From: Bugula neritina
Taxonomy: Eukaryota > Animalia > Bryozoa
Direction of reading: 5' to 3'
Assembly: GCA_964035545.1 (NCBI GenBank)
Contig: OZ037773.1
Coordinates: 4,989,751-5,053,750, forward strand
DNA length: 64,000 nt
In this document: positions 1 through 64,000 of the stretch, piece after piece
How the letters are laid out: every line of letters starts with the position of its first letter
How positions within the stretch are numbered: the stretch's first letter is position 1
The notes under the pieces: model-generated
Databases searched by the model: none
What the model saw: the letters and a program-made list of their open reading frames with translations, nothing else
Told to the model about the DNA's origin: nothing
Program-made: the position numbers and the translations under genes

Positions 1-1002
1 TGAAATTTTTAATAGGCTTTGGTCTCTTTTTAGTAAAGACATTTCAACAGTTGCTGATAGCCTCTCAAAGAGAAGGTTGACAAAATTTAATGAAAGAATT
101 ACTACTATCAAACACTGACAGCTAGAGTATGCACTACGTAGTCAGACAGCTTTCAGCTGAACGTTATAAATCACGGCTAACTCCAAGATAGTCACACATA
201 TGCATGCTTTCAACTTGTCCCCAACCTAATGTCTCGCATCTGTCAGCTTGCTGCAAATTATTAACAAAAATCTAAAATGTGCCGACGCATATCTTCATGC
301 ATGTGAAAAAATTAACCTACAAGTTAATGTTTCACATCCATAGGAAGCTAAAGGTATGGCTTGTAGTGACTAAGCAAAAGAAAAATAGGTTTTCTATAAA
401 AAATACTTAGGCTAATTCCGATTTATAACAAAAATCATGAAAAAGGTTTGAAATAAAATAATTTAGAGGTCAACAATTCTTTAAGGATAAATGCAGAAGA
501 TTGCATCATAGAGAGTAGACATGCATGTAGATGATTAAATGTTAGACATGAGAGATAAAGACTAAACCAATGACTAGAATTCGAAGAAATATACCCATGA
601 CTTAGAAATCAAACGTAAAGTATTTAGAAGATATGATGCAATTTCACAACATCATACTTGAACAAATGTTAATATCGTGTAAAGGAAAGGGTGCATATTA
701 CAACTTATACAAATCTTCTATCTCAAAAATCAGTATTTTAACAAAATAAAGGAATGCATTTGTTAAATAAATTTATTTTGGTACTCATTAAAATTTTAAA
801 AAAATGTTAGATAACAATTTGAATAACAAAAAACATATAATCACATGCATTGGCCTAAGATCAATTTAAATAGTGGAAAAAATTTAAAAACTGGAAAGTA
901 TTGCAAAATGAGTGGCTTGTAGTCTGAGTAACACACCAACGCAGGTAGTCAGGTGAGACCGGACCTACCTGCGTACCTGCGCGGTGAACTACTGTCATAT
1001 TA

Positions 1003-4000
1003 CTAGAGCATTTTCCGTATCATATAGTTTAGGATTCCGCCATTCCGGAAATATTCTAATTCTACTTCTGTGTCAAACCTGGCCAGCACTTGGAACTCCT
1101 TGCCAGAGTTTACCTGCAGAAGAAATATTCCACACCAAAATAAAGGAGGAGTTGTAGAGAAAACAATACACTGTGGATCTATAAAAAATATTTAAGTAAA
1201 TCTGAAAATTGCATTTAAACTTAAAAATATGTTTATATATTTAAGGCAGCAGCGTATGGGTACATAAAGATGGCAGCATTGAGTATATAACTTATCATGT
1301 TACTTTAAAATATAATATTACAACTATTAATTCCCATTATTTCAGAAATGTAATAATATAGGTTACGTAATACACCAGCACATTTAGTTTGTGGCTCATC
1401 TTAAATCAGAAGTTGTGAGATCGCAGGACAGGAATGAAACTAGGTGTTATTTCTCTTGAGTGTTAGCAGACAACACAAATTAGTTCGCGCAGCCATCTCT
1501 GTACTAGAACTATAATTAGCTCAGATCTTATTAGGATATTACCTTGACAGTGACCAGCTGACCAGTGGTCAAGTCTTTAGGAATGTGAATGGAGAACTGC
1601 TCTTTACCAGTTAGCCCGAGTGACTCTGCCGTGTCACCTGACTGATACTGGAGAGGGATAAGGCCCATCCCCACCAAGTTACCTGTGCAAAAGTAAAGAT
1701 TAGAGGCTATATAATCTCAGTTGTTCAATGTTGAAATTGTGAGCTATGCAAATTGTATTCTGACTAGGAATGCTATAATGAAAGCCGCTAATAAAATTAA
1801 TTCCGAGATAGGATAATTTGCAGTATTGCAGAGCATAAATCACATTATGCAATACTTTCAATGTGAAACAGCAAAAAGCGTTACATGTAACTGCATGAAT
1901 AAAAATCTCAGACTGAGAAAACTGTCAACTGTAAAACATTGACAGCTTGCAGCTCTACTTACTTCTGTGGATTCTCTCGTAACTCTCAGCAATAACAGCT
2001 CTCACACCCTGGAGGAAAGGACCCTTAGCTGCCCAGTCACGGCTACTTCCTGATCCGTACTCTTTGCCGGCGAGTATGATGACCTGATTGTCCTCCGACT
2101 TGTATCTCTCGGCAGCATCAAACACGTCCATCTGCAACACAACACACACTACTGCATACAGTACAGCATACAGTATACACTACACACTACTGTATACAGT
2201 ATACATTACAGCATACAGTATATACAATATACACTACACACTACAGTACATACAATATACACTACACACTACAGTACACAGTACACACTACGGTATACAG
2301 TACACACTACGGTATACAGTACACACTACGGTATACAGTACACACTACGGTATACAGTACACACTACGGTATACAGTACACACTACGGTATACAGTACAC
2401 ACTACATTATAGTACATACTACGGTATACAGTACACACTACGGTACACAGTACACACTACGGTACACAGTACACACTACGGTACACAGTACACACTACGG
2501 TACACAGTACACACTACGGTACACGGTACACAGTACACACTACGGTACACAGTACACACTACGGTACACAGTACACACTACGGTACACAGTACACACTAC
2601 GGTACACAGTACACACTACGGTACACAGTACACACTACGGTACACAGTACACACTACGGTACACAGTACACACTACGGTACACAGTACACACTACGGTAC
2701 ACAGTACACACTACGGTACACAGTACACACTACGGTACACAGTACACACTACGGTACACAGTACACAATACGGTACACAGTACACACTACGGTACACAGT
2801 ACACACTACGGTACACAGTACACACTACGGTACACAGTACACACTACGGTACACAGTACACACTACAGTACACAGTACACACTACACATTACAGTACACA
2901 GTACACACTACAGTACACACTACGGTATACAGTACACACTACAGTATACAGTACAGTACACAATACAGTGCATACTGCAGTTGACACTACATTATACACT
3001 ACGGTATACACTGCATGCTACAATATACACTAAACCAAACAGCATACATTATAGCATACACAACACACTCAACAGTATACACTATAGTCTATACTCTATA
3101 AACTATACAATCAGTATACAGTATAGACTACACTAAACTACACTAAAGCTGTTACACTAAAATACTACAGCTACTACAATACAGATACTACACTACAGCT
3201 ACTACAATACATATACTACAATACAGATACTACACTACATATACTACACTACAGCTACTACAATACATATACTACACTACATATACTAGACTACATATAC
3301 TACAATACAGCTACTACACTACATATACTACACTACATATACTACACTACATATACTACACTACATATACTACACTACATATACTACACTACATATACTA
3401 CACTACATATACTACACTACATATACTACACTACATATACTACAATACAGATACTACACTACATATACTACACTACATATACTACAATACAGCTACTACA
3501 CTACATATACTACACTACATATACTACACTACAGATACTACACTACATATACTACACTACATATATTACAATACAGCTACTACACTACATATACTACACT
3601 ACATATACTACACTACATATACTACACTACATATACTACAATACAGATACTACACTACATATACTACACTACATATACTACAATACAGCTACTACACTAC
3701 ATATACTACAATACAGATACTACAATACATATACTACACTACATATACTACACTACAGATACTACACTACATATACTACACTACATATACTACAATACAG
3801 ATACTACACTACATATACTACACTACATATACTACAATACAGCTACTACACTACATATACTACAATACAGATACTACAATACATATACTACACTACATAT
3901 ACTACACTACAGATACTACACTACATATACTACACTACATATACTGCATTACATAGTGACTACATACAATTGTCAATGTCTTATGAGACAGAAAAGAGCA

Positions 4001-7000
4001 GCTGTTATAAACGTAGATGTGACTATATCGATGCAATTCAGGTCAGGTGATTACCTCATCTCCACTGGGCACGTGCGTAGTCTTGGGGCCGGATTTAGAT
4101 GCCAGCTTGTTGACGAGTCTGATGTTAGCAAAGGTTCCTCTGGCCATGATGTCATCATTACCACGTCTCGCTCCGTATGAATTGAAATCTTTGGGAGTCA
4201 ATCTAAAGAGTAACCAATCATTCAATAAAATAAAATACCACAACAAAACTGCAGTAAAATCGTAGAATGAAGTGAAAAAGCATTTCTATCTCCAGACATA
4301 TAATAGCCGAGTTTAAAGTTTTATTAAATCGAAATTCAAGATCTAAATAATAGATCATATAACCATTATAGAGCAAATCCAGAGAGTTGATTGATATGGA
4401 AAAACATATGCCATGGCATTTTTATTGTCAGCTCCGGACCCCCAAAAATTGCAAATTATATTATAAAAATGAGGATTCAAATCAGTATTTAATTGGTATG
4501 CTTGCAACTAATTTTATATTTAAATTTACTAGATCAAATTTTATAAAGCAATCCTACTCCAGCTCAAAACTCAGACTACTCAATACATGATCAATCCACT
4601 ACTAGAGTATTCCACTAAAAAGAATACTTCACTAACTAATAGAGAGAAAGGTGCAGATTTGTAACATAATCAATAAGTAATGTAAAGTTGTTTGAAGTAC
4701 TAGGACATTGAGTTTTAACTGTTTACACAACATATTAGCAACCAACCCTTTACTAGCAAGATATCTGGCAGCAGGACTAGTCCTAGCGATACTTCCTGCA
4801 GGTGAAATGTGGTCAGTGGTAACAGAGTCTCCTAGATTGAGGAGAGCGTATGCATTCTCTACCTGCCTGAATCCTGGGGCATCTTTAGTCTAGGAGATAA
4901 AATACAGTCCTGTCACATACTTCTTCAAACAACTGAGGAAGCAAAAGAATTATTAACAGAAACTCAAACGACCCAACAGAATTATTCGCTAAGACTCTGT
5001 GGAATTTTATTGGTCAGATTTGAACCCCAAAATCACACAATTTATTTTATAATGCACATAATTCTATATTACATCATGTGATAGAAACATGCCAGTTTTT
5101 AATAAACAATAAACATGTTGAAAGAATTTTCAAAAAATATGAACTATGTTGAGTTTTCTGGAAGCAAAGGCACTTTGAAAACAATTGGCTGAAGCTTGAG
5201 ACACTATTCGTTCAGTAGGATGTGAAGAAAAGGATTTGCTCCTCACTAAAAACAGAGCCACACAACAACCTGCCAAACACATTACATCACCTTTCACTAA
5301 CAGCTTACATGACTATTTCACAGCTGATAATGTCAAATAAAATTATCAGCTAAATAGATCATGTGACCCAGCTTTATCAGCCTTGTCTACCATGTGAATG
5401 GTGCTAAGTACTAAACAGATAGCACCCACTAACTACAGCAAGAATACATGAATTGTCAAAGTTATTTGTTAAATTTCTCACACAATTATTCAATGCATTT
5501 CTATTTTAGCACCGAAACAATGCAAGGCATTACTGTAGGGTCTAAATTTGTGTTGCTTTTCAGACTTTAAGACTAAATTTTAATTATAAATCATTACACA
5601 CAATGAAAGTTACTATATTATATTAATAACTTGTTAAAAATTGTGTTGTTATTCAGAAATTAAGACTAAGTTGAAAATTACACATCATTCTGTCTGGAGA
5701 AAGTGACTATATATTCACAACTTCTGCGTTCTATGAACATATTGCAATGTCCTCAAGTAAACTAGTACTACCCACTAGTGTGTTTGATACAGAGACAAGA
5801 ACCAAGGCTATTACCATGTTGTCAAAGAAAGGCGGGCTCTTGATGTAAGTTGAGGAGACGTCCCATGGATACAGCTGACTAGACGGCACGGCTAGGCTGT
5901 TCCACTTCTCATTCCCAGCCTAAAGGTAATATAACAAGAATTATTATAATATAATATAATAATATATATCAATAATTAACTACCACAGTATTGTATTAAA
6001 TATTTAGCTGGAGAGCTCAAAGTAATATTGAAAACGTCTGTTATTAAGAAAAGATATCAAAAGGGCAAACTTTATTTTCAAGAGTTGTCTTCTACTGCCA
6101 CTTAATTCAGAACATGCACCAGTATCATTACTTATTATAATCCTTGCTTTATGCAAGTTTGTCAAATAACCAGCAAGACTCAATTGCTGAAGTCCCAGAC
6201 CATTTCAATTTATAAATAAAACTGACGAGTTATAAGGTTTGCTGTATCTGACAAGGAAACTATTGATATGAATGCGTTATTATAGAGGAACAAACTATGT
6301 AATCAATACACATATTATATAAGAATTTAAATTAGCCTCTTCAAGTCTTTTTGTACAGAGTTCTCCTAGGTAAAGAAGATAACTCTTAAAAGTTTAATAA
6401 TTGAATCACAACTTTTTAATGAAAAATGGCTAGCTGGGAGAACTGCTAGCTGGAAGAAGAGCTAGCTGGGAGAAATACTAGCTGAGACAAGAGCAAGCTG
6501 TGACAAGAGCTAGATGAGATATTCCTGTGACAATGTAGACTCACCGTGATAGAGCCGTATACTTTGTTATAAAGAGCTGGCACTATGACTCTCTTCTCTA
6601 CGTCCTGAATCTGCTCTCTCGTAGGCCAGATATCTCTCAGGAAGACTGGCTTACCATCTGGACCCTCACCTAATACCATTGAAAGACAATCGTGGAAAAT
6701 TGGTTACAGTTACACAAGCCTATTTTATATTGTCCGTATTACTATTTTGTATATAGTATTACTGTATATATAATACAATTATGGTAAAATGTGCTTTAGT
6801 ACTACTATACTACACATAGTAATAATATATACATATTATTACTATGTATACCATAGTTCAACTATTTATAAATTTACTATCTATAATAGTATAACTATTT
6901 AGTATGAACTATGTATATATAGCTATACAATATACATAGTAATACTGTATACACAATGGTATAGTTACACGACAATATACTTTATATATAGTAATACTAC

Positions 7001-10000
7001 ATCATACATAATAATATAGGATAGTATTGTTACACTAGACTACAATATATGCTGCATACACAATATAATATCATAGTATAGTATGGTTACACCACACTAC
7101 AATATATAGTAACACTATATACAGTATACTGTAGTACCTAGAGGAGTTTTCTCAAAGTCTATAGAGACAGTTCCAGCAAGAGCATAGGCTACGACTAGGA
7201 GAGGAGAGGCTAGGTAATTAGCTCTAGTCAAGGGGTGAATACGTCCCTCAAAGTTTCTATTACCAGACAATACTCCACAGGTTACCAAATCACCTGAACA
7301 CAACAGAGAATATCATGGGCACATCTTTACAAATATAATTGTTGACTGCAACCAGCTGATCATCTAATTCTTAGCTATGTGGTGCAGATAATGAGATGAC
7401 TACTATCCAATAGTTTTTTCCCTAAACAAAATGAAGCAACAAATCAAAGCATATATAGAAAAGTATTTTCAAAACAACTGATTAATGAGCATTAAGTGAT
7501 AAAACATGATATTTTCAGTATAATACAACTGATACATCACACTGGGGAAAGGGGTTGCTAGAAAGACAAACCTTTCTCAATAGCCTCGCTGACAGGATCG
7601 GGCAGAGGGCCGGAGTTGCCTATGCACGTCATACAGCCGTACCCAACAATGTCAAACCTACAACAGACGGTTATCAGACTATATAGCTACAAAACACTGT
7701 GTGCGGCGCTACTTAATCTCACACACATGTACATGAATTGAAAGGCTTGGGAGCAGTTTCAAAGATTTAGTTAAAAAGACGGTTTCTAAACTGCATGTGG
7801 GTTTGTGAGCTATAAAACTGTTTATCATCAACAAGCTTGTCCCTGCTTATGTTTAACACAAACAATTCGCTACGATCTTTCTAACCAACATTTTAGTATA
7901 TCCACATGAGTGAGGAACCTATTTTAGACAAACAGACAGAGCTAGAAACTAAACCTAGATAAACACGACATCACATTTAATTTGCAAAATAAATATGCCT
8001 CTAATTAATAATTCACGGATATGATATGTTTAGTTTATAATTTAGACTATTGGTGAACTTAAAATATTTTATCAAATTGAATGAGTGAAGTTCTGGAAAA
8101 TACAGACGTAACATTTTGTCCAATAGGAACAGAGATCATCCAATAGGTTCATCACTTGTAATTTGAGAAAACAAAATCGAAACTAGCTCGATTTAGCTAC
8201 ACAAATTTCACCAGTATTTTTGCCAACTGTCACAAAACGAAAAAGAAGCTCCACAATTAAACTTCAACTTTAAACTCAAGAAAAATATTATTAAAAACTA
8301 ACGGTGCACAAACTACTAGAATATTGTGAATAAAGTACCCGAGTTTCTCCATGAAGGGAGTGACTCCACTTTCATTGAGGTAGTAAGTTACCACCCCGCT
8401 TCCGGGACTCAACGAGGTCTTGATATAAGGCTTCACCCCTAAACCCTTCTCTACAGCATTCTTAGCCATCAAACCTACAACCAACATATGAATACTGTAC
8501 GAGTTATTTGATATATATATAAACACCACCCAACCCTGACCAACTATTATGAGGGAAGGCTAAACAGAAGGCCTTTCTTGGCATTTACAATCTAACAAGG
8601 TCATTTAGCTGAGCTTGCAACAGACAAGTTACTGCAGATGTGACAGACTATTGTATCATAGCATTCTCATCTATACTTACACACTTCTACAGGAACCTAA
8701 AACCAGTGCTTTTATTAACAGAAAAGCTAGAATAGTACAACTCCATTACCAGTTGTCACAGAAGTTATGTTAAACATTAGAAATACACACACTCGAGAAT
8801 CTATAGATACTTGATGTAAAGGGCAGACAACTACACAAGAACACACTACATTTACATCAAGATATCTACACAAACTCTGTACAATAATCCCATAGACCGA
8901 CCTGCGCCCAACATAACCGACGGGTTGCTGGTGTTGGTGCAACTAGTAATGGCAGCTATGACAACGTCTCCGTGTGCCAGAGTATACTCCTGTCCCTCGT
9001 ACACAAATGGCACTCTTGTAGACTGCTTTTCTGATGGTATAGCAAACCCCTGTAAAAACAAAAGAGTGTAGTAAACCCCTATGATAACGAGGAGTGGAGT
9101 GAACCCCCTATGATAACAAGGAGTGTAGTGAACCCCCTATGACAACAAGGGGTGTATGAATCCCCTCCAAATCTCTTACAACAAAAAATGTAGCCAGCTC
9201 AGTAGAGATGAAAATAGCACATACCTGCAATAAAAAGGCCTTAAGGAGTCGTGAAAAACTAATCAAATGGTAGAAAATATTTAGATCAGATGTGTACAAA
9301 CAATAGCATAGCTATGTTGTTAACTTGCTTGGTAGGAACTAGATTTGTTACTCAAACATTGTGAGGGTCACTAGGAAAGCCCCAACACCACCGTAGCCTG
9401 AGGCCCATACGCTGTGGAGCTTACTGGAGACATTGCCTTACCTTGAAGCCGATCTTATTGTTGAGGCAGCTGTTAAAGTCTGACATCATTTCCGACACTG
9501 GCACCTTGTCGTGGGGCCGTTTGGGTCCAGAGCAGCATGGGACAACAGAAGACAGGTCCAACTCTACTACCTGCAACAGTACCTTCCTATTGTATGTATT
9601 CTATACTGTACAGTACCTACAGTAGCTCTTACTAGGACTATTCTATGAGTGATGTGTATTCAATCAGAAAATAGATAGCAATACCTCACAGATTGCTGAA
9701 ACGTTTCAGCTTCGATTCTACTTCATAGTTGTATCATAATAAAATTTTACAGTAGGGAGCTTTAATAATATGTTCAGTAAGATGTTCTCATATTTCTTAG
9801 GAATAGTTTAAGAGGCTAAAATCTTGAAAAAACATTATCTAAGAATGCTATCCCCTAAACTAAATACAAGTAAAACTCAACAGTTTCATCTCTTTTTTAT
9901 GTAGAAATTATATGTTTCAAACATTGATGTTATTTCATATTAAGAGAATAATTTTCCACTGAGGAATAAAACATCCAGCTAATTGTAATATCTACAGAGA

Positions 10001-13000
10001 GCCCACCTTGCTGAACACCGGGTCCTCTCCACTATTGGTGTAGTCTCTAAACATACGGTTAGCTTTCAGATACGCCTCAATATACGCCACTTTCTCCGCG
10101 TCTCTACCTGCAGCGTATATACACAGACTACGCTGTGACATCATACCAGGTCTAATAGTCAGCTTACCACAGAAGAGTACAGAAAGTGAGGCAGAGAGAA
10201 AGTTGCACAATTACAGCATGTAGCAGAGTGGACAGGACTTCATGTATCTTAGAGTTACGGGCAGGCGACCAGCCAGCCCCCAATTGAACTTAGAGAAATC
10301 AGATTCAATGCAACTGTGCAACAAGTCAATAGCAAAGTTTGGAAATTTTTTCACCATAGCATGTATATAGCTGCTACTTATAGTATTGAAAAAATTGACA
10401 GACCTGTCTGGTTGAGGTAGGAGATGGTGGCAGTGTCAGGAGGGAAGTATCCTACGGTAGCCCCGTACTCTGGACACATGTTGGAGATGGTGGCTCTATC
10501 AGCCAATGAGAGAGCGGCTACACCGGGGCCAAAGAACTCCACAAACTTTCCCACAACTCCGATCTGTCGCAAGTGCTACATCAACAAACATATTCAGTAT
10601 AGACCTTCAGTTAAACCTACTGTTTCAAACTCACATGTTTTCGGTAGAAATTCAAATCAACTTACCTACACAATAACTAAACAATGATTACAAACACTTC
10701 TATACATAAGCTTATATAAGCATTTTAGACTTTGGTTACAATGCAAGTTTTCCAACAAAAAATGCATTTTGGCTACACGAGAGCACAACTTCAAAAATAA
10801 TAAACAATTAAATGTTTAGAACAATATTTAGTCAAATATAAAGTTCAATCAATTTAAAAGAATAAAGCTCATTGATTTGAATTTAGCTGTAAATCCAAAA
10901 AAATTAGCCCGATTACCACAGAGTAGAACGTAGACTGGGTACCAGAGAACTAACCTTGGTGATGGTGAGCACGACATCTGTGGAGGTCGACATGGGGTCA
11001 AGGTTACCGTGTATCCTGTAACCTATGACCTCTGGCAGCACCATGGAAATAGCCTGTCCCAACATGACAGCCTCCGCCTCAATACCTGTTAGCAAAACAT
11101 AACATCAGTTAGGGAAGGTGAAAACTTGTCCTTGTGAGAAACCCCTGATGGAAAGGGTCTTTTTTAAATTGGGCTAAGGACTTATTCATATGTGACAAAG
11201 GAGCAATTAATTATAAATGGATACTCTTCTTAACATCACCAATGACCTTTGTCAGGGTTGGAACCCATGACTTTGTGTTTACTAGGCAAACACTCTAACC
11301 CCTAGACCAGGAGTGCTGAACTTGATGGGCATAAAGTGATATTAAAAAAAACATCAGTAAAAAGTCAAGATTTGTTCACAAATTCGATATAAAGTTTCTA
11401 CACAATGTAAATATAAAGAATATAGAACAAATGAATACCATAGAACAAAGATAATATAAAAAACATGAAAATATGCAACACATTAGACTAAGACTCATTC
11501 TTACACTTTGTGAGACTCCAACCCTTGGAATGTATGCCAGTCACAAGCTATAATTAACTTCATAAAGTTACATTGTAAACATCAATTTCACAAACATATA
11601 ACATGTTTAACTTATCTTATTAGCTGGACTGTTGGAGTGACACCCAGCAAATTAAAACCGGTTTCGATTTACTAAATATACAAATTACATAGACATACAC
11701 AGTGGTATAGTATAGTATAGTATAGACATACACAGTGGTATAGAAGGATCTGTTTATACAAAACATATTATTAAGGTGTGTATAACACTCGAGTACAAAA
11801 CCTTATAGTGGCTTTCTAGAAGATTCCAACATGATGGGAATTCTCATCAACAACTAAAAACCTCTCATATCTATTCTAGAAGGTTCCAAACACATGACTC
11901 ACCGCCAACGCCCCAACCAACGACACCGAGGCCATTTATCATAGTAGTGTGGGAGTCAGTGCCCACTAAGCTGTCTGGATACAGCCAATCATCTTCACAG
12001 AACACCAGGCGAGCCAGGTACTCCAAATTCACCTGCAAAGTTTCAACACCATTGCTATGATAGCGGCTATCAGCACATTTGTAGGTTACAGGGTTCTGCC
12101 AGGTATTGTTTCTCACCATATTCAAAACTTATTGCCATGATGTTTCAACTTGTTTTTCATTATTTTGCTCAAAAATTAACTAATATTTTAGGAAGTGAAG
12201 ATTATTCTCATTAAATGAGATCCACAATATCTTTCTCGACTGTAAAAAGGTATATATACTGTACACTGTAACATTATAAACATAGCAAAGACCATTTTAT
12301 AACAGTTTAGGAGTTACTTCCACATCATATTAATTATACAGTAGTTATGTAGAAGCAGTCCAGATAAATGCTAAAAATATACATCTTTAGCCTATGCAGC
12401 TGCATTTAATACTAAACATATTTTATGGATCATCACTTTTTTACTTAAGAAAAAAATCCGAATTATTTCAATCTACTTTCCATAAATATGTTGTCAGAAA
12501 AATTCTTTCTATGTTAAAGGAGGCCAAAGGCGTTGTACAGACACATGTGAAGCTGAAGTATACTGTTTTCAGCCCATTATAGAGTAGAATATATATTTAG
12601 ACTGTACAGAAAGCTGTGCTGAGTAGAACTAATAAGTCTTATGCCCAAAAGAGATACAAAAAGATGATGGTGGTAGGCAAACCTCTGATAGAGCACCCAG
12701 CAGGTTTGTATTGAAACACAGTGCAGTCAGGTATGCTGGTATGAAGGCAACTTATTATAACAGGTATCATAGTTACACAGGAAACGGGTTTGAGAGACCG
12801 GTATATCCGTTCATATGTGACATCAAATCAGCATACATTTCATACTAGGCCAGCAACAGCCTCGACTCTGTATTTCAGTACAGCAGTGAATGCAAAATAA
12901 TTTACTCTCACACAAGTTTATAATCACCATTCCTGTGAGAACCCCTGATAGAAAGGATTTTTGTTAAAGTGGGCTGAGAACTTATTCATATGAGGCACAG

Positions 13001-16000
13001 GAGCAATTATAACTAGATGCCCTTCCTAATATCACCAATGGCCTTTACTGGGGTTTGAACCCATGACTTGGTGTTTGCTAAGCTAAACACTGTAAACCCT
13101 AGACTACAGCTGCTCCCTGCAACTTACTTACTGACTTAGAGCTTACTGAAAATAATTACAACTATAGGAGAAACACAAGTGTGGCTGCAGAGTAAAGTAA
13201 AGCTGTGAAAATTTACCTGATGAACAATACCACTGCCAGGGGGAACAATTAACATATTCTTGAAAGCCTTGGCTCCCCACTTGAGAAAGTTAAACCGCTC
13301 CTTATTTCTTTCAAACTCCATGTCTTGGTTCTGCTTCAAGGCATCGGCACTACAGTACAAATTAAACAGTTGATTAGAACTAAATCTACCATAGAAACCA
13401 GAGAAACTTGTGCGTTTAGCAGCAGACGTTCTGTAAGCAGCTGCACATTTGCTTTTACAAATGTGTGTTAACAAAATTAATGCTGGATATCAAATATCCA
13501 AAGCAGAGAAATAGTAAAAGTGGATCTTCCATCGTTGTGTACCAACCCGACAGATCTTTCCTTGTGAAACGGGCACAGGGGATCGCAGACCTTGTTCTCA
13601 TTACCGGGCATCCGACAGCAGACTTCCCGACAGCACCCGGCAGCACCCTTACACGGTGTTCTAGGCCGCTGTCGGCTGGGTGAACCTTTCGGTGAAAGAC
13701 GAACATTGTCTAGTGTGTTTTGAGTATTTTCTAAGTTGCTTGCAGTCAGTCTGAGTAAACTAGAGTCTGAGTGAGACTGAGTGATGAGATCTTTACATGA
13801 CTGTCTCTCACATTCCCCCGAGTCACTTCTCTCACAAAGCGGGGAGGGGTACTTGCTGTTACTTTTATATTGAGGCCGTAGCCTTATAGGACTTTGTGTA
13901 GGGTCGATATTTGATAGGCGAGGTCTATTTGGAGATTGTCTCCCCGGTGCTGAGTAGTTTTTAGCTCTGTGTTGTGGACTGTTGCTAGACTGACCACTTC
14001 CATGGTTTCGCGTTGAGTTGAGCAAACTACAACGAGAAACCATACAAAGTGGTCAGTTAGTGCACAGCTCACACACAGCTCTGTCAAGTTTCTCTTCAAA
14101 AAGTGCCAGCTTTGTGGAAATTCAAGAACTTTTATTGTAAAAAACTAGCTACTGAATTGAAATTATGAAACAATAACAAGAATGCACCTGGTGAATTCAG
14201 CTAACTCAAAACACTTCCCTTAATAGAGACTTTGCATTGGTTATGCAGAGAACCTGTCAATGTTACATCCTTAAAGAATCAATTTTGAAAACAATTACAG
14301 CAATAAACTATATTTAAAACTATGTTGCTGAAAATCACACATTACGGCACAGATGAGAGAGAAGGTATTTGTGCCAACTACATGAATCATTTTAGATGAA
14401 AACTGTAAACTAGGAAAATCCTGTTCCTAGCATATACTTAAATAGTATTAGATCTCGTGGTGAATATCCATCTCCAGAGGGTAAAGTGCACCTCCCCTCT
14501 CGTAAGAGATTCAAATTAGCACACAACTATTATTCATGAATGCATGCGCTTTGCTACTATTTGATTCTATTGAGAGGTTGCATTCAGTTGTTAAACCTAT
14601 ATTATTTAGACATTGGACGAAGCCACGTGAATAATCTGTGCAAAATATGCGTACGTGACCTGTTAAGAGTGATAAACTACGTTGTCTCAGCTGATATGCC
14701 AGGCATGGACAGTCCACTTATCCACAGATAAACGCATCACACACAACCTGTAAGCCCCTGTAAGCCGGTAACCCCAGGCCCAAAGCTACTCCAGGTGATT
14801 CTGGGCCCATGATATGCAGTATTAGCACTGGAGTGTATACTAACAACAGGGTATCTAAATCATACTTGCGAGCAGTGAGAAATTGAGAAGTTATGTTCTC
14901 AAAATAAATTCAACCCATGCCCAAAACCAAAATCTATTACAAAAATTAAAGACCTTAAGCTATTAAAAATTTTTCCACTACTACTTCTAAGTGTCACCTG
15001 GGTGACATCAGCTATCATGTAGGCAATGGGTTGTTAGCATTGTTTAACTGCTACCCTAGTACTACTTTTATAATTAAAATAATATGTATAACAGTGGAGA
15101 CTCAAAAAGTTTGAAACTTACGGGATTGCAATACTAACTTCCCCAGTTACATGTAATTGCATCATTAGACTGGAAAATATAAAGTTACCAGTGGCCTTTA
15201 AACAAGCAACAAAAGCCGACACATTTAATATAAGCAGAAGATGAACAAATTGTCTTACTACACTCATACAATATAACTTAAATTATTTGCGATAAAAAAG
15301 AAGGAAAAGGTGTTTTACTATACTGACACTTACTGGTGGAGTGTTAAGAGGTGGTGGATTGTGGGAGTGAGAGGGGGACTATATTTTACTATACTAGCAC
15401 TTTTGACAAAATAATTTTTCAAATTGTTTAGTTGAAGTACATATACTAAAACATCTAACCCCTAGGAAATTTGTAAAAAAACATTTGTGTAAATTTGCCA
15501 ACAGGTATACTAGAGTATAGCCCTAACTTCTTACCTGCGGGCTACATCCACTTGCACTGAGTGATCTATAACCAGGTCAGCTGGACAAACAGGATTAATC
15601 TTTTCAGGGTCACCCCCCAATCTTTTAACAGCGTCCCTCATTGCTGCGAAGTCCACAACTGCTGGAACTCCACTAAAAGAGAAATATGCATCAAATATAT
15701 ATCAGTATCTAGAACGAGGCTTTAAATATTTTAAAATTTTCATTTCGATAAAAAATCGCTGGCTTTGGATAGAAAACTACCTTTCATGTTCCGTTGCACT
15801 AAAAGCATGTTGTGAGTATAAAGTAAAAATAAAAGGAAAAAAACAGTTACTACAGTAATTGTTTCAGCCTGATGCATAACATAATATTTTACAACTACGG
15901 ATGGAAAAACCACATAAATAGTCAAAAAGGTGATGATGAATTATTTTCAATTCAAGGATTTGAAATAACATAAATCACCACCGATTTGACTTCATTTTAC

Positions 16001-17856
16001 CAACTAACCTAATATAACAATACAAAAAACTTAAGCACGCAAGAGCTGGGCCTAAGTATTTTTACTTTAGGTACTTAGAAAAATTGAGCAAATTTGTTAA
16101 CATAATGACTTGACTCGCTCAGCTATTTGATTCAACTTGGATATTTTAACTGGATTGCTACGAATTTAGGCAAGTAAAATTCTGAAACAGAAAAATTACT
16201 ACAAAATTTGTATTATAGACATACGCAAATATAACTAAAAATTAAAAATATTGACTGGCATCACAGGAGTATAGGTTAATTTAAATAAACTTAAATGAAT
16301 TTAAGTAGTTACTTGAATTGACTTGGATATGACTTAAATTTTTCTCCACCTGAACCATGACTTGACAAAAAACTCAAGTTCATCCTAACTCTGAGCTCTG
16401 ACACTGGTAGGCAAATTAATAATGTTAAAAGTCAAGTGTGAGGTGAGTGTAGCTAGTACAGCTAGCTAGCATAAAAGTGTAGCTAAAACAGGAGTGTAGC
16501 CAGTGTAGGGGTAGCTAGTACAAGAGTGTAGTTAGTAAAAGGGTTTAATTATTATTATGAGTGTAACAATTACAAGCGCAACTAATAAAAACATGTTGGC
16601 AACAGTAGTGTTCAGTGTTAGTAGCAGTAAGCCCAGTACTACTTACGTAAAGCCCAGTACTACTTACGTAAAGCCAAGTACTACTTACGTAAAGCCAAGT
16701 ACTACTTACGTAAAGTCTTGTAAAATGACCCTGCTAGGTTTGAAGGGCACCTCTGTACTGTTACTCTGATTTTTCTCCCAATCCAATATCTTCTTAACGT
16801 CATCTTCCTTTACAAGAAAGTTGTCACAGTTTCTCACAGCTGACTCTAGCAGCACTCGTACAGAATATGGTAGCTTATCTGAGAAAATGAAATAGAAAAA
16901 TAAAATAAGAACTCATAAATAAAATAAAATAAGAAAAAAAATAGTACTCAATTCAAGTTCACAAAGTACTAGTAATATTAATTTCAGAGTCTGAAAAAAT
17001 AAAATGAAATTTTTGACAAAAAATTGGCAACTTTGTCGTAACAATCGCTTAGAAATAACACGCTGCAGGCAAAAAAGAGAAATATTTTTCACATGACAGA
17101 CCCTACAGTAGCGACATTACACATTCACATCACTATAGAACACTCACCATATCTATCATCAGAGAGTTTAGTTAGGTTAAAGAATTTATATTCCTTGCCA
17201 TTACTGGTGAGCGAATCCTCGCACGTCTTATATGGATTATTACCACCTAAACCAATAAGAGGGAGAAACTAGCTGCATTATGCTCATTGTATTTAATCAT
17301 GCTGTTTTGTAAAATGAAGTGATAATGAACAGAGTATAATGTACTTGCAAAAGTTATCATAATAATATCCATAGACCATAGGGCTACAAGTACATGGAGT
17401 TATATTGCTAGTCATACTCTGCTAATACTCACACACTTAATAACTATATAAGTGTGTGAATATTAGACTCAGTAATTGGAACTTACAGGTGTAAGACTAA
17501 GTGTATAACTATAAGTATTAGTATAACATTGACTATAATTTAAACTATAAATATAACTTATAAAATAAGTTATATAAAACCAGGTGACTTATAAGTTATA
17601 GTTATTAACTTATAGTAACTATAAGTTTATAATAGTTAGTGTTACAGTTTGAGTTACACTTACTGAGTCTGAAACCCTAACTCATACTGATGCTAGTCAT
17701 AGATGATAGTGATACTGATATTGAAAACCAATAGCCATAGATAGGTCAACAATAAGAGCTATTAGTATTGAATTTACAAAATTCTAAATTTCAAGTCTTG
17801 AAAATCAAAATAAAATCACAATGACAATGTATCGTTAAAAATAACCCACCTGACAT
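1003..17856 (-). CDS. ACO1: Cytosolic aconitate hydratase / iron regulatory protein 1, 891 aa without the optional exon. Exons: 17850-17856, 17148-17246, 16710-16878, 15535-15672, [13547-14026 optional], 13217-13349, 11903-12032, 10955-11085, 10404-10575, 10007-10107, 9442-9570, 8902-9049, 8339-8474, 7572-7657, 7138-7293, 6545-6669, 5815-5919, 4747-4889, 4055-4202, 1963-2131, 1543-1682, 1003-1113
   Basis: All junctions are GT-AG and phase-compatible, totalling 2676 nt. Motifs: [51 protein letters not shown], Fe-S ligands in [12 protein letters not shown] and [45 protein letters not shown], and C-terminal [12 protein letters not shown]. Confidence 0.97.
2270..2945. repeat. 19-bp minisatellite (ACACAGTACACACTACGGT)n in an ACO1 intron
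   Basis: Period of 19 read directly from the sequence; it generates the spurious 298-aa repetitive ORF 2088..2984. Confidence 0.95.
3160..3950. repeat. 14-bp minisatellite (CTACATATACTACA, with ATACAGATACTACA variants)n
   Basis: Period of 14 read directly; adjacent to the 19-bp array in the same intron. Confidence 0.95.
11128..11317 (-). mobile_element. tRNA-derived SINE copy
   Basis: Reverse complement matches the copies at 28346, 36769 and 57031, including the A box, B box, body and ATCAGGGGTTTCTCACA 3' region. Confidence 0.85.
12911..13117 (-). mobile_element. tRNA-derived SINE copy (full length)
   Basis: Reverse complement reads GGGAGCAGCTGTAGTCTAGGG...CATGGGTTCAAACCCCAGTAAAGGCCATTGGTGAT...TATAAACTTGTG. 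Confidence 0.88.
13547..14026 (-). CDS. Putative cassette exon of ACO1 encoding a 160-aa Ser/Pro/Cys-rich IRP2-like insert
   Basis: Acceptor ctaactgac...gtttctcgttgtag|T and donor GG|GTTGGT (the same donor sequence is used at 4746). The exon is 480 nt, phase 2-2, stop-free and in frame between VDVARS and ADALKQNQ; it ends [14 protein letters not shown]...[13 protein letters not shown]. Confidence 0.8.
16629..16712. repeat. 4 x 21-bp tandem repeat spanning the ACO1 exon 3 splice donor
   Basis: Unit AAGCC(C/A)AGTACTACTTACGTA; on the minus strand each unit contains TTTAC|GTAAGT. Confidence 0.95.
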
Positions 17857-20019
17857 AACTTATATTTATACTTATAGTTACTGTTACAGGTAACAGTGTC
17901 AGTGTGAGTGTTAGACTTAGTCAGTAGTGTTACTGTTAATCTTTATTTCTCAGGAGTTGATGAGATGAGCCACTATATATGTATAAAAAAATTCCAGGAA
18001 CACGTAATCATAGATTGAGTTTGGTAATTGCTACAACAATTTCGTTTACAAAGTATATAGGAGTTTTTGCTTCACAGTTTCACGCACTGGCTCCTTATAA
18101 TATCTGTAAACTTATCGGTGTTGAGCTTTTGTGTCAAGGTTTTTAATTTCCATCAACGAAGTATGTTGGCCTTGACATTATCATTACACGTACGCTCTAA
18201 GACTGGAATTGATCAAAAAATGCCAATATTAAATTGTACGAGTGAAAATATTTTGGAGCGTAGCTAGACAATAGCTCCTAATCTTACTTTCATTTTTTTA
18301 GCACTATGGAGCTCTAGCCACCAAACTCATGATTTAAATGTGGAAATAGGAGTGATATTGATTGTTGCCCCCACTGAACTAAAACTAGAAATTATAGTTC
18401 AATGGTTATAGTTCAATGGTTTCTCCGGTCTCACGCTGGATGCTTTGCTTTTACTTTTAGTATTAATCATAATTATAATGTACTATTAGTATTAGTATTA
18501 CTATTGGTATTACATTTAGTTTTACTATTAAGTAGTATTACTATTACTATTAGTATTATTAATATAAATATAATTATAACAAACTAAAACCTAGTGATAT
18601 TTTATTAGTTAGACTTAGTCACTATTTTATGATAATGATTATGTTAAACTTAATGTATCATTGTCAATGTGATTGTAATTCAAATTGTTTGAGTTTCTTT
18701 TAACTTCATTTCAATTTTCAGTTTCACTTTGACTTTCAGCTTCAATAATTTAATAAATACTAATACCAATATTAATAGTAATACTTTATGTTTATTTATT
18801 ACTTAAGCTTTTAGTTTTAGCTTTACTTTTTGGCTTAATAAACATGTTCACTTGTAGTTGTTGAACTTGATAAGTTGAACTTGAAGTTGATGCCTAATAA
18901 AACATAAATTAATTACTACCAATTTAAAATATTACTATTACAGTAATACTATAAGTATAAGTATTACTATTAGACTTAGTACTATTAGTATAATAATAAT
19001 ACTAGTTACAGAGTGACACTGGTACTAAGTATCAGTGTCACTCATTTACTGTTACTATTAGTATTACTACTACAGCTACAAGTACTACTACTACTACTAC
19101 TACTACCACTACTACTACGTACTACTCACTACTAGTAGATCACTATTACTGTATTACTATTACTATTAGTGTTAGTTATAATATTGCTATTAGTATTACT
19201 AATAGTAATAGCAATTGCATTGCGGTTGCCATTACTATTGGTGTGACTATAAGTGTAGAATACCTGAATAGTAGCTGTAAGACTAAGAGTAAGTATCAGT
19301 ATAACTCAAATAATAACAATTTGTGGTTAACTCAAACTGAAATTGTATTACACACTATTAATATTAGTATTACACTTGGCATTGTAATTATGAATATTAT
19401 TATTAGTATTTTAATTCATTTAGGCTAGTTATAGTAATACTAATAGTAATACATTTACTTTTAGATTTAGTGTTTTTCATTTTGACTTTTGAAGCATAGT
19501 GATAGTTCAAGTATCACTATCAGTATGGTTATTGTCATCGGATTGTGTGGCTCAAGACCTAGTACATGATTATATTGATCTTATTTGGTATTGGCATTAA
19601 ATATTACATGTTGAAATGATTTGCATATTGAGTTGAACTAAATAATAATAATTTGACTTTCAATTTGAGTTTTGTTAGTTTTGAGCATCTCATTCTGTCA
19701 CGCTGAAACTAGAAAGATTATATTTCATTATTCTAATGAAATAAAAATTCTTATTTAAGTTTAACTTTATGTCATACCAGTTTGTTTGTTTGTTTTTATT
19801 TTGTCGTAGTCGGGAAAAAATTAATTGAGAAAAAATAAACAAAATGACAGGGCCTATGGCGCAATAGCACTGTAGCTAGTCGAGGCACCGAGCCATGTTA
19901 CCACAGTTATTCACTTTAACAAAATCGTAGTTATTTTATAGATGGTAAATGTCTAGTATCACGTTGCCAGTCGCTTAAAGTTACTGCCATCAATAGGTTT
20001 CATTTTTAGAAAACCCACT

Positions 20020-20211
20020 CACACAGATTTGGATTCATAGTTGATATTCATGTGATGAAAGGGTTTTTTAAGCAAGCTAGAAACTTGTTTTCTGTTATGG
20101 CAAAAAGCAATTATGACTGAATTTTCTTTACTGAATAGCCTTTACTGGGATTCATACCATTACGTTTGTGTTTACCAGGCCAGTGTGCTAACCACTAGGC
20201 CACAACTGCTC
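20020..20211 (-). mobile_element. Degenerate copy of the same SINE
   Basis: Reverse complement GAGCAGTTGTGGCCTAGTGGTTAGCACACTGG...CCCAGTAAAGGCTATT...CAGTCATAATTGCT resembles the family consensus. Confidence 0.6.
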
Positions 20212-20500
20212 AACTGAGAAATATACAATAATATTTAACATTAATTAGTAACCAGCTTCATGGTTCAGAGAGCTATCGGCGTGTCATCAGTTTTTAATTT
20301 TTTATTTGCATCATTCAGACTACCACTGTTGTCTTTTCACTGCTAAAGGTTCTATGATACGATGAAAAATTTAAGCCTAAGTTTTATATAATATAAAACT
20401 GTTATCTCTAATGTTTTCATTATTTTTCTAGTTACAGACTTGGTGGTCACTGTCATCAGGAGAAGCGCCCTTTTCTAGTAGTCAAGTGCCAACATACTTC

Positions 20501-22559
20501 ATGGTTGGTATAACATATGTATCTCAATAATTTTGACTTGCATATCTACAGGTATTGTGAGAATGTATTGTTATATCTCAATCACAGAGGCAAGCCGATG
20601 TCGGTTAAATTGTTCAACTCGTAGAAAACTCTAAAACTAAGAGTTAAAAATTCCAAAATGTGTTGCAGTAATATTAAAATGCTGTTTCTCAGGCAGAAGA
20701 AGTAAGTGAAGATTGGATCAACTCCCTCCGTGGAGAGCATGAATCCAACAAAGAGTGGGCTATCAAGAAAAGCTTTCTGGTCGCCCATCATGATAAATAT
20801 GAGCCAGACAGGCTGGTTTGTCTTGCCAACTGCTTCATCAACATGGAACTGTATGGATGCAGGTACATCTCTACTCTGACGTGTGTTCTTAAACTAGTTA
20901 TTTGAAGTTGCCTTCTTTTTATAAACAAGGATATGAAGATGGGATTTTGATTATAAATACTAAAAGAATGCTTTAGGCAGTTATGTAATAAGAAAATTAG
21001 AGTTTCGAAAAAGTAAGTTTGCTGCAATATAAAACGGCATTATTTTTTACAGAATTTCCCAGTTATTATGGTATCGTAGGTATTAAAACTTTTCAGTGCT
21101 TTGTTTTAATTGGTTAGTAAAAAAATTTTTAGTATATTGTTGCATAAACCTCCTAAACAAATACAATTTCGAATAATATTTTCTGAGAATGAAAATTAAT
21201 CGAAATTGTCCGTTATCTATAATTTAGTCTCCTATTAGGCTTTTTTGTAACTTCTTATGGAAATATTTTTGTTGCATTCAAAAATGTCAACTCAACTTTT
21301 TATAGCATTAAATTTTGGTATTTCTTCGCTTCAGATATCCCAAGGAAGTTGTTGATGAAGTGAATCAATTGGCAGCACAACTTGCTGACTTAGAAGACTA
21401 CCGGAAGGAGAGAAAAGATCGAGAAGCAAAGAGAATTAAATTCGTTCAAGCAACTAGCGGTAAGGCGTGAGCTAGCGATGGCCGGTTGTAGTTGCAAGTA
21501 TACATTTGCAAACGGCAAACTTCATAGGGTCTGTATCAGTTTATATTATTGGACGAAGGCGTAAATTAAACTCTGTTTAAAAATATTGTTTTCTGAATAA
21601 GAAATATCAAATTTTAAGTTTTCGGTGGAAGGGTATTGTATATAATGTTTTCTTTATTTTATTCACTACTGTCGTCTTGTATATTGGATTTAAAACCTTG
21701 ATTTGATATTTTTTATTTTAAATTATATTTGCTGTACTTTTAGTAATTGTAAATAAATTATTTATTTTACCCATACAACATTTTGTTTATCTTAGACTCA
21801 AAAAAGAGAAAGGCCGAAGACACTAAAAGTGTGCCACTCATCTCGAAATTCCCAATGTTTGTGAGCGCAAGCAATGCAACGCATTCAAAACAGGAAATGT
21901 TAACTATTCCTCCATCAAACACTGACCAAAATATAGCAAAATCACAAGCAAGTAAAGGTCCTACTGATGTCACAAAGCCAATAGATCTCAGAGAAAAATT
22001 AAATGCTTGCGCATCGAACAAAAGTTCCCAATCTAGTTCTCTAAGTGTATCTGTAGAAATTGAGTCTAAATATAGGAAAGTTACAGTAACTAACGGCAAT
22101 AGAGACATAATTAAAAGTGATGCTGCTCAGTCCAGCTCACACAGTAATCAGACTCTTCATTTAGAATATACTTGTCCACAGTTACTACCAGAGTACAGGC
22201 CGGTGTATTTAAAGGTGAGTCAATAGCTTCTCTATTTTTACAATATAAGTATGGTTTTAATAAACAGCTCTGTTATCTTACATAATATATTCCTCACTTC
22301 TATTCCTACTCCCAACAATCAGTTAAAGTTTCTTTCGTAGCTCATTAATTTGACTTTCTTCAACTCTTCCAACTGCCTTATATGAGGAGAAACATGTTTT
22401 ACTTGTTGCACCCACGTATGAGGACTTATGGCTTGTATTTAAACGAATCTCCATGTTTTTCATACCAGATGTCGTTTACCCAAATGAAGATATAAGCTTG
22501 CTTGCTTCCAATTTAAATATAGCTTTTCAAATTTATGCTATATGTAAATTATATATATA

Positions 22560-22614
<55 letters not shown>

Positions 22615-25600
22615 CAGCTTGAGTCATCCATCACACTCTTAGTGGAGAATATCAATGACCTCTTCATACTAAACTCACTGGACCCAGTTTCCTCATTCAT
22701 CCTAATATGGAGCTCTAGCACCATATCCATGCTATCCAACAGCTTCTCACGCTTTAAGCATGTGTGTGATATTCAGCTGCAAAATGGCTGCTATGAGTAT
22801 ACGATAGACAGCAAGGTGATAGCCAAGGTCGCAGGTATGCTCTCTATAACTCATACTTGCTGATTCATCTCATCATCTCTATTTGCTTTTCCAGTTTGAC
22901 TAAAACTTGATTTCATGCATAAAGTCGGTTTTGTTGTGCATTCAAATACAATAACATTTTGATTGTACTTTATACTAAATTTTATATAATTATGATTTAT
23001 AGTAAACTTATTCTTTTATATTATTGTGTTTTTGTACGAGGGCAGCTTAGTTTGTACTTTTTCTCAACAGAAGCAATTTTTTTAGTCAAGTAATGTGGTC
23101 TGCAGTATAAATTTGAAGACATTCAGCTGTTCACCAGGTCAAAAATGTTTTTAAGTTTATATATCTGTACACTGTTAGTCTGCGTATCTCATCTAATAGA
23201 AACGAAAGCAGTTTCTGCGGTGTCTGAGCTGTCCAGTAATAAGAACCGGTTAAAGAAAGTTGCCGCTTTGCTGGCGCAGAAGGTTCTGGACTATCTGATA
23301 CCCCGAGCCTGGATTGTGCTGAGGAAAGATCTTAGCATGGCTAACGACGGTGAGTTGCCAGCTGCGTAGAGAATGACGGTGAACCCTCACTCACCTTTGA
23401 TGCTCTTTTGTTACAGTTTTTTATTAACCCGAAAAGTACCAAAAAGTTAATTACTTCCTAAAAACAACATTTAAAGCGCTAGGCATTTTTTTGTTTTTAA
23501 ACAAATCAAATGGAGTGGTTCATAGTGTTGGCAGTTTTTAATGTCTAACATGTGGCATCACATTCACATACTTGCTAAAGGATGTGGTATGATAGCTTAT
23601 CAGTGTACTCTGATTCAAATCCAACACCTAATTTGTGCATTGTTATATGTCACAATTCTATGACTCTCTGTTTCTGGAATATGTAGTATCAATATCAAAG
23701 CCTTTGTTGGTACTAAATGAAACCTGTAACAGCCTGTTGATATCACCTTGTGAATCTATAGAACTTATGCTATGACCTACTGTATGGCACCTACATAATC
23801 TTAACTCTTCATGTCCTTATTAAGGGTGGTCTTGATAGCATGAGAAAGTTTAAGGCTGACCTAATCTAATTAGCATGGTACGAGTTTGAGATGTTAACAA
23901 GTTTTGTTATGTAGCAATATAGTAATATACCGTATTGTACTATAATATTTAGTAATATACAGTATTGTACTATAATATTTGGTAATATACAGTATTGTAC
24001 TATAATATTTGGTAACATACAGTAGGATACAGTCATACACATTGATATATTTTGTTTGACAAATTCTCTTTCTTATTAAATATATGATTTATGCGAAAAA
24101 TAAAAAATCGAGAACTTCAAAGCAGTGTTATTTATAAATACAAATGCTGTGTTGGTGACTGTACCATTGTGTTTCAGCTGTTACCAATGACCTCATCAAA
24201 GGGGCACCTAAATCAACCAATCAGATGTCTAAGGGAATGTCCTTGTTGAAATCAATGGGCTGGTCTGAAGGTAATAAAGTTACACTGTGAACTCTTGGAC
24301 AAGTTGTTGTTCACTCTCTTTTTATGACTCAATCTAGTAACACATTCTATGATAAATAAAGCTTCTTCACTTATTCATTTCAACAGTTTCTCTAACAAAA
24401 TAACTATAAAGCAAAACAAATTTTATTAGGATGAACCCTTAACCCTCGGCATAAAATGATGATTTTTTATTAGTTTTATGGATTCCAAAAATACCAAAGA
24501 ATTTTAAGCTCTTGGTAAAAATTAACTAAATTGATTAGTGCGCTACTTGATGTTTCATTTCTTGCTAGTATGTGTTGTTTAGTACAGTGTAACATGGCTG
24601 ATGTTGAAAAGGATCTATGGGGTTTATTCTACTAACAAATTGCAATTATGAGGCTCTGGTAAAATTGTTAGATTATGCATAAAAACTCTGATGTAACATC
24701 TCATTGGCACTAAAATATTGTTAGGTTCTGGCCTGGGTTCCAACAAACAAGGTATTAAAGAGCCTGTTCAGGTGGAGACAACAATAAATAGACAAGGTGA
24801 GTCATAAATAATAGAACAGTTGATTTAATTTAGCCAAATCAATTTATTTTATGATTATATTAAAAACAAGGAAAATGTATATATGTTATATATATCATTT
24901 AGTATTTAATGTTTGGCTAAATATAAGGCTTTATTACATTGAAACACTTACTTTTCCAAGCATATCTGTTGTGACAAATGCTTAAATAATTACTCTAATA
25001 TAAAATAGTGTTATTTAGTATATCCAAAAGAAAGTATTGTATTATTCTATCTAATATATTGTCATGTTATAGCTTACTACTATTATATGAGGCAGTATAA
25101 TGCAGTTATACTACCGTATTATCGTACAATAGGACGGAATTTTGTTTGTAGGCTTCGGATTTGATGACGGCAGCAAAGGTCTAAAGAAATGTGCCCACGA
25201 CTTCTTCAGCTCCTATATAAGGGAGGGGAGGTGCGACGTCCTCGTCTTCAGCAGCGAGTTTACCTCCGAGGACAGGAAAATCCTCCACCAGGTTTCCCGG
25301 GCTTACGGACTCGACAGCAAAAGCAGGGGCTCTGGTTCCAACAGGTGCTTGTCGGCCATCTGTATTTTAAATAATTTCATTAGGAGTTGTCGTTTCGCTT
25401 CATTTGCTTACATTTCAGACCATTTCCTTGTGTGTAATCATAGTGCAGTGTCATTATTGCTGTGCAATAGTTGGGAAAATATTGCTTGTTTAAGGGATGT
25501 TTCTAGAAGTGTATTTGGCTGTATAATCAGGTTGGCACATTATTTATGACATCACATACTTGTTTTTAAACTGAACTCTACTGCTGTATAATTTATGGGG

Positions 25601-26002
25601 TGAAAGGATTGTTACATTTACCATCATAGTCATATATTCACTTATCCTGAATGTTACAGAACTGAAGCATTTTCCTCTTTTGGGGTTATCTTTTCTCAAG
25701 TGTGTTACTTGAGGAAAGATAACTCTAAATAAATGAACCCATAAAGACGAGAATATTTATATTAAACAGGTGTCTGCGATGGTTTTTAAAATTGGTTTCA
25801 GGAAAAGGTGATGTGCACTGAAGTTTCATTGTTCTTGTGTGTCATTTCTGTGTATATATACTGTAGATGTTTAACGTTGAAGAGGAAAGGTGTACCATTG
25901 GGTGCTCAAATTAAACAACTGGTAGACTCTGGTGTATATGACAGTGACTGGTGTACAATAGTACCTCCTGGATCAGAGATTCACTGGGCTCCATTAGGAT
26001 GA
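20501..26002 (+). CDS. NKRF: NF-kappa-B-repressing factor-like protein (XTBD, G-patch, R3H), about 525 aa. Exons: 20501-20503 (ATG, uncertain), 20693-20862, 21335-21459, 21796-22214, 22618-22834, 23200-23349, 24178-24270, 24725-24796, 25152-25344, 25867-26002
   Basis: XRN2-binding domain WINSLRGEHESNKEWAIKKSFL...RLVCLANCFINMELYGCRYPKEV; G-patch SKGMSLLKSMGWSEGSGLGSNKQGIKEPV; R3H LVFSSEFTSEDRKILHQVSRAYGLDSKSRGSGSNR. Junctions are phase-consistent; the ATG|GT at 19942 is an alternative start exon. Confidence 0.85.
22551..22610. repeat. (TA)n microsatellite
   Basis: Read directly; ends 7 nt before the exon starting at 22618. Confidence 0.97.
23921..24024. repeat. About 3.5 x 30-bp tandem repeat (AGTAATATACAGTATTGTACTATAATATTT)
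   Basis: Read directly. Confidence 0.9.
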
Positions 26003-27014
26003 CAAAGTCAGTTGTGTGAATACAGTAATGGAGGTGTTTATCGACAGCTAGTTAATGAGTCGTGACTCAAAGAGTGTGACATTTGTTCTGCTATTTGAAT
26101 CACGTGCACTGATCATGTTTCCTAGGATCTCCACAGCATGAAATATTATGAAATTTCCTAAATTTTATTATTTAAATCTTATTTGTCAATAAGATCTGTT
26201 TTTTATTCCACATTGTTACAGATTTTTATAAAATGTAGAGTTTACAAATTGCAAGTATTTTTCTTTTATTTACATACTCTACATGTAAACGTAAATACAG
26301 CAAATTTATACTTGACATTTATTTATGTCCTTTGTCTTCTCAATGCATAAGATACAAAAATTTACTGCAGTTGAGTTTAATCTTGAATCATACAATTGAT
26401 GTATGGTTTCACAGTTAATACAAGAGCAAAGCAAACTCTAATATAGATTGCAACTACTCACTAATAATTAGTAACTGATATTGTCACAATGTAAATCTTT
26501 CATAGGTAAATCTTTGATTATTTAATTCCAGAAGGTAAATTGATGCCTTCTAGACATGGTAATGCTGAAGATAATAAGTTGATACATATAATACACACAT
26601 GCTTTTCTTAATAACGTTTACTCCAACTAGACCTGTGATCTTTTATCAACTATAATCCAATAAGCTTGTAGATATATAAAAATATTTATTAAAATACTAA
26701 TAATGAAGAATAGAGAGACTGCTAACAACTGCTATAATGGTAAACAGTATTTAATAGTATGATGCAGGCAGAGAAAAAGAATAGTTTTAAAGAGTGTTAA
26801 TAAGTTAATAAGTACATTTCCCTTCCACATTCCTCCATCAGTGTTTTCAGTAGTTTTGATTTCTGAAATGGCCTTGGCCAAAATTTATCATTCTTGGTTT
26901 ATGTTATTTTTGCTTATTATGAAATAAAATACCAACTTTCTACAATACTAATGAAGAATTTTACCAGATTAAGGTTAAATAAGCTATGATATATCATAAA
27001 ACCAGGTAGAACTA

Positions 27015-28240
27015 CTACAAGGCGTCTACGGTGGCTGCAAACGCTGTGATCTCGTTACTTATAAACTTTGTCAGCTCAGCTTTACTGGCTTTAGGATTTT
27101 TCTTCACGTATTCACTGATAGCAAGAATTGTTTTCGCCTGAAACATACAATATAAGCATAAAATAGTTTTTACATAATATAGCAAGCATATCAGTGACTT
27201 TTACAGTAAACCAGGGTAATATATTGTAACTATGGGAAGTAAGATCTGCTACAAACTGAATACAGAGTAATCCCATGTATCTCGTATTCTAAGTATGGTG
27301 AACTCACACACAGTTATTGATTTTGTTATTATGTATAACTCTAGAAAATCGTTCAATATATTTCTAGCTAATAAGGTAAAGATGGTTTGATAAATAGTAG
27401 ACTTTAAACATAATGAATGTAGCTAAACAATTCTGTTTAAAATTTTACTCAGATGGACAGCTATGTTAAAGAAATTGCAGAAAATCTACTCTCGTGTGTT
27501 TAAAACTAAATAATTGAAATTTTTTTTCTAAAATCAAAGAAAGAGTATGTACCTGGGCAGCATCTATCTGAGATTGGTTATTTACTCTACTCCAAAGATC
27601 TGAGGCCACACGGAACTGGGTCACTTGTTCCAATGTTTTCTTACTGGAGTCGTCCCCTTTCTTCAACCAGTTTAGCAAGGCCAACTACAACAGAAGAACA
27701 CAATTGCTATCCTAAAATTAACACCTATAACACAATGATTACTATACGAGTGACCTCTCAAAAAAATTTTAATCAACACCTTGATAACAATGAAACTGAA
27801 AACAAAAATAAGAAAACTACGTAAAAATAATTTGCAAAATCCTAGAAAGAGAGTAGTTTAATTGAAAATCTATCGGCCAACACATATTAGCCCTGTATAT
27901 TTACTTTAAATCTTTTAGCAATCAACCTATTTACTCAGACTAAGAAAAGTGGCCCTCTATATATGGTAGAAATACAGTTTATTGCATATGTAAAAGAAAT
28001 ATGCTAAAGAATATACTTGCACGTATTTATATACATACTTATCAATTTACACAATAACATCATGGGCTTTAGTTGGAGACTAGAAGATTAGCTAAGAGTG
28101 CTAACAACAACAAAATGAAAGTTTAAAAGTATAAAAATACAGCATAGCATGCAGACCTGTTGAACCAGTTCACCGGTTGATCCAAAACCTCCCGGGTTAA
28201 GCAAATTTCCCAGTAACCCAGCTCCACTTAGATTACTCAT
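27015..28240 (-). CDS. Uncharacterised 112-aa protein. Exons: 28157-28240, 27553-27684, 27015-27137
   Basis: CACCATG start, two phase-0 GT-AG introns and a tandem TAG TAG stop. Translation: MSNLSGAGLLGNLLNPGGFGSTGELVQQLALLNWLKKGDDSSKKTLEQVTQFRVASDLWSRVNNQSQIDAAQAKTILAISEYVKKNPKASKAELTKFISNEITAFAATVDAL*. Confidence 0.8.
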
Positions 28241-28345
28241 GGTGTTTAATTTTTTTCACTACAAATATAACATTATTAATAGAAATTGAACTAAACATTG
28301 CAGCATTTGAATTTATAACACCAGCATGCAAGTAGTATTAAGTAA

Positions 28346-28556
28346 GAGAGCAGCCGTGGTCTAGCGGCTAAAGCACTGGCTTAGTAAACACGAAGTCATG
28401 GGTTCAAACTCTAGTACATGCCATTGATGATGTTAGGAAGAGCATCAAGTCATAATTGCTCCTGTTTCACATATGATTAAGTCCTTGGCCCACTTTGAAA
28501 AAAATACCCCATTCCATCAGGGGTTTCTCACAGGAATAGTGACTATAAACTTGCGT
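28346..28556 (+). mobile_element. tRNA-derived SINE copy (full length)
   Basis: GAGCAGCCGTGGTCTAGCGG (A box)...GGTTCAAACTC (B box)...GATGTTAGGAAGAGCATC...GACTATAAACTTGCG. Confidence 0.88.
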
Positions 28557-30856
28557 GATTTCTTTTTGTAAGTATGAAAATAGTATTTAGTATTCGAGAT
28601 CAGCAATTTAAATCATCATCAACTGCAAAAATGTTATGTCCATCTTTGATATATATTTAGCATTCAACTGCATCCCGAAATTAAGTTGATAGTAGACTAC
28701 TTATAAGGTAACATTTCATGGGTGATCAGTACATGCAAAGGAAGATTCTAAAAAGATGTGACTAATATCTGATAATAGTAATCACAACAGTAAAATATAT
28801 TCATTGCAATAAATGCTTCCCATGTTTTTAATTATCACCAACAGCCAACTTAGGTTTGGCTTATTTGTTGATGCTAAAATGAAATTTAACCTTAAATTAT
28901 TCAAGTTACTAACAATGATAAATATCAAAGATAAAATGATAGTGAGTATATAACATAATCATGAGCGTTGCCTTACTATAAAGAATCAAACTAAAACACC
29001 TGTAAATTTAGCTTTTGATTTACACAAGTAAACCTGATTCGTAAGTAAATATGAAAATAATACATGTGGTAAACAGATAATTTTAAATTAATTATAACAA
29101 TTTTAAATAATCAATTCATATATTGATTACTTTGATCAACAAAATGGGTTATAAGGGTTAAAATTGGCTAGTGATACTGATTATGATATTACTAGTAGCT
29201 GTAGTGACTCTAAATTCAGTTGAGTGTCTGCTCGAGAACAAAATTTAAAAGGTGCCTTTAACTTTTCGAGTTAGCCTTTTTAATAGTATTGATTTTTCCA
29301 CTATTTTTCAAATTTTTTGAAAAAGAAGTAAAAAAAAATAATTGAAGAGATATTATTGTCCTATGAGTGTTTCAGTAGAAAAACAAAAGTTGAAAATGAA
29401 AATCAAAACTTTTGTTCCAACTTGAACCAGAAGTGTAAAATTTCTTATAAATATAAGTGAGTATAACTATAAGCAGTAGAGTACTATAATACTAAAAGTT
29501 GTATTAATACTAAACTTAATCTATAAGTAGAAGTATAAAATTACTATTAGTATTAGTAAAGTAGTAGTACAAGTATTACTATAACTATTACTGCGTTTGT
29601 ATCGCTATTAATCTATTAGCAATTGGTATGAGTATTAGTTAATGTTATTATTAGTAACAGTGCTAGTGTAGCTTGCAATTTATCACCCTGAAAGGGAATT
29701 ACTATCAGTCATTATGTATGTGTAATTCAATAAATGACTAAATCATTATACCTTTGAATATCTTTGAATACTTTTGAAGATATCAATTACAAGGAACACT
29801 CAATGTTATAGACGCGCCTCATTTGGTTTACAGTGTGAAATTTTTTTGACTACAGGTTAAGTAAAACTTGTGTTAATTTTTGTACATGCTTTCCTGGTGT
29901 CTCTAAGACTAATACCAATGGCTTTGGTAAGAAAACACTAAAAGCAAAGGACTAAAACAGTCACTGTCAGGATCACTATGAGTATGAGTATCATTAGGAC
30001 TGTATGAGTATGAGTATCACTGGGAGTATAATTATCAGAATTAGTAATAGTTAGTAAATTAGTATCACTCCAAGTCTATCAAATTCACTTTCAATATCAC
30101 TGTCAGCATCCCTATCAGTATAAATGAAACCATTTGGAATATAATGCGGTTTATAGTCTTTAGCAGATAAGCTACAAGCTAACCTGAGGTGATTGTCTAA
30201 CTGCCTTACAAGCATTCGGATTTCCTACCAGCTTGTACGGCTTGGATATTGGCTATTGTGAGAGTGAAAGTAAAGACTGCACAGGGGACTCTTACGCAGA
30301 CTGTCGAGTAAGTAGGACCTTACATTTCACCATTAAAATCCAAATACTAATAGTAATATCAATACTAATAGTAATTATTAATACTATTACTATTAGTATT
30401 ACTATCAGGCTTAGCATTAGTATCACATTTACTTTTAGTTTTACTACATTATCATTATGATATTCATATTGATAGATTTACTTTTAGTATTATTATTCAG
30501 TATTGCTATTAGTATTACTATTACTATTAGAGTATTAGTATTAGTATTAGTAATACTGTATAACTTAAACTATAAGTGTATTACTATTAGTATTAGTATT
30601 ACCGTTACACTTACTGCATTAGTATTACTATTAGTATAACAATATAATTACCAATTAGAATTACAATGTTAGTCGTAATGATAATGATATTCATACTGAT
30701 ATTCATATTGGTAATGTATACTTCAATTGAGTTATTGACTAAAACTCAAACTCAAAGTTACTTCAATTTGAATTTCAAGGCATACAACAGTCAGATATTT
30801 AATAATCATAAAACTTTGTTATAGTTGCGAAATATATATATATATATATATGTATA

Positions 30857-30889
<33 letters not shown>

Positions 30890-31131
30890 ACATATACACC
30901 TATAGACGTTAGTAGGTATAGAGCAATATAAATAACTATAATATAAATACACAAATATTAATATAAAATACTAATCATAATGTCGAGTTGAACTTGAAGT
31001 TCTGTACTGTTTACGGAAATGATATCATAGTGTTGCAATGATTACCAATAGAGTAGACTCGCTAATACAGCTAGCAATTGAATATTGTTAGTACTTATTT
31101 CTAACCTTATATCTTTTATTTTACGCATGTG

Positions 31132-31203
31132 TCCCATATGGTCTAGGGGTTAGGATTCCTGGTTTTCACCCAGGCGGCCCGGGTTCGATTCCCGGTGTGG
31201 GAA
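31132..31203 (+). tRNA. tRNA-Glu (anticodon TTC)
   Basis: 72-nt cloverleaf TCCCATATGGTCTAG...CCTGG TT TTC AC CCAGG...GGTTCGATTCCCGGTGTGGGAA, followed by a TTTT Pol III terminator. Confidence 0.97.
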
Positions 31204-32274
31204 CATCTTTTGCTTCAGCTTTTCTTATTTTTTCTACTACATGTTTCAAACTGTTATATTTCTTTATGAGTGACTATAACATTAGGCTTACCAATCAGTA
31301 ATACCTTGAAAAATGTCACCAACGACTTCCATGTACTCACAATTCTTGAAAAATCCTTTTCGATATAACATGCATATTTGTAAATTTGCTTCTACTTCAA
31401 TTTTTTATTTTGTAATACTATACTTATTGAATCAGTTGTTCGAACTATGCCAACAAAAAGTTTCTAAGAAAATATCAAATAAGATATTTTTCAGCCTCCA
31501 GTTAACTTAGAAGATCTATTAAAGTTTCATGTTGTCAATAATGATCTAGATGTCCGCAGCGAAAAGAGTATTGAAATATTTTTAATCAACATTCTTCTTA
31601 AATATGTTATTGTTAGAAAACTAGAAAACATGTCAGAGAAATGTCGACCAGAACCATATAAACACTTTGATTTCGGGAGGGCATTAAGATTATTATTGCT
31701 AATATGAAGTCTTAATTTCAAGTATACAAAAAATTAAAGTTCTTATATATGTGGACAATAATTAGGCTACAAACCATACTACCTGTTCTCTGCTACAAGT
31801 ATCATCTAAGATCAAAGGGTTGAAGGTCACATCTGTCTATGATTAGTTGAATTGGTCTGCTATTAAATTCAATTTTGGGGAGATGATTTGTAATTGTTTC
31901 GACCAGAGCTGAAAATTTAGATTAATTTCAAAAACAAAAAATAAAAATAATAATTTCTCAAAAAATTAACATATTAAGTTTGTATTAAACGTTGTATTTG
32001 TTTCTGGTTCGAGGCGGTAAACATAAACGCGTGAGTGTTGGTCATCGAGGTTATTACTTTCGCATTTATCAGTCGTCCTGATACTCGCAGTCATTGTCAC
32101 CATCATTTTTATGATAATACTAAATATAATAGTAATAGTGAGTTTATGAATAAAGTTAATAAACTAATTTTAATCAAAGCTACTATGAATTAGGCATTTA
32201 ACTTTGAATTTACATTGACTATTAAGTCAAATCGCTATTGACCCAGAGCTCTGAGTATAACAATTACATTTATA

Positions 32275-45546
<13,272 letters not shown>

Positions 45547-46596
45547 GTGATGAATCTTATTGCTGCCGCTCATTTACTCTCACCTTGGATCTGGTATGTT
45601 TCATGGAGGAACCGAATTTTGTTGACTTTTATTTGGCAGCTAATTGAAAACAATATTCTTCTGAATATACTTGGTTTGCCTTTTGAGTGGTAACTCGCAA
45701 TGTGAATGTTTTCTAACAAACCTTTTCAGCAACAGTCAGTTTTTTATTGATTGTTTTATTTTAATAAATTATATTTGTCTTCTATAGCAATAATAATTAA
45801 TAATATACTTGTGATATGATTGTTATATTGTGCTGTAACACTGTGATATAGTGTAATACAATATTACATGTTATAATTTTGCTGGTATATATCAATACAT
45901 TTAGTTACAATACTACCGGTATTAAGTTGCAGAATGTTGAGCTAGAGATTGTAAATATGGGCGTAAACCCGGGTGACAATCAGGTTTTTGATTGGATGAA
46001 AATAGTCTGCAGGCCTTAGCTGATAATAGACTTTGTGGAAAAACTTGGGAAAAAACGCATTTGATCATTATACTTAATGGTCAATTGTAACATCTAAAGT
46101 TCTCTAGTCTAAAAGACAAACAAATTGAGTTGAACGGTTTGTTTTTAAAAGATATGACTGTTGTCGTTCAGAATTCAGTTAATTAGAACTTATTTCTTGC
46201 ATTTTTATCGGTTTGAGGGTTTTTTCCACCACCCTCTGTCATAGTCATATGACAATGTAAAATACTTTAGCTCAACAGAAAGGTTGTTTTACACCCAACC
46301 CAATGGCTACACTGTCTAAGCGCTAGGGCTAACCTGTCTAAGTGCTAAGGCTAACCTGTCTAGGGCTTTACCTATCTAGCACATGTACAGTTAGATGACA
46401 TACAGTATGATACTTATGTGCTATAGATTCAAACTCCTGGTAGGTGGTGGTTGGTCACATCAAGTCCTGTAAGTTTATTGACATACTTTGCTTTAATTTT
46501 TAAATTTTATTCAGCATTGTTCTAATTTACCATTAAAATTATTCTACATTCTAAATTGGTGCAGCAGAGGTAAAGAGCAGCTCAGCTGAATGTGTA

Positions 46597-47115
46597 TGTA
46601 ACGTCTACCCCAGTTTATTTGATAACAGGTTGCACTGCTGGAGTTTTGCTGCATATGTTTATTGAAACTAACTGGTAACCAACGTGAAACTGCAATAATA
46701 CAATAATACGATTTAACAATAAAGACATTATTGAAAGAAAAATGAAACATACAAAAAATACATAATTGTTGCAAAGCAATGTTTAACATACCTCTATTAC
46801 CCTTCCTGGGGAGAGTTAGAATGAAGTATATAAAATTGTGATGGTGAAAGGTTAATCAAATAAAGAATGACTAGTTAGAACTGCAACAGTCAGTAGAGAA
46901 ATGAAGGCATAAAACACCTTAGCTATTATAACTTTGCTACAAGCTATATAAAGCTGACAGCTATTCTGTTAGCAAAATCATTGTATTGTAATAATGAAAA
47001 CAAAGCTATTTGTGGTTTAAGAAAAAGCTGTGGCTATGTGAGTAACAAAGTGAATATAAGGGTGAATGGTATGCAGTAGTGAGTACTATAATAAAAAAAT
47101 GATCAAAACGCTACA
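46597..47115 (-). repeat. 3' LTR (519 bp, TGTAGCGT...ACGTTACA)
   Basis: TG...CA ends with a short terminal inverted repeat; preceded by the purine tract; its end matches the LTR remnant at 50952-51040. Confidence 0.8.
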
Positions 47116-47119
47116 CTCC

Positions 47120-48550
47120 CACCTAAAATTTAGGATGAAATTTTACTTGGTGCTTTTACTAAAACTACTAATTTACTCAATGGCCTGACGAGCCTTCACT
47201 TCGGGGTATCTATGTACTGTTAGTAGCAGCCTCATGGATTTCACTACTCATTTCAAAACGTTAGACTTGGCATTGACTAGTCAGAAACCATGAGATCAAT
47301 TGTGATCTAGTGTAGGTCCTAGACCTTGGTGAGCAGGAAGTGAGTGATGATGGCTAATTAGTAGCGCGGTCATATGTGCAGATTAGGGTAAGATGATAGG
47401 GTGCTTCTTATTATGTGACAGGGTGATACATTCTTGAAGTCTCCCACCAATAGGAAGTAGAGCTTTTGAGTCTAATAATGGATATAGCGTTGTCAGACAA
47501 CTAGATTTTTTTTCGGAGTCTGAGATGCCTTGATCACGGCGATCTCATTTAAAAAATACGCTGCATGAATGAGTTGAAGGATAGTTTGTTTGGCATTTTG
47601 AAAATTGAACGGGGCATATTTGCTTAAGTGCTTTTGAATTGTGGCAGTTGCTCTGACTGCTCTGTTTTAGTCAGAGAACTTTTCCAAGCATCCATCGAGT
47701 GAAAAGTGAACTGTTTGTGAAATGAATGACATTGATGACTGTTTTACCTCCACGTGTTTAGGGTTTACGTACACCAATGGCTGTGTGGGTAAGATATTAG
47801 GTTCGGTCCTGGGAAATTGTTTCTACTCTCTTTGCAACACATGTGTGAAAACGATCAGCAGTATTACTTATATGGTCAAGGACAACAGTGGAGTCAGAAT
47901 AGAAGTGTGTGCTGATGTTTGAAATGTCAAGTTCTTTGATATATTTTGTGATCGATCTGACAGCACTTGCTGCTGCCTGAAGTTTGAGTCATGAAACTTG
48001 TCTCATTGGTGCGACTTGGGCTTTACCTGAAAGCAGTGCAACATGCACTCGCCGAGTTAACTAGTTGAAGGTATGTGCAGTGATCATAGCACACTGTACT
48101 GGCGTCAGCTAAAGTGTGGTTAAGCAGTTTCCTATGAATCAAAATCATGAGGAGTGAGACATCGAGGTATGGTGATATGATTGACAGGCGTCAAGTCTGA
48201 TTTCCAAGCAGACCATCTGAGTCTGTGAGTGATGCATTCTAATCAAGGTTATTAGAACACGTCTCTTGTAAAATAGTTTTGCCCTAGAGAACAAAGGGAG
48301 CTATCAGACATCGGGGTTCAAAAACTAAGGCTACTGTAGATAGGACACCTTTCCTAGTGTCCGGTTTGATAATGGGTGATGCTGGAATGTGAATTGATCT
48401 TGCGCAGTATCCCAAAGGATACGAAGTGATCGTTCTTGAAGTAATGAATCGAAGGTGAGATCTAGGGTGGCAAGTGTGTTTGCACACTCACTCCTTGGTA
48501 ACTGTGATATGACAGACTTAATGTTGAAGGCTATTTTGTGTAGCCACAAT
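47120..48550 (-). pseudogene. Decayed, frameshifted Pao-type pol remnants
   Basis: ERSLRILWDTAQDQFTF, PDTRKGVLSTVALVFEPRCLIAPFVL, HTLADASTVCYDHCTYLQLVN and VHVALLSGKAQVAP resemble the Pao post-RT and RNase H-like region, in shifting frames with stops. Confidence 0.75.
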
Positions 48551-48650
48551 TGACTGGTTTGACAAATGGACTAAGTTTGTTTGGTGACGGTGATTTGTGT
48601 TGTTTATCTGATGCATTTTGTTGAGAGCTTTGTCTTTCTGGGTTTTATCG

Positions 48651-50147
48651 TTAATCTGGTTTTATGGTGGGTTGCTTGTTTGAATCATTAGATTTCGTTA
48701 GGTTTCTGGGATATTTACGCATTTTGTGAAGAGAAGTTGGGTGCCTTTCTTTGCAGATATTGCAAACAGCAGGAGATCCACATTCCTTGGCAATGTGGTT
48801 ACCATCTAAACAGGCATAGCAAAGGCGTTTGTCTCTTATGAACTCATGAACTTCTGAAAATGGCAGGAGGTTTAGCTTGCCACAAACAGCAGTTTTGTGA
48901 TTGACCATTTTGCAAAATATACATGCATGAATGTGTGTTTTGGATTGCTGTGGAGTGACTTCAGTTTTCTGTGTAGCAAATGTTCTCCTTGGTATCACAG
49001 GTTTTTTAATGATGTCTTGGGTTTTTGTCTTTGCTTGCGTGTTTGACTCATGGAGAACTTTTGACATGTTGAAAGCCTCATTGAAAGCCATCTTCAACTT
49101 CTGGTATTTCTGTGTATTGCTCAAAAACATGGTCGGTTCTAATAGACGTTGCCTAACTAGGTTGATACTTTCAGCGTAATCATCAGGTGTGAAGGCAGGT
49201 TGCCGTTGGTGACTGGAGGTAGTGATGGGGCTTTGATAAGTAGGCTGGAAAACATTCTTTGAAATTTTGGTAGACTGTACAAAAGGATTTGTGGATGGTG
49301 GAGGCGTCATGAACTGTAAGAAAGGGTTTGTAGATGCTACAGGTGCCGATGAAATAATGTGAGGTTGTATTATGTTTTGTTCTGGAGGCTGAGGTTTGTA
49401 AATTATTGGTTGAGGTGGAGCAGCTGGTATAATAGACGGTGATTGGTTTAGAAGAGGACAGGAGCTATCTTTCTCTTCCTCTTCTTCAATGGCTTGGGCT
49501 ATGACTTGCTCTTCAGCCTCCGCTGCGTGTATTTCAGCCTGGAGCTGTTGCTGTTTGATAGCGTTTGCAAGTTGACTTGCTTGCTGTTGTAACTCATAAA
49601 TTAATTGTGCAGATTCTAATTTCTTTCTTAGTGCGGCTGCTTTAGCTTTAGATTTTACCTGCATTAATCTTAGCTGTGACTGTGAGCTAGCACGAGATGA
49701 GTGACTGGATGAAGCCGATTTTGAACTAACAAAGTGACTAGCAGATCCTAAGATCTCGAAGCACTGATTTTCTTGTGCTGGCTCGAAGCCAGCAGCTTTT
49801 GTTTTAGTTGAAAGTTTACTCATTCGATCTATGGCATCACCAATAAATGTTTCACAATCGGAATGCAATCTATCCATTTGATTTCGGACCCGAAGATCTG
49901 GCTTATGGTCTCCTAGCATCTGGCGCCACTCATCATAGGTTCCCTCTAAGTTGTGTTTAACTTGAGATAGTTGGTTTTTATAACTTTCCAATGAGTCGTA
50001 CAAAATATCCTGTTTTGATGCAAAGTGTGAAAATATAGCTTTGTGTAACTCAGCACAGTTTTTGATTTCATTGTCTAGTTGTGCAGCTTTCTGATTAATT
50101 TTTGTTCTTGAAAATATATGGGGTTTTGAGGTGTTTGATTTAGACAT
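48651..50147 (-). CDS. BEL/Pao gag-like protein, 498 aa
   Basis: Intronless ORF with SSHSSRASS followed by a coiled coil, and the triple zinc knuckle CIFCKMVNHKTAVC / CYACLDGNHIAKEC / CNICKERHPTSLH typical of BEL/Pao gag. Confidence 0.85.
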   Translation of the reverse strand: MSKSNTSKPHIFSRTKINQKAAQLDNEIKNCAELHKAIFSHFASKQDILYDSLESYKNQLSQVKHNLEGTYDEWRQMLGDHKPDLRVRNQMDRLHSDCETFIGDAIDRMSKLSTKTKAAGFEPAQENQCFEILGSASHFVSSKSASSSHSSRASSQSQLRLMQVKSKAKAAALRKKLESAQLIYELQQQASQLANAIKQQQLQAEIHAAEAEEQVIAQAIEEEEEKDSSCPLLNQSPSIIPAAPPQPIIYKPQPPEQNIIQPHIISSAPVASTNPFLQFMTPPPSTNPFVQSTKISKNVFQPTYQSPITTSSHQRQPAFTPDDYAESINLVRQRLLEPTMFLSNTQKYQKLKMAFNEAFNMSKVLHESNTQAKTKTQDIIKKPVIPRRTFATQKTEVTPQQSKTHIHACIFCKMVNHKTAVCGKLNLLPFSEVHEFIRDKRLCYACLDGNHIAKECGSPAVCNICKERHPTSLHKMRKYPRNLTKSNDSNKQPTIKPD

Positions 50148-50566
50148 GACTTATTTAGGTAGAGAGCATTAGTTCTTATTTACAGAGAAATTTTGTGAAA
50201 TATTTTCTCATTAATTTGCTACAGTTTATCGCAGCAGGTACAGGACAAAAGTGACAGGTGATGAGGGATGATTGAAGAAACCTATTATTTGATGAGCAGA
50301 TTATGATGAAAAATGTCAGCCAATATCAAAATATTTGATAATGTTCCAAATTAATCCACTAGCTTTGTGATTTCACTATTACAAGTACTAATGTTACAGT
50401 ATTTCAAAAAAATTAAAACTAATTCAGCTTAGTTATATTAAGTTTAACAAAATCAAGATTATAAAAGAAGTGTTGATGTGCTATTACTTAGTTTAAGTGA
50501 TTATAGTAGGTAAGAAACTCAAGTGTTGTAGATTTAAACCACAATGATACATTAGAACAACTTATC

Positions 50567-50785
50567 GGTTGAGTTAGTTGTCTGTTGATCTCTGGCTCCG
50601 TCTGTGTAGTTCTGATGCGGGATGTTGTGCTAGCTGTTAAAATGACGTACTGGTGATGATAGTTGAAACTGAGTGGGTTTGGGTTAGTTGTCTGTTGACG
50701 GCTGGCTCCGTCTGTGTAGTTCTAATGCCTGATGTTGTGCTAGCTGCGGAAATGACGTACTGGTAATGTTAGTTGAAACTGAGTG
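50567..50785. repeat. Two diverged ~110-bp tandem copies in the retrotransposon leader
   Basis: GTTAGTTGTCTGTTGA...CTGGCTCCGTCTGTGTAGTTCT...TAGTTGAAACTGAGTG occurs twice. Confidence 0.9.
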
Positions 50786-51138
50786 CAGACAGGAACTGAA
50801 TCTTGAACTTTACTGGCTTTATGGTTTGTTTTCTGGGTTGATTCTTTGAGTACTCCACTTCAAGGCAATGAGTTGCAGCAGGGTTTGTGTCTTCTTGGTT
50901 TTGGCAGCAACTGCACAGAACTGGTCTTTTCGATAGTAGGTAGAGTTTCACTGTAACGTCTACCCCAGTTTATTGATAACAGGTTGCACTGCTGCAGTTT
51001 CACGTTGGTTATCAGTTAAATAAACATCAACAAAACTCTGTAAATTTAAACATTTTATCTGAAGAGTGTATATTTTAACATACATGAAACTATTAGTAAT
51101 AAAATGTTTTATCAATTTTAACTGTGTCATTTCAATTC

Positions 51139-51244
<106 letters not shown>

Positions 51245-54200
51245 CTCTGTGTAAAATGCCTTATAGGATTTGGTTTGTATTGTAAAAGTATTACAAAACC
51301 CTAGAATGCATCCTGAAACAATTCGTGGCCCACAATGGTATTTCAACTGTCAAGTGCCTACGGTATATTGTGAATTGGCATAGTTTCTCAGGCTAAGCTA
51401 CAACTTTTACTGGGACTCATATGCAGCCCTCGCACTGATCAACTGTTATGCTGAGATTCACAACTATAAATCCAATAGAGTTCAAGTGTTATTGGCAATT
51501 GAAAGTGTATTCAAGCAAACACAGATGAAGGTAAATATTGTTGTAGGATAGAGTGTAGATAGTTTGAGAAATTAGCTCAACGTAAACACATCCACCCAGT
51601 CAGTGCAGTTTTAACTTCTTAGCACTAGAGATTCACACTTGAAAGTGGTAGTGCTAGTAAAAGTATTAGTTATAGTAACAGTAATAGTTATATGAACAAC
51701 TGCTGACCTTTTACTTTTTAGTCAATCAGTGAGATAATTTGGCAGCTACTAAACTTTGCAGGTAGGCCTTTGCTTATATTTAGTGTATTAGATGTTTTCA
51801 TTCATTACTCACCATTTATGCTTAATGTTGGCCCTTTAGCAAAACTTGCTATACCTATTGTCATTATTGACTATTAGTTAATATTATAAAAACGTAAATA
51901 TGTTACAAATATCAGCTTGAAGCACAGTTGAAAATTAAATTCGTTCAGTAGTTTTGTTTTGCTATCTTTTGGCAAATCAAGATAAAACTGGTTTTGTTTT
52001 AACAAGGGAATTCTCAATCGGTCTCTTAAAATTTGGTGGTGTATCTAACAAAAAGTTCTAAATTCAATATTTCTAAAATTGAAAATTCTCATTACTATAT
52101 AATTTTACAATATGCTATTTGTGCTCTTAGTCTTTGTACGTTGAAATTGATCCTAGAAAGTTGAATTCATTTTAACTGCTATTAAAACTAATGGCGGATT
52201 TTAAGTTTGAGCAGCAATTAAGTAATTTTTTATTTATATTTTTTTATATATCTTCTAGAAAATCTCACTTGTAATTAGTAGATGTAAATCAAATTTATTA
52301 AAATTCTCAAGAATTTCCCATAAGATGCTTCATAGAAATATTATAATTTATGGTTTGTTAATTGTTTTGCAGTAAGGAATGTGGCTATAAAGAAGACTAG
52401 GTATGTTTCTAGTTTCTACCCTTTTATATTACTACTTTGAAGTGTTAAGGAAAGGTGTAAATCATTACTTGTGTTGGTAACAAGCATTAGTATATTCACA
52501 TTGACATTCATTATTGACTTTGATAGGACAATGAACTGATTCTCTCAAGTACCGAATCAATACTCTTGTCTATGAAGTTGATGGACTTGAAATGTTTTAC
52601 TTGAAGTCACAGTATCTCATGTCACAAGCATTAGTTAGAGTCACAATCTGCACAAATTCGAAAACTGTCTTCTTCGCAGTTTATTGTGAAGGCAATAACT
52701 CAGCAATTAGCGTGACCTTTCTCCCTTCCCTCAAGTATACGTTTGTAAATTCCTGTTGCTGGACACATTGTTGAAATCACTTCAGATATACTTTACTTTC
52801 ACTAAAAGCTGATCCAAAGGTATTAAAACTTTGCAGGGCTTGTGAAAAGAGTTCTTTGGAAAAAGTAGAAAGTGGCTTTGTTGGTTTCCCATGCATATAT
52901 TGACTAGAAATTAATTAGCTAGCCTATTAATAGACATGAATTATAAATTCCCTTGGCATCTTGCGTGTAGTGTATTCTATTCTATGTAAATGATAGCAAA
53001 AGTTGAAGCCAGGAGCTCTGTAGTTCATGTCCCAATTATATAACAGGAAATTGTAAATAGCTAATATCTGCCAAATATTTATATATAATTGTATTCTAAT
53101 CAGTTATCACCATTCATGTGAACATTATTTCAGCATTCTTCCCTCTCTACTCCCTGCCTATAGCTTTCTTCAAGTGTCAGTAGTATTAAACTTTTTCTAG
53201 AATGGTTCTAAAAGCAGCTCCGAGTTGGTGGTTAATGAGTGCAGTAGTTTAAGGTTTTGGGGTTTAAATAAGTATCAAAGTATTTCTAGAAATGGTAGAA
53301 CAGAACTCATGTCCCTCTCAGAGGTTGTAGTTTTTGCTTAGCTTTGGTTTAGGTTTGGTTTAGTTTTAAGTTTGGGACGTGGTAACTGTAACTCGTATAG
53401 GGTTACTCTACTAGATGCCATCAGAACTCGTGCTTTTTGAAAAAGACTGCATTTCTTCACCTACCTGTGGACTTTGCTGCTCACAGAAAACTGTAATTCT
53501 CGGGTCTGTAGTTTCTTCAGTTGTATTTTTTCACTAAAACTTAGACTATGTCACGACCATCAGTTTCGCAGGAAAACCCGACTTAATACGGCAGCCATTT
53601 TGTTGTAAAAAGTGGGATTTTTATAAATCAACACAGACAGTTTTGTGCACCCAGAGTGCCCATCTGAGCTACTGGGGTGTTCATAACAATATTATAATGA
53701 AAATTATTGTTTAGCTGTACTTGTTGGACTTCCCTTTGTGTTATTTCGAGTGGTTTTGAAAAATCTGATATATTTTTCCTGATTACTGCTCACTTGAAAA
53801 CATCCATTCAGCCAAATTTTTAGAACAGTATCTCTGTACTAATCAGCTGAATCACCTGCTAATAATTTATGGTCCTAGCTGTCAATTCTATTGGTGATAG
53901 AAAACTGGCAATGACTATGTATTGATATATATTCAGTTTATAGTGTTTTACTACAACATGTTATAGATTATAAAACACTTTAGAACTTAGAACAGTTTTA
54001 GTTGTCAGCTAATGTTCACTGTAACACTAATATTTCTCTTTGTGTAGTCAATAAGGAAAGGACACAAATTTAAGTATCCCTTATTTTCACCTCAGGTACA
54101 GCAGTTTTATGGACCCTTTGTGTTAATATTTATAGCATGATAACTTGAACATTCCAGCCTCAATAATGTGAAACTAAGGGCAAAGTGACTGCTTAAACTA

Positions 54201-54936
54201 CATAATTTACAGCATCTCCAGTTTAGACCAGTTAGTCATTTTAATTGAGCTAAAAGTACTTTGCTGTAACTTCTGTTCAATGAATGTTTAAAGTTTTTCC
54301 CCATATTATTCATATCCTAGTTTCAAGTATCTTCAGTAAATAATTTTATCATTTTATAAAAAAATTCTAAGAAAATGTTTTTTTTATGTGAAATAAAAGT
54401 TCTGAGCTGTTCCAAATCTAAATGCTGCTTATGTCAGCATGTCTGGTGTGAGCCGACATCAAATTGTGGCACTCAGCCTTGGGCCCCCTTAATTGGAATT
54501 TCTTGTAAGTTTAAGGTGGATATAAATTGAAGATTAAATTACACCAATTTATTTTGGCAAGACATTTGACAAGTGCATTTATTTGAAGATGGTACATTAA
54601 ACATGTTTTAATACTTTGAACATGGGCTCTGCTTATCTTACAGCGGTTAATTGATTAGAAAGTTGTGGTAAGGTCAACTGTTAACCTAAACAACCGCCCA
54701 TTAGATACCTGCTGCCTGTAAACAATGCCAACAACTATGTCAGCATCTGTGTCATTCTTTAGGCAGCATAACAAGACTGTGATTAACCAAAAGACAGAGA
54801 CAAAGTGATGAAGATTATCAGATAACAATGGGGTAGTTTATTTATAAACACACAATAGAATAAACTTTTGCAAAAAAGTCGGGCCTAACAAAGTACACTT
54901 TCTCTGCAGTGGACCCATTGAAGGCCGTCTAGAAAC

Positions 54937-57900
54937 ATGCAAGCTGTGTACATCGTGTACGCTCTGCTTGGCGCAGTTGGCGTGACCTTGAACTTGGTCA
55001 CACTAATTCTTCGACGAAGATCGAGTCCGACAAGCTCTATCCGCGGAGTATCAGCGGAGCATGGCATATGTCTGGTGATTTCCAATCTCTCCCTTACAGC
55101 GATCTCTATCGCTGGTTTAGTCGCTTCTTTCCAAGATTTATTTCACTGGAGCTCAGTGTTGTGCAATGCTGCCGGTTACATCACAGTCTGTGTGGTGCTG
55201 ACTCACAGTTGGATGTACATGCCGTCCGCTGTCGTTCTGCTGGAGAAGGAGTACCATAAGGTTCGGCTGAGATCATACCAGGGACTGACAAGTCGCATTA
55301 TCTGGTTTATATCGGCGGCCATCTTGGTTACTTGTGCTGTTCTTGTATCAATTTGTTACATTCCTATCACCGAGTTTCAGTTTAGGAGGTGAGTAAATCT
55401 ATATATCTCATTATATTCTTTCATTTATTTACTTCATGAAGTTTTATATTTAAATGATATTGCCTATTGGTATTGATGGTGTAGCAAATCAAAGCTCACC
55501 CTACACTGCTAAGTGAATTCACACTCTGGGGATTTAGACTACATCAGTAAAAACTGCACTCCTTTTTAGTAAAATATGTTTTAAAAATGAAAACTTTCTA
55601 ACTACCAATAAAATTATTTTTAGAAATTCTGAATAATTAATAACTTAGCATTCAAGACTTCCTTTTCAAACTCAAACCCTTCCTATTATAGTTAAATTCA
55701 TAGTTCAAAAGAGGAGTCACATCCTAACTGTATCAACAATACTCAGTATTCAGAACTTACTATAGCTTTATTTTATTTAACTTCTGTTTCTCAAAGGCAA
55801 TGATTATAGTTTTAAAAACAGTTGAAGAGGTTGTTGCCCACATTTGTAATAGAAATTTGGCTGTGCTGGGGGAGGGGTTTAAAATTTTCTTCCTTTTGAA
55901 ACCTGCACTCATTGCTACCAGAATTTTTAGCAAAACGCTAAATTATTTAAAGCACAGAGTATGTTGGCCAAATATCTTGAAACTCTCTTTATATTAAAGT
56001 GAAAATGAAAGTTTTTTTGCCAATTTTTTGTTCCAAAGAGCATTAAGATACATAAAACTTATAATATGCTTGTATTTCCAAGTTCTCGATAGCAAGTTAC
56101 GTACAACCATAGAAAGTACACCTCATTCGAACAGCCATTGAAGAATTATCCTACAAATATATTTCTTTCTTGCAGACAGCTGTTGTGTTTGCCTGTTGCG
56201 TTCTCCAGCCAACCCGGGTACGAGTACACTTTGCTGTTACTCGCTCTGGTGTGGTGTGGAGTTCTCTCCACCTGGCTCTGTGTCGTCGCTTGGTTTATCA
56301 CTTATAGGAAGAACCGAGGGACTGTGAGATACGTAACGGAGCACCATAGGTCATCAGTGTCAGCATGTGTGGAGGTGGGCAACAATACTGGTTTTGACTA
56401 AGTCAGAATTTCCAATAAAATTTTAGTGTTGGGTACCAGATATTAAACTTTAAAAGAACAGATTTGACTATTGTAATTAGAATGACTATATGCAAATTAG
56501 AAACTTGTTTTAAGAACTTGTAAAAATGACATTTAGTAATGTAATTACCGTAAGTAAAGTAATACCTACTGCATAGAATAACAGATATATGTATAGTAAT
56601 GTATGCGCAAGTTTTTCACTAGATTAGAGTTTTGTTGTAATTCAAAAACAAATAAATTGATTTCTATATATAGAGTCAATCTCTACCCATGACAAAAATA
56701 AACTTAGTTTAACCAATGGAATAGACATTCTTAAGATTTTAACTAATGAAGTTATAATTATTTTATTATCTGCTGTGACAATTTTTTGCTTTGACCTTGT
56801 AGATGGCAAACATTAAAAGCAGTTCATAAAAATATATTCTAGACTTTGAGGCAGCGCACAGCATAGTTTCTCTAAGATTAGAAAAATTGGCAAAACATCT
56901 TTGGGTGGATCAGTAAATAAAGTTTAACCCTGCAATAACTGACATACTAAGAATAAATTCGTAGTAGTAGTTTATTGCATCACAATTTTCTATATGGAAA
57001 TTTTTCCAACTGCAATATGAAGAGCATTAAGGGAGCAGCCATGGTCTAGGGGTTAGGGGTTAGGGGTTTGGCTTAGCAAGCATGAAGTCATGGGTTTGAA
57101 CCTCAGTAAAGGCCATTGGTGATTGTAGAAGAAGTATCCAGTCATAATTGCTCCTGTGCCTCATCTGAATAAGTCCTTAGCCAGCTTTAACAAAAACCCT
57201 TTTTATCAGGGGTTTCTCACAGGGATGGCGACTATAAACTTACGTAAGAATATGAAGAGCATTAAACTGCAACATAAATCATGGTTACAGTGAATGTTTG
57301 TTTACATTAGAAGATGTAAATCAGTTCTTGTTTGGTTTAAATATTTTGATTAAAACTCATCTAAGGCATAAATAATTTCTTTTTTTCATGTCAATTGTAA
57401 ATGTAGTACAGAGTATAATATGGTAACACAGCTATTATGTAACATGTAAATATTATAATACTGAATACAGGTGGCTGTCAGCTTCTCTCTCTGGACTGTA
57501 GTTGTCTCTCTTCTGTCCATCTATTTCTGGAGGCAGCTGGAAGACTTGTTACACGCCGCCATCTTCTTATCTCTTCTGCACGCAGCTGGTCACCCAGGCT
57601 ACTCTCTCCTTTCCTATTGGCTCACCAGGTCACATGATGAGGTCAGCGCTGTTTTGAACAGAGACACGCCCACTACTCTCTCGGAGCTCTCTCTCATGAC
57701 AGTCAACCCTGTGAGTAGCAGCAAACTGTAGACTGCACAATCAGTCTCTACCTTAACCTTTCACCTGTCGTATTAGTAGTCAACAATTTGAAACTGTTCA
57801 AAGCAAAGTTGGTTTGTTGTTAGTTATTAAGTTTCTTTATATTCTAATTTTCATTCTATCTTTTTTTAACTAAAAGCTAATTTTTTTCTTTTTATTTTTC

Positions 57901-60900
57901 CCAAGTTTGCACTTTTCTTTAAGCAGTCGTTACTGTTATTTTAACTTATCTTAACTCTTATTTTATGTTGTTTGCTTAAAAAGAGATAGAATAATTTGTT
58001 AACTACTATTTGATTATAAGAGTTGCAAATTGATTGAGTTCTATTTTCACTGCCAACTGGTCAAGCAACTGTTTGTATGTTTGCTGAGGTGATAGAAACG
58101 TTTTTGTTCTAACAGATGACAAAGCAAATTAGGTAATTGGCTAATTGAATGTCAAATTAAGGCTGTATTGGAAATTGATATGGCAGTCTAAGAGCTTTGT
58201 AACTAAATATCTTTCGTCTCCATATGCAGGATAAAAGTGTCCTAAAGTTTCACGGAAAATGGTTGGGCAGGTTTGGGGAAAAGGTAGAAGCAGTTATTAA
58301 AGTTTACAATCAAGATCAGAAGACAAAATGGATGAGAGAAACTAGGGCTATGTTAATTCTGAAAAAGACTGAGCACCCTAACATAGTCAAGTATTTGTGG
58401 GTGGGCCAAGGAGGTGCCTTTACGTTCCCTACTCATGGACTTAGTCAAGAATCTGCTGAGCTTTTAATAAAGCCAAGCCAAAGGTTGGTCTACCTACCTC
58501 ACCAATGCTGCTAATAGGATATTTTTAGTAAAAATACATTCAATCAACAATTAACTTTCCCATTTTCATTAGCATGAAAGAAAATTACTTTTGAATGTTC
58601 ATCAAATTTAAATGGACTGGAAATATCATCTTTAGGTTTTATTTCACTGATTACATGCAAAGTAAGGGTAGTAACTAGAAAAGTTGAGAAAAGCCTGCGT
58701 TCTAGATTAGAACTGTATAAAAATAAAATATGTGCCGTAAACCAAAATTTATTAAAACAGATTCAAGAATTTAGGCTATAGTTTACCAGTATACCAAATT
58801 TAGTTATCTTTGCATAATAGTTGCAACTCAAGTTACATTTATCTGAGTAATAAATCTATGAGTTTAGTCACCAGCTATGCACAGCATGGCTTTACCCTTG
58901 AATAGATGAGAATACGTAGAGAAATTGTCTACACCTGATGGGGAAGCATGGAAACTGCCGCACACACTTGAAATATGAATAATATTTTGAAGACACACAA
59001 TTTACATAACTCTGTAGACTGGTGGTCTATTAATCTATATTTTTTGCTCAAACATATAAATTCTGGTAAACATATTTCTGAAAGTTGAAACTGTAAAATT
59101 ATGTAAGCGGCTCACTTGTGTGTGAACCTTTGCCTTGAGCGAACCTTGATTTAAATTTATGCAAATTCATAATTTTTGAAATGCATTTAAAAGCATGTCA
59201 TATTTATGAATTTATTATAATTATAAGTAGGTGCTTCATGACCTGGTAGGTTCAGCCCTCTCGAGTTGGGTGTGTATAGATTAGCATAGAGGGCAAAGGT
59301 CAAGATATTTTAATACAGTATTTTTAGACGGGGTTTTCATTATACTCTACATATGTCCGTTAGAGTGTTATAGTTTGTATTGCAACCAGTGTAATTTATT
59401 TTCTTTACTATTTTATGAGTTCGGAATTCAAATGTCAAAATTTAATGACTATATTTCTTCCAATACCTACATTTCACATGGTGCGAATCATTACCAAAAA
59501 AATGGTTATGGCGAAGTTCCAATTTTATGAATTATGGTTGAATAATATTATTAAAAATTTGAGTAGTAATACTCAGTCCCTGGTAACACAAATAAGTTCC
59601 TCTTTAGAAAATACTTGACTTTTAATAATATTCAAATGTTTTGATTCTGTCTATAGTGACAGGGATGCTGTAATGTGGAAGTGATGTAACTTGATTAGTC
59701 AACTAACCTATAACATTAAATCTCTCATCCCAATTGCTGTAGCCACTTCAAATTTATGAATTATTATTGTGTTTTCTATATTTTGACCTCTTGTACACAG
59801 AGTTTGTTGAGTTTTTTGCTAGTTTTGCATGCATAATAATATGGCTCAGTGTCAGGTGGTGAAAGCTGCTATAATAGTCGGTTTTAATCAATTTTTTTCG
59901 GGGAAATTCAGCAGTGAGTCATTATTTTGTATCAATGCCTCTGTTCTAAATTAAAACTGTAGCAAAGAAATTTACTGGGGATTAAAATTTACTGAGGAAG
60001 TTAAAGAACTTATATATGTAAAAAAAAGCAAACCATGTTTGGTTATGTTATACATGTTTGATAAAAATATTTTTTAGCTTCAATATTACTGGGTTTTAAA
60101 ATTTATTTCTCCAATAATAATAATTCTTATACCTAAGTCTTTGGTGCATCTCCGGAATTTGTTGAAGGAAAAATCAAATAAGCATTTTAAATATTTTTGG
60201 CTTTGGATAAAGAATAGTTTATAGTAACAAATCTAAATACAGGTGCAATGAGTGAATGTATAAAAATTAGGTAACAATTTTTTGTAAATATTTATGAGTC
60301 CTGGGTTTATATTCTTTACCCAGAAAGAAATATTTTTGGTAATTTCCTTTCAACTTATGTTGACCATATTTTTCATAAATAATGGGAGTTGTCTTTTCTC
60401 TTTCAATATCCAAAATTCGTTCAACCAAGATTCAATAAAACTGATAGTTGTTAAGCAGCTTAGAAAATTTATATTGTTTTGCAATGAAAACATTATTAAC
60501 CAGTTTTTTTGTAAATTTTACCCACAAAAATAATTTTTGTACAAAGAATTTTACACAGCTACCTTTTTCAAATAAATACTATATTCAACTAAATAATAAA
60601 ATTTCTATACAATTTTCTTCTTTGCACCTGCTTGATGACAAATGAAACTCGAATCTATAAATGTCTTTTAGAAAGAAGGACTTCCCCATTTTTCCATTTT
60701 GAGATAAATTAACTCATATTCAATGTGGTTTGCTGAAACTGTTTCCCCATCAGCTTATTATATCTACAAATATAAATATATGTCAACAGCTGTTGTCAAT
60801 TCTGTAGGATGGTATGTGTGGAACACTACAAACATGGCTCTCTGAAAGATCTTCTGCTACACACCCCCAGACTACTTACTGGCAGCACTCTCCGGCACAT

Positions 60901-63791
60901 TGCCATAGGCGTTACGTCAGCACTGGCTCATCTACGGCAGCTACACATTGTACATAATAAACTTTGCTCTCGGACTATCTTCATCAAATCTATAAGCAAG
61001 GTGATCAATTTATGCTAACTATCTATTTTGTAAAAATAAACTTTTCATTGGATGTTTGGAAACAGTTGCATCGAATGAAACCACAACCATAAATTCACTC
61101 ATATGAGCATCCATTCATATAATGCAAAGCTATGGAAACCAGTATATAAAGCAGCAATTTAAATAAAATTCAGTTTAACCTTTTTTCAAATAAAATTTTA
61201 TTTTGACACTGATGAGTAATTTTATTCCAAAAAAAGTTTTTTTATAATTTTTTTCCGTTTTGTTTGTTTTTCTTGCAAAATATGCTTCTGAGAATATAAC
61301 TGGAGTCTCGGCACTTTATGAATGTTGACCAGTCACAGAATTACAGCACAAAATGGTTCCCAACTATCACCTGCAACATCACTGTTTAGTATATGGTTAT
61401 TCTAGAGTGGAACTGTTGTCGTAGTTGTGGGCAGTTTTGAAGAGAGCGAGCAGATAACTCTAGACCACCTCCGGAGTAGTGGAGATCCTCCATCTCGGGA
61501 TCATTGGGGAGCAACTATTCAGTTAGACCAGAAGTTTGCTGCTGATATTCGGAGTTATGCCCTCTTTATTTTTGAGCTTGTCGCTGCCTGGAACAAACAT
61601 AACGGTATGTATTGCTAAATGTGTCACAGTTATTCTGTTTGCATAAATGTTAATTAATTAGCAAAATTATGTTTGAACCAATTTTTGGAGCGGCCGTGGT
61701 CTAGGGGCTATAGCTATTGATTTAGTAAACCGGTAGTCACGGGTTCGAACCCAGATAAAGGTCATTGTTGATGTTAGGAAGAGCATCTCTTTATACCAGG
61801 GTTTCTCATAGGGATAGTGACTACCAACTTGTGTGAGTGAGTTTGAAGAAATTTTTGAATATTTTTTCATGTTTTGCAAATGTGTGTATCTGAAGTTGTC
61901 CTCTTTTCTGACAAAATCAGACCATTTCCGAGAACCTTGTAATTTATGACATGGATAACCGAGAAAATCTACTCAAAGTGTAATTATTGATTTTTCACCA
62001 AATTTTGAAACAATTTTGTGAATATTCAGATCATATGAAAGTTGTAAGCTGTGTAGTTGAATAAAATGTGGTAAGACAACTGACAAAGTTTCAGTTGTGT
62101 TCTTTTTATGTCGGATGTTTTGAAGAAGCATGAACCTTATAAAATATTATTGTTATCAAGTTTGCATATGTCAACTAACTGAGTAAGAATTTTGCCCGTT
62201 GAAAATGTCTGTTTGCTATGGCGCATATAGATAACTGAATCTGAGTAAATATAGCATGTGCAATAAGGATTTCGATTTGTTTCTATAAAATATATACTCT
62301 CATTTCACCGTTTAGTAAAGTTTGCAGGTGATCAGTGACCTGTTCTGTTGTTAGGTCAGCAAATCAAAGCACCGACACACACAGAGGCTGCTGCTGCTGT
62401 CAGCGTAATAAATGAGATGAACTTACACACCCTGCAGAGCTATCATTTGGGTGGCAAGAGGAAAGTTCGACAGAACAAGCCACCTGTAAAGTCCAGGTAA
62501 GCGTATGTTAAGGTGTATACATTTTATATGACTGTTTCTTTGCAATGGAAATTTTGGTTTATTTATTTCTTTATCATATGCTTAGTTTATATATATTTTA
62601 TTCTGGTGAAAAATTGTATTTGAATTTTATATAGTTAATTTACGTCATCAAGTTATTTGCTTTGAAAAATAAAAAAAATTATGTTTTATGACAGTCATCA
62701 AAAGTATAGATTTATTCTAAGTTGAGAAGTTTTACGAAAGAATTAATTGTAATTTAAAGGTTTGTTACATGTTATGTAGAGGTCTATTACATGTTATGTA
62801 GAGGTCTGTTATATGTTATGTAGAGGTCTGTTAATTGTTATGTAGAGGTCTGTTACATAAACCCGAGTTCTGTGAGATTGAGGAAGAGCACCAGTCCCAC
62901 CTCCACCTCCAACGACTGGTGGATGGAGAGGAAATGGCTATAGAAATGGATGATAGCTGTCCAAGTCATCAACAGGAAACCAGCGTGTTACCAGTGGACG
63001 TCATCGTTGACCAGTTTACTTATAACAAGTAAGAGAATTTGCATCTCTTGTTAATTAAAAACTTCAACTATATATGTAGTAGTATAGACTATGAAAGGAA
63101 GTTAGCAGCTGCAGTGTATTTCTATTTAATTGCTTTACTCGATATTTAACTATGTAACTATGTTTACTAGTATTTTATTGATGATTGGTTAAAGAACTGA
63201 AATATTCAACTCAACTAGTTTGCTGTGCAGTCCATGTTACGTTGAATAACCATGAGCTAGTGAAAGTTATTCAGATAACTGAAGTTGATAAAATATCTAG
63301 TCACGTGATATAAAATAGTACGAACATTAACTGATGGTTGCTGGTAGTTCAAACAGCTTTCATGTCAATGCAAATTCTCAGAAAAAATTTTTACATACAA
63401 AAGATTTGTTTTGTTTAGTTAATCCACCAATCAGGTTGCAGGGACATGTTTATACCATGTGACCAACATAGATTTTAACACAATGCGTAAAATATGTCAA
63501 AATTCAGTATTTCAACTCCTAGAGTCATGTTTTTCTTCATATTCCTAATAATTTCTAAGCAACTTAGACTATGATGTTCAGTAATGGTTCATGTTTATCT
63601 TTTTTATTTAAATAATATACTCACATTTTATCCATGCGTCTAACCAATATTATATTCCAGAGCTCGCTATCACCCAGTATTCAGTAGAACAGGAAGTAGT
63701 TCCGCCTGCAGCACCGACTCCGGCTATCCAAAGAGTCTTCTGTCTAACGCTGTCTCTAACGGCAGCGACTTGCATAGTCTGACAACTGCAG
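54937..63791 (+). CDS. 7-transmembrane (rhodopsin/LGR-like) protein fused to a protein pseudokinase domain, 3'-incomplete. Exons: 54937-55388, 56176-56374, 57471-57710, 58230-58483, 60808-61000, 61406-61604, 62355-62496, 62846-63028, 63661-63791
   Basis: Nine exons join in phase with GT-AG and no stop. Seven hydrophobic helices with WSSVLCNAAGYI, CLP, GYEY and HPGY, then AVIK, RE, HPNIV, EHYKHGSLKDLL, HIVHNKL and ADIRSYALFIFEL. Confidence 0.8.
57031..57244 (+). mobile_element. tRNA-derived SINE copy (full length)
   Basis: GGGAGCAGCCATGGTCTAGGGGTTAG...GGTTTGAACC...GACTATAAACTTACG, flanked by the direct repeat AATATGAAGAGCATTAA (about 57014-57030 and 57249-57265), a likely target-site duplication. 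Confidence 0.9.
61687..61835 (+). mobile_element. SINE copy with internal deletion
   Basis: Head GGAGCGGCCGTGGTCTAGGGG...GGTTCGAACCC and tail CAGGGTTTCTCATAGGGATAGTGACTA are present; the central segment is missing. Confidence 0.82.
62763..62857 (+). repeat. 4 x 22-bp tandem repeat spanning a splice acceptor
   Basis: Unit TGTTACATGTTATGTAG|AGGTC. Confidence 0.92.
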
Positions 63792-64000
63792 GTACAGTTT
63801 TTAAATGCTTTCTTATCCATGTGTCCTATATAAACTCAGTTGTACCAATATTTAGTGTAAAGAGTCATGTCATATAAAATTTCAATTTTGCAAAAATGTA
63901 TTATTTTTAACAAGTAGGCTGTTGTGTTTGCTGATTGAACTTAAAGGGTTTAATCGAAAAATTCCACTTTTCATTTTACAACTTTTCAAATCTAAAGGAG

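What the first reader, a model, noticed from the sequence alone, without database searches (positions are those of the whole stretch)
13547..14026. Skippable IRP2-like exon in an invertebrate IRP1/aconitase gene: one gene may encode both IRP1-like and IRP2-like proteins
Seen: the intron between VDVARS and ADALKQNQ holds a stop-free 480-nt phase 2-2 exon with good splice signals, so both skipping (891 aa) and inclusion (1051 aa) keep the frame. It has 10 Cys, many SP sites and the segments [23 protein letters not shown] and PLCPFH. Established: vertebrate IRP2 (IREB2) differs from IRP1 by a ~73-aa Cys/Pro/Gly-rich insert at this position, containing (from memory) NPGGG, KLSPVK, PCRGQTTCRGSC and the heme-regulatory LCPFH in the same order. 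IRP2 lacks aconitase activity, whereas this gene keeps the three Fe-S cysteines and GSGSSRDW. Inference: the insert predates the vertebrate duplication as an alternative exon, giving a splice-controlled heme/iron-sensing switch that ACO1 and IREB2 later partitioned. I cannot tell whether database isoform predictions already contain it.
Basis: partly seen in the sequence, partly recalled or inferred. Interest (0 to 1): 0.88.

Follow-up and report, generated by a model that had tools for sequence, protein, structure and literature searches.

The report
Ancient IRP2-type exon in bryozoan aconitase
A bryozoan's single cytosolic aconitase/IRP1 gene has a real, optionally spliced exon that matches the insert thought to be unique to vertebrate IRP2, and related exons occur from sea anemones to lancelets, so the insert is an old animal invention whose long-unknown function can now be studied by comparison.

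Summary
Window 13547-14026 (minus strand) is a 480-nt, stop-free, phase 2-2 exon of a 22-exon IRP1/cytosolic aconitase gene of a Bugula neritina-complex bryozoan. The gene gives 891 aa without the exon and 1051 aa with it.

All three predicted junctions appear in contigs of RNA-type runs. One run holds both the included and the skipped form. Against a sibling genome the exon has 34 substitutions, 24 of them at codon position 3, and no indels, while the flanking introns are full of indels.

Homology to the IRP2 insert is strong. 54 of the 120 best-scoring animal IRP proteins carry an insert at this same site. These inserts usually start with PNPGGG and always place CP[F/Y]H at a fixed distance from their end. 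Human IRP2 has the same geometry.

The exon is therefore at least as old as the cnidarian-bilaterian ancestor. It is alternative in invertebrates, as RefSeq X1/X2 isoform pairs show.

GenBank KAF6028362.1 already contains it, and an ark-clam cDNA paper noted the segment without linking it to IRP2. I found no paper stating the homology. The proposed heme/iron-sensing switch is untested.

The parts
1003..17856 (-). IRP1/cytosolic aconitase gene: 22 coding exons including the cassette, ATG at 17856-17854, stop TAG at 1005-1003
   Evidence: tblastn of P0007 on the window. Splice-site refinement and assembly give 891 or 1051 aa with all introns GT-AG.
17850..17856 (-). Inferred 7-nt first coding exon (ATG TCA G | gtgggt), giving the N-terminus MSGGNNPYK
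   Evidence: Sequence. It is the only ATG found there that joins in the right phase to acceptor tttag|GTGGTAAT at 17246, and it reproduces the 891/1051 aa lengths. No RNA support was obtained for it.
15535..15672 (-). Constitutive upstream exon (...[13 protein letters not shown]...[10 protein letters not shown] + AG)
   Evidence: Contigs of RNA-type runs cover it and join from 15535.
14027..15534 (-). Intron A (1508 nt), removed in the inclusion form
   Evidence: Joint 14026|15535 with CT..AC on the + strand in runs X2, X4 and X6. It is 78.5% identical including gaps to the sibling genome.
13547..14026 (-). Alternative cassette exon: 480 nt, phase 2-2, encoding an IRP2-type Cys/Pro-rich insert of 160 residues
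13993..14007 (-). NHGSG, a degenerate form of the PNPGGG motif that opens the insert in other bryozoan-type sequences, most invertebrates and human IRP2
   Evidence: Alignment A1, and the human sequence.
13795..13908 (-). Blocks seen only in the five bryozoan-type sequences: [10 protein letters not shown] (13879-13908) and SPLCER..SG.CER.SC (13795-13845)
   Evidence: Invariant columns in A1. These blocks are absent from the ~50-aa inserts of other phyla.
13558..13656 (-). Most conserved block, [33 protein letters not shown]. It includes the Cys-Pro-Phe-His heme-regulatory-type motif at 13564-13575.
   Evidence: 29 of its 33 columns are invariant across the five bryozoan-type sequences. hhalign of A1 against A2 gives E=1.6e-5 over this block. 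It aligns with human IRP2 PCRGQTT-CRGSC...LCPFH.
13350..13546 (-). Intron B (197 nt)
   Evidence: Joint 13349|13547 in runs X4 and X6.
13217..13349 (-). Constitutive downstream exon (T + [24 protein letters not shown]...)
   Evidence: The skip joint 13349|15535 occurs in runs X1 and X4.
8902..9049 (-). Exon with SCTNTSNP (first Fe-S cluster cysteine)
7572..7657 (-). Exon with [10 protein letters not shown] (second and third Fe-S cluster cysteines)
1963..2131 (-). Exon with GSGSSRDW (aconitase active-site Ser/Arg)

Best explanation
Window 13547-14026 (minus strand) is a genuine, protein-coding, alternatively spliced cassette exon of the only cytosolic aconitase/IRP1 gene of a Bugula neritina-complex bryozoan. 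Skipping gives a canonical 891-aa IRP1-type protein. Inclusion adds 160 residues in domain 1, between ...[10 protein letters not shown] and ADALKQNQ..., four residues upstream of the position of human IRP1 Ser138. The exon is the bryozoan-expanded ortholog of an ancient metazoan exon. That exon sits in the same intron, typically opens with PNPGGG, carries Cys pairs, and ends with Cys-Pro-Phe/Tyr-His exactly seven residues before its 3' splice site. In vertebrates this exon is the constitutive '73-aa insert' of IRP2. The ancestral single gene therefore made IRP1-like and IRP2-like isoforms by splicing, and after duplication ACO1 lost the exon while IREB2 fixed it. All of this is shown or strongly supported. 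What follows is inferred only: the insert is a disordered Cys/His-rich loop whose invariant CPFH binds heme or a metal, as the human peptide does in vitro, and so modulates the Fe-S cluster / IRE-binding switch or the stability of the insert-bearing isoform.
For: Expression and alternative use: one search shows the joints 15535>14026 (X2, X4, X6), 13547>13349 (X4, X6) and 15535>13349 (X1, X4), all GT..AG. In X4, record 20 spans the whole cassette plus both flanks and record 22 is the skipped form.

Coding constraint: one search compares the window with sibling genome L005. There are 34 mismatches, 24 at codon position 3 (binomial p=1e-5), no indel columns in 480 nt, and 9 of 159 residues changed. 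Introns A and B are 78-80% identical including gaps. Four more ORF calls from other assemblies are 42-56% identical overall but have a C-terminal block invariant at 29 of 33 columns.

Homology: phmmer of P0007:100-480 against PDB runs into the insert on both sides for human IRP2 (6vcd_A) but stops at the insert borders for IRP1. 54 of 62 proteins with an insert of 20 residues or more at this site have CP[FY]H at the same fixed distance from the insert end, and 46 have [DN]PGG within the first 15 residues. A profile of invertebrate inserts alone ranks human IRP2 residues 140-207 first among 177,635 PDB sequences. hhalign of the bryozoan profile against the invertebrate profile gives E=1.6e-5.

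Alternative use elsewhere: Amphiura isoforms X3 and X4 differ only by the insert, and S. purpuratus X1 and X2 differ by it plus 7 substitutions between assembly versions.

Single gene: the only other aconitase-like hit in the genome is a contaminant-type contig that uses a different genetic code.

Heme binding of the motif: the IRP2 peptide TPILCPFHL binds heme with KD ~0.8 uM (PMC10377097).
Against: The runs are only guessed to be RNA and are Logan contigs, so levels and regulation cannot be read from them. They come from a sibling lineage about 7% divergent from the window.

Profile-only significance against human IRP2 is weak (E=0.32). The bryozoan profile alone found no PDB hit. The case therefore rests on position plus motif geometry and on intermediate taxa.

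The window's own copy has lost PNPGGG (it reads NHGSG).

AlphaFold gives no fold (pLDDT 46.6).

For human IRP2 the insert's proposed role in iron-dependent degradation was experimentally rejected (PMC3048577), so a sensing function is not established even in vertebrates.

The exon phase of human IREB2 was not checked here.
Confidence: 0.85

Rival explanations
1. The exon is real and alternative but only convergently similar to the IRP2 insert. On this view, Cys/Pro-rich low-complexity exons were recruited independently into a permissive surface loop.
For: The insert-only profile reaches just E=0.32 against human IRP2. The bryozoan profile alone gives no PDB hit. The middle of the insert is hypervariable in length, from 29 to 295 residues.
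Against: The intron position and split-codon behaviour are the same. The exact hexamer PNPGGG sits at the same offset (insert residues 7-12) in human IRP2 and in protostomes. CP[FY]H sits at an identical distance from the exon end in 54 of 54 motif-bearing inserts from cnidarians to lamprey and in human. There is a graded series through amphioxus and lamprey (LCPFHLQPLPGP against human LCPFHLQPVPEP).
Confidence: 0.06
2. Inclusion is low-level splicing noise or intron-derived exonisation with no protein function, and only the 891-aa IRP1 form matters.
For: In the one run where both forms are full contigs, the skipped form has about 9 times the k-mer depth (52.7 against 5.8, X4). The donor GTTGGT is weak. 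AlphaFold finds no fold.
Against: Substitutions are biased to the third codon position and there are no indels, while the flanking introns are riddled with indels. The Cys block is conserved at 29 of 33 columns across sequences that are 42-56% identical overall. The exon has been retained for more than 500 My (age from general knowledge) across phyla. An ark-clam cDNA of 942 aa containing the segment was cloned and expressed (PMC8947174).
Confidence: 0.04
3. It is a chance open frame in an intron, and the junction contigs are artefacts or DNA.
For: The runs are labelled RNA only by guess. Some intronic stretches (14374-15374) are also covered in run X2.
Against: Three exact GT..AG joints recur in independent studies (P1-P4). 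P(open frame) is about 3e-5. Codon-position bias has p=1e-5. GenBank and RefSeq gene models include the exon.
Confidence: 0.01

Closest known systems
Vertebrate IRP2 (IREB2) 73-amino-acid insert ('73d'), encoded by a separate exon
   Same: It lies at the same insertion point in domain 1, between DHSxQxD..x and xxxLxKNQ. It is a separate exon and is Cys/Pro-rich. The motif order is the same: (P)NPGGG, then LSP.K, then PC[KR]G..C..C, then LCPFH. CPFH sits at the same distance from the exon end. It is predicted to be unstructured (PMC3048577).
   Different: Here it is 160 residues rather than 73, and it has extra blocks seen only in the bryozoan-type sequences. It is alternatively spliced rather than constitutive. 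The host protein keeps all aconitase and Fe-S residues, whereas IRP2 has lost them. PNPGGG has decayed to NHGSG in this species.
Insert-bearing 'cytoplasmic aconitate hydratase isoform X1' predictions of other invertebrates (for example Magallana gigas, S. purpuratus, Branchiostoma lanceolatum, Nematostella vectensis) and the cloned ark-clam SbIRP-1 (942 aa)
   Same: They are orthologous exons at the same site, alternative with an insert-less isoform, in an aconitase-competent single-copy gene (PMC8947174).
   Different: Those inserts are mostly 29-65 residues, with a C-x2-C ... LP.LD..CPFH core. The bryozoan version is about three times longer and has 10 Cys. Crustaceans, Daphnia and Aplysia expanded it independently to 170-295 residues.
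Heme regulatory motifs (Cys-Pro 'CP' motifs) of ALAS1, HRI, PER2 and IRP2
   Same: It has Cys-Pro followed by a hydrophobic residue and then His, identical to the IRP2 HRM tetrapeptide CPFH, whose peptide binds heme at sub-micromolar KD (PMC10377097).
   Different: No binding data exist for any invertebrate insert. Extra conserved Cys residues around the motif could instead ligate Zn or an Fe-S cluster.
Isoform subfunctionalisation after gene duplication (an ancestral alternative exon partitioned between paralogs)
   Same: One ancestral gene has include and skip isoforms. The vertebrate paralogs ACO1 (never includes) and IREB2 (always includes) each keep one state.
   Different: The duplication node, and whether early vertebrates still splice the exon alternatively, were not resolved here. 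The lamprey protein P0069 has the insert and intact aconitase residues.

Membership tests
IRP2-type insert exon (73d) | Inserted in domain 1 between the DLVIDHSxQVD segment and the xDxLxKNQ-EFERN segment | tested here: met
   the IRP1 alignments break exactly at query residues 87/249, while the IRP2 alignment continues into the insert. Searches agree.
IRP2-type insert exon (73d) | Encoded by its own exon, with a length divisible by three | tested here: met
   A 480-nt exon with GT-AG borders and RNA joints on both sides. PMC3048577 states the IRP2 insert is encoded by a separate exon. The phase of the human exon was not checked.
IRP2-type insert exon (73d) | Cysteine- and proline-rich composition | tested here: met
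   10 Cys and 16 Pro in 159 residues.
IRP2-type insert exon (73d) | N-terminal (P)NPGGG motif | tested here: inconclusive
   The window has NHGSG at the aligned position. The four other bryozoan-type sequences have PNPGGG at insert residues 7-12, as human IRP2 does.
IRP2-type insert exon (73d) | LCPFH heme-regulatory motif near the C-terminal end | tested here: met
   PLCPFH is at codons 149-154. CPFH lies at the same distance from the insert end as in human IRP2 and in 54 other animal proteins.
IRP2-type insert exon (73d) | Statistically supported sequence similarity without help from the flanks | tested here: inconclusive
   Bryozoan profile against invertebrate-insert profile: hhalign E=1.6e-5, probability 79%. 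Invertebrate-insert profile against PDB: human IRP2 insert is the top hit but with E=0.32. Bryozoan profile against PDB: no hit.
IRP2-type insert exon (73d) | Heme (or iron) binding by the insert | not testable with these tools
   Only in-vitro data for the human peptide are available (PMC10377097).
IRP2 protein (IREB2 ortholog) | Loss of Fe-S ligands and aconitase active-site residues, giving an RNA-binding-only protein | tested here: not met
   [18 protein letters not shown] and GSGSSRDW are all retained. The gene is therefore a pro-ortholog of both IRP1 and IRP2, not an IRP2.
IRP2 protein (IREB2 ortholog) | Constitutive inclusion of the insert | tested here: not met
   The skip joint 15535>13349 is present in X1 and X4, with higher contig depth than the inclusion form in X4.
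IRP1 / cytosolic aconitase (ACO1) | Full-length aconitase A-type protein with three cluster cysteines and catalytic Ser/Arg. About 65-70% identity to mammalian IRP1 was expected but not computed over the full length. | tested here: met
   The best PDB hits are rabbit and human IRP1 (3sn2, 2b3x; E~1e-107 for residues 100-480 of P0007). Pfam PF00330/PF00694 are on record for the homologs.
Heme regulatory motif (CP motif) | A Cys-Pro dipeptide followed by a hydrophobic residue, with a nearby His for a second ligand | tested here: met
   L-C-P-F-H is present. Sequence-level test only.

The most novel reading that the evidence does not exclude
The 'IRP2-specific' domain is a pre-bilaterian heme/redox-sensing module that animals toggle by alternative splicing. 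On this reading, inclusion converts the bifunctional aconitase/IRP1 into a form regulated by heme or oxidation through the invariant CPFH and neighbouring cysteines, next to the Ser138 site that controls Fe-S cluster stability. Invertebrates would then have had an IRP2-like regulatory arm all along, and the debated function of the human insert could be resolved comparatively.
Probability: 0.25. Interest if true: 0.85.

Novelty: new variant of a known kind. Interest (0 to 1): 0.68.

Why it matters
Reviews describe the 73-aa insert as unique to IRP2 and of largely unknown function (PMC2854138, PMC3048577). Invertebrates are described as lacking IRP2 (PMC8947174, PMC7034838).

If the same exon exists as an alternative exon in the single IRP gene from cnidarians to amphioxus, three things follow. 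First, IRP1 and IRP2 become a clean case of isoform partitioning after duplication. Second, the absolutely conserved CP[F/Y]H at fixed spacing marks the functionally essential part of the insert. Third, tractable invertebrates (oyster, sea urchin, Nematostella) give a natural plus/minus-insert pair in an aconitase-competent background in which to test what the insert does.

The sequences are already in the databases. What appears to be new is the recognition of the homology and of its alternative splicing.

Tried and rejected
- phmmer and Pfam searches with the cassette alone found nothing.
- The bryozoan cassette profile found nothing in PDB.
- Against 1.84 billion representative proteins it found only four short genomic ORF calls.
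- A word-indexed search restricted to the cassette of P0007 found no full-length protein at E<=10. This is because the 1100-aa GenBank protein is represented in that database by a 181-aa ORF, and other phyla's inserts are too divergent.
- AlphaFold2 on the cassette alignment gave mean pLDDT 46.6 and no usable model, so no fold search was run.
- The taxa of the four bryozoan-type homologs (P0002-P0005) could not be established from flanking exons. One sample label begins 'BRYA'.
- I tested a second aconitase-like locus in the genome (contig C312) as a possible IRP2 paralog or retrocopy and rejected it. It is intronless, about 60% identical, and uses TAA/TAG as sense codons.
- Ten literature searches found no paper linking invertebrate IRP inserts to IRP2. 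Subscription-only papers are not covered.
- Depth ratios from contigs were not used as a measure of inclusion beyond a rough statement.
Full report
**Anatomy.** On the minus strand the window carries a cytosolic aconitase/IRP1 gene. tblastn with the GenBank protein P0007 plus splice-site refinement gives 22 coding exons from 17856 to 1003, with every intron GT-AG.
- The candidate exon is 14026-13547. Its acceptor is ttgtag| and its donor is |gttggt. It is 480 nt, stop-free, and in phase 2-2.
- Skipping it reads ...[14 protein letters not shown]... and gives 891 aa. Including it reads ...[17 protein letters not shown]...[20 protein letters not shown]... and gives 1051 aa.
- The peptide has 10 Cys, 16 Pro and 7 [ST]P sites.
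- Both isoforms keep the three Fe-S cysteines ([18 protein letters not shown]) and GSGSSRDW.
- With the intron's composition, a 160-codon open frame has a chance of about 3e-5. The exon is 49% GC against 39% for the intron.

**Organism.** A 181-aa ORF call that is 94% identical to the cassette clusters with KAF6028362.1 'ACO1 [Bugula neritina]' (P0007, 1100 aa), which contains the cassette at residues 187-347.
- The window differs from that lineage by 3-7% in exons and by 8-15% substitutions (16-22% counting gaps) in the large introns. It is therefore a sibling within the B. neritina complex or a very close congener.
- The database already holds the inclusion form.
- The N-terminal 53 residues of that GenBank protein read through an intron. 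A 7-nt first coding exon (17856-17850) gives MSGGNNPYK.

**Expression and alternative use.** I laid four RNA-type runs (Logan contigs, 'organism A' and a 'symbiont metagenome' RNA-Seq library, four studies) on 13100-15800.
- 15535>14026 in X2, X4 and X6;
- 13547>13349 in X4 and X6;
- the skip joint 15535>13349 in X1 and X4.

In X4 one contig (record 20, 546 nt) spans the whole cassette plus both flanks, and another (record 22, 615 nt) is the skipped form. Their k-mer depths are 5.8 and 52.7. Contig depth is a poor measure. I only conclude that both forms exist and that the skipped form is probably the commoner one in that sample. The runs are RNA by guess only, but intron-less joints at canonical sites are what spliced RNA gives.

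**Selection.** Against the sibling genomic locus L005:
- The cassette has 34 mismatches and not one indel column in 480 nt.
- 24 of the 34 mismatches fall on codon position 3 (binomial p=1e-5).
- Only 9 of 159 residues differ.
- Intron A (1508 nt) has 189 mismatches and 157 gap columns. Intron B (197 nt) has 29 gap columns.

Four further ORF calls from other assemblies (P0002-P0005, taxa not established, probably bryozoans) are only 42-56% identical overall. They nevertheless share [16 protein letters not shown] and a C-terminal block, PC[KR][25 protein letters not shown][KQ]E, invariant at 29 of 33 columns. All four begin with ..PNPGGG. The reading frame is clearly maintained by selection.

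**Homology with the IRP2 insert.** There are four lines of evidence.
1. phmmer of P0007:100-480 against PDB aligns IRP1 (2b3x, 3sn2) only up to ...VDVAR and again from ADALKQ. For human IRP2 (6vcd_A) the alignment runs into the insert from both sides. [13 protein letters not shown] pairs with [38 protein letters not shown]...[11 protein letters not shown] pairs with KLSPLKVQPKKLPCRGQTT-CRGSCD...LCPFHLQPVPEP.
2. A search with the region around the cassette returned 120 animal IRP proteins. 62 have an insert of 20 residues or more at exactly this site. 54 of those have CP[F/Y]H at one fixed distance from the insert's end, and 46 have [DN]PGG within the first 15 residues. The 8 exceptions are an octopus isoform and vertebrate ACO1 models that look like intron read-through.
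   - The 54 come from bivalves, gastropods, a chiton, an annelid, ticks, spiders, a scorpion, a millipede, crustaceans, Daphnia, echinoderms, a hemichordate, amphioxus, lamprey and two cnidarians.
   - Human IRP2 has the same geometry: PNPGGG at insert residues 7-12, and CPFH followed by the same number of residues.
3. A profile built only from invertebrate and cnidarian inserts, without flanks (A2), ranks human IRP2 residues 140-207 first among 177,635 PDB sequences. The E-value is only 0.32.
4. hhalign of the bryozoan profile against that profile gives E=1.6e-5 over the CPFH block.

Each sequence score alone is modest. Together with identical position, identical motif order, identical spacing and a graded series through amphioxus and lamprey, convergence is very unlikely.

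**Alternative use elsewhere.**
- The Amphiura filiformis X3 and X4 predictions differ by the insert only.
- S. purpuratus X1 (951 aa) and X2 (895 aa) differ by the insert plus seven substitutions between assembly versions.
- The junction residue changes as expected for a phase-2 cassette.
- Insert-less isoforms are also on record for the bryozoan Watersipora, Lingula, Priapulus, Ptychodera and Lineus.
- An ark-clam IRP1 cDNA of 942 aa was cloned. Its authors noted that Ser138-Gly189 is 'absent in vertebrate IRP1s' and, separately, that IRP2 is missing from the genome. They did not connect the two (PMC8947174).

**One gene.** In the 216-Mb assembly the only other strong aconitase-A match is on contig C312. 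It is intronless, about 60% identical, and has TAA/TAG where conserved Glu stands. It belongs to another organism, so there is no IRP2 paralog.

**Mechanism.**
- Shown: the exon is spliced in and out, is under coding constraint, and is orthologous to the IRP2 insert.
- Established elsewhere:
  - Its proposed role as the iron-dependent degradation signal was rejected (PMC3048577; PMC2267205).
  - Its function remains largely unknown (PMC2854138).
  - The peptide TPILCPFHL binds heme at about 0.8 uM (PMC10377097).
- Inferred: because CP[F/Y]H and its spacing are the only invariant features across about 20 classes of animals, it is the functional core. The insert lies between two segments that the ark-clam paper lists as putative RNA-binding regions (DLVIDHSIQV and [14 protein letters not shown]8947174). 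It is also four residues before the position of human Ser138, where phosphomimetic mutation abolishes aconitase function (PMC4184891). That residue is Ala in the window. A heme- or metal-binding loop there could tune cluster stability, IRE binding or turnover of the long isoform.
- AlphaFold gives no confident fold (pLDDT 46.6), which fits a disordered ligand-dependent loop but proves nothing.
- I put about 0.3 on heme sensing specifically.

**Novelty.** The exon is in GenBank and RefSeq models, and one cDNA paper noticed the segment. None of ten full-text searches found a statement that invertebrate IRP1 genes carry the IRP2 insert as an alternative exon. Reviews still call it unique to IRP2. 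I class it as a new variant of a known kind. The bryozoan copy itself is an expanded member: 160 residues and 10 Cys, against about 50 residues in most phyla.

**Limits.**
- There were no raw reads, so no strand, level or condition data.
- The RNA evidence comes from the sibling lineage.
- The phase of the human exon and the duplication node were not tested.
- Sponges and non-animal relatives were not sampled.
- The paper library lacks subscription journals.

Noticed in passing
G000 contig C312:61401-63696 (L008:902-3197): An intronless IRP1/aconitase-like gene, about 60% identical to the bryozoan protein, GC about 35%. In-frame TAA/TAG sit where conserved Glu stands (NL*YLARV, GGI*AEAVMLG). 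This suggests a contig from an organism that reads TAA/TAG as Glu (peritrich-ciliate-type code, from memory), that is, epibiont contamination in the assembly.
   Followed up: partly
window 17148-17856 (minus strand): GenBank KAF6028362.1 (P0007) starts 53 residues too early by reading through an intron. A 7-nt first coding exon (ATG TCA G, 17856-17850) spliced to 17246 gives MSGGNNPYK and the canonical length. No RNA check was made.
   Followed up: partly
P0069 (Petromyzon marinus 'cytoplasmic aconitate hydratase-like isoform X2', 962 aa): The lamprey protein carries an IRP2-type insert ending LCPFHLQPLPGP but still has [18 protein letters not shown] and GSGSSRDW. It may be an intermediate between the ancestral gene and aconitase-dead IRP2.
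   Followed up: no
window 14374-15374 (inside intron A): Contigs of the RNA-type runs also cover parts of the intron (for example 14503-14784 and 14637-14915). They have their own non-canonical joints (14429>14499, 14915>15044) and loose ends. This is probably a repeat or transposon, or reads from other loci, and was not resolved.
   Followed up: no
P0051, P0058, P0071, P0067, P0096 (decapods, Daphnia, Aplysia, barnacle): The same insert is expanded independently to 170-295 residues of low-complexity sequence, while the ...CPFH + 7 residue end is kept (and DPGGG at the start in the two decapods). An Octopus isoform (P0099) keeps PNPGGG but has lost CPFH.
   Followed up: partly
window 11802-17281 vs L005: The window and the other Bugula neritina-labelled genome differ by 3-7% in exons and by 16-22% (with indels) in the large introns. 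This is consistent with cryptic species within the B. neritina complex.
   Followed up: partly
window 13340-13348 (minus strand, ADA of ADALKQ): The residue aligned with human IRP1 Ser138, a site where phosphomimetic mutation abolishes aconitase function, is Ala here, as reported for several other invertebrate IRPs (PMC4184891).
   Followed up: partly

Follow-up and report, generated by a model that had tools for sequence, protein, structure and literature searches.

A single spliced gene of the bryozoan Bugula neritina encodes a seven-helix membrane domain followed by a predicted pseudokinase

Can a bilaterian animal encode a receptor-like protein in which a seven-transmembrane (7TM) bundle runs on into a protein-kinase fold? 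This question is raised by a locus on the forward strand of the Bugula neritina genome (contig OZ037773.1), within the 64,000-nucleotide stretch of DNA that we analysed (the window), where an initial annotation had seen a 7TM domain like that of G-protein-coupled receptors (GPCRs) fused in frame to a dead kinase. Our model of the gene has ten exons in one open frame, with GT-AG ends at all splice sites and a length that is a multiple of 3, and its product of 916 residues comprises an N-terminal seven-helix bundle (270 residues), a conserved 35-residue linker, a TKL-like kinase fold and a Ser/Thr-rich tail of about 350 residues. Exons 1-9 occupy positions 54937-63791, the latter being merely the end of exon 9 rather than of the gene, and exon 10 follows 344-1101 bases past the window end (L002:344-1101, stop codon TAA). 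Searched with both halves, the genome holds a single copy.

Key landmarks proposed earlier are indeed present: an ATG at 54937, a donor (CCT/GTGAGT) at 57710 whose frame, if left unspliced, runs into a TAG, and an acceptor (CAG/GAT) at 58230 that keeps the frame. Retention of intron 3 would stop the 7TM frame (ORF 57471-57731) at this TAG (57729-57731), and a kinase ORF of its own might begin at the ATG at 58224, which lies across the acceptor of exon 4, as expected if two adjacent genes had been joined by read-through or an assembly artefact. Contigs from X1, by its label an RNA-Seq run and from a closely related organism (about 92% identity), contain the first four joints (55382>56174, 56374>57471, 57710>58230 and 58483>60808), which are absent from the source DNA run X2, and among these the 57710>58230 joint between 7TM and kinase parts has GT..AG intron ends. 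X1 depth is about 150-250 on exon and junction contigs compared with about 20 in introns and about 20-26 at the start of intron 3. That X1 is RNA is presumed only and its contigs are short, bridging each joint by just 26-43 letters, with read support limited to the joints of exons 1-5 and none for exons 6-10. Against two genes and against a decaying pseudogene, the reading frame stays open through all ten exons and substitutions lean towards synonymous ones (of the 40 differences that X1 shows in the list for exons 1 and 2, 21 are synonymous and the other 19 mostly conservative). Moreover, the depth of the junction contig matches that of the exons, and the in-frame junction recurs at the same intron position in three genomes. 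Hence, one spliced gene encodes both parts, and an artefact or pseudogene is largely refuted and highly improbable.

The first of these other genomes is that of another bryozoan, Watersipora subatra, whose RefSeq model (P0002, XP_067938517, "uncharacterized protein", 961 residues) has the same fused architecture and is collinear over its whole length. The second, a third species known from metagenome contigs (L006-L009), has exons of 452/199/240/248/193 nt, as compared to 452/199/240/254/193 nt in B. neritina, and carries the fusion intron (239 nt in L006) at the same phase-0 site. The fusion is conserved across the three genomes, and spliced joint, RefSeq ortholog and third genome each place the 7TM and kinase-like domains in one polypeptide. 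An exhaustive search with exon 1 returned just four relatives (P0001-P0004), P0002 being the only long one; a word-based search found no stand-alone 7TM relatives of the membrane part, nor were sequence relatives of this part detected outside the family, which is apparently restricted to bryozoans.

The membrane part is encoded by exons 1-3. Exon 1 (54937-55388), for which an X1 contig covers 54906-55382 plus the joint to exon 2 and to which P0001-P0004 are homologous, contributes the start Met and TM1-TM4, including N1.50 (N19), an Asn at position 2.50, C3.25 (C76) and a degenerate E/DRY motif (EKEY). Exon 2 (56176-56374) adds the second extracellular loop (ECL2) with a conserved Cys-x-Pro, TM5 and ICL3, and exon 3 (57471-57710) TM6 (Trp kept, Pro lost), TM7 (HPGYS for NPxxY) and the conserved linker LxR(D/E)xPxxL, ending in VNP before the fusion intron. 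An in-frame TGA (54919-54921) lies six codons 5' of the start codon and closes the frame to any coding ectodomain exon; together with a start Met conserved in five lineages and a frame likewise closed just 5' in L006, this bears out the earlier proposal that a large ectodomain is missing, the extracellular N-terminus being 3 residues long. A Kyte-Doolittle scan of an early gene model gave six hydrophobic peaks over the cut-off and the AlphaFold model of the ortholog supplied the weaker seventh, for a predicted total of seven helices, and the charge distribution is N-out, C-in.

Whether these helices form a GPCR is less easily answered. Pfam yielded no 7TM family, 7tm_1 included, at E values up to 10 (window exons and P0002:1-295), nor did the single 7TM sequence find a sequence match in PDB, and the VIA-align rows, which covered the first 105 residues, were unspecific helical bundles. 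Taken with the lack of stand-alone relatives, such results would fit a membrane anchor of seven helices, either unrelated to GPCRs or convergent with them, whose sole task is to hold a pseudokinase scaffold at the membrane. Evidence to the contrary comes from a profile-profile alignment by hhalign, in which the family ran collinearly with 20 class A receptors from B. neritina itself, at a P of about 0.0015 as against about 0.1 for reversed controls, over all seven helices and with seven hallmarks in register (N1.50, D2.50, C3.25, E/DRY, ECL2 Cys, W6.48, P7.50). Furthermore, the best PDB profile matches (EP4, LPA5, GPR65; E at least 0.087) are class A receptors aligned in register over TM1-3, and the ESM Atlas model has a 7tm_1 cluster as structural neighbour (TM 0.69). 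The best 50 Foldseek rows are all GPCRs, at E values of at least 0.1 and on a poorly packed model (pLDDT 56, pTM 0.41). We consider an unrelated anchor unlikely, and the description as GPCR-like moderately supported: a very divergent rhodopsin-like (class A type) bundle whose match to class A is statistically weak. A specific affinity to LGR/GRL101 receptors, as suggested in the initial annotation, is not supported, there being no LGR among the PDB profile matches and no ectodomain, and TSHR, FSHR and LHCGR being scattered over ranks 16-44 of a Foldseek list whose other rows are just as weak. Since no 7TM HMM recognises the family, domain-based GPCR surveys miss it.

If the bundle is rhodopsin-like, the protein could still be an ordinary G-protein-coupled class A orphan whose pseudokinase regulates only trafficking, desensitisation or scaffolding, much as long GPCR C-tails do. 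N1.50 and the Cys pair of C3.25 and ECL2 are invariant, D2.50 occurs in four of five lineages, W6.48 is kept, and an intact ERY ends TM3 in two of the five (Watersipora and P0001), all of which speaks for such an orphan. Speaking against it, Arg3.50 is deleted in B. neritina, where 2.50 has become Asn, NPxxY reads HPxxS in two species and is absent from the third, and both P5.50 and P6.50 are gone. Because Arg3.50 and Tyr7.53 are missing, G-protein coupling has probably been weakened or lost in B. neritina, yet the ERY retained in Watersipora and one other relative means that coupling in the family should not be dismissed. On balance, an ordinary coupled orphan seems rather doubtful to us. Apart from its failure in Pfam 7tm_1 searches, and for all the class A orphan features that it shares, the bryozoan bundle also departs from such receptors in its minimal N-terminus and in a cytosolic extension of about 620 residues.

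By its family-profile match, the second part belongs to the protein-kinase superfamily. PK_Tyr_Ser-Thr (Pfam) scores 27.2 bits with P0002 (curated cut-off 23.1) and 31.8 bits (E 1.2e-7) with exon 5 alone, while the Pkinase model, at 26.5, stays under its cut-off of 31.7. PDB profile alignments span beta2 to alphaF, with TNNI3K as best match (E 6e-8), then IRE1, JAK2 and RAF, and with CTR1, PLK, PERK and KSR2 also among the matches, so by profile similarity the domain appears closest to TKL kinases (TNNI3K), IRE1, JAK2, PLK and PERK following close behind. Atlas features score 0.95, and residues 296-575 of the Atlas model resemble kinase clusters at TM 0.51-0.59; the AlphaFold model of this part has a pLDDT of 34, and conservation is poor across alphaG-alphaH.

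Exon by exon, the N-lobe lies in exon 4 (58230-58483; Pfam PK_Tyr_Ser-Thr E 0.015 on its own, aligned to TNNI3K), with the beta3 Lys (58299-58301), the alphaC Glu, HPNIVKY and a 20-residue insert. Exon 5 (60808-61000) encodes the hinge, alphaD-alphaE and a catalytic loop in which HNK (60953-60961) replaces HRD and the catalytic Asn has become Thr. Exon 6 (61406-61604), matched by the Watersipora protein in a genome search, has SFE (61433-61441) for DFG, an activation segment without APE and an alphaF with a conserved Asp (DIRSYAL). These motif states agree with those first read from the B. neritina sequence, and the alignments extend them: the three species read HNK, HNN and HKK at HRD, each of them has Thr for the catalytic-loop Asn, and a Gly-loop was found in none of the species seen. 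As the alignments have it, catalytic Asp, catalytic-loop Asn and Gly-loop have been lost in every species seen, and the domain is therefore an ancestral pseudokinase, in line with the dead kinase first proposed. Could it nonetheless be an atypical enzyme that is still active and, like WNK or CASK, makes up for the losses with other residues? Two species retain the beta3 Lys and the alphaC Glu, Watersipora has the DFG Asp, and the alphaF Asp is present in both species that cover this region. Set against the losses just described, the Thr that replaces the beta3 Lys in L006 and the Ser in place of the DFG Asp in B. neritina, these remnants make activity very improbable.

Exon 7 (62355-62496) encodes a weakly conserved basic stretch at the position expected for alphaG-alphaH, and exon 8 (62846-63028) a KPEF..I.EE motif, possibly left over from the RPSF with which TK/TKL domains end, followed by an acidic tail; the splice sites of both exons are inferred only. 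Exon 9 (63661-63791) contains a tail motif, GSxSxCSTD(S/T)GYPxSL, and the tail as a whole is disordered, bearing a few conserved short motifs. The initial annotation had suggested looking past position 64000 for the rest of the C-lobe or a cyclase domain. The last exon does lie there, and a Pfam search found neither a cyclase nor any other domain C-terminal of the kinase-like domain.

Dead kinase folds that sit directly downstream of a receptor and work as allosteric or scaffolding modules include the kinase-homology domain (KHD) of membrane guanylyl cyclases, JAK JH2 and the TKL pseudokinases KSR and ILK. KSR2 and JAK2 are among our weak PDB matches, and the bryozoan protein shares with all these a dead kinase fold. 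They are, however, single-pass or cytosolic proteins with an active enzyme following or paired, whereas the bryozoan gene has seven helices as receptor part and no catalytic domain thereafter.

Our preferred reading, to which we assign a probability of about 0.6, is a single-copy gene made of a divergent rhodopsin-like bundle, a linker, an ancestral TKL-like pseudokinase and a tail, with roles in sensing and docking that we infer. The bundle would act as sensor and pass a conformational change via the conserved linker to the tethered pseudokinase, which in turn may serve cytosolic partners, and phosphorylation of the tail, as a docking site or allosteric element rather than through phosphotransfer.

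How does this architecture relate to fusions already described? The initial annotation was right that oomycete and Dictyostelium fusions are known but drew the circle too narrowly, as reports of GPCR-kinase fusions extend to choanoflagellates and sponges (PMC12716839) and to a few gene models of sea urchins (PMC10463195). GPCR-TKL/K and GPCR-TK 'bigrams' occur in oomycetes, amoebozoans, ciliates and acanthoecid choanoflagellates, GPCR-TK in sponges, and they are argued in the literature to have arisen several times independently, none of these fusions being functionally characterised (PMC12716839, PMC6033456, PMC10463195). Within animals, a holozoan survey lists fusions in sponges and in no other lineage. 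Like these bigrams, the bryozoan protein has a receptor-type domain of seven helices and, C-terminal to it, a protein-kinase fold, here nearest to TKL, but it differs in being bilaterian, in a kinase that appears dead in all members seen, in having hardly any extracellular N-terminus and in a 7TM part without detectable sequence relatives outside its family. Dictyostelium RpkA and Phytophthora GK4 (GPCR-PIPK) similarly link a 7TM receptor-like domain to a C-terminal kinase-type effector (PMC3206951, PMC5784254), yet their effector is an active lipid kinase (PIP5K fold) and not a protein-kinase fold, and neither half is homologous to the bryozoan gene.

It is tempting, if tentative, to go further and see a bryozoan receptor class that arose apart from the fusions of protists and sponges and in which a rhodopsin-type sensor signals without G proteins. 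To do so it would use its covalently attached pseudokinase, to bring in an active kinase or another partner, together with a tail under phospho-regulation. If so, this would be a bilaterian counterpart of the logic of cytokine receptors with JAK JH2, or of the guanylyl-cyclase KHD, on a GPCR chassis. Independently of this, with a conserved, apparently expressed, single-copy example in a bilaterian, the architecture extends beyond protists and early-branching animals. Judging by its residues, the kinase was already dead before the species sampled diverged, which argues that a fused kinase fold can be retained for something other than catalysis, and the family may offer a compact, testable case of how seven helices could communicate with an intracellular domain attached to them, with no G protein in between.

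Our data identify the gene that begins at 54937 on the + strand as coding for one polypeptide in which a conserved linker, LxR(D/E)xPxxL, connects a seven-helix bundle to a dead kinase fold, and this polypeptide is both conserved and, going by a run labelled RNA-Seq, expressed. From 54937 onward, open reading frame pieces join into a single frame via canonical GT-AG sites, giving exons 1 to 9 at 54937-55388, 56176-56374, 57471-57710, 58230-58483, 60808-61000, 61406-61604, 62355-62496, 62846-63028 and 63661-63791; a last exon with TAA as its stop was found when the model was extended past 64000 into the adjoining sequence (L002:344-1101), and the predicted product has 916 residues. The start that the initial annotation had assigned is correct but its end, 63791, is only that of exon 9, and no further Pfam domain follows, neither the cyclase it had considered further downstream nor one of any other kind. 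The donor CCT-GTGAGT at 57710 and the acceptor CAG-GAT at 58230 are present as it described them, as is the TAG at 57729-31 that would terminate an unspliced 7TM frame, while an in-frame TGA at 54919-21 shuts the frame six codons 5' of the ATG and leaves no ectodomain. Both gene halves are single-copy in this genome. Immediately 5' of exon 8, a short tandem repeat (62740-62850; unit 'gttatgtagaggtctgtta') provides several identical candidate acceptors, and the frame stays open with the last one only.

The introns contain repeats of their own. A SINE with a tRNA-like head occurs in two copies that are 73% alike, one in intron 2 (57025-57250) and one in intron 6 (61685-61850), and k-mer depth in the bin 57100-57299 exceeds 350,000 in both sequencing runs, X1 and X2, which points to a very abundant repeat family; ARAGORN called no tRNA gene over the region including these copies. 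Another high-copy repeat at 58500-58900 in intron 4 (depth about 5,000 in X1 and about 16,000 in X2) shows many loose ends at 58684-58717.

Splicing of the two halves into one transcript, for which reads across 57710>58230 had been proposed as a check, is seen in X1, a 2016 library labelled as metagenomic RNA-Seq of a 'symbiont metagenome'. Contigs in X1 match the exons at about 92% identity, which places the run in a close relative. In a read comparison covering 6,000 letters (54900-60899), the joints 55382>56174, 56374>57471, 57710>58230 and 58483>60808 were all found in X1 contigs, the last three with GT..AG ends, and exon-exon joints were absent from X2, the DNA run of the source organism, which holds 0.93 of the words. 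This evidence consists of short Logan contigs with 26-43 letters bridging each joint, and its RNA status is that of the library label. Mean word depth in X1 is about 150-250 for exon and junction contigs versus about 20 for intronic ones, a pattern that fits better with RNA plus some pre-mRNA or DNA background than with a retrocopy. Moreover, the 40 differences listed for X1 in exons 1-2 divide into 21 synonymous and 19 non-synonymous ones, the latter V/I/L/A exchanges for the most part, which indicates that these exons are under purifying selection. A pair of separate genes or a pseudogene seems to us a highly improbable reading. At 58224-58229, the exon 4 acceptor overlaps with an ATG that shares the reading frame of the kinase part and could give rise, from a promoter within the intron, to a product with that part only; in the homologous stretch of L006, a metagenome contig from a third species, a Met was sought in that frame and none is encoded.

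When 1.84 billion representatives were searched exhaustively by HMMER for relatives of exon 1, only five proteins came out at E of 0.001 or below. An ankyrin-repeat protein, the weakest of these at E 7.8e-4, bears no relation to the gene. Just one relative is full-length, namely P0002, a 961-residue RefSeq 'uncharacterized protein' from the cheilostome bryozoan Watersipora subatra. It is collinear with our gene model from the first Met through the C-terminus and has the 7TM part, the linker, the kinase-like part and the islands of the tail in common with it; the remaining matches are exon-1-sized reading frames from Logan and ENA assemblies. On L006, exons of 452, 199, 240, 248 and 193 nt lie in order on one strand, compared with 452, 199, 240, 254 and 193 nt for the first five exons here, and the intron between the 7TM and kinase parts uses the same phase-0 site, after '..MNP', yet measures only 239 nt. 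This compact gene copy (L006:1531-3624; introns 67-364 nt), from a GC-richer organism, is also found on the near-identical contigs L008 and L009 (L007 was left out of the comparison), and another contig, L010, carries exons 1 and 2 from yet another lineage. Word-based searches with P0002, both entire and split into 7TM and kinase parts, returned P0002 alone and are poorly informative on distant relatives.

In the membrane half, seven helices, as the initial annotation counted, appear in the AlphaFold model of the ortholog's 7TM part (pLDDT 56, from a 4-5-row alignment); a Kyte-Doolittle scan of an early model version has six peaks over the cut-off and a weaker TM7. Basic residues are concentrated in loops 1, 3 and 5 and past helix 7, a distribution that predicts an N-out, C-in topology with a cytosolic kinase-like domain. 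The extracellular N-terminus is three residues long, and four lineages share the position of the start Met, which in a fifth lies ten residues further upstream. No Pfam 7TM model, including the 7tm_1 that had been proposed for the check, matched the 7TM part, and the single sequence found no match in the PDB. These two negatives are what a seven-helix anchor unrelated to GPCRs might give, and we regard such an anchor as unlikely, since several weaker comparisons all favour a GPCR. Foldseek on the 7TM model returned GPCRs in 50 of the 50 best rows, each at E of at least 0.1. The family 7TM profile placed EP4, LPA5 and GPR65 on top in the PDB (E 0.087-2.6), with TM1, TM2 and the TM3 Cys in correct register, and the Atlas model of P0002 reaches TM 0.69 to a 7tm_1 cluster. 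Aligned by hhalign to 20 class A receptors from the genome studied here, the 7TM part is collinear over all seven helices (P 0.0012-0.0015; reversed controls about 0.1); reversed sequences replaced a column-rotation null, which was dropped because it controls poorly when the signal of TM1-3 persists after rotation, as it does here. N19 thereby pairs with N1.50, C76 with C3.25, the family Asp (Asn in this species) with D2.50, E-R-Y/H with DRY, the ECL2 Cys with its counterpart, the TM6 Trp with W6.48 and HP with the NP of NPxxY. So to our minds, the membrane half is probably (at about 0.65-0.7) a very divergent rhodopsin-like domain. The letters taken as LGR-like marks are present, but nothing favours LGRs over other class A receptors and a specific LGR origin is unsupported. 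An opsin was ruled out by eye, TM7 being without Lys, and generic helical bundles aligned by VIA-align (wide) over residues 1-105 of the 7TM model were disregarded.

In the other half, P0002 clears the cut-off of 23.1 bits for Pfam PK_Tyr_Ser-Thr, which had been suggested for this check, with 27.2 bits, and exon 5 alone does so with 31.8 bits. In the PDB, the family profile finds TNNI3K (E 6e-8), then IRE1, JAK2, RAF, CTR1 and PERK, and the single sequence weakly matches PLK, IRE1 and KSR2, suggesting a very divergent kinase-like domain nearest the TKL group. Atlas gives 0.95 on features, and TM 0.51-0.59 for its model, to kinase clusters; an AlphaFold model from 4-5 rows (pLDDT 34) was set aside. 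Three-species alignment bears out the motif states first described: Gly-loop positions lack glycine, the beta3 Lys is present here (58299-301) and in Watersipora and is Thr in L006, and the alphaC Glu is retained. HRD is replaced by HNK in this species (60953-61), by HNN in Watersipora and by HKK in L006, each of the three has Thr for the catalytic-loop Asn, DFG reads SFE here (61433-41) and DFE in Watersipora, and APE is missing while the alphaF Asp is retained. The distance that separates alphaF and a conserved 'KP(E/K)F' would suit a full C-lobe, the stretch in between being basic and poorly conserved. An atypical active kinase might be imagined from the Lys, Glu and Asp that persist, but with catalytic Asp and Asn replaced in all three species, so that the loss predates their split, we consider it very unlikely. 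The domain is an old pseudokinase under constraint and not one in recent decay.

Behind it lies a Ser/Thr-rich tail of about 350 residues, in which a Pfam search of the tail exons and P0002 residues 530-961 found no family. Three islands are conserved with Watersipora over exon 9 (63661-63791) and the last exon (L002:344-1101): GSxSxCSTD(S/T)GYPxSL in exon 9, with a DSG...S core that looks to us like a putative phosphodegron, then L(V/A)ELAEKVT(E/Q)D, which is helix-like, and YDI(I/V)T(S/P)H(V/L)L at the C-terminus.

7TM-protein-kinase fusions are known from oomycetes, amoebozoans and ciliates (PMC6033456, PMC10463195), as well as from acanthoecid choanoflagellates (PMC12716839); sea-urchin and felid gene models of this kind, few in number, are reported too (PMC10463195). 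Repeated independent origins have been argued for, and none of the fusions is said to have been characterised so far (PMC12716839). The bryozoan family has the same architecture. We found no paper describing this family, and RefSeq gives the Watersipora protein no name. Unlike the described fusions, this family is bilaterian and apparently bryozoan-restricted, has an ancestrally dead kinase and no ectodomain at all, and its orphan 7TM would escape HMM-based surveys.

How, then, might such a protein work? ERY is intact in Watersipora and in P0001, another exon 1 homolog, and degenerate in others, reading EKEY here. With Arg3.50 and Tyr7.53 missing, classical G-protein activation seems unlikely in this species, although, with ERY intact in relatives, other members of the family may well couple to G proteins. 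An orphan receptor of the usual G-protein-coupled type, in which the tail domain would have a regulatory role, strikes us as improbable without being far-fetched, and together with the non-GPCR anchor forms the main rivals, active-kinase and two-gene or pseudogene readings being less likely. The initial interpretation is supported in part, namely for the fusion, the missing ectodomain and the dead kinase, though not for a specific LGR affinity. Guanylyl cyclase kinase-homology domains, JAK JH2 and the TKL pseudokinases KSR and ILK act as docking or allosteric modules. By analogy with these, we envisage that the seven-helix bundle would be the sensing part, that its movement may be relayed to the tethered pseudokinase as a docking or allosteric module, and that the Ser/Thr-rich tail may be the regulated output.
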